Assembly: GCA_965112155.1 (NCBI GenBank)
Contig: OZ218098.1
DNA: 64,000 bases
Source of the DNA: Podarcis liolepis
Taxonomy: Eukaryota
Direction: 5' to 3' (one strand)
Shown: in pieces, positions 1-64,000 of the stretch
Numbering within the stretch: the first letter of the stretch is position 1
Layout of the letters: each line of letters begins with the position of its first letter
Made by a program: the position numbers and the translations under genes
Notes under the pieces: model-generated
What the model saw: only the letters and a program-made list of their open reading frames with translations
What the model was told of the DNA's origin: nothing
Databases searched by the model: none

Positions 1-1680
1 TGTTGTTGTTTTTTCAAATGCAGAGTGCTGTTGTAACTTGACTAATGAAAACAGTTCCCCATGAATATTAAATAAGTAAGTAGAGGCCATGGAAGAACTG
101 GGCCTGGGTCCAACGTGTGTGTGTGTGTGTGTTTCTGAAGAATCCAAGTATGTAATAGCACTTCTAAGCTTAACCATCCAACCAACCATGGCAGCCGATA
201 TGTTCTGTGTAAACTTATTATTACAGGACCTTTAGAAGGAGGCTCTGCTTTAGTACAGAGCTTTATGGGGTGGGGGGGATGAATGGAGAGCTGATAGAAT
301 TTTACATGCAGGGCTGCGTGAGTGCAGGAAAGCCACAGTAAGCTAGTGGGCACCAAACCCAGGTTCTTGAGAATCTCAGCTTTTGTTTATCTTTCTCCAT
401 TTTAAAAAGAAAGTCTTTAGCCCTTATAGTCATGAATATACACTTGAAAGAGTGCAGTGCTAACTAGGGGTGGTGGCAGGGGATTTCTTGCCAACTCTAC
501 AGCCCTGCTGGCCAGGGTGGAACGTGGGTGGAGGTGATGGTAGTTCTCCACTGTCTTGTGGTGCCAACTCTAGGCTAGTGAAGCAGAGGGGCCCGGATTA
601 AACCCTTTACTAGGAAATGGGATGGCTTTTTATCCTATCCATGACTTATGACAACTTCTGTCAGCAGCAACACTGCTGGTGGGCAGGGTGTGCTCTTCTT
701 TCCACCGTCACAGATCAGGAGTTAGCATTGCTCTGACGATATGTGAGCAAAGTCTGCAGAAACACCGTAAAACTGAATCGGGTGTTGAATTTCTAGTGTG
801 GTGGAGGTTGACGCTACAGTCTCGGGGAGAATCTGCTGTGGATTTTCAATGTACATGTAGGTTTGCTCTCTGTGAAGCTCGAGAAAATCCCCGTTAAAGT
901 GTTGGATATGCTTGTGTGGAACTCAGTTGTGTAGGCAGATACAAGATGAAGCCAAAGAACATTGGTGTTAACGTTTCCCGCCTTTCATGCAACATGTAGC
1001 TCTTTGGATGAGTGACACTTGGCAAGAAACTGACAGCTAGAGAGTTTATTCCGAAAGAATGTATGGCTTTGCTAGGACCTAAAGTACCACAGCAGTGATT
1101 AAGTGATTACTCCAGACATCATGCATTGATGGAGTGCCAAGACCTGACAGGTGCCAGGTTGTAATCACAATGTAAACAGCTGCTAAACTAGCACATCTTC
1201 GCTTGTTGTTGCAAAGATGTCAGTTTTCTTAGTGCATCTATTAACCTCAGAAAAAGCAGAAGGACAGGTGCTCGAGAGGATGCAGAAATACCGGGAATTA
1301 CTGTATTACAATCCTTTTCTCATAGCATAAAGGCCTTTGAGTTTGTTACACAACTGAATAAAAATAATCCAACTGAATCTAGATCTGTTGTATAACGCAC
1401 CAGTTAACAGTTCTACTGAAATGTCTTCTAACCTTTCCAACTATGATTCCATGGTATAATATGAAGTTAACTTTGTTAATTGGTTCATGATACTAATATG
1501 AACATTTTGCAGCAACTGAAATGCTAATGCAAGACTTGGTGGTTGCTGCTGCTGCTGTTATTATTTTGTTGTGCTGTTGTCATTATCAGTAATGAGACTG
1601 CTTGCGTATCTTCACAGGTGATGGCAGAGAACGGATGGAAAATCAGTTTTTGTTAATAGCCAAATATCTTCTCTTTGCAG

Positions 1681-1789
1681 GTATAACACCTTACCAAGCA
1701 GAAGAACACTTAAAAATTCAAGATTAGTGAGTAAAAAGGATGATGTCCATGTCTGCATCATGTGTTTACGTGCCATCATGAATTACCAG
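1681..1789 (+). CDS. FMNL2: FMNL2 coding exon (~exon 7, GBD/armadillo region); gene starts upstream of the window
   Basis: ttgcag|G TAT AAC...TAC CAG|gtaaca; 109 nt; [36 protein letters not shown], recognised as FMNL-family sequence. Confidence 0.95.
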
Positions 1790-2372
1790 GTAACAAAACT
1801 TTAGTTCTTTTGGTAACTTATTTCAATGGGATGGATTGTGTTCCTTTCCTCAGTAAAGGAAGCAAGTGTCCATGCTTATAAAAATACAGTAGGCTGAATC
1901 ATGTGGGCACAAAATATTGTGTAAAGCACTATAACTGAAAGCTATGGAGAGAAAACAAAAATAGTGGTTATCCCTGTGACTCCCACTACTGATAATTATT
2001 AAAGGCTTGTCTCTAACGAAGTCATACTCATAGTAGATTGAAATAAATAGACTCAGGTTATTCATGTCCATTGATTTAATTGGGCCTACTAGGAGTATGA
2101 CATAGTAATATAAAGCATGGTACGTTTTTGGCAGATCAACCAAGCATTTTGCAACTGAAACTGGGTAAAAAAGTTGGCATTAATTCCTGGCACGGTCAGG
2201 ATGCATTCTAGGTGGTATTAATAGTCAATTGGTAGGGGGAAACAAAGCAGACTTGGATTGACCCTGAGCTGAATTGGACAACCTACAAACTGCTTTGGAT
2301 TAAGGTGGGTTGCTTTCTAAACACCAAATCAGAATTCAGACTGAATCTTGTGGTCAGTCGTATTTAGATGTA

Positions 2373-2645
2373 TAGGGTTGCCATGTGTCCTCTTTTTCCA
2401 TGACATGTCCTTTTTTTCAGGGTAAAATTTCTTTCCGGGTAGATTTTTTAAATTTGCCAAAATATCTCTGGCTTTCTGGATAAGATATAGACTTAACTGG
2501 TAGCTGAAGACTTGCTTTCCTCTTCTCTTCTCCTGCCCCCCTCAGCAATATATCACAGTCTCTATAGCCTACCTATAGTAGGGGTATTTAAAATGAGAGT
2601 TGTCATAGTGTCCTCTTTTTTGCTCCTCAAAATATGGCAACCCTA
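2373..2645. mobile_element. hAT-like non-autonomous DNA transposon
   Basis: TIR TAGGGTTGCCAT...ATGGCAACCCTA; related termini near 8795, 8945 and 44081. Confidence 0.7.
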
Positions 2646-2817
2646 ATGTACAAACAAGCCTGGATTGGCTCTAATTCCCAGTTTAATTCAGTTACATTCA
2701 GTAGCAAACTTGCACTCACTATCAAGAAATGAGTGAAATTGCCCAGGTTTGCAGATTTTTAATAAAGATAATAATGCATTCCAAACACTCAACTCTTATT
2801 TCCAATTTCTCTTTTAG

Positions 2818-2894
2818 TACGGGTTCAATATGGTCATGTCGCACCCCCATGCTGTTAACGAAATTGCACTAAGCCTGAACAACAAGAATCCCAG
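2818..2894 (+). CDS. FMNL2: FMNL2 coding exon (~exon 8)
   Basis: ttttag|TAC...CCC AG|gtaaaa; 77 nt; YGFNMVMSHPHAVNEIALSLNNKNPR; phase continuous. Confidence 0.95.
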
Positions 2895-3255
2895 GTAAAA
2901 GGCTCCTTTTTTGTGTTGGAAATTTTGTGTGTGGCGATGATTAGTTTTTCCTGCTTGAAGTTGCTCTGCGAGAAACCCCTCATTTGCATATGCTACAGTC
3001 CTTGATTAATTCCTCCTTCAGCTAGTTTGCTGTAATCTAAAGTTGCGATCGCTTAACTTGACACAAACAACTCTATGACCCGCAGAGGTACTGAGCATTT
3101 GCAACATCTTGCTTGAAGCTAATAGCAGGGTCATTCTTTTGAAGCAGCAGCTGAATATTGAAGAAATATTATTCTCAGATGCCGTCACATCCATCTTGCG
3201 AAAGCTGAGTCATCACATTGCTCTAATTGATTTCTCTCTTCCTTCCTTTGCACAG

Positions 3256-3349
3256 AACAAAGGCGCTGGTCTTAGAACTGTTGGCAGCAGTTTGTCTTGT
3301 AAGAGGAGGGCACGAAATCATTTTGTCTGCCTTTGATAATTTTAAAGAG
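3256..3349 (+). CDS. FMNL2: FMNL2 coding exon (~exon 9)
   Basis: cacag|A ACA AAG...AAA GAG|gtaggt; 94 nt; [31 protein letters not shown] (within ORF 3227..3469). Confidence 0.95.
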
Positions 3350-6349
3350 GTAGGTTGCTCTTGTTTCATCAGAGATTGCCATGTGCCTTGCACAGCTGCT
3401 TTGGATAAGGTCTGCCGGAGCTCAGCGGCTCATCTTTATTTCATGAGGCCCAGCCTGAGACTAATGTAGCTGTTCATACATGTGCATCATGGGGACACAT
3501 TTCAGCATGCTTATCTCACGCCGCTTCTAGTGTGGTGAACATTAGCCTCCATGTGCAAATTAGTTTGTGACACTAGTTCACACTGAATCTAGAAGCAGGA
3601 TCCTAATTAATGTCAGATCGCCGTGGTTCATAATACATAGTATCAGCATCAAGCTTTTATTTCGGTCGCAGACCAGCATAAGATAAAACTTACGGATAAA
3701 GTGAACACTTAAGACTTAAAACAGGTAAGGGGTAAAAACTGGTAGTTAGAAGGTGATTATATCATACATAACTTAAAAAGATAAAAACAAGGACAAATGG
3801 TTAAAAGCGGCTATAAGGGAGGGAGTGTGAAGGAGCACAGGTCTTGCATTTTGGGACTATAATACAAAACATTGGCTCACAGCCCCCTGCAATGCAGGAT
3901 TATGCAGCTGTCCCATATGGTGATCTAACTTGCAACCTTGGCCATTATCAGCACCATGCTCCAACTGAGCCAGACCCTACAATTCCATGACTCTAAGCAG
4001 TCTTATCTATTTCTCCAACCTTGCAAATAAAATCCTTGACCCATCTGACTGATCTTTCCTCTGCACTTCTCCCTACCTCTCCCTCCCCCCTCCTTTCTTT
4101 CCACCTCCCTCTCCCTTATTTTGCCCCACTTCCTTCACTGGTAGGGGTTTTATTTTCAAAACAAGCCAACATGTTTTGCCCCACTGTTGTTTAAAAACCT
4201 TCAGAGGTCAAATTGACAAAAACAGCCCACAGAGTTCTCTGGTAAATAATCTCTCTCATTCACATTAGCTGTCGCCAGTTAAATGATAATTGGCCAAAAC
4301 ACATTGGGCTGTTTTGTATATAAAATCCACACATTTTTAGCACATTGAGTTACGTTTCTTTTAATTCGGGGGTCTGTAGTCCAGAAACATCTGGAGGGCC
4401 CCAGTTTCCCCATCCCAGGTCTAAATAGATCAACCTAATTAGCAGGTAACATTGTGAAACATATACTTTACCATTTTATTATTACATTTTCTGTAGAATT
4501 GTGAACTTGGAAGCCCTCTATGGAGATAGTAGTAGGACATTGACTGGTCCATAGATGGCTGTGGAGTCACAGAGAAGCATGAGGGATGTAGTAGTATGAG
4601 TAACCCCCCCCCCCAATGTCACCAGTGCTTTTGGAGTAAGAAATGGAAATACCTGGAAAATACACACGAAAACATTAAACAGCATGATGTCCAGTGGAAC
4701 TGTGACTGAACTTGAGCAGCTGCTGACAGAGCAGGATGCTTCCCCAGCTCTCTTACATCCATCCAAGAAATACACATTTAACATTTATTTCCTCCATTTT
4801 TATCCCTCTCTTCGAACTCGAAGGGTTCCCAGAACTGCATGCAAATGAGAGGTTAAACCAAGAATAAATGCACTAAATAATTATAGTGTGTAGTTATTAT
4901 AGGGTATAGTAATAGGCAATAATTTTGAATGGGCAGAACAGTAAAACCAACTATTAAAGCCAGAGCCAAGTTAAGTTTAAGACTGTTAAAACAGCGGCTA
5001 AAAAAAAAATAAAAAATTAAAGTCATAAATGCAGGCCAAACTTCACCCACACCCACACCACTCAATCCAGGATCATTTCAAAAATGGAGGGTAAGCTAGA
5101 GTCTTCAGTCTAAGGAGGAAGTACTCTGTGACAAGCTCCTGTCAAATTGCCTTTTAAGAATGAAGACAGAAGCTGCTCATTCCCTTTTGTGGGACAGAGA
5201 GGTCTGAGCTAGGTAGGGAATATATGAATTGGTGAGTGGAAAGGAGGTGTGTGTTTGAGGCTGTGCCTGAATGCTGTGGGGAGGAGGTATAAGAGGCGAA
5301 TGTACGAGAGACATTAGAGTTCTTCTCTGCTGCTGTTTGTTGTTTCCATTGGGGGCAGAAGGACCTCCTGTGATCTCATTAGCGAATTGTGACAAAGGCT
5401 TGAATCTGCAGCATATTTCCATGTACCAGCTCATTTTTAAAATACACATACACACACACTTGGTTGTTGCTAAGTTCAGGCAGCAGTGCATAAGGAATAC
5501 ATTCCTTTTGGAATGCATCTGAGAACCGAGCTGTCGTGGTTCATTTAAAAATAATGATTCACCTGTTTGAAAGGATATAGAAGAGCCTTTGGCACTAAAG
5601 GGATTTTTTTGTGCTTTCTGTTTTGTCTGCTCTTGTTTCCTATACTGTTCTTTCATTTTAGTGTAATCCTCACCATATCTACGCAGACATTATTCACACT
5701 GTATTCAATGGGTCTTTCTCCCAGGGGAGTGGAATTAGGATTGTAGCCTTAGTTGTCCTTGAGAAGAGCTATGCTTCATCCAGTTTGAATATCAGCATGC
5801 TCTTTCCCCCAGTTCCAGGCTTAATAAATGACATTCATTACAATCCCAGCACATTGTTTGGCCACTGTGTGTCAAAAGAAAGTTCCTCTGCACTACATTA
5901 AAATGATATATGAAGGTCTGTTATCTGATATTTATGAGCAGCTAAATGGGACAGGAAGTCAGGCAGACATATTGAGCTGGTTCCAGTAGTTTAATCTAGT
6001 TTAATCCAGCCTCTGAAACATCCTGGGATACCAAGTTTACAGATATATTGCAGTTACATTAAAACTGGAGTATGGGTTGATCTTCATTTTTTTTAATTTA
6101 ATTTTTATCATTATTATTTTGTACAGAACAACTCTTCTGAAGAGAAGCTATACAATATAAATGGATGGCTGAGTCGGGTTTGTTAGCATTCTCTTCAGTT
6201 TAAGGGAGGCTGTATTTCTCTCTTTGTGTTATATGGGATCAAATTTGGTTTTATTTATAAGAAATGAATTGTAGTTACCATCCGTCATGCAATAAATTGT
6301 CCGACAGTCATATTTCAGACTTAACTCTCCCCCCCCTTCCAAGTTGGCT

Positions 6350-6950
6350 TGTTTGCTTATCATGTTATACCTCACCCTTCCTCCCGAAGGAGCCCAGGGT
6401 GGCAAACAACAAGAATGCAAAATAACGCAATTAAATTTTAAAAAATAAAAATGTTTGAAAACATTTAAAAGCATCCAGATTTCCTAAACATCAAATGATT
6501 TCCAGATTACCAGGAACAGTATCTTCCAGACATCAAATGCCTGGATAAGCAGGGACGAATTTAAATTCCTCCTGAATGATAATACTAAAGGCAGACAGGC
6601 TCATCTCTCTAGGGAAGGCTTTCTGTAAATGGGGAACTGCTACCGAGAAGGCCCTGTTGTGGACCAGCCTAATGCAGTCTCACAAATTGCCTTGGAAGCT
6701 TGAAGAGAGCTCTACTTGTAGAAGGGGCATGCTTAATTCTGCCACTTTTATTTGGGAGGAAAAGCAGCCATACAGAAATCAATGTCTGCGCTCTTATTTG
6801 CCCCCAAAGTGCAGATGGAAGGGAGAATTTATGGTCAGGAAACCAGATCAATGCCAACACAAATCAAGAATGTGGCCCTGGATTGGGGCTTCATGGGGCT
6901 GAATTATTTTCAAAAAAACCAGTGATGGTGTTAAACGTGCTTTTTTAAAA
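6350..6950 (-). mobile_element. LINE (L2-like) fragment
   Basis: CACCCTTCCTCCCGAAGGAGCCCAGGGTGGCAAAC terminus followed by degenerate LINE-like sequence (GAGAAGGCCCTG). Confidence 0.5.
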
Positions 6951-7884
6951 CCTGTGATTGAAAGGACTGGTGAAAATGCACCTCATCATGTTCCTTGGTT
7001 AGTCTGGCCAAGGCTACAATTCTAAATATGCTCACTTGGAGAAAAAAAATCCATTGAAAACAATGGGGCTTACCAACAAGTAAATGCAGTGTTATGACAT
7101 CAGAATTTTGGGCCTGTGATAGAAGGCTGTGAAGGATTTATTGTTATTGTTGTTGTTATTACTTTTTAGTGAGCTTGAGGATCAGTGCTTGGCAAGTGGA
7201 CTGTGGCTGTTTATTTTTCATTACTTTCCCTCCTGCAGGGTCCATTGTTGAACCCCAGACTCTTACAGAGATTAATAGAGGTTCAAATTTATGTATCATA
7301 ACTCAGGAGGGGAATTTTATTGCAAATAAGAAGCCAGCTTCATTCTTACTGGTCTATTCAGCTATTTAATTTTATAAGTAACAGCAGGACGTGTTGGAAA
7401 ACATGAGCCAATCGTCTTTGCCTGGAGATGTAATCTGCAAATGATGTTAGCCCTCTTGGTGTGTGTATTATTTTTATTCCAAAGTATTTTCAGCCTAGTA
7501 AACATTAAACAACCATTTACTTAAACAGAAACTTGCAAGAAAACTGGTCTTTTGTTCCCCCAACAATCTGTAAGCTCGCAATGCCAGTCTGGAAGAAACA
7601 CCCTCCCAAAATAGTACTACCCTGGAGTGAAATGGGTTGATTACACTAGACCATTGTACTAAGAAGAAAAAGAAGTCATTGTGACCTCTGGGTAGTGGGA
7701 GAAAAAGAAAGAAAGCAGAACAATTAAGAGAGTGTGACTTGAAGGTTTAAACGCATAAGCATATTAAAAGTTAGATCATATTCATGGTTGCCTCCTGATT
7801 CCCCTGCCTTAAGGAGTTCACTCTGAATTGAATTCTGTGTCTTATTCTCGCATTTTCACTTAACTCAAAAGTTCAGCAGAGTCC

Positions 7885-8085
7885 CAGGGCTTGATCTGCC
7901 TGTTCCAGTTGCCAATTGGCAAATGTTCTGCAATTTTTAGAGCAGCTTGCCAGATGGATTGCCCTGATTGTGTAGCGAATTTCTGTGCCACCATCAGAAA
8001 TCCCTGGCAGTGACTGGGATGAGCCACAGTTGTCCACCTGATCGGAGCTGCTGTGAGCTCCGGCTAAAAAAAAAAGAAAGCCCTG
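7885..8085. mobile_element. Related hAT-type non-autonomous element
   Basis: CAGGGCTT...AAGCCCTG termini; right end resembles the 16138-16276 element. Confidence 0.5.
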
Positions 8086-9169
8086 GTCTAACGCAGAAGA
8101 CCCCTCCTGCCTCAGTTCTTAGGGCCTTCGCCAAGACTGTGCTCTAAGCTCTGCTTCCTCTGTAGTGCAGGAATGGGGAAAGTTTTGCCCTGCAGATGCT
8201 GGTCAGCTCTAACTTCCAACAGCGCTAGCAAGCCTGATCAAGTGCCAGGGTTAATGGAAGCTGTAGTTCAGCAGTATTTGGAGGGTCCAGTGGTCTCCAC
8301 ACCTGCTGTAGTATTAACAATATGATTGACTCTGACATGGTCAGTTATTATTTTAATAGGACATCATTGAAGGATCCTAAGTAAGTCTAGGCCTACGTGC
8401 TGTTCATTTTGTATCACACAAATCATACATGCTGTAGCAAGATCAATGATCATAATGAGCTTATGCTAATGGCAAAGCTTTTCACTAGGTTTACCAACCT
8501 TTTTTTACAGCTCCTGCTTCCATACCTTTCACAGCAACCTAACCTGTTATAATTATACTGGTGAACAGTTTCCCTGTCATAGTTTCAGTGGTTTAATTTC
8601 TCTATGTTAAGGTGTTGTTAAAACCCAAAGGAGCAAAGCAATGAAAAAGTTGCTATTATGAGGATTAACTTGCCTTTGTAGATGCAACAGCAAATAAAAG
8701 AGGCGCCAAATTTGGTTACTAAGCATGACCCCACCCCGGTTAAATTAAATAGTGATTTTCCATGTTCTTTTGTATATTAGAAGCTTATAGTGGCTAAGGT
8801 TGCCATATTTCACAACAGTGAAAATCTGGACAGAAAAGTTGTTGAACATTTTTTGGGCAAAGTTGTTGAGCTGTTTTTGGCAACATCGCAAAAGAAAACA
8901 AAAGTTTTTGAGCTATTTTAAAGGGAAATCGCCAAAGGCCACACTGGGTTGCCATATGTCTGGATTTTAATGGACATTTTAGCGATTTCTGCCCAGACAC
9001 TGCTTCTGACTGCAGTATTCTGGATATGTGGTATCAGAATATCTACTTGTCTAGTTCAGAACTCCCATTTATTTTTGCACGTTACAAGCCAAGAGGTATT
9101 CAGCAGTGTTTTTAGTACTCCCTCTAGTGTACAGATGTATAACGGAACCTCTCTGCAATTCCTTTCCAG

Positions 9170-9244
9170 GTTTGTGGAGAAAAGCAGAGGTTTGAGAAGC
9201 TGATGGAACATTTTCGAAACGAAGATAACAATATAGATTTCATG
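9170..9244 (+). CDS. FMNL2: FMNL2 coding exon (~exon 10, FH3)
   Basis: ttccag|GTT TGT...TTC ATG|gtgagt; 75 nt; [25 protein letters not shown]. Confidence 0.95.
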
Positions 9245-9856
9245 GTGAGTGTTGTATGTGTCACCTTACGTCACTTTGGATCATTGTTATTGTTTACTTT
9301 TAAGTGTATATTTTGCATATAAATTGGGGGTTTCAAAACTTTCTGCAGTGGGCCTACCTAAAGAGGAAAAAGAAGTTTTCAGCTTTACCCAGATTAACAA
9401 AGACAAAATGAATATGGTTTGGATGCATAAGTATTCAGCATGAGCAGTCCTTTGCAGCAGCGCATTCCACTCCATCCATGAGAGTCTCCTGCACCTCATG
9501 ATCACTTTTTGGGAGGGCTGCAGTGGGGAGAACAGAAGGGAAAGCCTGTTCTGTAAGCACCATTCAGAGGACCCAAGCTTATGGGCCCACTTGCAATGCT
9601 AACCCTCATTTCTAGGGCCATGAACAACGGGGCTCCAAGGCAAAGACCGTGTGGGAAATGCAATAGGCATGAGCAATAGGAGTTGTTTCATTGCTCCCCA
9701 AGCAGTGCTGCATGCAACACGCTCTTCTGCTTAATCATAGGATATATTTCCTTGGTCATCTCTGCTGTGTTTCCTAATGGGAAAGCTTGATTGGCTCCAG
9801 TTATCGGATCTAGGCTGCAGTTTTGAAAAATTTATGATTCAGAAAAAGTGCGTAAG

Positions 9857-10137
9857 CCAGGGGTAGCCAATACAGTCATACCTTGGGTTACAGACGCTTC
9901 AGGTTGCATTTTTTCGGGTTACGGACCCGCCGAAACCCGGAAGTACTGGAACCAGTTACTTCCGGGTTTCAGCGGAAGTGCTAAATTGCGCTTTGTGCAT
10001 GTGCAGAAGCACCGAATCGCAACCCGCACAAGTGCAGACTACAGTGCCTGTCATCGCTTCCCATTGGCTGTGCTTACTGTGACTGATGGGACTTGTAGTC
10101 CACAAGTTGTGGAAAGCACCATGTTGATTACCCTGAC
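9857..10137. mobile_element. Old hAT-type MITE interrupted by a mariner MITE fragment (about 9873-10045)
   Basis: CAGGGGTAGCCAA followed by TA-CAGTCATACCTTGGGTTAC; host resumes ...GATGGGACTTGTAGTCC...TTGATTACCCTG. Confidence 0.55.
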
Positions 10138-12478
10138 TTAAAAAGTCAAAGTGATACTGCCATGGTCTGGGAAGGCTTATTTTAAAGTAAGGAACAGTGT
10201 TAACTGTGAGGGGAAATGAAGTAAATATTTGCAGTCTACAGCATGCTTATGCCTCATGAACCAAAGCATAGATGGGGAAGTGGCATGCTATTCCTCTTCC
10301 TGTTCTACAGACAAATGTTCCACTTCCATTTTACCAGTTTCCTTGTTCCTAGTTTAGTCACTGATCCCCACATCCCCTTTTACTGAGAGAGAAAATAGAC
10401 ACTGAGGACAGACAGCGCAAGTGAACTATATGTTCCAGCATGAAATTAAAAGGCCACAAGATAAGTTTGGCCACTGAACCCATCTGTGCCCTGTTACCAC
10501 TGCTGAAATTTCTATGAAGGCACCAGGGTTTAGCACTTTGAAAAGGTGTTCTCTGGTGTGAGAAGACCAACTTTGGATCATTTAGACAATGCAATACTTT
10601 AAAAATTCTAGATGTTACTAATAAGGAAAGGCAGGTGTTTGGTGGCAGAAGCCACTCCTCTTTCTCACTGGAAAGGAGCATGTGTGTGCAAGGGAGCAAG
10701 GCACGTTTGTCCTAGAATCCTCTCTAATCTCCTGTGCTGACCATCAGTGACCAAGGGTCCTTTCATCAGTCTTCCAAAGTAAGAAGAGAGACTCCCTCAT
10801 TGGGACAGTAGTATGTGAACCAGCCCTCGTATAAATTAAGAATACAAGATTAGTTGCATCACCTAGTCCAGCATCCTACTTTCCACATTGGCCACCCAAA
10901 TGCTTCTGAAAAATCCACTAACACAGAATACCAGCAGTCCTTCCTGACTTCATGTCCTCTTCCAGCTGGCATTCAGAGGTTTATTGCACCTGAACCTGGA
11001 TATTCTATTCCCCTGTGAGCCATGTTTGACAGGTGGACAGGGCTTTCCACCTGTCAATCACAATGACACCAGGTGCCTGTGTGGATGGTCAGCTGATTGT
11101 CACTTGCCAAGTGTTGTGTGTAGTGCACAGGCGCTGACAACCATCTGATTGTCGGGGCTTCCCCTTTGGTTCAGCTTTGTTTTTTCCTCCGTGCATCTGA
11201 CATCATCAGTTGTAAGGGCAGGAGGGCATGGCTTGGCCAAATAAACTCTAAGGGCAAATGGGGAGACCTGGTGGTCCCAAATAGGTGGAGATGACAGGGC
11301 TGCTTGCTGTCAGATTTATCCCTAAGTGCTTCCCCCCAAAGAGGTGGCTTCTCACCTGCAGGGGAAAAACATCTGAGCCACCTCAGCTGGTAGTAACATT
11401 GAGCTTGGGATATCCCATGACACTTAGGTTGTCTATTCTCTTGACAACACACTCAGCCTTCCCCTGGATCTAAGACTCCTCTTGGGATTCCTGATCATCA
11501 CCCCCAACTCATTAGGACCTTTCCCCCGGGTTGAACTCGTCCAAACCCCCCCCCCCAACTCATGATAGTTTACTAGACTGTTGTACTAACTCAAGTACCC
11601 TTTTCATGCATGGTCATATGATATAGTGTGCCTTAATCAACCATGTAAGCTGCTTGCAAAAGGGAAGTAAGAGATTAAAAAAACCCCCATTGTAGAATAT
11701 TTTTAACTTTTTTGGGCAGCCAACAGACTGATCATCTGCAAGGAGGAGAAAGTGGCGACGTCTAGTTGACTCACCAGCCACAGGGCTCTTTTTGTCATGA
11801 ATAAAGCCCACAAGTTCAGACAGTGAGCACAAGTGGTTAGTTTCAGTGAAGAGGGTGGAGGGGAACATCGGAAGTGGTCTTGCAGTAAGTCAGCTGATCC
11901 ATCTAGCTGTGCTTTGAGTGCACTGACTGGCCGAAGCTCCCTGCAGAGGTCTTGCAAGCTCAGCCTGTTCCCCCAAGATTAAGCTTGAAAGGAAGGAGAT
12001 AAGCAATGGTAGGGCCCGGGCACAGCACTGGAGGCTCATCCATTAGAGTGAATGGGACCCCGCCCCAACAGCCTCAGATCACACTCTGCCAACCCCCTCC
12101 TGCCTCCTCTTCCTTACTTAGAACCAGTCCGGGACACTGGCTGCCAGCTTTTTCCTCCTTTGTCTGAACTCCTTTATGAAACTCAGAGGAGGATAGAATC
12201 AAACCTAGAGTTAGTTAGCTTCATCTGCCTTTGTCTCTGGCTCCACCTGGTGTTGGTCAGCCTGTCTCCCACCCTACCAATCCCAGTGGGCCTCTGGTAC
12301 CACTGCATGGCAGAGACTCCAGAGAAACAAATCAAAGAACATCCCATTCTGATAGGCACCGAAGGTAAAAGATTCAGCGCAATAGAAAGCAATACATAGA
12401 CAGGCAGGGATCACTGGTTTCGAGAGAGAGAGTTCATTGTGAGATGCAGTTCAGTTGCTCTGGGAAGAAGCTCTTCAC

Positions 12479-12614
12479 CAGGCTTCCTCAACCTCAGCCC
12501 TCCAGATGTTTTGAGACTACAATTCCCATCATCCCTGACCACTGGTCCTGCTAGCTAGGTATCATGGGAGTTGTAGGCCAAAAACATCTGGAGGGCCGAG
12601 GTTGAGGAAGCCTG
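12479..12614. mobile_element. hAT-type palindromic MITE (136 bp)
   Basis: TIR CAGGCTTCCTCAACCTC...GAGGTTGAGGAAGCCTG; perfect 8-bp TSD CTCTTCAC. Confidence 0.9.
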
Positions 12615-13723
12615 CTCTTCACCATCCTCCCCTTTTCAGGAGTTGTTGAAAGGCTGGGGACAATGAGATCTGACCAGTTAAATTAGTCCCAGCTGAACCT
12701 CAACTGTAGGTGCTTCAAGAGGAACTGGTTACTAAACCCTTCCCTGTCTTAGGGCAGTATAAACCATCTGTCTTTTGCAAAATAGCAAGAAGCATTTTAA
12801 GAAGCATTTCTCCTTAGAGTGCACTTTTGAGATCTGCTTTTGCGCTACGTCTGGGAGTAAAGACTTTTGTTCATTGTGAATAAAGTTTTGGGTCATTTAC
12901 ATTAAGCCCCCACCTTCCCCCAATGACATAAAATGAAATAATTATGCAGAAGGAGCCACTTGAGAATTAATGGCACATGGGCAAAAAGATCAGCTATGTC
13001 TGTTGCCATCTGGTGTTTAACAAGATCTGCATGTCGCTGGAAACCACGTGTGGGACATGTGTTTCAAGAGGTTTGGGAGAGGAACTAGGTTGTGGAGGAA
13101 AAGAACCAGTCTCTGGTGACCTTCCACGATTGGTTTCTGAGCCCGTCTGCATTGGGGGAACCATTTCTGTTCCTTGTATTTGCTGGTTGCTTATTAGCAG
13201 AACAGAAGCTATATTTGTCGTAACAGTGTAAAAAAGGGTCAAGCAAGGCTCCACAGCACTTCTTGAAACTTGAGCAACTGAGACCTGACGTAAACAAAAT
13301 GATCACTCTAAGCTGCTGACCTTTAACTTGACATGACACCTGGGCAGAAGAATGGGACCCCCCCAAAAAAAGAAGCTTTCTGGAATAAAGAAAAGGCATT
13401 CCTAGACACTGTTAGTGTGTGAAGTGCCATTTTAAAATGATCCAGATATTTTGCTTCAGTAAACTATAGCTCATGATCCTTAAATATGTGCCTCATTCAT
13501 GTGGAAATGAGTGTCAGAGCATCCATTTATTCAGTCCAAATAAATTGTTCTTGCAACGCTGGTTTGTATCAATCAGATTTTGGATTTGTAGCTGGAATGA
13601 AGGGAAAGAAGTAGAGATATTAATGATGGAAACTTTAAAACTTGGTCATACCTTTGTGAACTAGTGTCTGAAACCATTCCACCACATTTGGATCAGATAG
13701 TGTTTATATTTCCACTGCTATAG

Positions 13724-13734
13724 CTCTATCTATC

Positions 13735-13780
<46 letters not shown>
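13724..13780. repeat. (TCTA)n microsatellite
   Basis: read directly. Confidence 0.95.
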
Positions 13781-13781
<1 letters not shown>

Positions 13782-14358
13782 CAGGAAGCAGGGAAAAGGA
13801 CTTCTAATGGGTGACTTCTTTTCAGTCTTCTGCTTTTTGTTTGTGTTAACGCTACTCTCCCTATCCCTGTCCCAGTTCACTGAATGTGTTTAGGCCAGAC
13901 CTCTTGAAATGTTCAAAGTGCTGCGTTCCGCATACAGTACCATATTTGTCTGATTACAGTTCCCATTCTGAAATGCACACCATTCTAGGCACGACATATG
14001 CAATAATTGGTGAGAGGAATCGCCATTAAAGAAGAGCTTAAGTTTGCAGTATACTCTTTTTCCTGTTGGGAGTGAGCCCAATGAATTCAGTCAGTGGGAT
14101 TTACTTCTGAGTAGACATGTTGTAGGAAATCTCCTCTTCTTCAAGACGCATGCTTCTTACTCAGAAAACTTTATTTCTATTTTGTCAAGTATAATTCGTT
14201 CCCCACCTCCCACAAATTGTCAGGCTTAATCTTGAGATGGGCTTAAGACATCTGGGTTGCACACAAGGCAGCAAACATTGCTGCACATGATTTGTCCCTG
14301 TGCAAAATGAAGGGTTAGCACTACCAGTTTCCATTTTTTGATGGTTCTTGTTTTACAG

Positions 14359-14469
14359 GTGGCGTGTATGCAGTTCATCAACATAGTGGTTCACTCAGTA
14401 GAGGACATGAATTTCAGAGTTCACCTTCAGTATGAATTTACTAAGCTAGGCCTGGATGAATACCTAGAT
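14359..14469 (+). CDS. FMNL2: FMNL2 coding exon (~exon 11, FH3)
   Basis: ttacag|GTG GCG...CTA GAT|gtgagt; 111 nt; [37 protein letters not shown]. Confidence 0.95.
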
Positions 14470-15779
14470 GTGAGTACTGCCTGCTTTGGCTTGTTTTGTA
14501 CTTCGCTATGATTATGCTGAGAATTCATTGTTACTTTCTGTGTTAAAAAGAGCCATAGGGAGTTCTTTGCTTTTACTTTACTTTTTTAAAACAGCAACAA
14601 TAATTGCCAGACATTAGCCATTCTAAACTAAAAAGTTTCTCACAAAGACAATCCAATGAATAATCAACCACCATCAATACACCCTGATCCACTGCTTGAG
14701 GTCTTTATGCAAGGGGAAAAATGAATGTTTCTCAGTTTTACCCACCTACCCTCCTCCCTTAGGGGTCACCCCTGAATGTTCTGAAGTATATCTTATATTT
14801 TCCCATGGGCTGGAAATACTTTTCCGTATTTTATACTTTCCCCACAAATGGAGTGCAGCTCTCAGTCCCCAAAAGGTAGCCCACCCCGTTTGACCAATGT
14901 TTCCCATGCCAGTCTTTCCTTAGAAATGTCCATTCTGCCTTTAGTGCTCAATGAGCTAAATGCATGCTCCAGCTGCAAACGTCAGTGTCACAGGCTCCTT
15001 ATATCAATTTGTTCCTTGACTGCCCCAAGCCGTGCCATCTTCAGAAAAAGGACCAAATTCTCTCACTAGTTTCTGTCGACCGGTGCCTTGTGCTGCTGTT
15101 TTTTTTTGCTTGCTGAACTTTTGAGGCTGCAACCGGCCCCAAGTAAAAGCCAGCCACAAACCTGGAAGAAGTCAGAAGGAGTTAGTAGAATCACCTCTTA
15201 ACGCTGCATTTTATGCACAGCGACCACCCGCTTGCAATGCCAAGAAAATCTGAATGAAGCCAGATACTGTGCACACTTCTGGTGCGGTGACCTTTGCGCC
15301 AATGGAATGCTCCTGCTACAATGCACCTCCACTGCGCTGACCTAACTGCTGAGACAACTGGATCCATTTCAGGAGTCCCAGCAGCTCAACGCTCTCTCTG
15401 CTCCCCTGACTTCTCCTGCTCCCCACTTTCTTCTCATTCTTTTGAGAAGCAGAGCGACATACCAAAACTGTGCTGACTTTTGAGGATTCTATTCCTTCTG
15501 CATCCCTGTGGTTCAGTTGTGGGAATCATACAGTGGTTGCCTTCTTGGCAGCCGTGAGTTAACCACAATTGTGGAGATAGAAGAAGCAAAGGATGACATG
15601 GGCATAAGTGAGAAACTGCTGTCAAGAGGAAGAAGAAACTTCAGTTGCACACTTGAAATCCCCCACTCCAGTGTCACTATAATATTGCTAATTTCTGCTT
15701 TGTTATGTCGTTTACCCATTCCTCTCTCTGCACCCGCATCCCTTGTCTTCCTTGAGTTTTGCACACATTTTTAGCACTC

Positions 15780-16070
15780 AACATAGGAAGCCGCCTTATA
15801 TGACCAAGTCAGTTATTTGGTCCATCTAGGTCTATATTGTTTGCACTAACTAGCAATGACTCACCAGTCGCTCTGCTGGCCTGGAATTTCAGATGGAGGT
15901 GTGGGTGTCTTTCTCTGCCTTCCATAGAGAAGCATATCAAGACCCAGTATTTCATCTAGCTCAGTATTGTCTGCACAGATTAGCACTGGCACTTCGGGGT
16001 TTCAGACACCAGGGATTGAACCTGGGACCTTGTGCATACAAAGCATGCACTTCATTACAGAGTTAGGACC
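15780..16070 (-). mobile_element. Two adjacent degenerate tRNA/L2-type SINE fragments
   Basis: repeated CCATCTAG-TC-TATTGT-TGCAC core; reverse B-box GGGATTGAACCTGGGACC near 16012. Confidence 0.5.
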
Positions 16071-16137
16071 CACCTCCTAGAATCCATAGACTTTATAATG
16101 GGACACCTGAATTGTTTAGAAGGACAATTGGTTTTCT

Positions 16138-16276
16138 CAGTGCCATTTTTCTAGAAAAAGAGGTGCCAGAACTCTCCATGAACACCTCCCTTGTTCTCTC
16201 ATAATGGCAATGGCGCCCATCTGAGAGGTGCCGGAACTCAATTCCAGTGAGTTCTGGCTGGGGGGAAAAAGCCCTG
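16138..16276. mobile_element. hAT-type non-autonomous element (139 bp)
   Basis: CAGTGCCATTTTT...AAAAAGCCCTG termini; perfect 8-bp TSD GGTTTTCT. Confidence 0.82.
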
Positions 16277-17512
16277 GGTTTTCTTAATCTACTCATTGCA
16301 GCCAACCTCCCAAAGGCAGGTTGAACTGTGATCTACAAAAACGTGGTTTGTTCTTCCAGTGATGTTCACCATGTGCAGCACGTAATTCTCACCCGGGTGT
16401 GGGGAGTGTCGTCATGTGGCTTAGAGCTGGAGCTTAGAGTCCCAAAATAACTAGCCAGTTCCTTTTCATCTCAGAAATGGGGATGTCCATAATTGGGTTT
16501 GAAAAGCCAATATGAGAGCGGCAGCTGATATGTAATGCTGTGTTGGTTAAATTGCTTCCTATAGAATGAAGTCTAGGCTTGATGTATTGTAATCACATTG
16601 TCTGAACGTTTGCACCGATGCTGTGATATAAATTATAAAATAATACTGGCCTCTTAACATGAAGCAATGGGCTTTGGTTGGGCTTATACAGCAAAAGGAA
16701 TATCTTTTTATTACTTTTTTCCTCTTGTACCTGCTATGAATTTGTGGGTACCAATTACAGTTAAGTTCTTGTGTCCTATTTCTCCATCTTGAAGTGTTTT
16801 TCATTCCTCTCTTCCCATGGTGCTCTATTATTAGGAACTTTTAACATGGAGACAGATTTTTTTTTGTTGCTTAGAATTCAGCTGTTCTTGCTGCTTTTTG
16901 GCTTTGTTCCATCGTATAACATAGTCAAGAGCTTCTTTCATGTATTCTGACAACAATACTTTATGTTCCATATAATATGCTTCTCCTGGTGGTACAGTGC
17001 TGCATGGGGACTATTTTTCGCATTTAAACACTCACTTACTCACCATTCCAAGCTAACCCTTTTGAGTTATTTTCATTCAACCTTAGGCTAACAACCCCTC
17101 CCCACTGGTAAGTTCAGTTCAACAAGAAAAACACTTTTGCTGGTATGGAAATGCCATAACAGCAGTGCTCTTAAAATTCCTTACACAGAGCCCCCTTTTA
17201 AGTCACGGTGAATAATGTGATGGGTATTTTTAAAAGTAACTCAAACAAATTGCTTTTTTTGGGGGGGAGGGTTGATGGCGATTTGGAGTAGATCACATTG
17301 CCAATATTATGCATTTAAAGTCCACAACTGAACAAGATGTGCATGATTAACCTTGTTATCCAGCAGAATCAATGGGCATTGGAGGAGGGGAAAAGAGCAC
17401 ACTATGGCAAGCTTCCGTTCATGGTTTGTTACTTACCCTGGCACGACAACAGCAGGAATGGTGGAGGTGTGAAGCATGGACTTTGGAGCACTGTGCACCC
17501 ATTTTTTATTAA

Positions 17513-17935
17513 ATTATTATTATGAAATTTTATTTATACCCCGCCCTCCCCAGCTAAGGCCAGGCTCGGGGCAGCTAACACCTGTATAAAAACAATTGAT
17601 TGAAATACAACTTAAAAACAAGATTAAAACACAACTTTATAATGCAGCCTCATTTCAGTAGGAACTCAAAAACTTTTTGGGGGATGAAAACATCAAGTCT
17701 TCACCAAGGCCAACTATCCAGACTGGTCCTACGTGGGCCAGAAAAAAGTCAGTTTCCCCAGCCACTCTGGGCGGCTCCCAGTCAAGTGTTAAAAACAATA
17801 CAGCATTAAATATTAAAAACTTCCCCACCCAAACAAATAGGAGTTCCATCACAGAAGGAGAAAAGAAAAAGGAAGAGGGGGAGGGGATCAATTTGATTCC
17901 AAGCCAAAGGCCAGGTGGAACAACTCTGTCTTACA
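17513..17935 (-). mobile_element. LINE (L2-like) 3' end fragment
   Basis: (TTA)n, then TTTATACCCCGCCCTCCC...GGCTC...GCAGCTAACA; similar ends near 6350 and 45070. Confidence 0.55.
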
Positions 17936-18124
17936 TTTGCTGCTCTTTCACGTTAAACCATACTTTATTTTCAACTTACCTGAACCCAGAGGCCTGCATA
18001 TATATTGCTTTTATTAGTAAAAATGAAATCAACCATTTTAGCAACATGTGACGGTGGTGGAAAACCTGACTTATTTAGCGGTGCTAAACAATGCTCTGCC
18101 CCCTGCCCTGTTTTGATCTTCCAG

Positions 18125-18274
18125 AAACTGAAACACACAGAAAGCGATAAGCTGCAGGTGCAGATTCAAGCTTATCTGGACAACGTGTTTGATGTTGGAG
18201 CTTTACTTGAAGATGCGGAAACCAAGAACGCTGCCTTGGAAAGAGTAGAAGAACTGGAAGAAAATATATCTCAC
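18125..18274 (+). CDS. FMNL2: FMNL2 coding exon (~exon 12)
   Basis: ttccag|AAA CTG...TCT CAC|gttagt; 150 nt; [50 protein letters not shown]. Confidence 0.95.
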
Positions 18275-18939
18275 GTTAGTATTGGCGCTTTAAAATGTAG
18301 ACGTTGGGGGGACTTTCTGGAGGCTGGTTTTTATTTGGTCATTCGATTATTTATCTGGGCATCAAAATGTGATTACAAATGCACTTTATTTCGTTTATAT
18401 CCATTACTACCAGTAAAGCTTTTGGTCTTCTATTATTTTTATTGCTACCTTGAGAAGAAAACACACACACTCTTAAAATATAAGGAAAGGCTAGTTTACC
18501 TGGATAATTGGTTTCCGTGTGATTTAATGTTTTTAGTTCAGTCTGCAGTGCTATGCCTGCTTTTATCTTGGCAATGTCACGGACAGCGTGCCTGCAAGAC
18601 ATCATTAAACAGACACTTTAATATTACTAGGAACTAAAGGAGGCAAATTCCTGTTAAAGCACAAGAGGTTTGAGCAATTTCTGTCTGGAAGTTCATTTAG
18701 AGCTGGACTGAAAAAATGTCCTTGCGATTTTAGTCTTGAACTTCATTTTTTGTCCCTGTTCCAAACTGTCACAAATGTGGAAAAAAATATTTACCTGCTG
18801 TATAAATGATGTTCAGTTTGTAGATTTCCCAGAAGTGCCTGAGTGATTACCGTTAGGGGCAGGATACGGAGATAATGGACCCTTTGCCTGATCTAGCAGG
18901 CCTGCTCTTTTTACTGCCTAGTAAACAGGCAGTAAACAG

Positions 18940-19290
18940 GGGACGCGGGTGGCGCTGTGGGTTAAACCACAGAGCCTAGGACTTGTTGATCAGAAGGTTG
19001 GCAGTTCGAATCCCTGCGACGGGGTGAGCTCCCGTTGCTCAGTCCCTGCTCCTGCCAACCTAGCAGTTCGAAAGCAATTCAAAGTGCAAGTAGATAAATA
19101 GGTACTGCTCCGGCGGGAAGGTAAACGGTGTTTCCGTGCGCTGCTCTGGTTCACCAGAAGCGGCTTAGTCATGCTGGCCATATGACCCGGAAGCTGTACG
19201 CCGGCTCCCTCGGCCGATAAAGCGAGATGAGCGCCACAACCCCAGAGTCGGTCACGACTGGACCTAATGGTCAGGGGTCCCTTTACCTTT
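18940..19290 (+). mobile_element. Full-length Sauria SINE
   Basis: tRNA-like head GGGACGCGGGTGGCGCTGTGG...GTTCGAATCC; tail ...GGGGTCCCTTTACCTTT; flanking direct repeat TAAACAG(G). Confidence 0.88.
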
Positions 19291-19693
19291 TTAAACAGGT
19301 AGTGATGTTTGCTGCAGAGGTTTACTAAGATTTTTTGTGAACCAAACATTATCTGACTACTCTCTTAAGTGTTTATCCTCTCCCTCTCTGGGTTAATAAA
19401 TATTTATAATTAAAACAATTAGAAAACACTCCTTTTTTAAAAAACCAGGGGCTGCATCCAGACATAGCCATCCACAATTGAAAGTGTTCCTTCCATTTGT
19501 GAAAGACACTTGATCCCAATGGCAGAAGGGGGAAAGTAAGCCATTTTGCACCAATCCTTCCCTGACGCTTCTGCCTCCCCCCCCCCCCAGTCCTGGAGGA
19601 CACTTCAGCCTCCTAGAAGAGATCTTCAGAGGCTGGAGTGGAGGTCTGGAGCTGGTAGGAGCAAATCTGGAACCAAATCTCATAAGGTTACAG

Positions 19694-19829
19694 CAGGCTT
19701 CCTCAACCTTGGCCCTCTAGATGTTTTGAGACTGCAATTCCCATCATCCCTGACCACTGGTCCTGCTATCTAGGGATCATGGGAGTTGTAGGACAAAAAC
19801 ATCTGGAGGGCCGAAGTTGAGGAAGCCTG
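19694..19829. mobile_element. hAT-type palindromic MITE (136 bp), same family
   Basis: same TIRs; 8-bp TSD GGTTACAG/GGTTTCAG (1 mismatch). Confidence 0.88.
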
Positions 19830-20589
19830 GGTTTCAGCCTAAGTAGAAGTGGTTACATACTCCCAACTAGAGTTTTAAAACTTACACAAGCAATTTTGTT
19901 AAAAAATGTTTTTCCTATTAGGTCCAACTTCAATATTATTAAACTGCATTTGTGTGTGTGTGTTATATCCATATGAATGAAAACTCCCTATATTAATATT
20001 GCATGCGTGTGGTCCTTGTTGTTCTCTGATCATGTTATTGACTCAAAACAGCTCTGGAGTATTTAATTTCAGCTGAATTACAATTCCAGATGGAATCACT
20101 TGAGAGAGCAGCTTGACCGAGAACTCTTGTTATAGGTTGGGTGTGTGTCTGCTAATTTACATATAAATTGCAAATTCCATGGACACATAGGAGGAAAAAA
20201 ACACAAATAAGCAGATCTGTGTTTCATACCATAAAAGTGCATGCATAAATCTCTGTAGCTTCCAAGATATACAGTACTGTAAGTGTTCGCAAAGCATAGC
20301 TTACAGATTTAAAAATGTATTAGCCGCAGGGATCATGCTGGAATGGGGTGGTGGAGGAGTAGATGTCCCTACTTAAGAATTACTAGTTATCAGTTATAAA
20401 GGCAAAAAAAGGCTGTGTTATGGGTGATCCTATCTGAAGTACTTGAACATGGCATCACTTGTGTTTGTCCCATGCCAAAAAAGTATGCCTCCGAGCGGTT
20501 TTCTGCTTGTCCCATGCTTTTAGGTGTGGATCCTAGCAGTTTTGTCTTTGCCATGCTGCTTTCCCCTGGAAAACCCACTCTTTGCATGC

Positions 20590-21615
20590 CCAGACAGAGA
20601 CTCTCCGACCCCCGAGAGACCACCAGAAGAAATAATGACTCGTGACAACGTGTTATGGAATTAAAATTGGCCACAACTTTATTAAACCTTTCAGATGTAG
20701 GAAGACCTTGGCTTAGGCATTGGGCGTGTATCCCTCCCAGCCCCACAGCTGGGGAACTGGGGCTCCTCGGGGTTAAATGGATGTGGGGAGGGTGCACTGC
20801 AAGACGCTTGTGTACGCAGGCAGCTCCCCTCCCCATTTCAGTTCAACGCAGGGGAGTTCACCAACAACCTTTCAGTGTATGGCCAGTGACTTACCTTTCA
20901 CAAAACCGCTTTAACGGGGAACCCTGGAATCGCTGCCGTGTGTGTGGTGTGTGAGAGTCACCACTTCACACCCCACCTCCCCCATTTAGGGAAGATAAAC
21001 TAAAGGATTCCGCCCAAGGCCTAAAACCGTCACTTGAGACCGCAAACTTGCGATCTCGCCGCCAAGACTACCTACACCTGAAAACCCATTAGCAATTCGA
21101 CAACCCTTCCTTTAGGCCATGCCTGATGTCATCCAGCCAGTGTTCATTTCCCGAGGTGGTGAGGTGCACTCCGTCGGGTCTGGAAAATTACAGTCTGTTG
21201 GTTTTAATGTCCAAATGCTTCACAACTCAGCCTCTGATACACAAGATTGCCAAGCAGATGGCCCTGTTAATTTTTCCCACCACGCAATACAACTCAAGTG
21301 AACCTGCCCATACATGGTCCACTCGGCTGGCCCCGCCCTCACAAGCTGCCGATTGGACAGTTTAAACCAGGGTTTGGCGGGAACTCCAACCAGCCCAATC
21401 AGCTGGTGAGTCCCACAGGGCCTGGGGGTGCTGTGCGCCACAAAGGGCGCCCACAGAGGGAGGTATGAGCATTCATTAGCGCTAAATCAGAACAAACTGC
21501 AATCCACGGAAAACTCAGTTGCCGTTTGTTTGGATTCAGTGCTAACCTGTTGGTTCCCCTGGGGAATGTGGCAGGGCACATGGAAGTGTGGACGGGCCCG
21601 CCGTCAATTCTAGTG
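20590..21615 (-). mobile_element. CpG-rich LTR-like or DIRS-like retroelement remnant (boundaries approximate)
   Basis: GC/CpG-rich block in an AT-rich intron; minus-strand AATAAAGTTGTGGCC near 20668-20683; GC box and CCAAT boxes near 21330-21400. Confidence 0.45.
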
Positions 21616-21749
21616 TTTGCATTTAGCCTCCCATTACTATATATCTCAAGATTTCATTAGTTTCATAAAATGTAACTATGATGTTCACAGCCTCAAGAAA
21701 AATAAATGGAAGCTTTGAGTAAACCATTACTACCCAAATGAAACTTTGA

Positions 21750-21752
<3 letters not shown>

Positions 21753-21822
<70 letters not shown>
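21753..21822. repeat. Compound (CT)n(CA)n microsatellite
   Basis: read directly. Confidence 0.95.
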
Positions 21823-21825
<3 letters not shown>

Positions 21826-22094
21826 ACATGGGCGACTCCCACAGCTTTTGACCATGTGAATTCAACACCAAACCTATTGATCCATCACAAATAGGCCCTA
21901 TGATTGTAAAGATTATGTATGGTTCCTATAGCTCTGGCAAGAGGCCTGTTCTTAGACATTTTACAGCATGAATAACTGAATGATACAAGGTTTATTATAT
22001 ACATAATGCATGGCTCCGGCATGCAGTCGCCACTGTGAACGAATAAGCCTTTTTGCCAATTAACACTCCCCTCCCCCACCCCTTTTGTGTCTAG

Positions 22095-22196
22095 TTATCA
22101 GAAAAACTGCAAGACACAGAAAATGAAGCTATGGCAAAGATTGTGGAACTGGAAAAACAACTCATGCAGAGGAACAAAGAACTGGATGTCGTTCGA
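22095..22196 (+). CDS. FMNL2: FMNL2 coding exon (~exon 13, coiled coil)
   Basis: tctag|TTA TCA...GTT CGA|gtaagt; 102 nt; [34 protein letters not shown]. Confidence 0.95.
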
Positions 22197-22820
22197 GTAA
22201 GTGTACTGAGTGCGGATTGTGCTGCTCAGGGTGCTCACTGGATGGTCAGCCAAGTTGCTCACAAGTATGTTGGACTCTAAAAACATGGAATCTGCTAGAT
22301 TCACTGTTGCCCCCACAATTGGCTACAGTTCAGTTTACTTGCAGTCTGCAGAAGTGATTTAATCCCAAAGTTTGTGGGCACGTTGGATTGATGAAGGTTT
22401 ATAACACTTGGTTCCTTTCTGTGAGTCTCTTAGCCATGAAATGGGAGGACAGGAAACCAGCCGATATTCTGTCACTAGTATCTTCCACCAGAAGTCAGGC
22501 AATCTAACCCAGAACACAATAGGATCTTATTGGCTTAATGGATTGGGTGTGCCAATAGTACATATCATAGAGTCTTCATTACCCTAGGAAATAATTTAAA
22601 CCTTTCTAATATTGCCAGTTTGTGGCCATGATTGAGGTTCCTTATTAAAGATAAATGCAGTTTGGATGAAGATAAAGTGAGAAGTGCATTTGCCGCCACC
22701 ATCAAACATTGCCTGACAACGACTCAGCTGGGAATCCCATGTTATGTTGTTCCTTCAGTTTTGAGATGATTCTGCATATCGAACACATGTCGATTCTTTA
22801 CCGTGGGCTCTTTTTTGCAG

Positions 22821-23136
22821 GAAATATACAAGGATGCGAACACACAGGTTCACACGCTGAGGAAAATGGTCAAAGAGAAAGAGGAAGCTATTCAACGACA
22901 GTCAACGCTGGAGAAGAAGATCCATGAACTGGAGAAGCAAGGGTCCATTAAAATTCAGAAGAAAGGAGATGGTGATATCAACATTCTTCCGGTTGGGGTG
23001 GCTTCTGGTACATTGCCCTCAGGGGCAGAAGCTGCCACGGGCACTTGTGGAGGATCAGCTTCTGGTTCTGCACCTTCGGTTCTGTTGCCCCCTCCACCAC
23101 CACCCTTGCCGTTGTCAGAATCAGAATCGGAAGCAG
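22821..23136 (+). CDS. FMNL2: FMNL2 coding exon (~exon 14, coiled coil, linker, start of FH1)
   Basis: ttgcag|GAA ATA...GAA GCA G|gtgaga; 316 nt, ends in phase 1; [27 protein letters not shown]...[18 protein letters not shown]. Confidence 0.92.
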
Positions 23137-23904
23137 GTGAGAAATGTTGCAGAAGAAATGAGATTTGCTCAACTTAAGGTAGTGGGGGTTAGCCTATCCC
23201 CCTCGATACATCAGGCCATACTTTGTGATGACCACACATGAAAGAGGCTGGGACCCAATCCAGAGAAAGATGGATGCGGTGAATCAAGTGGCACTTAAGT
23301 GTTCACTGGCTATCTAGGCATCTTACCTTAAAAATATTTAATTAGAAATTAATTCCCTCGAAATCAATATGGTCTACTCCCAAATAAATAACTTTATGAT
23401 TAGACTGTTGTTGAAGTGTGCCAAACTGGCTCTGGATTACACCCTATGTCTTCATCATCATGACATGTTAGTGAACTTCATAATAATAATAAAAAGCAGT
23501 GGCAGTAATTGTTATTACTGTAAGTAGTTATTACTACAACTACTACTACTACTAATAGTAGTATTAGTATTAGTATTAGGTATATGACACAATGTAGAGT
23601 AACATAAGCATGAAAAGGGAGTGATTCCTCTACCCTGAGGAGTTTATCTAATCCTATTCTCTTCCTCTTCACTTTTGTTGAACACCATCTTGTGTTTGAG
23701 GTCCATTCTACACATTGCATGATTTGCAAGGGTCTGCAAAATAACATCTATTTGGCAGCTTCTCTACTCTGCAGGCACAATGTATAGCAAAGTTCACCAT
23801 GTGGATTGCCTGTAGTTGAGAGAACTCCCTTGGGGTGTGGGAGGGAGGCGGACATAGTTTGGTTGAATACTTTAAAATGCTGTTTTGTCTTTTTCATTTC
23901 TCAG

Positions 23905-24099
23905 TTCAAAATGGTCCTGTGACACCGCCAATGCCTCCTCCCCCTCCACCGCCTCCTCCCCCTCCTCCCCCACCTCCTCTTCCTGGCCCAGCTGCAGAAC
24001 CAGGACTGGCCCCTCCGGTTCCACCCCCACCCCCACCATCAGCGCCTCCTCTTCCAGGAACAGCCTCCCCTACAGTCGTTTTCAACTCAGGATTAGCAG
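23905..24099 (+). CDS. FMNL2: FMNL2 coding exon (~exon 15, polyproline FH1)
   Basis: tctcag|TT CAA AAT...TTA GCA G|gtaaga; 195 nt; [11 protein letters not shown]15[40 protein letters not shown]. Confidence 0.95.
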
Positions 24100-25519
24100 G
24101 TAAGAAGCAGCCAGTGTTGCTGGCGTGCTATGGAAGTCCTATACACAATACAAAAAATGTCCTTAGTCAAAGAGGAATGAGTCAGAATGGATGTTATGAA
24201 AAAGTGCTCCAAAGTCTTCATTGCTTAATGAATCAAGGTGTCCCAGTGCTGCAAAACCTTAGCTGCAGCAGTGAATTAAAAGCAAAATAACTTTCTAAAG
24301 AAATGACAAGAGGTAAGGTGATGGCCTATTCTCAGTGGAGGTTTGTGGAGAGGCAAATTTTTTCAAACTAAAAATTGTGTGTTGTTTTGCTGCATCTTCT
24401 CAAAGGAGAGATGGTGAGCACCTGATGGAGCCAATACAAAGGTTGAACACTAAAGAGATTCCCATTCCTCCCTCACCATTCTGCAGATTATGAGTAGCTA
24501 GGAGAAAAATGCTTTGATTTTATTAAACTGAGGCTTTATACCATTGCTACAATCCCTTCATGTTATCTCACTGGTGGTGGAAAAGTGTTAGATGCCTCAC
24601 CTCAAACACTGAATCCAAATCTCCAAATGTGGGCTTCTGAAGATAGGAGGCAGGCATCTCTTAGAAAAGCATGAGTGGGTTTGCTAAGGAACTGAGCAAG
24701 CGATTGACTACTTGTTGGTATTTTACAGTTTAGGTCATGGAACAATATGATAATTGCAGACTTAGAAAGCCCAGGTACTCATCCCTAATATATATATATG
24801 TTTAAAAGCAGGTGGCTGGTTCTTTATTTTAAACCTTCTCTGATATCCCTTAAAAACAGGCAGAATTTGGATGCCTCTGTGCCATTGAGACATTTATTTG
24901 GAACAACAATAGCTTGAAGTAGCCAAGGCTAAAGCACTCAAGTGAATGTGTGTTCCCCCCGCCCCACCTTCCTCTTCCTGCATTGAGTCCAACATCAACA
25001 GTTGCTCATGCTCTGATAGTAGAGGTGAACTTGGAAGATGAGAGATTCAATTTCTGGTTCTTCAGTAGCATTGCACTGGCTGCGTAGCTCCAGCCTATTC
25101 TTCTCTCCCCCCCCCCCTTCAATTTACAACCCTTGGCTTGGTTTTGTCATTAGTCACAACCCTCTATGCAAATCTGATGTTCATTCAGCCTGCTAATACT
25201 CTATCTATTGCCTCACTGCAATTAATACAGTTTCTGTTGACTTGAGCACAATTTGGAAGAATAAAAAAATCACGAATCAGGCCGGCCCATTAACGTCCCT
25301 GGACAAAACTTCATTAATGAAGAAAGACCCTCAACATAGTTGGAAGACTTAACACCACAGTTCTGGGTTTGGTCCTGAGGCTGAATCTAGAGTCATTTTT
25401 GATGTCTTATTGAAAATGACAGCCACTGGGAACTGAAATTAATAGCTGGATTTTGATCTCCTGCCTGTATATGAAGGGAATATGTTGCAGGGGGAAAGCT
25501 AACAAAATAAAATAAAAAA

Positions 25520-25800
25520 CAGCCTGGCTGGATCATGCCATTGGCCCATCTAGTCCAGTATCCTGTTCTCACAGTGGCCAACCAGATGCCTGTTTGAAGC
25601 ACACAAACAGGACCTGAATGCCACAGAACTCTCTCCCGTGGTTTCCAGCAACTGGTATTCAGAAGCATACTGCCTCCCACAGTGGAGATAGAACATAGTC
25701 CATCAGGATTAGAAGCCACTGACAGCCTTAGCCTCCCTGAATTTCTCTAAACCTATTTTAAATGCATCCGAGTTGGTGGCCATCTCTGCTCCTTTTGGGA
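25520..25800 (-). mobile_element. LINE (L2/CR1 clade) 3' fragment
   Basis: GCTGGATCA...CCATCTAGTCCAGTATCCTGTTCTCACAGTGGC core; related pieces near 10840-11010 and 38470-38640. Confidence 0.55.
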
Positions 25801-25837
25801 AACATATTGGTGCTTCAGGAAACGAATGCTCCATATA

Positions 25838-26063
25838 CAGTGGTACCTCGGGTTAAGTACTTAATTTGTTCCGGAGGTCCATTCTTAACCTGAAACTCTT
25901 CTTAATCTGAAGCACCACTTTAGCTAATGGGGCCTCCTGCTGCCGCCGCGCCGCCGGAGCACGATTTCTGTTCTCATCCTGAAGCGAAGTTCTTAACCCG
26001 AGATAATATTTCTGGGTTATCGGAGTCTGCAACCTGAAGCGTATGTAACCCGAGGTACCACTG
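25838..26063. mobile_element. Tc1/mariner (Tigger-like) MITE, family A
   Basis: TIR CAGTGGTACCTCGGGTTA...TAACCCGAGGTACCACTG; TA TSD. Confidence 0.9.
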
Positions 26064-28520
26064 TATTGGGCTTCAGTAGTTTATTTGTTGGTAAACTAAT
26101 TCTAGGTTATTGTTCTTTATGGCTTTGTTTGCAATCTTCCCATATAAATAAGTTGGGTAAAGTGTAGCTTCCACATAATACTGTTTACTGCAGAATTAAT
26201 ATGGTACTGGACCATCCAATAATGGATGCTACCTTTTGTTTGATACTTAAATGAAATCTGTAGAAGGCTTTTGGTGGGCACAGGCCTCATCCATTGCTGT
26301 TAACTTCAAGTAGGAAAATGCAATTAACCTTAATGGGTGATGTTAGGTAAATACCTATTACCATGGGTAGGCTGCCCGGTCCATAAACTCTATACGCCTA
26401 AGTGCAATTGATTATTTCTATGTAGAAAAATGATAATGTGTGAAGTGGTATTCAGAAGCCCTGATTTGTGATAATAGATTGTTCTATTAAATGACCTACG
26501 TAACAATAGCTAACCTTTTTCTTATTTATTCCTTCTGCTTCCTTGTAAGATGGGCCAATCAAGCTTTTCTGTAGGTTCCTTTTTGCTGAGTATTTTAAGT
26601 ACATTTTAATCCCATTTTCTGCTGTCTTCTTCTCCTGTCTTGTTAACCAAATCCATTTGTGTATCACTTTAAAAACTAGCTTGCTGTGTTGTTGCATTCT
26701 CCGAAAGCGTGGGATGTTTGTTTGACTTGTTGTGGTGCAAAAGCTCTGTTTAGGAGAATAGGGGTTTCCTAACAACTCTCCACACCCTTAACAAGCTATA
26801 CTTCTTAAGATTGATTGGGGGAAGCCATGACTGTTTAAAGTTGTGTCATTGCTGTTTTCTATGTGTGGTGTGTATGTGGTCTTGGTTTTTCCATAAAATA
26901 GAAACTCTAAGGCATATCATTGCATGCAGCATTGCATCTTATGTTAGAGACTCATCAAGATCAATCACTTGGCTACCTTCAAACAGAAATATTCATAATA
27001 TACCTTCCCTTCGTGATGTCACCACACATCCAAACAAGTGCATCTTTTAAGCAAATGAGAAGTAGCTTCAAACCTTTGAGTGGATAGTGACATCATCGCA
27101 TAATATCGGGCTCACTGCCTATTAAATTGTAATTCGCAGCTCGAGTTTTGACAGCTGACAAAAGATGTGCAGAAATTTGCTTACAATTAGTGGATGAATT
27201 TGTGGAATCTATTACAAATGTATCCCCAGTCTGAAACTTTGCACAAGGGTTTTGGTGCATTTTAGGGGAAAGGGGGGGAAAGGACAGATAACACGATATT
27301 TGTGGTGTACACATTCCCAGTCATCATACGTGAATAGTGTCCTTTGGGAATGTGAGTTTGCCCATGGTAAAATTCACTAGGTATGCTTTGCTTGACGGTG
27401 GACATAACAACTGCATGTTTCCAACTTCACTTTCTTGGCTAAGTAGCTTCTTCAAAACTGGAGGAGTAAGAAGCAGGGGTTTCTTGACTGTGTGAAGCTT
27501 ACAGAAATGTTAACAATTCACTAATTTAGTTTTAAATTCGTGCTGTCAAATTGATAAACTGCTTGTCCCACTAAATAATAATACACATTGTGGCAAAATA
27601 AGCTAGGATTTTCTCTGGCAATACTTGATACTACCATTGTAGTGCAGGATTTTATCTGCTGTTGCAAAACACTGTGCATTGGAATCCACACTGTGTGTGT
27701 CCAGTTTCAAACTGGAGTTGGTCCTTAATGACATGAAGGTGAGGAAGGAGCTGGTTGAGTTGATTAATTAACCAAATTGCTTAAAGCTTCAGAACCAATT
27801 TAAAACTTCTGCCGTAATTGATGTTTTCAGTGGCAAATGTTCTCTAGAATGTCATTTCCTGAATTTTATGTGCGCGTCCCCTGAACTTCATGAAGATTAA
27901 TGCTTACAGTGAATGAGTTACTAATTGCTGGATATTTCCAGCGATGGACATTTAATCAGTTCCCTTGGCTCTTAGGGTTAGGAAGTTTCTCCACCCCTTA
28001 GTAATTAACCTAAATTTTCCTGCTTCAGCTTATTATTCTTTGTCCACCGGTTAATGGGGAAGGCATGTCTTCAGAGCTGCTTTGGAAAACGTAGCAGACA
28101 ATCACAATGAGAGATGGTCAAAGTAACAAATAATCCAAGAAATGATTGTGCCGAGACTGGAGAGTGTTCTTTTACTGTTTAAAATACAGACTCTGGATTC
28201 TTTAAATCTGCAGCGTAATTTCCCTGGTGGCTGCTGTCAATTCCAATTGCTTTTATTCAGCTTAGAGCTTCTCTTCTTGCATTTCCAAAACACCACTTGC
28301 TTGTTTAGGATTGAGGGCTCATCTACTCTTGCCGTTTGCCCTGCACTTTCTAGGCACAGGTCTGCATTTTCCCGGTCTGTGACTGAGTGCTTCCCCCCAC
28401 CCTTGCTGCTTTCCTCAGGAAAATCCAAGCTTTACTGCTGAATTGGAGCAAGCGGCTATTAGGGTTTTCCATGAAGTTGTTTTCAGTGGTAAAGAATGGG
28501 GGTTTGTGGAGAAAGGACCA

Positions 28521-28575
28521 GGAAGGAAGGAAGGAAGGAAGGAAGGAAGGAAGGAAGGAATTAAGGAAGGAAGGA
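28521..28575. repeat. (GGAA)n microsatellite
   Basis: read directly. Confidence 0.95.
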
Positions 28576-30327
28576 GGAAAACACTCAGACACAGACCTGG
28601 GAAGATTGGACCTGTTGCTAGATATGTGGAGCGAAGCAAAGTGTGGATGAGCCCTGAGTGAGGTTTTCAGCATGGTTATGGACTTTAAACTGGTAGTCCC
28701 AGTGAATCAGTGACACATGGTGCAAATGTAACATGCAACAACTTGGACACTTTATTGATTGATTGTCCAAATGGCCCCAGAGTGTGTTACAAAAAATAGT
28801 ATAATTAAAAGCAAATGCAAACTTTCAAATCCTAGAATAAAACCCAAAACAACCAATGGCAAAACAGCAATCCACAGCGATACTGATCCACTCAGAAAAA
28901 GGCCTTTGTGAAGAGGTGCATCTTGACCAATCACTGAAAGGCTTGCAGTAATGACACAAGACGTGCCTCAGAGTGGAGTTAATTCCACAACCTGGGGGCC
29001 AACACAGGGAAGGCCCTTTGATGAGCCACTGCCACAAAGAATCATATAATCGTAGAGTTGGAAGGGACCCTGTGGATCATCCAGTTCAACCCCCTGCAAT
29101 GCGTGCCACTCCCCCCCCCCCCCCGGACCCTGCTTAGCTTTGCAAATGTGCTAGCAGTTTTATTGCTGCATGAGCCACAGAAGGAGGCAGCACTGCCAAC
29201 AAGGCCTCCCCTGCTAACACCTGGGCAAGTTGATGTGGGAGGAGAAGCTCCTTTAGCTGTCGTGACACTGATCATGCTAAATAAAGGTACAGATCATACA
29301 TTTGCAATCCTAATCAACAGATGCATGTTTGTGTGTACTCGCTTGCTTTTAAAATCTGGAAGGTGTTGTAGGTGCAACATATCACAATATTTTCCTGCTG
29401 GGATTTGGCAGTCTCCAGGCTCATGTCCATCACTCCATAAATGTGGCTGACACCTGACGTTTCACACCTTCTCGATGCTTTGCAATAAACCTCATCCCTA
29501 TCTGCTAATCTTAATTCTCGTGTGGGCACTTGGGCTCCACCTTTCATGAGAGAAAAATACCATATACTCACACTTAGTTTCTTTAATGGAAATGCTGAAC
29601 CGGAGAATCCATTGAGCAATCGCTCCAACTTCAAGTAAGGCAGAAAATGAGCTGCTCTCTACAGGAAGGGGAGGAGCTCACATCTGGAAAATGATGATGT
29701 CTTCTGCCTCTTAAATGGAGTGAGGCTAGACAGCGCTCACCGGTTAGTGCCCCCTAAGAAACACCCTTCCGTTGAGTACCACTGGTGCCTTTTACACATT
29801 TAATGGAGACTGGAAACTTGAGTCATGTTTCTATGATTTTTAGGTAAATGTATGGTTGCTCTTCCTTAAATAGGCAACTCCACATGATTTCATCCAATAA
29901 TCAGGCAATGTTCTTGTGTTGGGTTAATTTTAGTGCGGTCAGAAGAATAACAGTAGACCATCACAGGACGTAGCTAAAATCACGTGGGTAAATAGAGTAC
30001 AATTTTATAGACTTCCTGTAGTGATTGAATCGTGTGTTCTCATCAAATATAGGAAAAATAGGCACAATTGTAACAAAACATGCTTGCTCTTGTCAAACCT
30101 TTGCATGAATGATAGGCAAACCTCCTGAATTAGAGAGAGAAATTGTCTCTTCTCTTCAATATTTCCAGCCTGCCCAAATTTTCCCCAACACTTTACAGTA
30201 TTTGTTTAGTTCTCGTCAGGCCTCCTCCAGTGTTGAAGTGCCATCCCCCATAAGTACTTCTGGATTGCTCAAGAGGTTTGTTGCCTTTTTCTGAAATGTG
30301 AACTTGTACTCTCTGCTTTGCTTAAAG

Positions 30328-30452
30328 CTGTGAAAATCAAGAAGCCAATTAAGACAAAGTTCCGCATGCCAGTTTTTAACTGGGTGGCTCTGAAACCCAA
30401 TCAGATTAACGGGACAGTCTTCAATGAAATTGATGACGAAAGGATATTGGAG
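30328..30452 (+). CDS. FMNL2: FMNL2 coding exon (~exon 16, start of FH2)
   Basis: cttaaag|CT GTG AAA...TTG GAG|gtatga; 125 nt; [42 protein letters not shown]; AAG acceptor. Confidence 0.94.
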
Positions 30453-30845
30453 GTATGAGACCTGCAGATTGTGATTTGGTGTTCTCTTTCTCTCTCTGTG
30501 TGTGTCTGTCTGTCTCTGTGTTTTGGAAGTTACTGTATCCTGTTAAAAAGCAGTTATTTTGACCTTGCATCATACGTACTTAAAGAGTTTTAAACACTCT
30601 GTTTGATGGTCTTGTTGACATTAAAGTAACTAGAGTCCTATTCTGCTGTGCTACGTGCAGTATCTTTGCTAAACTTGCAATGGACCAAGAAACTTTGCAG
30701 AGCATCAAAGCCTTCTCCTCGTCACACAGTCACCTCTCCCTTTCCCAATGCTCTACAGCTTCTACACTTTTCATTAATTGCACCCCCCCCCCATTAGACA
30801 TAGATTTCTAGACTCCTTCTTGTTTCTGTTTGGTTTCTGTTCTAG

Positions 30846-31045
30846 GATTTAAATGTGGATGAATTTGAAGAAATATTCAAGACAAAAGCCCAAGGCCCAG
30901 CCATTGATCTTTCTTCAAGCAAGCAAATAACTCAAAAGGGATCGAACAAAGTCACGCTTTTGGAAGCAAACAGGGCTAAAAATCTTGCGATCACCTTAAG
31001 GAAAGCTGGAAAGACCGCAGATGAGATATGCAAAGCTATTCAGGC
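30846..31045 (+). CDS. FMNL2: FMNL2 coding exon (~exon 17, FH2)
   Basis: tctag|GAT TTA...CAG GC|gtaagt; 200 nt; [18 protein letters not shown]...[27 protein letters not shown]. Confidence 0.95.
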
Positions 31046-32733
31046 GTAAGTGTAAAGGCTGTTTTACAAATGTGGTTTGAGGCACGTTGTATTAATAGGT
31101 CAGCAGTATTTCTGCAAGTTGCTTAGATCCAAGGAAGATCCTCATATGCCAGTAATGCTCATATATGCAGTTGATCACCATAAAGCTGTTAAGCTGTGCA
31201 CACTTTTCTGGAGTAAGCCCGTTGGATTTTGCTTACTCTGCATATATCACAGTAACACGGGGCAGGATTCACCTAATGAATCCAGTCAGTGGACGGCCTG
31301 AACAAAGACTTCTACTTGTGCAATGGGACTTTCCCCCCCTCTATTACACCTCCCCTCCCAAACTGGTCTTGGGGGTTTGGGAGAACCCCCAGAACAATGT
31401 GCAGAGAGAGAGGGGGTTGTTTCATCTGGCAAGCTGTGAGGGAAGGACTGCCTTTATGCAATGTTGAATTCCTTCCATTATGAGAACTGTAAAAACCAAC
31501 TGGTGGTTTTCTGAAGAATGTTGTTCGTATTTTTCATCTATATTTCTTGTCATGCAAGGCTTTCATTTCTAGCAGCAATTTAAACACTGTTGTGAGATAA
31601 ATATGGTAGCTATTAAAGGACTGGGAAAGGGCTAGGTTAGCCCCCTCTCCTCTTCACAGTGTTTGAATTGAGTCCAAGCGTCTTGAATGAAATGCAGATT
31701 GGTGTTGTGGTGTTTAGGCTGTGTCTGCAAATACTCAACTGGCAATAATAAAATGATCCAGTAAAACACTTTTAAAGTACCTGAAAGTCATAATGCTAAA
31801 AACACTTCAGTGCAATGGTCATGCTGACAGCCATTCGTTTTTAAAGTCTTGCAGAAGCTGTCTTGCAGGAATGTGCTTTGCATTTCTTTCAGAAGAGTGG
31901 AGTGCAGACTGATTTCCTGCAGTAAACCCTTCTCTGTGTTTGAGGTTACCACAGTGAAGGCGCTCCTTTCCCCTATGTCCTCCCTCTTCCATTAATGTAC
32001 AAATTCTCAGCTGAGCTTGCTGGGAGATGCTAAAGGGTCGTGGGAGCACTTCCTACAGGAGGAAGCACACACCCAAATTAAGGAGCATGAAAGGATAAAG
32101 CCAGCATTTTGAGATTCAGTGCAAATGGCACCTGTGTGTAGGCTACAAATCTCAATTAAAGGGATTTGCCTTTTTTCTGCTCCTATTTACATAAAGTTCA
32201 TTATGCTTGTTGCAATTGTGTTTTTTTAGCAGCTTTAAAAATACGATTACTTGGTTTTCAGGGTGCTTCCCAGAGCAATATATAAAAAGCAACCAAGAGA
32301 GTTCTCAGTGCAGTCCTAACCACCTATATTCAGAATTTTAAAAATCCCAAGTGCCGCTTCACACTTAATATGGTAATTGTTTGCTGCGATTGTACCTGGC
32401 TTACAGTGGTGCTTCCTACAGCAAATACGTAAAATGTCAGTAACTTGTGCATGTCTTTCACTTACAGATACCCATATTCAAGTACTTAGGGACACACATC
32501 TATTCACACTTCGCATATTGACTGCCAAAATTGCCAGTGTGAAATAATTGCGCCCACAGTTAACATGATTATTGCATTAAGTATGCCTTGTCTGTAGAAT
32601 TGATTAGTAGCTTTAATAAGATGCATTGATAAGAGGAACTGAGTGAAAACAGAGCTCTCTGCCTCTTCCTTCCCTGTAAACAACTCTTCTTTTAAATATA
32701 TTTATATATTTATATATTTTTGCATTTGGCCAG

Positions 32734-32968
32734 GTTTGATTTGAAGACTCTACCAGTGGATTTTGTCGAATGCCTGATGAGATTTTTGCCCACGGAAAAT
32801 GAAGTGAAAATGTTGCGGCTTTACGAGCGGGAGAGGAAGCCCCTTGAGAACCTCTCAGATGAGGATCGTTTCATGATGCAGTTCAGCAAGATTGAGAGGC
32901 TGATGCAAAAGATGACCATCATGGCATTCGTTGGCAATTTTGCAGAAAGCATCCAGATGCTGACTCCA
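32734..32968 (+). CDS. FMNL2: FMNL2 coding exon (~exon 18, FH2)
   Basis: gccag|G TTT GAT...ACT CCA|gtgagt; 235 nt; [23 protein letters not shown]...[11 protein letters not shown]. Confidence 0.95.
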
Positions 32969-33974
32969 GTGAGTGAGACGGGGAGAGTAGCTCCTTCTTG
33001 AATGGAATTCCATGGCGTGGCTTATGCATGTGCTACATTCCTTTTGGAGCAGTTTGTTTGTTAGAGATGGGCTGAAGTTATCCCCTGCTTGATCATAGAA
33101 TTGTAGAGTTGGAAGGGAACCCAAGGGCCATCTAGTCCAACCCCCCGCAGTGCAGGAATATTTGCTTATCTTTGACACATTACCTGTAGCAGCTGCCTGG
33201 AACTACATGGTGATAAGTTCATTGTGCACCATTGCTTGCTTGCCTCTTTCTGATCCCATCGGGGCCGTCATCCTAAATTTTGTGAGCAAAGGTCTACTCA
33301 AGGCATAAGGCAATATCTCCTCTCCCTTCATGTTGCTGTACCCTTAAAAAAACCTGTCCCTGAGTTTTGGCACGTGCTCCAGAATAGTATGGGATGTAGC
33401 AAAGGACCGTAGCAAGCCAGTGGGTATCAACAACAGCACCCTCTCTTGTGTATGCAGGATTGCCTTTCTGGTTCAGATCCAATCAGTTGTAAATAGTCAT
33501 TTGCCATGATTCTGACCCAAGCACTATTTGGGCATTCAAGCTCACACAGTGTGAGTGCACAGCACTTGGGGTCACATGTGTTTCCCTCCCCATGTCATTG
33601 TGGCCCACGCCAGCCCCTCCCCAATGAGAGGATATGCATGTTTGAGAGGATATCAGCAGCCTACCAAACATTTGTAGGCTCTCCTTGTGACCTGCAATCC
33701 TGAGTGCTCATGAGGACAGTCTACATGCATTTGGAAGGCTGACCCTCCAGGCATCCTCCCAAATACCTCAAGCATCATTAGGGAGGGCCTGGTGTGAGAT
33801 GCTGGGGTGAAGGACTGTGACTTGGCTCATCCAGTTAGTATTCCGTGAACCTTAATGTCTGACTAAGGCTACACATACACAACCTGTCCCTCTTGCAGAA
33901 GCCAGTGGGTGTCCATTTTTAGTTCACACTTGGCTTTTACAGATGTTCACATGATTTCTTGTTTTTGCCTCTAG

Positions 33975-34043
33975 CAACTTCATGCAATAATTGCAGCATC
34001 TGTCTCAATAAAGTCATCTCAGAAACTCAAGAAAATCCTGGAG
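33975..34043 (+). CDS. FMNL2: FMNL2 coding exon (~exon 19, FH2), ends at a GC donor
   Basis: ctctag|CAA CTT...CTG GAG|gcaagt; 69 nt; QLHAIIAASVSIKSSQKLKKILE, joins [10 protein letters not shown] in frame. Confidence 0.92.
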
Positions 34044-34239
34044 GCAAGTGTTTATTTTGTTTATTCAATGCTGCTGTTTTTTTTTTTTTTAAAAATGGTG
34101 GTAAAAACACACACCCTTAAACAGTGGTCTTTAGGGGGCTATATATTTAAGTTAAAATGACCCATTTCCTTTTTATTACAGAATGTTATGTGTTATTAGT
34201 TGATGCTTACAATTTTTCCCACCCCTATGATTTCCATAG

Positions 34240-34320
34240 ATAATCTTGGCTCTGGGTAACTATATGAACAGCAGTAAACGAGGAGCTGTTTATGGATTTA
34301 AACTGCAGAGCTTAGATCTG
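34240..34320 (+). CDS. FMNL2: FMNL2 coding exon (~exon 20, FH2 GNYMN motif)
   Basis: ccatag|ATA ATC...GAT CTG|gtaagt; 81 nt; [27 protein letters not shown]; GNYMN is the FH2 signature. Confidence 0.96.
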
Positions 34321-35163
34321 GTAAGTAAGGGGAAATCTACCCCCAGTGGACTTGAAAGTAGCTTTGCTTGGAAGATTGTTTGCACATCCCCATTTATTTG
34401 CATGGCCTGTATGAACAACAGTGGTTTAAGCATCCTTTTAGTGAGTTGTCAATGAGCTAGGGAAGGAATGGAGCCATTGGCTTAGTTTTCTAATGTCATA
34501 TTGTCAAGACAAAGGTAAATTTCAGTTCCCCATAACTTCATTTCCCTCCCCTGGTTAAACTCTTCCTTACCACTAACTGCATCAGGTAGACCTCCTGTAC
34601 AGATTTGCAATGGCTGAGAAGTCTGTTTAGCACTGCCCTGTCTTTTCTGCCAGTTCTAGTTATGAGTCTCTCCACTTTCTGGATAATAGCATTGGGCCAT
34701 TCATAAAAGCAATATGTGATGGACCCTGTTGCTAGGGGTGGGGAATGAATGCCTCTAATGACCTGTAATAAACAATAATTACCAGCGCTATGAAAATACA
34801 CCGGACAGATTTAATAAGATGACAACCTCGATTGCTTTAATGGCCTATAGTTTTCCGGATTCAGATTATTCTTTTACTTGTGGTCGTCTTCTGACAATAT
34901 GATGAATTATCATGTTTAAGTAACATAAATAAATACAAAACTATGGGCAACAATTGGAGGGGTCCTAAAATCCTTTACCTGTGGTCCTCCATGTTATTGG
35001 ACCTCAGTTCCCATTAACATGGCGAATGATGAGGGATGATGAGAGTTCTGGTGCAACATCATCTCAAGAGTCACATGTTCCCCTCCCCTGACCTGTAACA
35101 TTCATACAGGGCTATGATATCTTCATTGCATTGCACTTACTTCATTGTGTCATGTGTCTATTT

Positions 35164-35275
35164 CAGGGTGGCTAACCAGTGACCCTCCAGATGTTGTGGA
35201 CTCCAACTCCCATCAGCCCCAGGGGTGGTGGGATTGTAACTCAGCCACATCTGGAGAGTTATAGCTTTTCCACCC
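35164..35275. mobile_element. Degenerate hAT-type MITE (similar copies near 4370, 8165, 34970, 38935, 53440, 58700)
   Basis: shared core CCTCCAGATGTTG-GGACT-CAACTCCCATCA...CATCTGGAG. Confidence 0.6.
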
Positions 35276-35372
35276 TTGGTATATAGGCAGATCATGGGTT
35301 GGCTGCTAAGGAAAGTTAACTCAAGGATGTTGAAGCTGAATCTAACATACTTCTTTTGCCTCTTCTTTGCAG

Positions 35373-35502
35373 TTACTAGACACAAAATCGACAGACAGGA
35401 AACAAACTCTATTGCACTATATATCAAATGTTGTGAGAGAGAAATATCAGCAAGTATCGCTTTTTTACAATGAGCTTCACTATGTGGAGAAAGCTGCTGC
35501 AG
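35373..35502 (+). CDS. FMNL2: FMNL2 coding exon (~exon 21, FH2)
   Basis: ttgcag|TTA CTA...GCT GCA G|gtaaca; 130 nt; [43 protein letters not shown]. Confidence 0.95.
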
Positions 35503-36459
35503 GTAACATAGCCACACACTCATTTCCCAAGTACTTAAAAGCAGGTTCAGATATGTTCTGTGGATACTGTAATACAGTAATGCACCCATGTCCTAGGGAA
35601 AGCTACCTGTTTGGAAAAGATACCACCTTGCAGAAGACAGGTGGGCATCTTAAATGTTATGGGCACAATAGGATACAGAAGCATCATAATTTTCAAATGC
35701 CTTCTTGGTTCTTCTAGCACACTGTTCCCTAAAGCTGACAGGAGCCTTTCCTCTTTTCAGTAATTGGGCTTCCTTCATTGCTCCCACACAGTTTGTGTAA
35801 AGTCCTTAACTTCAGGTGCAAGAGGTGCACATCCTGTTGGAAGGCACGTCTTGTAAATGTTGTGTGAACATACTGAACAGAAAGGATCCTTCCGACTGAA
35901 ATCTTTATATGTACAGAAATCTTTACTTGGAAGGGGTAGCGAGGCCCTGCCCACCTGCCAAAATGGCCCACGAGAGGTGTAGGAGGTCAGATCCTATTCT
36001 CCTCCTCTGTTCTGCATGGTCAGGGTAGAAACTGTATAGGAGGCATCAGCCCTACTGGAGCATGTGCATCTATATTGTAAAGGTGGTTTAAAACAATACC
36101 TTCCCTGAACTACTCACCTTCCCTTTTGTTTGATGCATCTGCCCCCAATCCCATCTCATTCCTAGCCTTTCTGTTTCGTTCCAGTTTTGTCTCTTGGATG
36201 CAAAATATAAGCTCGCTGGCCTGCAGTTCTGTCTTGTGTGTGTGAGAGAGACCCTCCATTGTTGGCTTCTCAATTTTAATAGTAGTAGCAGGAACAACAA
36301 CCACATGTTAACAGAGATTCGCCAATTAAAACTATCCAGGGTCTCAGGCAGCTATATCGCCAGGCTTTGCTACATGAGATCTGTCAAACTGGAGATGTTA
36401 GGGATCAATTAGGCAATGCGTAGTAACATTTTGAATGTCTTTCCCCTTCCACCCTTTAG

Positions 36460-36623
36460 TATCCCTTGAAAATGTTCTGTTGGATGTAAAGGAACTCCAA
36501 AGAGGTCTCGACTTAACGAAGCGAGAGTACACCATGCACGATCACAACACCATGCTGAAGGAGTTTATTCAGAACAATGAAGGGAAACTGAAGAAGCTGC
36601 AGGATGATGCAAAAATAGCTCAG
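36460..36623 (+). CDS. FMNL2: FMNL2 coding exon (~exon 22, FH2)
   Basis: ctttag|TA TCC...GCT CAG|gtattc; 164 nt; [55 protein letters not shown]. Confidence 0.95.
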
Positions 36624-37006
36624 GTATTCTGTGTATCCCAGCAGTTGTTCAGTGGTCTAGCTTTCAGGAACGGAGAACTTTTGTTACCTTTTTCAAGCTC
36701 AAAGATGTTCCTTTAGGAGTAGGCAGGACAAGTATTCACTGATTCCGCTGTTCTAGTGTAGTGTTGTGTTGTATAGTTAAGTGTGTCCAAATGAGTGAGC
36801 TTAGGCCAGTCATTCCCCCTCAGGGGGAATAGAAAGGGAACAATAAATGCTTCTCTGTCTGCTTGAAGAAGGAAGGGTGGTTGAAAAAAACAATAGAATG
36901 TGTTTATTCTTTTGCAGTATTGATGTGACATCTGTCACTGAGAGTGACTTCACACCTTATGCAATAGCATTTCATTCAGTGGCATGTGCAATCATGCACC
37001 CTTAAA

Positions 37007-37008
<2 letters not shown>

Positions 37009-37090
<82 letters not shown>
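37009..37090. repeat. (CT)n microsatellite
   Basis: read directly. Confidence 0.95.
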
Positions 37091-37609
37091 ACACAGCTAT
37101 TTTCCAGGGGAAACACACAGATACTTAATGTTTACTAGCTCCACTCAAGTTTCATTATTTATTTTCTTGGTTAAAATAATAATGGTAGAAAGAAACAAGT
37201 TTCTTCCTTTTATCTGTTCTGAATCTGCAAAAGGCAAAAATGGTTAAGTAATCCCAGGACAAGAGGGCAATTAACAGCAGTACATGGCAGAACTTCAAAA
37301 TGCATATTTTCAAACTGCAAGTTTATACTTGGAACTGGGATTTTTCTTGCTTCCTAAGGAAAGACCTGAAATTGCGCACTTTGCAAAACAGGTTGCAGAG
37401 CAGGCCTCCCTTCTGTTGCACTGGTAATAAAGGCTCCAGTGCACCTACCCTCTTGTCTCTGCTGCTTCCTTCCTGATTCCTTGCCACCTGATCAGCCTTC
37501 CGCTTGTAGGGAGTGGTTCCCTTTTCGTGGGTTAAACACCATCTTGCATAGTTTGGGATTTGTTGAAATGAAATATATATATATATGTTAATAAGTCTCT
37601 CTTTTACAG

Positions 37610-37711
37610 GATGCGTTTGATGATGCTGTGAAGTATTTTGGAGAGAATCCCAAGACAACACCTCCATCAGTCTTCTTCCCAGTCTTTGTTCGATTTGTGA
37701 AAGCTTACAAG
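37610..37711 (+). CDS. FMNL2: FMNL2 coding exon (~exon 23, FH2)
   Basis: ttacag|GAT GCG...TAC AAG|gtaaac; 102 nt; [34 protein letters not shown]. Confidence 0.95.
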
Positions 37712-37721
37712 GTAAACAGAA

Positions 37722-37963
37722 CAGATAGGTAGCCGTGTTGGTCTGCCATAGTCAAAATAAAAAAATTCCTTCCAGTAGCACCTTAAAGACCAACTAAGTT
37801 AGTTCTTGGTATGAGCTTTCGTGTGCATGCACACTTCTTCAGATACTTCTTCAGTTACTTCTTCAGGTATCTGAAGAAGTGTGCATGCACACGAAAGCTC
37901 ATACCAAGAACTAACTTAGTTGGTCTTTAAGATGCTACTGGAAGGAATTTTTTTATTTTGACT
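37722..37963. mobile_element. Penelope-like element remnant (inverted terminal repeat foldback)
   Basis: 97-bp inverted arms 37750-37846 and 37867-37963 (1 mismatch); flanked by the 13-bp direct repeat AAGGTAAACAGAA; same family as 62806-62980. Confidence 0.75.
37867..37904 (+). ncRNA. Minimal type I hammerhead ribozyme motif (Penelope-type)
   Basis: GUAU-CUGAAGA-A-GUGUGC(AU)GCACAC-GAA-AGCU-C-AUAC: stem I, CUGANGA core, stem II, GAAA, palindromic stem III, NUH site; mirror copy on minus at 37809-37846. Confidence 0.7.
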
Positions 37964-38069
37964 AAGGTAAACAGAAGTTCAGTTCACTTCTGTTATTCTT
38001 ACAAATGTGGCCACACTTTCTAACCAAAGGCTTCCGCTGTGGTTTTGTAGTTTCCTTAGCAAATACACA

Positions 38070-38195
38070 GATAACTCAGTCAGTAGAGCATGGGACAGTT
38101 AATCACAGGGTTGTGGGTTTGAGCCCCATGTTGAGTGAAAGATTCCTGCATCGCAAGGGGTTTATGATCCTTGTGGTCCCTTCAATATGATTTAT
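38070..38195 (+). mobile_element. tRNA-derived SINE with CR1-like tail (Squam3-like)
   Basis: A/B-box head TAACTCAGTCAGTAGAGCA...GGTTTGAGCCCC, then TTCCTGCATCGCAAGGGG tail; tail-only copies near 29041-29100, 33092-33158, 54170-54222. Confidence 0.6.
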
Positions 38196-38744
38196 ATGAA
38201 AGAGCCTTAAGGTTCCATCTTTGGGAAACGTGTCCCAGAACAAAAGCCAGATTAAAACTTGCCCAACCTCTTGGGGGCTGCATTCAAATGATGGCTGGGG
38301 CAAAATGAAACAAAATCCAACAGAGGAAAAGAGAAGACAAACGCACACCAGACATCAGGAACACACAGCACTCCTGCTGTGTTACACACATTCAGACATG
38401 CAGAGGACATGAAGGCAGGTACACATGTGGCTGGAAAAATCTGCCATTAGGTGACTTCAAAAGAGAGAGGGAATAAGGCCGTCGGTCACTCCCAGCCATG
38501 ATGGTTATGCTCTCCACTGTCGGAGGCAGTATGCCTTTGAATGACAGCTGCTGGGAATCACAAGAGGACAAATTCTTAAAGAAATTCTTGGAAGAATTTG
38601 CCATACAACAGGAAGCGGCACATCAAAGTTAAACTGGCTTTAATGAATTTGTATTTTGCTGAGTGAGCTAAAAATGAACCCCATTTTTTTGAAGTTGTTG
38701 CGAGCTCTAACGGGTGTGTGTATTTCGTTTAAAATTGTCGATAG

Positions 38745-38843
38745 CAAGCGGAAGAGGAGAACGAGTTGAGAAAAAAGCAACAGCAGGCATTGATGGAAAA
38801 ACTTCTGGAGCAGGAGGCACTGATGGAGCAGCAAGACCAAAAG
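38745..38843 (+). CDS. FMNL2: FMNL2 coding exon (~exon 24)
   Basis: cgatag|CAA GCG...CAA AAG|gtagca; 99 nt; [33 protein letters not shown]. Confidence 0.93.
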
Positions 38844-39533
38844 GTAGCAAACAACCAAGCCATTAATCGATTTTGGTTACGTGCATTGATAAAGTGGCAC
38901 ATATTGGTCCAGTGAAAGAGATCGTCTTATTGCAGAGCAGCCGATGTGGTGCAGTCCAGATATTATTGAACTACAGTTGTTAGGGATGATGGGAGTGGTG
39001 GAATACACATCTGGAAAGCACCACCTTGGCTACTGCTGCCTTCTTGGCTGAGACTGCTTCTCTCAAGTCTTTGGGATCGGCAAGGAACCAACATTCCAAA
39101 CACCTTTCTGTCAGGTGTTTTCTCTCAGAGATAACTATTGAAGCTTTCTTTCTCACAGAGACATTTTAACAAGGCAGTCATATAAGAAACTTAAAAGGAA
39201 ACTAGAGCAGTTTCATGTGTATGCTATTTCCTGTTCTTCCTAAATCTCAGAAAGGTGTTTATTCTCCTAAAGCCATTGATACAATGCTTGGAATTTGCCC
39301 TGTTTGAAAGATGCTTACCGAGAAGTAATGAGCATTTATCTCGGCCAAGCAATTCGATAACAGGAAGACATTCAGCGCATAGTCACCCAAGAGTCTGCAG
39401 TGACCAAATGTGAAGGAAGGCTAGTCGGAAGAGGCTCAAAGAAAACGCAGTGGCAGAAATGGCCATTTTGGGTTGTATCTAGCATTTTCCAGAGTTCTGC
39501 TTGGCATATGAGACCCTCTCTTCCATTATAATA

Positions 39534-39867
39534 CAGTGGTGCCTCGCAAGACGAAAAGAATCCGTTCTGTGATTCTCTTCGTCTAGCGGTTTTTTCGTCT
39601 TGTGAAGCAAGCCCATTGAAGGATTAGCGGATTAGCGCTATTAGCGGCTTTTAGCGGCTTATCTGCTGATCGGATCAGCTGATAAGCGGCTTAGCGGCTT
39701 AGAAAAAGGGGGGGAGGGGAAAAAACCAGCAGGAACTCGCAAGACATTGTCGTCTTGCGAAGCAAGCCCACAGGAAATTCGTTTTGCGAAGCACCTCCAA
39801 AACGGAAAACTCTTTCGTCTAGCGAGTTTTCCATCTTGCGAGGCATTCGTCTTGCGGGGCACCACTG
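39534..39867. mobile_element. Tc1/mariner MITE, family B
   Basis: TIR CAGTGGTGCCTCGCAAGACGAA...TTCGTCTTGCGGGGCACCACTG; TA TSD; internal TTAGCGG repeats. Confidence 0.9.
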
Positions 39868-40612
39868 TATCTTTTAACAATACAATTAGGAATTCTCACT
39901 ATGCAAGGTCAGGCTACACAAAGTGACTTCTCCAGATATTTGCACAAAGCACCCCCACCTCCTGTAATGTCAGGATTGTGTTCCCCACTTTTCCAGTGTC
40001 TCGGCCCTCATGGCACTTTACAATTGCCATTGATATTGTGTAGAACAATAAAAAAGAAATAACAAAAACAAAAACCATCAGCACGACAGTGTATAAATCA
40101 CAAAAAGTAGCTAAAAGCAGATTAAGTGTTAGTATGTGACAAACAAGACAGACCGCACTTGACATCTGAACAGTAATAATCATGGTGCCAGATGGGTATG
40201 CCTGGGGATGGCAATCCATAATCAGGGAGCCACCACAGGAAAGGCCCTTATTTTGATTAACCTCAGAAGGCCAGGACCCTCTGAGACAGGCCTCAAATGT
40301 TGTTCTCTCAGCCGAGAGTTTGGTGTGCGAAAAGGTGGTCTTGTAGATACTCTGATCCCAAACTTTTCAATGTTTCATAGGTTAGAACCATAACTTCCCT
40401 CCCCCCCCCCTAAAAGTGAACTGGGAGTTAGTGAAAGTGAGTGCAGGTGAAAAATGTGTAGGGCTGGGGAAAGAAAGACAGGGTTGACCTAGTGGTTCTA
40501 ACTCTGTACGGGGCAGGTACCTAAGTTCCCTATCTTACACCTCAAAGAGAAGAGCAGGTGTTTTCAGCATCTTGTTGGCCACTGCTTTTTACCAACCTTT
40601 GCTGCCTTTCAG

Positions 40613-40736
40613 TCTCCGTCTCATAAAACGAAGAGGCAGCAGCAAGAGCTGATTGCAGAGTTAAGACGGCGACAAGTCAAGGACAATAGACATGTGTACG
40701 AGGGGAAGGATGGAGCTATCGAAGATATCATCACAG
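40613..40736 (+). CDS. FMNL2: FMNL2 coding exon (~exon 25, WH2-like/DAD)
   Basis: tttcag|TCT CCG...ATC ACA G|gtaaaa; 124 nt; [41 protein letters not shown]. Confidence 0.95.
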
Positions 40737-41996
40737 GTAAAATAATAATAATGAGGAGGAGGAAGAGGCTGTTCCAAAGTGCCCCTTCATAGCTTTTACT
40801 TTGCAAATCTCTAACAGAGCTCCTTAAAGTAATCAATAATCAATAAATTGATTTCAGTGAGAATAATCACATGTATCAGTCATTTAACAAATGGTGCACA
40901 TTATATAGCGCTCAGGGTTTCAGGCCTCTTCTTTGGCAAGGCCTCGTTGACATAACGTTTGTGTATTATTTAATTTCTCCTTCACTTCAGCATGCTCTCA
41001 TAACTCAAGCTGTAGACCACGTAGAGCCTTATTAGACGTATTTTTGCAACAGGTGCATGCCTTGTAAATCTTTGAGTATTTTTGATCCATGTGCAAAACC
41101 ACTGGTGTTGAGCCTTGCTTTTAAAAGCTCTTGTTTTGTCCTTCAAGTCCTACTAATGGTAATTGCTCCAGCATTAAGTATGCGATGGAGGACAAAATTG
41201 TGTGATTTGGATTTGTTGAACGATTTTGAACTTCAGAGCTGCATATTCCTCTTGCAACAGACTAATACTAGTCCCTTTCGGCAATCCATAATTGAACGCA
41301 ATAGGCTGACAATGGCTGGGTCTAATTTATAGCAGCTGTGACAAGTACAGTGTGGGCTTTGGTGATTTTGCCAAAATCTGATTTAGTGGCTTCTGTGACA
41401 ATCACAGAGTGGATGAAAACAGCAGCAGCAGCAGCAGCTAATTGTTAATAATTTCTCCATAATCATTAGTAATAGGTCCCTGAGTATGAGTAATACCAAA
41501 TGCAAGCAACAAATACGGTGGGTTTTAAAAACATCCATGCACAGATGCATGGATCCTATCCAGCCAGGACTTCACTAGCATCACATGTCTCATTTTCAAT
41601 GGTAAATTTATGGCTGATTCCTGGCTGAGACTTCGCCTAGGGTTTACTTTACCCACTCTGCTGTTGTGTGATTTCATTTCACTAAGTTCCAAGAGCAGTC
41701 CATCAGAGTGCGAGAACAGCCATGCAAATAAATGTTGTGCTGAGATAAAAGTGTGCACTTCATCATGCCCTTGTTCATACACCAATTTTACCTTTAACCC
41801 CCCCCCCCCAGTAACTGTTATGATTTGCAGAAAGATAATTCTACTGGTAACCCAGCCAAGCAAATCCTATTGTGGTTAAATGACTGAATAAGCCACCTCA
41901 GGGTGTCTTTAACAAATCACTAACAATGTACTAAGACAATAGATCTTTGCTTCTTACTGTATATTCTGTCTTGTCTGGCTGTTATTTTCCATGCAG

Positions 41997-42088
41997 TGCT
42001 GAAGACTGTGCCCTTTACTGCTCGAACGGCCAAGCGTGGCTCTCGTTTTTTCTGCGAACCTGTTCTCACAGAGGAATTCCATTACTAA
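41997..42088 (+). CDS. FMNL2: FMNL2 alternative C-terminal exon (counterpart of the human YHY tail, here ending FHY*)
   Basis: atgcag|TG CTG AAG...CAT TAC TAA; the phase-1 join gives [30 protein letters not shown]; frame not shown in the ORF track. Confidence 0.92.
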
Positions 42089-43629
42089 ACTTTTCCTCTT
42101 TCACACCCGACGCTCTTAAAAAAAACACAAAAAGGTTGCTGTAGGTTTTTGACTTTTCTCCGCAATATAGCTGTTTGAATGGATTAGTGATGTTTGGCAT
42201 TTCGTCGGAGTCATATTTGACATCGCTCATCTCATTGCATGTTTTTGCCTGTCAGGAACCTTTTTTTGGTTCCCTTCCATCCTCCCAGTGACCGTTTGTT
42301 CTACCTTCCACATTTCAGAGTCACCCTGTGGGCTCAGCGCCATAGAGCAGCAAGTGATGGAAGTCAAAGAAATGTCCTCGAGGCCCCTGGTGGCTGTGCT
42401 TCAAGCCAGCCACCACAATTTGCAAGGGATGGTTGTGGGTTGTAATGACAAATGTGATGGACAGTTCACTTGGCTTTTCTGTGTCTTCTCCTCTGGGCTC
42501 TCGCACCTCCTTTACTTCTTTGTGACTTGATCTATGTTGCACGAGTCTTGTTAAGCCAAGCCTATCTCCGGAAGCAAATCTAGTGTACATCAATGAGCCA
42601 GGCTGAATGTGTATGGGCTTTGTTTTATGGCATGTAAAATGAAGTCACTGCTTTGTGATCTGTGAGCACATATTTCCACATGGGTCCTTCTAACCATCGC
42701 TTGCATGTTTGTGTTTGCATGCGTGAAGATGAATAAAATAAATGTGGTCGTGGTCCCCGCACCCACTCCCTTCGTTTTTCACACCCACAGTCGTTAGCTT
42801 CAGTTCCATGGCAACTTAATGGGAAATCTCCTTTGAGCCAAGTGGTAGCCTCACTTAAGATAGAATTCTGCCTTTGATCAGTTCAGTCCTTTGTAATAGT
42901 GGAGGCTGGGCAAAACCCAGGATCCAGGCAGACCATGGTTCTGAAAGCAGGTTTTGACTTCTGAGCCAAGCCATAAGAAATAAATTTTAAATAATTCTCA
43001 TGCTAAGCTCATCTAGGGCCAAGAAACAAAGATTGAGGGGCTGGATGAAGAAACTACCCAGGTGGCAGCAGATAAGGCCTAGTGAAGCAATATGATCAAA
43101 ATTGCCTTGCCATAGAAGATACCCCGCGTTATTGTCATGGAACTGGATCCATTAACATCTTGCACTGTAGAATGTTTTTAAAAAGGAGTGCCGTTTACGC
43201 TGCATGTGTCTGCCAATGCTGTTGTCTTTGATACAAGAACCAATCATCTTAAAGCAGCATTTCATTTCCTACTGGTGTAATGTTTTAATGGGGAGCTTTA
43301 AAGTAAGAATGCTGCCTGTTAACTCCTCTTTTGCTCTTTCAAGTTAATTGCTGGACAGTCATCCTGGAGCCAATGTTCAAAGCAGCTTGGAATTTTATTA
43401 GTAAGAGGCTTACGATGGCCACCTCTTCCCTTCCCTTTCTTTTTTTTAACCTTCTTTAAGCCTCCACCTCACCCACTTTTGCTTTACTTGCTAACATATG
43501 TGGCTTTTTACATTTTAAAAAATAAATAAATAAATAAATAAATAAATATATTATTATTTTGCTTTTTGGGCACAGAATTGAGTTGCTCTTCATGTTCCAT
43601 CCCATTTTTAACTTAACCATCATTCTGTG

Positions 43630-43801
43630 NNNNNNNNNNNNNNNNNNNNNNNNNNNNNNNNNNNNNNNNNNNNNNNNNNNNNNNNNNNNNNNNNNNNNNN
43701 NNNNNNNNNNNNNNNNNNNNNNNNNNNNNNNNNNNNNNNNNNNNNNNNNNNNNNNNNNNNNNNNNNNNNNNNNNNNNNNNNNNNNNNNNNNNNNNNNNNN
43801 N
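43630..43801. other. Assembly gap (172 N)
   Basis: run of N. Confidence 1.
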
Positions 43802-45031
43802 CTGCAAATCACAGCCAATTTTAAGATAAAGGAGGGATGACGCTGTAAGCGTTTAAGCAGCGTTGCTGGTGCTTTTCGGTCTTTCTTCTGTCGTGTGTTT
43901 TTATCTGTAGCGTGTGGGATGGATTAATCTGCAGCTCTTGCCTGTGCTGGATGACGTCACATCACTTAGGGGCTACTCCCTTTCCAGACTCTTCCACAAG
44001 ATAGATGTTGTTGCCTCTGTGTTGTACTGATGAGTCTGTGTTCTGCAGAGCAGGAAGAGAGGGGAGGAAAGGGGCACAAGTAGGGTTGCCAACTATTTTA
44101 CAGGCTCTGTGCTCCTTTTTTTTAAAACAGCAGCCCATCAAACAGCAATATAGCATTTCCTGACATAAGCATACAGTGTACAAGGCATTGTCCGTTCCTT
44201 TTCCATATGCCAGGTGGTTACAAAAGGCATTTTGCCATACTAAAGAAATGTGGGAACCTCTCACAAATGGGAGCTTATGTACAAAGATTTATTTGTGTGC
44301 TCTGTTTACCCTGCAAGGACAGTAGATTCAGGCACTATTAGTGAATCAAACTCTACGAAAAGAGAAAAGGCTGTGTGTGGATCTTATGGCTGTTAGTTGC
44401 ATCTTAGCAATCAACTATTATTCCCACCTCTACTAGCCGCCCCTGCCTCCCCAAGTGGGTCTTTGGGAGCCTCCTGTGATTTACAACCAGTTGCTTTATC
44501 CAAAAGACCTCAGGGGCTGCTAGTGAATCCTATTCTTGTAGGCTGAGTAAGCGCTACAACTAAATCTTCCCTGCAAAGGGGGACTGTCATTCTTTGCTCC
44601 TCTTTTAACAATGGCACCTTTGTTTGCCTTTCTGCTTCAGTAGCAGTGCTTCCCATAGCAATGGCAGCCATCCTTACACTATACACTGCCACTGAGAGCA
44701 TTTGGCTGGCTTCTTCGAACTATCAGTGCGGGCTCTGGGAGCATCAGCTATGTTGAGGGGCAATTCCTCTGAAAGTGCCAGTTTTTCCTGTATCCATCTC
44801 ATTCTCCTGGAGCAGGAGTGTGCATGGACCTTAGAATAAAATCTGAGGAAAAAACAATGGAGAATAATATGTGTGTGTGTGTATGGATAGCACCTTCGTG
44901 CTGCTGTGTATGGGATGTATGGGAGTGTGTGTGCGCAGGGAGTTTATAGGGAACCCTGTTGGTGGAAAGGGAAACAAATTCAGGGTAGGTGTGTGCTTTT
45001 TGCTCCTGATGCAGCACTGTCCCGTTTCAGC

Positions 45032-45068
<37 letters not shown>
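45032..45068. repeat. (TAA)n microsatellite, likely a retroposon tail
   Basis: read directly; adjoins a LINE/SINE 3' end at about 45070-45150. Confidence 0.9.
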
Positions 45069-45071
<3 letters not shown>

Positions 45072-46354
45072 TTTATTATTAATACCCCGCCTATCTGGCT
45101 GGTTTCCCGAGCCACTCTGGGTTGCTTCCAACAGAATATTAAAACACAATAGTCTATTGAAGCAAATGGGACTGGCCATGTAGCTGCTGCTCACAGCAGC
45201 ATTGTAGGGTAGGGTAATGTTGTTGGGGCAGCAGCCACAAGCAGTCCTACCCACGTCATTCCCTTCTTTTAAGCATAATCAGGACCGCGCCACTGCTAGC
45301 AGCGTAGACCAACTGGCTCTTAAAAGTGCCAATGTAATACAGTAGTCAAAACTGCTGGCATTAAGCAAGTACAGATTGTGCAAATTGTGAATGGTTTGGT
45401 AGCTTGCTGTAGTCTAGAAATCTAGCACAGCTGGGGAGGTGTGATTTTAAAGGGCTAAGGGACCTCCAGTGTAGAGGGGGTTAGGGTTGGGAAAGAGGAG
45501 CAGTGCCTGCTTATTGTTTTCGCTGCTGCTGTTTTATTTAAAAAACCTGGAATGCTTCAGATTGGCTTGCTGGTCATACCACTAGCATACCCCCTCCTGT
45601 GGAAGCAGAAATTGGTAGCATGTGGGGTAAAGGAGTCGCTAGCTGGATCTGCGCTGATCTAGAAAACATTATAAAAATATAGCTCTCAATGCAATTTCAC
45701 ATGGGCAACACTACAGCGCCCTGTTGTCCCATTTTTATAACACATTTTTCATATTATAACTCACCAGTATAGAAGAGTCTGAGGTCACAGTTTGAAGAGG
45801 TTCAGAGAATGAATGAAGCCTGGGTCTCAGGGAAAATTTGTGGCAAGTGACAGCCAACCAGCATTAGCATCTAACCCTGCTGCCATCCTGTCTTGTGTGT
45901 GTTTTTTTAAAATAATAATAATCCATACCCTCATTTTCATCCTCATAAGAAAATGCAGCTGATGCAGATTCATGGTGGCCCCATAGTTTGGTCCTTCAGT
46001 GGCAGAACCCTGGTGTGGAAGCAGCTCCCCACCTGATTCTCTCTATACAGAAGAAATCTGATGGAAGCTTTTGCTATGCAAGGAAATTGCGAGATTGCTT
46101 CCGCAGCAGAACCCTTTTCATACCTAGATCCGTAACCCCGAATAATGCAGTAGGCAGACGTTCCATATTAGTAATAGTCAGTGAAGAGAGACCCATCAGT
46201 GCTGTTCTGCTCGGCTCTCTTGGGAGCTTAAACAGTCCCTTTTTCTCTTTTGCTTCAAGCTGCTTTGATTGGCTACCAGCAGGACTCTTTCCTTGTCTAG
46301 ATCCAGAGGCACAGGCTAGCCCGCTTCTGACACCTTCCTGCTTCTTCCCCGCAG

Positions 46355-46464
46355 ATCTTAGAAACCAGCCCTACAGACGAGCCGATGCGGTGAGGAGAAG
46401 CGTGAGGCGGCGTTTTGATGATCAGAATTTACGCACTCTCAACGGTGCTGAAATAGCCATGTGA
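46355..46464 (+). CDS. FMNL2: FMNL2 last coding exon (counterpart of the human ITM tail, here ending IAM*)
   Basis: ccgcag|AT CTT AGA...GCC ATG TGA; DLRNQPYRRADAVRRSVRRRFDDQNLRTLNGAEIAM*. Confidence 0.95.
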
Positions 46465-48800
46465 GCCGGATTGGGAGAACGTGCATGTGTAAAGTAGAAC
46501 GTGTGCTTGATTGATTCCTTGCCATATGAACTATATTTGCGCTACCATTCTAATTGTGGACTTTATTGCAGTACATTAACTTATCTTCTGAAGGGCTCAA
46601 TAACAACAGCAAACACATAGGAACACAGAGGGAAAAAATAAGGGGGGAAAAAGATGAGCTCTCCACTCAACTGTAACTACCAAGTGCCTAAAATTCAATT
46701 ACCTGCTCAAATTAATCAAAGCAATAGGACTTTATTTGATTGGGTATTGTTTTACACCAATAAATTTGTTCAGTGTTTTTAACCAAAATGTAAAATACAT
46801 ATTGTATTTTTGTTTTGTTTTGTTACATACCATTTAGTGAATAGCCTTCAGTGGGCTTTCTTGATCTCATGACTTGTAAATAGGTAATACTTGGAAGTGA
46901 TCCGCTGTGGATTTTTTTAATGATTTCAATACATTCCTCCTGGACAGTTTCACTTAGTTTTGAGATTCTGTTGCACTTATTATGATGATGTATGCATACA
47001 TCTTCATATGCATATGTAAGGACTTACCATATACGAAGGGGAGAAACTCATTAAATTGTACCCTTTTAAGAAAAATGCATTCCTCTTAAGGGTGGGGAAA
47101 ACATCCAGAAAACAGAAGTTGATGTAGATGTGATTACATTTTACAAAGGGTTAAACTTAACTGGGATAAGAAAGGCTTGGATAGTGGGGTTTCAGCTGTA
47201 AATAGGATGTGATAACATATGGCTTATTTTAAATACACAGCTACCTGCTTTCAGATTCTACCTGCTATATACCAGTTGGTAGTGAAGCTGAAGTGAGGAG
47301 GTATAGCTCATAGAACACAATGCAAACACAGAAGAATCATGGATGAAATTCCACTACTGTTTTCTACAGGTAGAGGCAGCTTTTGGGTAACAATGTTATT
47401 TATTAATTAGCACTAAGATATTAACTTCTCAGTAATCAGTATTATAATTCCTGAGGACCACAACTGTTCAGTTGTCGGAATAATGAAAATCTGGTGCCCT
47501 GCTGAAAAATTAGGATACCCTCCATAAATAAGCTTGTACCTCCATTCCACAAGAAATTCTGCCATGCGACAATCCAGGTTGGTTTATAAAGAGCTGTCTC
47601 TCAGCTGAAATGTAGCTAGTTAACGAAACAGTTTATCACTGCATACATTCTCAAACCTGAAATAGATTTTTTTATCCCAGTTCAGATCTGCTGATGGATG
47701 CAGCATCTTACAAGAAGTGTAAGTCAGATGTGCAGTTGGAAATTGTAAATGTATTTGCACTTCATTTCTTCCAAACATGTGGGTTTAATAGGGAACGCGC
47801 AAGCTGTTGAACGCTACAGTGCACAGATGACTTTCTCATTTTAGAAATGCATCTGCCTTGCGCTTGTGGCTATCCTTTCCAGATTACAGTGCTTGTATTT
47901 CAAATTTTTAACCAGTTGAAACATTTAAAGCAAAGTTTTAATTACCAAGAGCGGCCATTGCCAACCCCACCTACTGCTTACAAGGCAGGGCACTTGATTT
48001 TCTCTCCCAAGTCAAAAATCAGACTAAAGTTAAGGGACATCTTGCTTACAGCTTTCCTTTCCTGATAGCACTGCATCACTGTTAATTGTAAAATTTATTG
48101 TATAGTATTTAACCACTGAATTATTTTCTTTTTTGTTGTGCTTATGTGAACCACTGGTAAAGGTCCCATATTCCTTTAATAATGTGTAGTTATATGATAA
48201 TGTTTCTAAATGTACAGATATTTTGCTACAAATTTGGTGCTTTTTATGGTTTTTACACTTCTCTTTAATTCCCACTCTAGCCTCGGGGTAATATTGTAAA
48301 TATTGTTTAAAAATGCATCAGCCTGTGCTATACAATCTGAATGTTCTTTTAACTTATAGTTTTGTTTTTTTATATTTAACTAAATGGACAGTTTGGGGCT
48401 CAAAAGTTATTACATTGACATTTGCTTAACTATTTACAGAGAGGTTTATTTTAAACGAACTGCCAATTGTTCTCTCAATTTACAGCAATGTGTACTTGAC
48501 ATGTTAAAGAGAACATGCCATGATTGTGCCATTTTCCTTCACAGAAAGATGAATGTTTAGGTTTGGGGTAAACACCATTTGGCAATATAATTCAAGATTT
48601 AAGGAGCTATGATAAATCACAGTATGCTAAAAATGTTTAGAAAGGAACAATGGGCTGTAATATTGGCATGTTCTCTTCGATATTTTATCTAGTAACAGAC
48701 CTGCTTCTTAGCAATATTATAGGTGTTTTATAAAAGCAGTTCATGTTACTTTTCTGATCTGTTCATGGCATATGATTGAATAAACTATTTACACTACTAC
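46465..48800 (+). other. FMNL2: FMNL2 3'UTR (end approximate)
   Basis: AU-rich stretch after the stop with no recognisable repeats; AATAAA at 46759-46764 (proximal) and 48779-48784 (distal). Confidence 0.65.
48779..48784 (+). terminator. Probable distal polyadenylation signal of FMNL2
   Basis: AATAAA at the end of the AU-rich UTR, with T-rich sequence downstream. Confidence 0.55.
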
Positions 48801-49344
48801 AAATGATCCACAGCTCTTCCTTGTTACTCAGACTGATCTACATGGGGCTATAGAACTATGCAGAGTAGCAGGGCTGTGCTAAAACAAGAACCAGAGAGGG
48901 CTGCATGTAGGCGTGAGTTCCTATTGGCACTGGGCTTTTTCCACAATGTAGTAGTAATGAGCTATAAACAGGTAACTTCATTACCATGCACTTTCTCCTA
49001 TAAGGTTAAGAGCAAACAACTCTTTTTAAATTAAACGCTGGAAAAATGAAACCTAGTGATGGGATGAGCGGACTACATAGAATTGTAGAATTGGAAAGAA
49101 CCCCATGTAACCATTTGCATTGCCTGCACTTAATACAGCTGCTTTACTTTTGCATTAGGCAAAACCTATCTGAAGAAGTTTCAAATGATGCGCACGCTCT
49201 CTCTCTCTCTATATATATATGTATGTTGTTTCTCTTTGAGACGCAGTGGGGAAAGTTCAAATGTACAAGATATGCAAACTAGAGAAGAAATCAGATTGTA
49301 GCAAATAAGATATGGGGCATGACAGTTTGCAGAAATATGAAGAA

Positions 49345-51689
49345 ACTAACTTTATACTTAAAGCTTTTTATTTTTAATGGAAAAATAAAGACAACGCTTT
49401 AAAAAGTAATGTTTACTTAGAAACATGTTTCTTCATGTAAATTATGCAAGGCGGCAATAAGAAAATATTTTACATAAATATCACTTGCATCGGAGCGGGA
49501 AAACTGCTATTCCTTCATAGCTGTTTTAAGTACTGTGACACTTTCCCACCTCTATACCAGTATGTAGCTGAGTGCGAAACATGATGCGCTACCAATCCAT
49601 GTACGGCAAACTATGCAATTGGCATGAGCAAGTTAACCGTACTTGCAGTTTCTCAAACAGGAAGCCAAATATGCAATGGTTTTTTTTCTTTTCCTCCTCA
49701 ACATTAGCAAAATACATATTTAAATTCTTTTCTATAAGCAGAGTCCCAAACACGCTGACAGCAGGAAGTCATAGCATTTTACATTCTCCTTCCCCAACAC
49801 TTACTGCTCTGGAATTTCCTGGACGTTTCACTGCACTCTACCTTAAGCTATATAACTAGACAAAATTAGTAAGAATATTTTTTCATTAAGAAGTGATCAC
49901 CATAAAGGAGGGATGATTCATTTTGTTGCGCCTGAGAGTATTCAGAATGCATCGTTGTACAACCCTGTACTGTTTGATTTCATCCCCCATACTCTGTCAA
50001 TTGGGGGAGGGGGGAGAGAAGGAAAAATCAGTGAAAATGGCTTCTCTCCAATCAGCAGAGTTCCCTTATAGGAGTGGCAGTTCCAAGCCACTATACTGTG
50101 AAGCCAACCTTTTACTTGCAAGTAGAGCAAACTGTTACACAAGCGCCATAGAAATCAGTAAGACCTAAGGATAACAACATGCCTGCTATATTCGTTCTTA
50201 TTTCTTAATTTGCATAGTAGAGGCTAATTTCACAAATAAAAGGCCAATCTTGAATTACCACCACCACTATATATTGTTAAGTATTCCACTTCTGTGCTGT
50301 TACAGATCTTTGACAGCTCCTTTCTTTTGTTGCTGTGATTATACATATATTAAAAAGGAAGCACCACACTAGAGTACTTAACTTAACCAGTAACACTGTG
50401 TGAGATCAGTAATGTGTTGGCTGTACAGAGCATTTTTAAAAAACAGAAAAAATACTAGTGCACGCTAGAAGACAAGGTTTAATAAGTGATAAAAATGTAC
50501 AAAAATATTCAAATCAGAAAGATTTTAGAGTCTGTACCACAGTAGTCAATACTCCTCAATGTATAGGGCTGATAGTTTTAATCAAAGGCTGGTCAGAATC
50601 TATTCAGTACAAAGGAAAAAGAACAGAATAAAAGGAGACCAGGTTTTCAACATTAGGTCAACATCTTTCAAAAGAAAAGTATTACGTTAACATTGATTTT
50701 CTAGACAAGAGTATTGCAACTGCTTTCCAAAACTTGGTGGTACATTCTTCGGAAGTCCTTAAGGCAACATATTGCATCAATTTAGTCTGATTTTACTATT
50801 TTCTGTAACATTAAGATTAATGCTGAAATAATACCCTTTGCCAATTTGGTTTTTTTCTTTGTACATATACCAGGTTCTTCTCTAATAAAAAATGGCAGCT
50901 ATGTTATTACATCAGCATACCTTACAGCCTTGAAAATTAAGGGCCTATTAGGATTTCCATTAATTAATCTATTTTTCAGTTTTAAAACTTGACACTAAAA
51001 ATTCACTTCAGGGTGAAACTCGATATACATTTCAACCTAAAGTCAAAATTCAATAGAAACCACCTAAAACATCATTTTGGCCAGCAAGGTAATACACAAA
51101 AACCCAATAATGGATTCTGGACTACCATAAATGAAGAAAAAATATTTTCCCCTCTTCTTCCTTTCCCTCCACTTGCAAAATAAAAAAGTAATTAAAAAAA
51201 CCCAACAGAAGTGGAGCCCAAGAAAATTATAGGAGCATCTTTCTGAACAGAACATGTGCACCCCTTACCCACCCCCAGACCTTATTTGACAAGAAAAAAC
51301 AAGTTTAGGCTTTCATAGCAAGAGCTGTTTTATAGACACAAGAGGCCCGAAAGGCTCAAGTACTTTTCCAAGCCGCTATTGAAAGGGCTCAAAAATAAAA
51401 AGATTTTCTGTTCATCCTAATGTGCTCTTTGAAGAATGCCAAGGTGCATGGGGTATATATACAGGCTGCCTAGCTTATTAGAAGCAGAACTTCAGCTTGA
51501 ATTCTGAATGTTCACCGTCTTTGACAATTTGCTGCCAGGCACACAATAATATTATTTGAAATATTTAGTTATGCAGTAGAACTGAAAAGCCATTGCTATG
51601 CCAATGGAACATTGGAATCCATTTCCTGAAATGAATCATCTATATTTCTTATTAAATCACATTGTAAACATATTTGGTATAAATACTTT
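49345..51689 (-). other. PRPF40A: PRPF40A 3'UTR (end approximate)
   Basis: AU-rich sequence downstream of the TAA at 51690-51692 on minus, running to the polyA signals. Confidence 0.6.
49367..49378 (-). terminator. Probable distal polyadenylation signals of PRPF40A
   Basis: plus-strand TTTATT (49367-49372) and TTTAAT (49373-49378) read AATAAA and ATTAAA on minus; another ATTAAA on minus at 50478-50483. Confidence 0.5.
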
Positions 51690-51848
<159 letters not shown>

Positions 51849-52747
51849 TTACTTTGAACATTTCAGTATTTATTAAGAAGTGCAGTTTGGCCATCACTAG
51901 ACAACCTAAGATTTCATACTAAAAATCACTTGAAACTCTCAAACTATACAATTTTAGCACCACTGGTAAATTACAGGCCTCAGGCCTATCTACTGAGCAA
52001 ATTCAAATAACTACTTTTAAGTGCACCCAATCTATTTTTTTTAATTACTTTTTCATTTGAGTGGCTGGCACTGCTCCCTCAAGAAAAGTCAAACTTGATC
52101 AAGGACATTGTGTAACTTTAGTAGTGCACAACAGTAGTGGGCAGACAGTAACTTTAGTGGTGCACAACATACTGAGAACAAAGGAGAAGGATGCACTCTT
52201 CCAGGTTACGATGCTACGGCAATGTTATCTAAAGTTATATGCTGCCCTTTTAATCCACATTCAGGAAGTCAAATGTAAGGAGAGAATAAATGACATGTTT
52301 CAGCTCTATGAACAGAAATCCCATATAAAATGTTGATCTTGAGGAATCTGATCTTTCTGAAGTTGAAAGTAACTTAATCTGAACTCCAAACAAACACGGG
52401 AGTCTCTTGTGCCCTTTTCACATAAAAGCTATGTCCAAACTGATTTAGGTCTAGGGGGCTAAATCCTAGTGTTACATCTTCGAAAAGGAGTTGGATGAAC
52501 TCATCAGATGTCTCAATAATCGCAGGGAGGAAGGGGAATTGCTCATACTGTATTCTAAATCCTAACTGGACTTCCAGAACAGAGTTCAGCTTAGTGCAAA
52601 GCCAAGTGGCTTGATCATTTTGCTGTTCTCAGTGGATTTTCAATAGTACTGTTAACTTGAAGGTACTGAGTTAACTACACATCACCACCTTGAGTAAATA
52701 CATATAGTATCAGTGGCTGGTGGTCACTGTAAATTCTAAGGCTTATA

Positions 52748-52988
52748 CAGTGGTACCTTGGGTTACATACGCTTCAGGTTACATACGCTTCTGGTTAGAC
52801 TCTGCTAACCCAGAAATATTACCTCGGGTTAAGAACTTTGCTTCAGGATAACAACAGAAATTGTGCTCCGACAGCACGGCAGCAGCAGGAGGGCCCCATT
52901 AGCTAAAGTGGTGCTTCAGGTTAAGGACAGTTTCAGGTTAAGAACAGACCTCCGGAATGAATTAAGTTCTTAACCCGAGGTAGCACTG
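52748..52988. mobile_element. Tc1/mariner MITE, family A, opposite orientation
   Basis: reverse complement of 25838-26063; TA TSD. Confidence 0.88.
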
Positions 52989-53684
52989 TACAAGAGATGT
53001 GTATTAGCTAGAAACAGTTCTGGAGACCAAATAATAGTTTGTTATGCTTGAACCACAATAACTTCGTCCCATTAAGCCATTATGATCCACAGTTGCCACT
53101 CTATTGAGAATTAGCAGAGCCAGTCTATATTGTAATTGGGCCAGGCAGAAGCAAAACTTAAATGTGGATCATTAAATTCTTGCATTTAGGTCTTCAGCTA
53201 CAGCTAATAAGCTCTCAGGAAATTTTGTGGATGAAGAGAAGATATAATGTTACACTTTAGTCCATGCTTCCTTATACAAGCCTGGTGTTTAAAGGAAGGA
53301 TATAAACTTGAAAGGCCAAAACAAAACTACAGCTATACAAAATGACCTCTTGGGCCAATGTGTGGATCAGTTATCCACCAATTTGTTCTTTTCCAAATGT
53401 TGTGATAGTTTTGGCAGCTTATGTATCAAAATACATCTGTGGCTGTCCAGATAATGGAATATAGCTCCCATCACTGCAGATGACTGGCCATGCTGGCTGG
53501 GCTGATTGGCATCCAACATCATCTGGAGGGCCCCAGGTTTTTTTTAAATTGCAGCATAACTATTATGGGTAAAAAACAAGCAACAGTGACACCGATCAGA
53601 AATAGCAGATCCTTCCACCCTTAGACCACACAACCACTAATCTACTGGTAAGATAGTTAACACAATAAAGCCAAGCAAACTCAC

Positions 53685-53813
53685 AGAATCTTTGCCAGGT
53701 CGCTTTTTAGGAGGTGATTTATGCTTAGATTCCGATCTTTGCCTACTTCTTTCCTTTTCATTTTCTCTCTCCTTTTTGTCTTTTTCTCGATCCACATCCG
53801 ATTCTGGAGAATC
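53685..53813 (-). CDS. PRPF40A: PRPF40A coding exon (charged tail)
   Basis: tacag|GAT TCT...GAT TCT|gtgagt; 129 nt; [43 protein letters not shown]. Confidence 0.94.
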
Positions 53814-54546
53814 CTGTACAGAGTAAAATAAACAGTGTAAATCAAGGATGCACAGAGAATACACTGTAGAAGGGTGGGGCCAATGGGAATCTACTTCTAG
53901 TTCCACAAGAGTCTTTCTATATCCCAAGCCTGTGTTCCAATCAATTCTCTTTACCACACAACAGTCTGGGGAAGACAGGCAGGCATTTCAACCTGGGTCT
54001 TCCATGTTCAAAATACCAACTTTCAAAATCATGACTGACCTAGCTCTTACTCATGCCAACTGGCTGCAAGTCTTAACTGGTATGGGGGGACTTGTCTACC
54101 TGCAAGGCTTCTAAACTGTACATCATATTCATAGCACAGAAATTATGTGCAAGTTTCCTGCTTGGCAGGGGGTTGGACTCGATGGCCCTTGTGGTCTCTT
54201 CCAACTCTATGATTCTATGATTCACAACAAACTGGATTCAGACTTTCTGGCTCAGGAGAAGTATCTAGCAGCTTGTGAGCTTTCAGGAGGGGAAACTTCC
54301 GTGATACAGAATGCTTTAACTTTCCAGAATTCAGTTAGGAAGGAAGACAACAACTACTTTTTAGGGATTTTTTAAAAGAAAAAAATGGCTGTACCAAATG
54401 TACAGTCTCACAATTCACATACAAATAATAAAATAGCACACTGTTGTTCAATTTTATTAAGTGCACCTTAATTCTTTGTTTTGCAGATAGATACAAGAAA
54501 TTGAGTGGGGTAGGGGGAGAACAGAGCCAAACTAAGGTATACTCAC

Positions 54547-54608
54547 AGACTTGTGTCTCCTCTTTTTGTTCTTCTTTTTGTGTTTCTTTGATTTCTTGTA
54601 GCTTCTCT
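54547..54608 (-). CDS. PRPF40A: PRPF40A coding exon (K-rich)
   Basis: aatag|AG AGA AGC...AAG TCT|gtgagt; 62 nt; ERSYKKSKKHKKKNKKRRHKS. Confidence 0.92.
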
Positions 54609-54701
54609 CTATTAATGCATTAAAATTAAATAGGTATCAGGGTTATTTAAGTTGATAACAGCTAAATCTCTATTTTGTTAGGTAAATTTTTTTTAAAGTA
54701 C

Positions 54702-54798
54702 CAGATTCTGCGCTGGAGGAGCGTTCGGAGACTGATCGAGAGTCTGAGCGTTGCCTCTTTTTCTTTGAATGACTGTCATCATCCTCAGATTCTGAACC
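54702..54798 (-). CDS. PRPF40A: PRPF40A coding exon (RS-like)
   Basis: ttaaag|GGT TCA...GAA TCT G|gtactt; 97 nt; [32 protein letters not shown]. Confidence 0.92.
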
Positions 54799-54886
54799 CT
54801 TTAAAGCAAGAGTATTTGACATGTAACATTAGTTATTAAAGGCTGGGTGGTAAAAAGAACCAACTGAATACTGCACTCTAGCTTAC

Positions 54887-54973
54887 CGAACGAGAGCGAG
54901 ACCTTTTTCTGTGATGTTTTTTTGATTTTTTAGAATGCTTCTTGTTCTTTGAATGATGGTGTTGACACTCATG
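54887..54973 (-). CDS. PRPF40A: PRPF40A coding exon
   Basis: ctgcag|CAT GAG...CGT TCG|gtaagc; 87 nt; [29 protein letters not shown]. Confidence 0.94.
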
Positions 54974-55899
54974 CTGCAGCATTGAAAGAATAAAAATTAC
55001 TCATTTGAAAGAGTAAGCATGCGTTTTGTTACACAAATACAGTATGTATAGCGTATCTCTTTAAGTCTCTATTCTGAAATACTTCCTCTATATACTTTTA
55101 TTTTGAAACTGCACTGCATGCCTTTTTGGACACTGGCTTTTACTGGCTTTGCAAAGCCACACTTGTTCATACTCTTCCATCTTCTTAACAGCAAATGAGA
55201 TTTTGGAAACATAGGACACTTCTTGCAAAGAAAGATGTTTGGGATGTATGAATTACAACATTTAAAGAGCAGTTACAACAGTTGGAGGGCTGACATCTTC
55301 ATGTAATCCTTCCTGATGATGAATACACTACCAGTGTTTAGGTTATTAAAAATAGAATCTAATGAAAAGGATGATGCCAACCGTTAAAATTAATTACAGA
55401 TCACTCTCAGACAGGAAGCTAATGTCCCCATAAATATATTCTACAAAGCTATGCTTTCAATAGCATAGCAAATGCTGACACCTACTGCTAAATATTTTAG
55501 GGACAGCATCCTTCTGTTATTTGGACCCCAGATGAAGCCTGAATGAAATTGATCCAAGCTGGGCTGCCATCACCCTTTCAAGCACCTTGCCACAGTATTC
55601 CCCAGTCAGTGATAGTTGTTAAATAAATAACTTGGTCCGGTGATGCCCCCTGAAGGATGGCTGGAACTTGCTCCTGCCCCAGTGAGACATTATTCTCTTT
55701 CGACCCACCCAGCTAATCCCCTTCGGCCCACTCTAATAAGCAAGCTGGCTCCCACCCACCAGGCTCCAACAGATTTTCACTAAGAGATACAGGAAGAAAA
55801 GGTTCTCCACTTCTATTTTAGGGGATCAGTTTAATAAGTTAAGTTTTTAAAAATCTGTTTCAAATCTATCAGACAATTCTCTTATCATAGTATCGTTAC

Positions 55900-55995
55900 C
55901 TCTAGTAAATAAATGAAATCTTTAAATATTCTTTTTCTTTCTGATTCTAAAGTGATGTCTTCAAATGCTGGTTCTTTCACAAACCTTTCCCGAAT
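55900..55995 (-). CDS. PRPF40A: PRPF40A coding exon (FF domain)
   Basis: ctatag|ATT CGG...CTA GAG|gtaacg; 96 nt; [32 protein letters not shown]. Confidence 0.94.
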
Positions 55996-56314
55996 CTATA
56001 GATAAGAGAAGAATTATGTATACAGTTTAGCCAGCAACTTCAATTTATAAAATAAAAATGTTCTGTATAGAAATTACTTTGGTTTTTTTAAAAAGAAAGA
56101 TTATGGCTCAATAGAGTATTAGTTAAAAGTATTGTGTTCATAAAAACCAGTTCAAATAATGATGAAACACACTCCTGCTGGTATTCTTAGCGTAGCTGAA
56201 TCTTAGCCAAGAGCCAGTGGTAAAGGCAGAAACATGAGGTGCTTTATGTACGATGCTTATAAAGGTTAAGAATTTAGACCCCACATCAATTTTCTTCAGA
56301 AATGCCTTCCAGTA

Positions 56315-56524
56315 CAGTGGTGCCTCGCAAGACGAAATTAATCCATTCTGCGAGTCTCTTCGTCTTGCGGTTTTTTCGTCTTGCGAAGCACGGCTATTAG
56401 CGGCTTAAAGAAAAAGGAAACAAACTCGCAAGAACTTGCAAGACCATAGGGAAATTCGTCTTGCGGAACTAAAAAAACGGAACTCTTTCGTCTTGCGCGT
56501 TTTTCGTCTTGCGAGGTACCACTG
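56315..56524. mobile_element. Tc1/mariner MITE, family B, shorter variant
   Basis: same TIRs, TA TSD, 210 bp. Confidence 0.88.
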
Positions 56525-56922
56525 TATTCTCACTGAACATAATCCAAAGCTTTTCCAATCATCAAATATTCATACTGTGCCAAGTGGGATTAATTCTTCC
56601 TTGACTTCTAGAAGAGTACCCTGTATAAAAACCTGTCTGATCCATGTTTGGAGCATCTGATGCCACAATTTTAAATGTGAGAAAACATTCAAAAGTGTAT
56701 TTCATTCCAAAATGTATCTATTATCTCTGCTCTTAAACAGGACCTTTTTGCATCCTCTTGGGAAGACACCCCACTGCCCCACCCCATGACCACTTGAGTT
56801 AAAATCCTTCAATTTATTTCCCTGCAAGCACTTCACCTATTTTATTATTCCATTTACAGTCTTTCTAATTTCATTTAAAAGAAATTTTACTTAGATCGAT
56901 ACATTTAACTATTATTGGTTTA

Positions 56923-57195
<273 letters not shown>

Positions 57196-57616
57196 CTACA
57201 TCAAAACAAAACCAAGTGACCATCCAATGTAAGGGCAATGGAAAAAAGGGAAAACAATCAAATCCCATTTTGCAAGGGAGTACTTTTCTCATTATTTGCT
57301 GTGCATGTGTCACATATAATGGTGGTTCAGACGCACCACCAAATCATGTGATTGAACCTAATGTGAACCATTCATTCATGAGTAGAACAGACTTCCCACT
57401 CACTATGTAGGACTTTGCCTTCCTCTCTTTTCACTTGTGCACCACCAGAATCCCCTCTGGGGAGTCCCTCAATCATCTGGAGCTGATTTGGGGTGTGTGT
57501 GTAGGAAGGAGCAGAGGAAGTCATGTTACATGAGTGGAGGTCTTTTCATGCAACATTTGGCACCACCCATAATTTAGATTCTATAAATGACTAACAGAGC
57601 AAATTCTGATACATCA

Positions 57617-57997
<381 letters not shown>

Positions 57998-58037
57998 TTA
58001 CAACATGACAGTGTGGAATCCCAGCTCAAGGTATCTA

Positions 58038-58208
<171 letters not shown>

Positions 58209-58319
58209 CTACATTGGTCAAAACCTCCCGCTAACCCAAGAGTTGCATTTCTTATTACATTAGTAACCCTGCTTTTATCTACCAAAAATGCACAAGCATT
58301 ACCTCCATCTTATTTTCTA

Positions 58320-58589
<270 letters not shown>

Positions 58590-58902
58590 CTAACATACCC
58601 CTAGGACTGCAATACTAATAATGTCTACTCAGAAATTAAGTCTCACTGAATTAGTGGCACTTACTACCAGCTAAGTGGAGTTTGGACTGCAGTCTAAAGT
58701 AGGGGTGGCTAACCTGTGCTCCCTGATGATGCTGGACTACAACTCCCATCATCCCTGACCATGGGCCATACTGTGACAGACATGCCAGATGATGATGAAT
58801 CAGAAATAAATTTACTTCAGGTAAATCAGACTATGGTGAAGCCATAAAATGTTGACCTGCAAGATCTTTTAGTATTTATCTACATTCATTATTTGCACAT
58901 TA

Positions 58903-59241
<339 letters not shown>

Positions 59242-60306
59242 TCAGTAGGTAGGAGGTGAGGGGGGCTGAGAGGAAGGGAGAATCTTTTTGTGCCTGTTGA
59301 CACAACTGGATCTTCCCCAATGCTGAGGTAAGCCCTTCTTAAAAAATCTGGTTCGTGCTTTTGGCAAAGCTTTTGCTTTGTTTCTCATGTAAGTTTTATA
59401 AAGTCTCAGAGGAAACCATAGCCCTCTCTTTAGATGTTACATTATCAGGGGAAAAAAGAAGGAACAGGCATGGGGCAAATGTGCTAACCCGACCCGCGCA
59501 TCATTCTCATCAGCATCCATGTTCTGGAGGGCAACTGCCTGAAGATTGGAGCCACTTGTGCACAGGGAGCCTCCAGGAGTACAGCAGGCTTCTGACATCA
59601 GACAAGTGTCTTTCAACATCCTTGCCTGCCTCAACATTTTTAATGGCAATTTCTCACTACAAGAGCAATCTGTAGCAAGCCTCAGAAACATGCACTCCCT
59701 TCCTTCATTTCTGCTATACCAATGACAAGCTTTTGATTTTAAAGTAACAGGAGCTTTCAATGATTTCCAAACCCAAGATACCCAAGTGCTTTGCTTATAT
59801 TCATGTTATCTATCTATCTATCTATGTAATATAATATATAAATATATATATACATATGTGCACGGACACACACCCCACCCAAACAAAATATTAACAAAAA
59901 ATACTGCTAAACCATATAAAGGAAAATAAACTGATTAGGTCTGAATTGGATCAAAGTCTGTGCAGTGCTGGCTCCTGCATTCTCCACCAAGAGCAATGTG
60001 AGTTGGGAAATCTTGGCTGCCAAAGGTAACAATGCTGTTTTATCAGGCACACCACCTCTAAACTGGAGCAAGCTAGATTGAAGGTTAAAGATCCGAGTTG
60101 CTGTTGCCATCAGATCATCACTAAGATCAAATTCTGACAATAAAGGAACAAGGATATTTTGAGTTGTATTTAACTAAATGTTTGTGCTAGTGCAATGGGA
60201 TAATCCTTCCTCATGCTGTCCCCAAGTCTGCTCCGGAGTGGGAAGAAGGCCTGGAGCAGATTTAGGAGGCACAGAGGGGAAGGAGAGGGGGGAAACTTTA
60301 GCACTA

Positions 60307-60492
<186 letters not shown>

Positions 60493-60851
60493 TTAAATGA
60501 TACATTTAATGGCATTTGTTTTGCTAAAATGCTCGGTATCAAACATTACCAACAGATTATTAAGAGGCGGCATTTTGTAGCAAATCCGCCAGTCTGAAGC
60601 AACTGCATAAATTCATCACTGAAGAAGAAAGAGACATCACACTACTTTTCATTGCCAGGATGCGTGCATAATTCTGGATAGACTAGAAGACTATCTTCAA
60701 GAAATGCCTATGGTGTAACCACCACATCAAGCTTTTGCTCTATTGTGTTCAGGACTAAATTAAGTAGTGCCACATTAAGGAAAAGACATTGTCATTTATA
60801 GAAATCTAGATACGATATTTTTTAAAATGTAGAGGAAGACAGATTTATCTA

Positions 60852-61085
<234 letters not shown>

Positions 61086-61741
61086 TCAGCCAACATCCCA
61101 ATCCTTGCCAAATGTGTGATAACCAAGAGAGTACAAAATGTGTAATCATACATAACTCATGTTTAATATTACAAAATCATTCCAGCTTGCAAAGCTAAAA
61201 TAAAAGAACTAATGTGTTAACAATATAGATTTTTTTTAAAAAAGTTATATGTGTTGTATTCCATCTTCTGCCATTGCTTTGATGAAAGGTTTTTGTATTT
61301 TTAGAACACACAGCAATGGATCCCTTCCTTGCTTGCATCCATTCCCAATACATATTTTGCCAACAGTCTCAGTGACAACTTCTCACACACTGCAGTCTTT
61401 GTACAAATGCAGAGGCAACCGTGGTTTGTATCTAGACTTTCAAATTGGTGCAGAGTCAGAGTTTCACTCACAACAGAAAAGGGGAGGGAACAGACTTCTG
61501 CCAGGTCCTCCTCCTCCATATAAATCTGCACCAGACAGGAGGCATGGGCAGCAGAAGTAGAATTTTGAGAACATCACCTTGCAACAGTGACTTTGCACAA
61601 ATTGTTATTCCCCATAGCACAGTATTTGAAACAGTATTTTAAAGTGTTGTTTTTTAATTCACATTCCCCTCTTAAGTCAACCCAAGCTCAAGTTTTAAAT
61701 TTTGAACTGCACAACTAGTATTATGCATTAGATTTATCTTA

Positions 61742-61936
<195 letters not shown>

Positions 61937-62269
61937 TTATTGATAAATGCAGTATCAACTACAACTGATCATTTTACGAAGATTCCTTTTAACACTGCAC
62001 ACAGGGGGAGAGTTTCAAAGTATTTAGTAAACAACTGCTTCCCCTCAAAAAAACAACAACAGCCCAGTTTTAAAAAACCATTCAGGAGAATAACAAGTTA
62101 AATTTGTTTATTTATTTAAAATATATACATAGCTTGTTTTTTTTACATGTGTCTCAAAGTGGCATATGAAGAAAAAAAACATACAACACACAATTTTAAA
62201 AAGATTTAAAATATCAGAAAATAGGAACATTAGGGCAGCATTCAAACCATGAGCTCACTTGAGCAGTCA

Positions 62270-62401
<132 letters not shown>

Positions 62402-62805
62402 CTATGAAGACATGAAGTAAATCATGTAACTCCTCCAATCAGTACTTCTGTTTGTGCAATGGTAGCTTTAGGGATGCTAGCTAAGGTAAGAATGGATGCA
62501 TCTAAACTGTGCAGTGGGGCATAGTTGTCAAATGCACTGAATCAGATTATTTGGTGGCAAAAGTGGGTAAATATTCTGCTTGGTATGTTTTTATTATAAA
62601 AATAAAAGAATATTTGTACAAAGGACTGTCACATTTCTTTGCTTTTCCTGTAAAAATGATAAAACTACCATAAAACTAGGAAATGATAAATTTTGTACAT
62701 AAGACATTTTCTATCTTCATGAGTATTTTTAGCCTTCTCATAATTTACTTACACTTCTAGAAATGGTGCATCAATCAGTTCGTTCATGAAAACAAACTAT
62801 GGTTA

Positions 62806-62980
62806 ACAGATTCAGGTAGGTAGCCATGCTGGTCTGATGCAGTCGAAATATATTTAAATATTGTCCAGTAGCACCTTAGAGACCAACTAAGTTTGTTCTT
62901 GGTATAAGCTTTCGTGTGCATGCACACTTCTTCAGATACACTGAAACAGAAGGTGCTACTGGACAATTTTTTAATTTTTT
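62806..62980 (-). mobile_element. Penelope-like element remnant with a short inverted terminal segment
   Basis: close match to the 37.7 kb element; 18-bp inverted repeat 62860-62877 / 62950-62967; boundaries approximate. Confidence 0.7.
62902..62939 (-). ncRNA. Minimal type I hammerhead ribozyme motif (Penelope-type), sense to PRPF40A
   Basis: minus strand GUAU-CUGAAGA-A-GUGUGC(AU)GCACAC-GAA-AGCU-U-AUAC. Confidence 0.65.
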
Positions 62981-63623
62981 TAAACAGTTATCAGATTACT
63001 ATTAACACACCAATCTGGACTGCTTTGTTTCTTCCTATAGCATACAGAGGAAACAAACCACAATCTGATTGAAACATAGCACTAAGCCAGGGTTTGTCAT
63101 TTGCTTTGCCCTTAGTGCTAGTAAAGAGAAGCAAAGCATGCATGATTGGCTTGTATATGATTTAGCCTTTGTTTATGGCTTATCATGAGTAAATATGGCT
63201 AGTGTTGCATTCCTTATTTTCTAATTTTTTTTGATAGGGCGGTAAGCTAATTAAACATAGGGCTTTGTCCTTTTGATTCTGCAGTGATGTTTCATTAGTA
63301 ACATTTGGGATGTAATACCACTTAATAAAGCAACATCTGACTCTTCAGAGTGAGAATTTACAAAGAGTAAGCAGATAATTGAAGTTTTTAAACACAACCG
63401 TTTTTCCTTCTCTTCATTCCACCCCCGCCCCCCCCCCCCGGGCCAATTCTGCAAATGTGGAACTGTTGTGCCACCAGAATGCTCTTTTCACATAAAAATT
63501 TCATTTGTCTTTCCTTCTTTGGTCTCACTGCCCCCCCCCCCGCAAAAGACCTAAACAAATGTAAGAATTTTTCACCAATACTGGAGCATGATGTGAAAGT
63601 TTATACCAAGTACATTTTGGCTA

Positions 63624-63872
<249 letters not shown>

Positions 63873-64000
63873 TTAAAGAACAGCATGCCGCTTTAGCAAA
63901 AACCAGTGCTAATTAAATGTAAGAGACACTAAGAGTGGGAACTGTAAACAATAGAGCTAATGTCTCCCAGGAAGTGACAGCATACACAGATGAACCCAAA

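Follow-up and report, generated by a model that had tools for sequence, protein, structure and literature searches.

Typical EN+ Penelope-like elements (PLEs) leave behind copies with 5′ truncation, an inverted 5′ copy and a target-site duplication (TSD), and a CX2-5CxxC linker is common to Neptune and Nematis, according to the accessible part of the survey by Craig et al. (2021, PMC8557442). The hammerhead motifs of PLEs have been considered separately: single minimal motifs gave no cleavage in the experiments covered by the available sections of Cervera and De la Pena (2014, PMC4209133), and the motif of Anolis required protein, as excerpted from Frangieh et al. (2024, PMC11167929). A recent preprint (bioRxiv 10.64898/2026.07.22.740005) considers, in its available portion, short non-autonomous PLE derivatives of reptiles, and its supplements may list the family of the insert described here. 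The behavior of duplicated splice donors is known from another line of work, the available text of which reports that of two strong donors at least 45 nt apart the intron-proximal one took about 100% of splicing in HeLa cells and in vitro, and that the upstream one was active where the downstream one was weak (PMC3413131). For the formin FMNL2, the domain order FH2, then WH2/DAD, and the constitutive activity of the protein deprived of DAD are taken from the accessible part of PMC5006604. Our literature search for a PLE or Alu insertion with the TSD duplicating a donor found no direct case, subscription journals lying outside its coverage. Here, we describe a locus in which these subjects meet, namely a short folded-back PLE copy at a 5′ splice site of FMNL2 in the lizard Podarcis liolepis, located within the analyzed stretch of 64,000 nucleotides of contig OZ218098.1 (hereafter the window). 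The relevant features, in coordinates of the window unless stated otherwise, are as follows.

36460..36623, + strand: FMNL2 upstream exon (FH2), joined to the exon starting at 37610 by 5 raw RNA reads of run X24
37610..37711, + strand: 102-nt FMNL2 exon with phase 0 on either side, final exon of the Pfam FH2 profile
37709..37721, + strand: upstream TSD copy with donor 37711/37712 in native exon context; 37711->38745 is spliced in an empty-allele relative (8 raw reads)
37722..37846, - strand: 5′-truncated PLE copy (pLTR and first ORF codons), antisense to FMNL2, 99.2% identical over 124 nt to the sequence at the start of the L045 frame
37730..37732, + strand: in-frame TAG, met once the 37711 donor is bypassed
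37749..37964, + strand: predicted RNA stem of 98 bp, 37749-37846 with 37867-37964, one C-A mismatch (37781/37932)
37833..37869, + strand: three 12-nt repeats at the foldback turn (repeat family D1), loop 37847-37866 included
37867..37963, + strand: inverted partial copy forming the second arm; the minimal hammerhead motif on its sense strand (37866-37905) is locked into the stem
37963..38001, + strand: short native intronic inverted repeat (repeat I4), expected from folding to pair with the donor just upstream of it
37964..37976, + strand: downstream TSD copy with duplicated donor 37966/37967 in native intron context; candidate donor
38745..38843, + strand: next FMNL2 exon, the acceptor partner (protein mapping; 8 spliced reads)
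40613..40736, + strand: FMNL2 C-terminal exon, assigned to the WH2/DAD region from its place after FH2; would be lost with the premature stop
L044 3582-7833 and L045 2-4252 (G000:C3, about 23.28-23.29 Mb): full-length PLE cluster, tandem and head-to-head, including two open RT/GIY-YIG frames of 926 codons each

The host gene is FMNL2, as evidenced by the upstream exon being 100% identical to many proteins bearing this label and by five FMNL2 proteins mapping exon by exon over the window, the one from Podarcis muralis at about 100%. The 37610-37711 exon takes the Pfam FH2 profile to its end, with a fragment hit below cutoff that covers positions 340-372 of 372, and the solved FMNL3 chain continues 28 residues past this exon. 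A preliminary description of the locus had proposed that a stop following this exon would remove the end of FH2 and the DAD; the second half of this proposal stands, while the first does not extend to the FH2 core, because the profile ends with the 37610-37711 exon, and judging from sequence the stop would take away the helix that follows the core together with the WH2 and DAD regions. The database FMNL2 model of P. muralis runs three codons into the intron (37712-37720) and is devoid of the 38745-38843 exon, which is likely a gene-model error, given the normal junction in raw reads.

The 13-mer spanning the exon-intron border is present at 37709-37721 and again at 37964-37976, with a spacing of 255 nt, and the window has no other match to it when up to 1 mismatch is allowed, the same tolerance giving a mean of 0.10 matches in shuffled sequence (100 shuffles). 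The insertion point lies ten bases into the FMNL2 intron, and as the outermost bases of the 13-mer, one per end, also fit the element, the true TSD comprises 11-13 nt. Both donors, identical over the entire U1-pairing span, have 7 of 11 matches to the U1 consensus by simple match counts, with +5G absent. If the 37711 donor is bypassed, the phase 0 exon reads through six codons (VNRTDR) into the TAG at 37730-37732, which precedes the 37966 junction by 234 nt and has two later junctions beyond that one, and the exon grows from 102 nt to 357 nt. Thus the anatomy suggested initially, that is, two donors identical from -3 to +10 at a distance of 255 nt, an in-frame stop behind the first of them and later junctions beyond this stop, was confirmed. 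Two additional donor-like sites are seen within the insert, at 37866 (7/11) and 37728 (6/11), both out of frame, the stronger being placed at the turn of the stem.

The inverted arm, the 98-bp stem between the donors and the match to PLE agree with the foldback retroelement recognized at the outset. In the main copy, the start codon of the element is found at 37749-37747 and a minimal hammerhead motif at about 37808-37846 (motif scan). The last pair of the stem involves the -3 base of the downstream donor, and the fold z of the hairpin equals -28. The number of 12-nt units at the turn varies among sister copies, and these repeats are likely template jumps ahead of self-priming. According to folding models, the native mini-hairpin has as its partner the sole donor of the empty allele and the downstream copy of the filled one, and the stem would cut the effective gap between the donors to about 40 nt. 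The hammerhead was identified by motif scan and a pairing check covering the core, helix I and helix II; an Rfam search gave no hammerhead hit and no family, its 19 matches at E<=10 all being below gathering scores and mostly representing generic microRNA-like hairpins. Cutting of FMNL2 pre-mRNA by this ribozyme was considered and judged unlikely, since the hammerhead fold of the sense motif is predicted about 64 kcal/mol above the hairpin, single minimal motifs were inactive in the available part of PMC4209133 and the Anolis motif was protein-dependent in that of PMC11167929.

Search of the genome for GIY-YIG revealed 13 loci, 12 of which bear the repeat of the insert. Over 124 nt, the insert is 99.2% identical to the start of an open frame of 926 codons in L044/L045. 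In L045, this frame encodes RVT_1 (E=1.4e-11) and GIY-YIG (E=1.2e-5) domains, both over cutoff, and contains DKG and YIDD motifs, a CX4CxxC linker at residue 786, two cysteines ahead of YIG and histidines downstream, in accordance with the CCHH motif. Full-length units of L044/L045 are placed in tandem and inverted order, which is the pLTR arrangement of EN+ PLEs. On all features tested (RT/GIY-YIG frame, pLTR arrangement, hammerhead motif and TSD), the sequence of the insert belongs to EN+ PLEs, and the element appears to be Neptune-type, as assigned by motif rather than by tree. It is possible that the L044/L045 cluster is a recent source locus, with the sequence just past the start codons departing from the subfamily of the short copies; no body ORF was found adjoining the short copies in the 5 of 30 examined.

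The family is numerous and young. All 40 copies scored in a genome search with the first arm (the best of 458 candidates, the FMNL2 copy included, hence a best-first and not a random sample) are 100% identical over 128-129 nt, and the 26-nt element end has 5,974 exact matches in the genome against 0 for the control. Among the 30 top copies, where L024 represents FMNL2, 27 are surrounded by a TSD of 10-16 nt (median 12), and an inverted second arm accompanies 23 by BLAST or 21 by exact probe. For 5,974 copies bearing TSDs of 12-13 nt, an assumed 150,000-200,000 donors, a genome of 1.574 Gb and neither selection nor targeting, duplication of a donor from -3 to +6 is expected by chance 2.3-3.8 times per genome. 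In keeping with this estimate, a strong donor-like motif, a pattern that leaves out donors of the FMNL2 37711 type, adjoins 23 element ends and is copied by the TSD in 15 of them. Pfam assignment of 22 stop-free frames (at least 20 aa) preceding donor-like motifs gave 0 hits, a weak negative as short exons often miss Pfam, and no second true donor-copying case was found among the 23 donor-like flanks.

Several observations concern the family as a whole. At least 6 of the 23 donor-like flanks belong to one other repeat (L048, L050, L057, L059, L061 and L066), so that PLE landing repeatedly at one spot of another element, that is, target preference, is possible. Another foldback member of this family, older and 85-94% identical to the insert, lies in the window itself at 62813-62978. 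The top short copies (L001-L030) almost all end at one place, hammerhead helix I, with possible bias from their choice by similarity; in full-length L045, a pyrimidine-rich, acceptor-like stretch lies at about 1135-1155, just upstream of this stop, and in Drosophila Penelope an intron ends at helix I, as stated in the available part of PMC4209133. A spliced or internally started template could give rise to the uniform copies of 125-140 nt. The element end 37721-37752 is abundant in RNA runs X23 and X24 in both directions (about 170-210 reads each), and the T>G substitution at 37742, almost confined there to one direction (18/211 and 47/191), suggests one highly transcribed copy.

Seven of 24 candidate sequencing runs were compared, four of them genomic-type (X1, X2, X3 and X7, from 3 studies with 3 species labels), X1 and X2 carrying the species label of the window and X3 and X7 being relatives. 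The empty site with one 13-mer is present in 4 of 4 genomic-type runs: one contig each in X2 and X3 goes from 37708 directly to 37964 with a single 13-mer and the insert absent, and in X7 the sequence after 37721 passes to that of 37977 onward. X1 contains both alleles. Its filled junction is represented by 54 nt (37692-37745) with 0 differences and a depth of 24, of which 17 letters are unique exon outside the TSD; the flanks of 30 + 24 letters are below the 31-letter bar for bridging. The shared contig of this run ends at 37721 with a depth of 39.8 and has a 169-nt continuation into 37977 onward with a depth of 32, the summed depth of 95.7 over 37693-37706 being composed of the shared, filled and empty pieces. 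The unique pieces listed for X1 have no differences to the window save one 104-nt side piece, which is also in X2. Among the pieces listed, the filled junction was found in X1 only and the 3′ junction of the filled allele did not appear; as contigs drop variants and these pieces are part of the total, absence of the filled allele from X2, X3 and X7 is not a strict one. No depth step precedes the fork in X2 and X7, and the step in that bin of X3 is too large for one allele. The insertion is therefore unfixed under the species label of the window, whether X1 and X2 are haplotypes of one animal or two animals. The single 13-mer of the empty site in X1, X2, X3 and X7 also confirms the TSD proposed in the preliminary description, and the comparison with relatives suggested there gave X3 and X7 without the insert and with one 13-mer. 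Over 38005-38513 of the window, X1 and X2, which share one sample label, differ at about a dozen substitutions, several of them common to X2 and X3, and the divergence between the filled and the empty haplotype may amount to about 1%.

Splicing of the empty allele was observed in X24, an RNA run from the relative whose DNA run X7 is empty: 8 raw reads join 37711->38745, 5 join the upstream exon and the depth is about 0 past 37713. X23, with the species label of X7, has an exon depth of 1-2 and no junction among those listed, and X20, which is RNA by guess and carries the species label of the window, has no depth on either exon; both speak neither for nor against the use of 37966. The calculated cost of opening -3..+6 in three folding windows is 4.3-4.8 kcal/mol for the upstream donor and 7.4-9.5 kcal/mol for the downstream one, these values, like those below, being equilibrium predictions with mammalian-temperature parameters. 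The downstream copy is harder to open because the native intronic mini-hairpin now comes after it. The sole donor of the empty allele, at 7.6-7.8 kcal/mol, is equally costly yet functional (8 reads), so that folding does not shut the copy off. Transcripts in which a premature stop precedes a downstream junction by more than 50-55 nt are as a rule subject to nonsense-mediated decay (NMD), and the usual size limit of vertebrate internal exons is about 300 nt. With 234 nt to the junction and two more after it, the product of 37966, if that donor were used, falls under this rule and is predicted to be removed by NMD.

Taken together, the data are best explained by a recent, unfixed insertion of a folded-back PLE end, the TSD of which copied the donor likely by chance, with 37711 likely still acting as the main donor; we assign to this reading a probability of roughly 0.6. 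The GIY-YIG nuclease would have nicked the two strands at the exon-intron border with an offset of about 12 nt, and the RT would have reverse-transcribed about 125 nt of the element's RNA; the cDNA, folding back on itself, would then have primed synthesis of the inverted arm, and the target would have been duplicated during repair. In the carriers, 37711 would be favored as the donor that is made first, keeps the 102-nt exon and is predicted to open 3-5 kcal/mol more easily, whereas the downstream copy would be a minor leak at most, its premature-stop product presumably cleared by NMD. Nothing indicates regulation of the copied donor or selection on it. One may still tentatively imagine that this donor competes well in carriers, the hairpin looping out the insert, which would turn the locus into a segregating, PLE-made poison-splice allele of FMNL2. 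The corresponding rival, in which the origin is equally fortuitous and 37966 takes a substantial share with extended transcripts lost to NMD, draws on the intron-proximal preference among duplicated donors in the accessible part of PMC3413131, the identical U1-pairing span, the native intron context retained by the downstream copy, the stop 234 nt before the junction and the activation of FMNL2 by DAD deletion described in the available text of PMC5006604. We consider it rather unlikely, as the same source PMC3413131, in the part at hand, has the upstream site active when the downstream one is weak and the donor here scores 7/11 with no +5G, folding predicts poorer access to the downstream copy and the 357-nt internal exon exceeds the limit mentioned above. 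If it were true, NMD escapees would encode FMNL2 without WH2 and DAD.

The hairpin might instead upset exon recognition in other ways: the 102-nt exon could be skipped, the intron retained or the stem subjected to A-to-I editing. As the exon begins and ends in phase 0, skipping would keep the frame; nevertheless, the insertion alters neither the exon nor its donor (-3 to +10), the upstream donor is predicted to be more open, and the NF1 cases, as far as the available text of PMC3219598 goes, are exonic or at the 3′ splice site and disease-ascertained, making such a disturbance improbable. The lineage-specific NMD-coupled splicing switch that the preliminary description had raised is permitted by the anatomy but did not survive the comparison. 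X1 has both alleles, X2 under the same label and two relatives have the empty one, many other copies match the first arm exactly, which leaves little time for tuning, and a donor-copying event is expected by chance; the expectation of 2.3-3.8 events combined with the lack of fixation renders an evolved switch very unlikely. An artefact, with the filled allele misassembled or the empty one produced by an in-vitro polymerase jump across the hairpin, deserves hardly any credence either. Hairpins between direct repeats can be skipped in PCR, the flanks of the filled junction (30 + 24 letters) are under the 31-letter bar and its 3′ counterpart is not among the listed pieces, but the junction contig of X1 has 17 unique exon letters, 0 differences and half-to-full depth, the empty contigs of X2, X3 and X7 are long and have their own substitutions, and the structure of the insert is typical of its PLE family. 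We therefore regard the locus as an ordinary young polymorphic insertion, a leaky splice allele at most.

What looked like a regulatory invention thus becomes a momentary view of mutagenesis still under way, driven by a highly active lizard PLE family whose nearly identical foldback copies number in the thousands and whose source frames persist intact in the genome. Should the copied donor be used, the allele could reduce the FMNL2 dose, and a heterozygote would offer a same-cell in-vivo contest of identical donors across a hairpin with the empty allele as control; if it is unused, the insertion is a neutral polymorphic marker. Poison exons and AS-NMD switches of SR-protein genes are fixed, conserved and regulated. 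The FMNL2 allele resembles them in that its alternative donor would add a premature stop upstream of later junctions, and differs in being young and unfixed.

With Neptune-clade PLEs, as presented in the accessible part of Craig et al. (2021, PMC8557442), the element shares RT with C-terminal GIY-YIG, the CX4CxxC linker, pLTR, heavy 5′ truncation, the inverted 5′ copy, TSD and a hammerhead in the pLTR, although the insert itself consists merely of about 125 nt of the element end and the inverted arm. The catalytic core, the extra base before helix II, the G10.1-C11.1 pair, short helix I and palindromic loop 3 are those of the minimal PLE hammerheads described in the available sections of Cervera and De la Pena (2014, PMC4209133), and retention of the uncleaved motif by the copies parallels Poseidon of Anolis, as excerpted from Frangieh et al. 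(2024, PMC11167929); in contrast to the published minimal hammerheads, the sense motif is predicted to be locked in a 98-bp stem within a host intron. De novo Alu/L1 insertions altering splicing (NF1, PMC3219598; MET exon 14, PMC12934576) are likewise recent and target-primed, lie close to a splice site and have a TSD of comparable length, but they represent another element class with proof at the RNA level, and the available portions of these reports contain no exact donor duplication. A further analogy comes from introners and other transposon-derived introns, where, according to the accessible part of the review PMC11282704, a TSD supplies the splice signal beside an inverted-repeat element. 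Those, however, are mostly DNA transposons that enter exons and create a new intron (PMC11282704), whereas in FMNL2 a retroelement has entered an existing intron and furnished it with a second, competing candidate donor.

Follow-up and report, generated by a model that had tools for sequence, protein, structure and literature searches.

A minimal hammerhead ribozyme motif lies in an intron of a formin-like gene of Podarcis liolepis, sense to the gene and beside its own antisense copy. This arrangement raises the question of whether the host pre-mRNA carries a self-silenced ribozyme, as a sequence-only reading of the locus had proposed, or whether both copies were left there by a transposable element. 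The locus was analyzed within a 64,000 nt stretch of contig OZ218098.1 (the window), and its features are collected in Table 1.

Table 1. Features of the FMNL intron locus, with positions in the window. Element positions take C3 of the hammerhead as 0.
Feature	Position	Strand	Basis
FMNL-family (formin-like) coding exon, end of FH2 domain	37610..37711	+	translation; PDB match 4eah_A (FMNL3 FH2), E-value 2.2e-12
Left target-site duplication, 13 bp, holding the 5' splice site of the exon (GT at 37712)	37709..37721	+	repeat analysis; empty site
Left arm: PLE pseudo-LTR fragment, element positions -4 to about +120, with 3' tail	37722..37846	-	repeat and arm alignment
Second minimal hammerhead copy, exact complement (antisense in FMNL pre-mRNA)	37809-37846	-	sequence, pattern search
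Junction filler, 20 nt, slipped copies of the core start; forms the hairpin loop	37847..37866	none	repeat analysis
Right arm: PLE pseudo-LTR fragment, element positions -4 to about +92, without tail	37867..37963	+	repeat and arm alignment
Minimal type I hammerhead motif, whole	37867..37904	+	sequence, descriptor, sister-family comparison
Stem I 5' strand, GUAU	37867-70	+	read from sequence
Core, CUGAAGA	37871-77	+	read from sequence
Extra A	37878	+	between core and stem II
Stem II, GUGUGC-AU-GCACAC	37879-92	+	read from sequence
GAA	37893-95	+	between stem II and AGCU
Palindromic AGCU, in the place of stem III	37896-99	+	read from sequence
C17, predicted cut after it	37900	+	read from sequence
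Stem I 3' strand, AUAC	37901-04	+	read from sequence
Right target-site duplication, 13 bp, an exact second splice donor (GT at 37967)	37964..37976	+	repeat analysis

Identification of the hammerhead motif

The motif sequence and numbering given in the earlier reading were correct base by base, and the upstream copy is indeed its exact complement. A CUGANGA core, GAAA and an NUH cleavage triplet are present in type I order. Three further details fit the minimal hammerheads (min-HHRs) described by Cervera and De la Pena (2014; PMC4209133): an extra base between positions 9 and 10.1 (A37878), a G10.1-C11.1 pair (G37879-C37892) and a palindrome at 15.2-16.2 (the AGCU). Two stems need amendment. 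Stem II, a perfect 14-nt palindrome, has the reported sequence, but instead of six pairs around a 2-nt loop it is predicted to fold as 5 bp with a 4-nt loop. The four pairs reported for stem I stand, and a fifth (G37866-C37905) is added by the junction filler; the parent base at this position is T in most copies and G in 3 of 68.

A covariance-model or descriptor search, which had been suggested as a check, gave a divided result. A descriptor modelled on the features in PMC4209133, but drawn up after the motif had been seen, hit the window three times (37871 on the plus strand, 37842 and 62935 on the minus strand), each time in a copy of one repeat, and hit none of 100 Markov control sequences. 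Similarly, a pattern search for the motif had no match in any of 100 shuffles. The motif at 37867..37904 is not a chance match. In an Rfam scan of 35000-41000, by contrast, no hammerhead family was among the 22 matches up to E=10. The AGCU has no loop and forms no intramolecular stem III, which places the motif outside the canonical three-stem covariance models, and the lack of a match is expected because stem III is absent. Matches to Rfam miRNA families at the locus were rejected as generic long-hairpin matches below gathering scores.

Structure of the insertion and its host exon

Judged by its predicted translation, the exon upstream of the motif belongs to the FMNL family. The earlier assignment to FMNL2 holds at family level, which takes in FMNL2 and FMNL1/3 alike. 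The motif begins 155 nt downstream of the end of this exon (37711), in agreement with the distance first reported. The whole insertion is 242 bp long (37722-37963) and consists of two back-to-back arms and a filler, flanked by a 13-bp duplication. The arms form a 106-nt inverted repeat (37741-37846 and 37867-37972) that is 96% complementary around a 20-nt loop, and the tail of the left arm contains the start of the element's long frame. Slipped fillers like the one found here were seen by eye at about 6 of the 22 short-pair junctions inspected.

The insertion landed on the 5' splice site of the FMNL exon and duplicated it. An exact empty site, in which 37708 is joined straight to 37964, was found in both DNA-like runs of related organisms that were compared (one contig each, runs X18 and X17). 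The insertion is lineage-specific, because the orthologous site is empty in these two organisms. Elsewhere around the exon, the intron before it holds a long (CT)n microsatellite (about 37009-37090), and the intron with the motif holds a tRNA-derived SINE-like repeat (about 38062-38190) with a weak Rfam tRNA match (24.9 bits) and high read depth, which resembles the SINEs of squamates.

The motif belongs to an abundant Penelope-like element

A 35-mer of the motif has 11,579 exact copies (5,850 + 5,729) in the 1.57-Gb genome, while the reversed control has none. Longer copies extend upstream into a GIY-YIG frame. At locus L144 (G000:C8:51195000-51204000), a full-length unit of 3,019 nt carries the motif in both pseudo-LTRs and an open frame of 921 codons with matches to RVT_1 (E-value: 3.3e-12) and GIY-YIG (E-value: 3.2e-5), both above Pfam cut-offs. 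The frame has the order reverse transcriptase (RT) then GIY-YIG endonuclease, with a C-x4-C-x2-C linker between them, and its first Met is at +93, in the tail. The unit is arranged in partial tandem together with an inverted, 5'-truncated copy. These features bear out the Penelope origin that had been suggested for the motif: the family has the single RT/GIY-YIG frame, tandem pseudo-LTRs, inverted truncated copy, optional tail and target duplication of endonuclease-bearing (EN+) Penelope-like elements (PLEs), and on its predicted protein and architecture it is one. It is likely of the Neptune type, an assignment made from the linker motif rather than an RT tree; a CX2-5CxxC motif between RT and endonuclease is reported for Neptune but also for Nematis (PMC8557442). 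Neptune and Poseidon are listed as the widespread PLE groups of vertebrates (bioRxiv 10.64898/2026.07.22.740005).

Two sister families in the same genome retain the hammerhead core, while stems I and II are altered on both sides in 3 of 11 pairs. The covariation score of 0.291, taken from a small set of five hand-picked, related sequences of three families of this one genome, was not reached in any of 500 shuffles, and the number of changed pairs was matched in 52 of 500. Since the sister families keep the core and change the stems in a compensatory manner, the ribozyme fold is, on this comparison, under selection in the element lineage, and the type I anatomy proposed for the motif gains support.

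Several other copies and relatives were observed. The L144 hammerhead has U rather than C at position 17. So does the third copy in the window (about 62826-62985, minus strand); the insertion that carries it belongs to the same family, is more diverged, and combines a long left arm with a very short, inverted right one. Besides the main family, the genome holds two much rarer ones that bear a hammerhead (L160, L168, L159 (1496-1537)) with different stems I and II, and in L160 TATA- and initiator-like motifs stand directly before stem I. At L076 (G000:C1:2830071), the hammerhead between the stem I strands has apparently been deleted while the upstream pseudo-LTR sequence is kept.

Inverted pairs are the usual form of the family

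The antisense neighbour is not peculiar to the FMNL locus. Back-to-back cores at most 11 nt apart occur at 684 loci genome-wide, a count outside which the FMNL locus falls with its spacing of 28 nt. Arms were sampled as the first 100 of 13,176 matches to an anchor downstream of the ribozyme; this sample is non-random, covering the first 4.9 Mb of contig C1 and a single subfamily. Among the matches listed, an inverted partner was present upstream within the fetched flank for 72 of the 100 arms and in 44 of 72 insertions. Both arms had been sampled in 28 pairs. In 11 of these, both arms span the whole motif; target duplications measured 12-14 bp in 23, were shorter in 2 and were not found in 3. 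Many pair junctions are short palindromes or hairpins. An antisense neighbour is the ordinary insertion form of this family rather than a property of one locus. Transcription of either strand meets the antisense copy first because the arms lie back to back, and this copy would be a by-product of insertion rather than a selected lock. Earlier papers describe min-HHR pairs on opposite strands (PMC4209133) as well as inverted pseudo-LTRs of which one side carries a tail (PMC3846280, PMC8557442).

Predicted folding and effects on the host gene

The hairpin region of the locus is predicted to fold at -185.4 kcal/mol (z -28). In this context the probability of the hammerhead stems is near 0, and forcing the hammerhead would cost 63.8 kcal/mol. 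Sequestration by the left arm, the lock envisaged in the earlier reading, is thus predicted, but stem I is equally absent from the fold predicted for a natural family copy when no antisense arm is included. Two 40-mers would likewise favour a 14-bp duplex of the palindromic stem II (-37.2 kcal/mol) over a double hammerhead (-17.7 kcal/mol). Published results point the same way: a min-HHR monomer gave no cleavage and multimers cut weakly (PMC4209133), and an Anolis PLE hammerhead cut only with the element's protein, insertion being independent of cleavage (PMC11167929). Since such hammerheads need a dimer or a protein in any case, the left arm would not be the sole bar to cutting. The idea that upstream pseudo-LTR sequence switches the core on and off in a conserved way was rejected, as in this family the core is paired whether or not that sequence is present, and the pattern is lost in a sister family.

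On these models, the motif is likely buried in the 106-bp hairpin as an inert passenger of the intron rather than a gene switch. A host-relevant ribozyme in FMNL pre-mRNA that cuts once its hairpin is opened or edited is very improbable. Such a ribozyme would agree with the intact core and complement, with the sense orientation so close behind an exon, and with the compensatory changes that mark the motif as selected in the element family; the same arrangement is, however, common across the genome, the orthologous site is empty in two relatives, and both the energy needed to open the hairpin and the published behaviour of minimal PLE hammerheads, alone or paired, speak against it. A host-domesticated intronic ribozyme would be single-copy and conserved at its orthologous site, and the motif has thousands of copies and an empty site in 2 of 2 relatives. 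Gating by hairpin opening or editing, as first proposed, is unsupported.

Sequencing reads were also inspected. Run X23, from an organism whose DNA is without the insertion, had no pile-up of read ends listed at 37900/37901; its library looks tagmented, with an adapter that we take to be of the tagmentation type, and its reads on the element come from other copies, which leaves this result without weight. A>G and T>C differences in this run sit on the repeat within a multi-copy pile-up and are unreadable as editing. In run X10, which is RNA by guess, the flanking FMNL exons had no coverage.

The insertion might instead matter to the host through splicing or double-stranded RNA rather than catalysis. 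The splice donor is copied exactly over 13 nt, and splicing from the copy at 37967 would lengthen the exon by 255 nt; the predicted extension reads V-N-R-T-D-R-stop and so ends after six codons. ADAR acts on long hairpins within introns, and the one of 106 bp here might undergo editing. We regard such an effect as quite unlikely, given that the first donor remains intact, clear of the long stem, and that use of the second donor is a prediction.

The best explanation of the locus, in which we have considerable confidence, is that the motif is the hammerhead of an abundant PLE's pseudo-LTR, left behind by a lineage-limited 242-bp back-to-back insertion, predicted to be buried and likely never to cut the host pre-mRNA. 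This explanation builds directly on family membership, copy number, insertion boundaries, target duplication, the empty site and inverted pairs as the norm, and extends from these to inactivity at the locus and to the transcription start and double priming discussed below.

Arm ends and the proposed insertion mechanism

The ends of the 100 sampled arms bear on how the pairs arise. Their 3' ends are bimodal, with 49 at +78..95 (short) and 51 at +119..134 (long). The 28 inverted pairs comprise 26 of long with short, 2 of long with long and none of short with short (binomial p 1.5e-6). Of the 26 long/short pairs, 13 have a short arm whose 5' end lies 8 nt or more beyond that of the long arm, and 5 show the reverse. 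The short 3' end is also present in 16 of 28 solo arms, and is therefore a real start site rather than a copy endpoint.

The 5' ends show a cliff just before the ribozyme: 42 of the 100 lie at -8..-1 (17 of them at -6), 2 in -30..-9, 33 in all upstream of -8, and 25 at or downstream of the core. Exact matches counted across the genome number 13,170 for -4..+17, drop to 4,258 for -20..+1 and are then level at 4,201 for -25..-6, although part of this drop may come from upstream subfamily variation; an upstream variant is visible in a loose contig end of run X17. None of the 100 arms begins at +28..+31, around the cut site at +30, so the inserted copies would derive from uncleaved RNA; 3 of the 100 have their ends at +32/+33, no more than 3 nt from that site. 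Read against the TATA and initiator consensus motifs, the parent element shows a TATA-like box (one mismatch) from -37 and, 30 nt further on, an initiator-like A at -7. The most plausible reading of the cliff is that the element RNA has its 5' end there, though the promoter of D. virilis Penelope has been described as TATA-less (PMC2377424). Reverse transcription could also stall at a local hairpin that is predicted over -17..+9 and produce the same cliff. A splice acceptor at the cliff was ruled out, as the sequence beyond it, inspected by eye, is partner arm, filler or flank with no shared exon.

Taken together, the long/short pairing, the 5' cliff and the absence of cut-site ends suggest two independent reverse transcriptions of uncleaved RNA, one per cut strand. 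At the FMNL locus, the element's endonuclease would have made a 13-nt staggered cut at the splice donor of the exon, and from each of the cut strands a separate reverse transcription of uncleaved element RNA would have been primed, starting on one strand at the tail site (about +120) and on the other at an inner site (about +92). Both cDNAs would have been extended as far as the 5' end of the RNA, at the TATA/initiator-like start that lies 7 nt ahead of the ribozyme core, and their ends then joined by slippage-type end joining.

For rotifer PLEs, self-priming was inferred from palindromic junctions (PMC3846280), and the inverted arm here could also have arisen when one cDNA, or an antisense template, folded back on itself. 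The many palindromic or hairpin junctions of the family and the hairpin over -17..+9 accord with fold-back, as does the FMNL locus taken alone, where both arms end at -4. In 13 of 26 long/short pairs, however, each arm holds sequence absent from the other, and therefore neither can be a copy of its partner; the short 3' ends of solo arms mark a start site of their own. We consider fold-back unlikely, and the arm statistics appear to fit two independent primings better, with the two long/long pairs and the five pairs in which the long arm reaches further 5' counting against double priming. In its general form, double priming holds that a protein dimer primes both strands separately at two internal sites on uncleaved RNA whose capped 5' end is just before the hammerhead, and that the short cDNAs are joined head to head into MITE-like palindromes. 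Our confidence in this account is evenly balanced. If true, it would replace the self-priming model and would make the ribozyme the 5'-terminal part of the element transcript.

Comparison with known systems

By itself the FMNL locus matters little; it shows that a hammerhead paired with its complement in an intron may be no more than a common transposon remnant, and that intronic ribozyme calls of this kind in such genomes should be filtered. The insertion pattern of the family matters more, and near-identical copies with an open full-length frame make this family a good test substrate. MITE-like 'Chompy' repeats of crocodilians have reportedly been linked to PLEs. The motif, its home in PLE pseudo-LTRs, its occurrence in reptiles and the inverted architecture are already published. 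A literature survey, for which subscription journals, Repbase and Dfam were mostly outside scope, found nothing on this PLE family, on twin or double priming by PLEs or on palindromic PLE derivatives of squamates; the supplements of PMC4209133 and PMC11167929 may bear on these points.

The closest described motifs are the min-HHRs of metazoan PLE pseudo-LTRs (PMC4209133), which share a stem I of 4-5 bp, a long stem II, the extra base between 9 and 10.1, the G10.1-C11.1 pair and a palindrome replacing stem III. They too occur as thousands of dispersed copies with opposite-strand pairs, and were reported there in turtle and snakes. The copies of the FMNL locus are 20 nt apart rather than about 100-700 bp, one sequence dominates (the 11,579 identical copies) where that paper stresses variability, and stem II is a perfect palindrome, unlike the min-HHRs in the sections of the paper used here.

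Neptune-type EN+ PLEs (PMC8557442, PMC3846280) resemble the family in having an RT, a C-x4-C-x2-C linker and GIY-YIG, a partial tandem with an inverted 5'-truncated copy, a 30-40-bp tail on one arm, a frame that begins in the pseudo-LTR or tail, TATA-/Inr-like motifs in the pseudo-LTR and target duplications. These duplications are 12-13 bp here and 8-10 bp in the rotifer examples. Unlike those examples, many insertions of the present family are very short pairs of pseudo-LTR only. PMC3846280 does not settle how head-to-head inverted insertions form; the arm statistics here favour two primings over the self-priming proposed in that paper.

Poseidon_Ac (PAc) of Anolis carolinensis (Frangieh et al., 2024; PMC11167929) likewise has a hammerhead near the start of its frame. 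It belongs to the Poseidon clade, whereas the family described here has a Zn-finger-like linker motif, and its start codon is at stem II rather than at +93 in the tail. Inverted insertions and a 5'-end hotspot, both found here, are not discussed in the consulted sections of that paper on PAc. The PAc protein cuts and extends both target strands, ribozyme cleavage is unneeded for insertion, and two internal reverse-transcription start sites bracket the tail in vitro, matching the bimodal 3' ends reported here. The long/short pairing in 26 of 28 pairs, the sharp 5' cliff and the lack of cut-site starts thus provide testable predictions for the PAc in vitro system.
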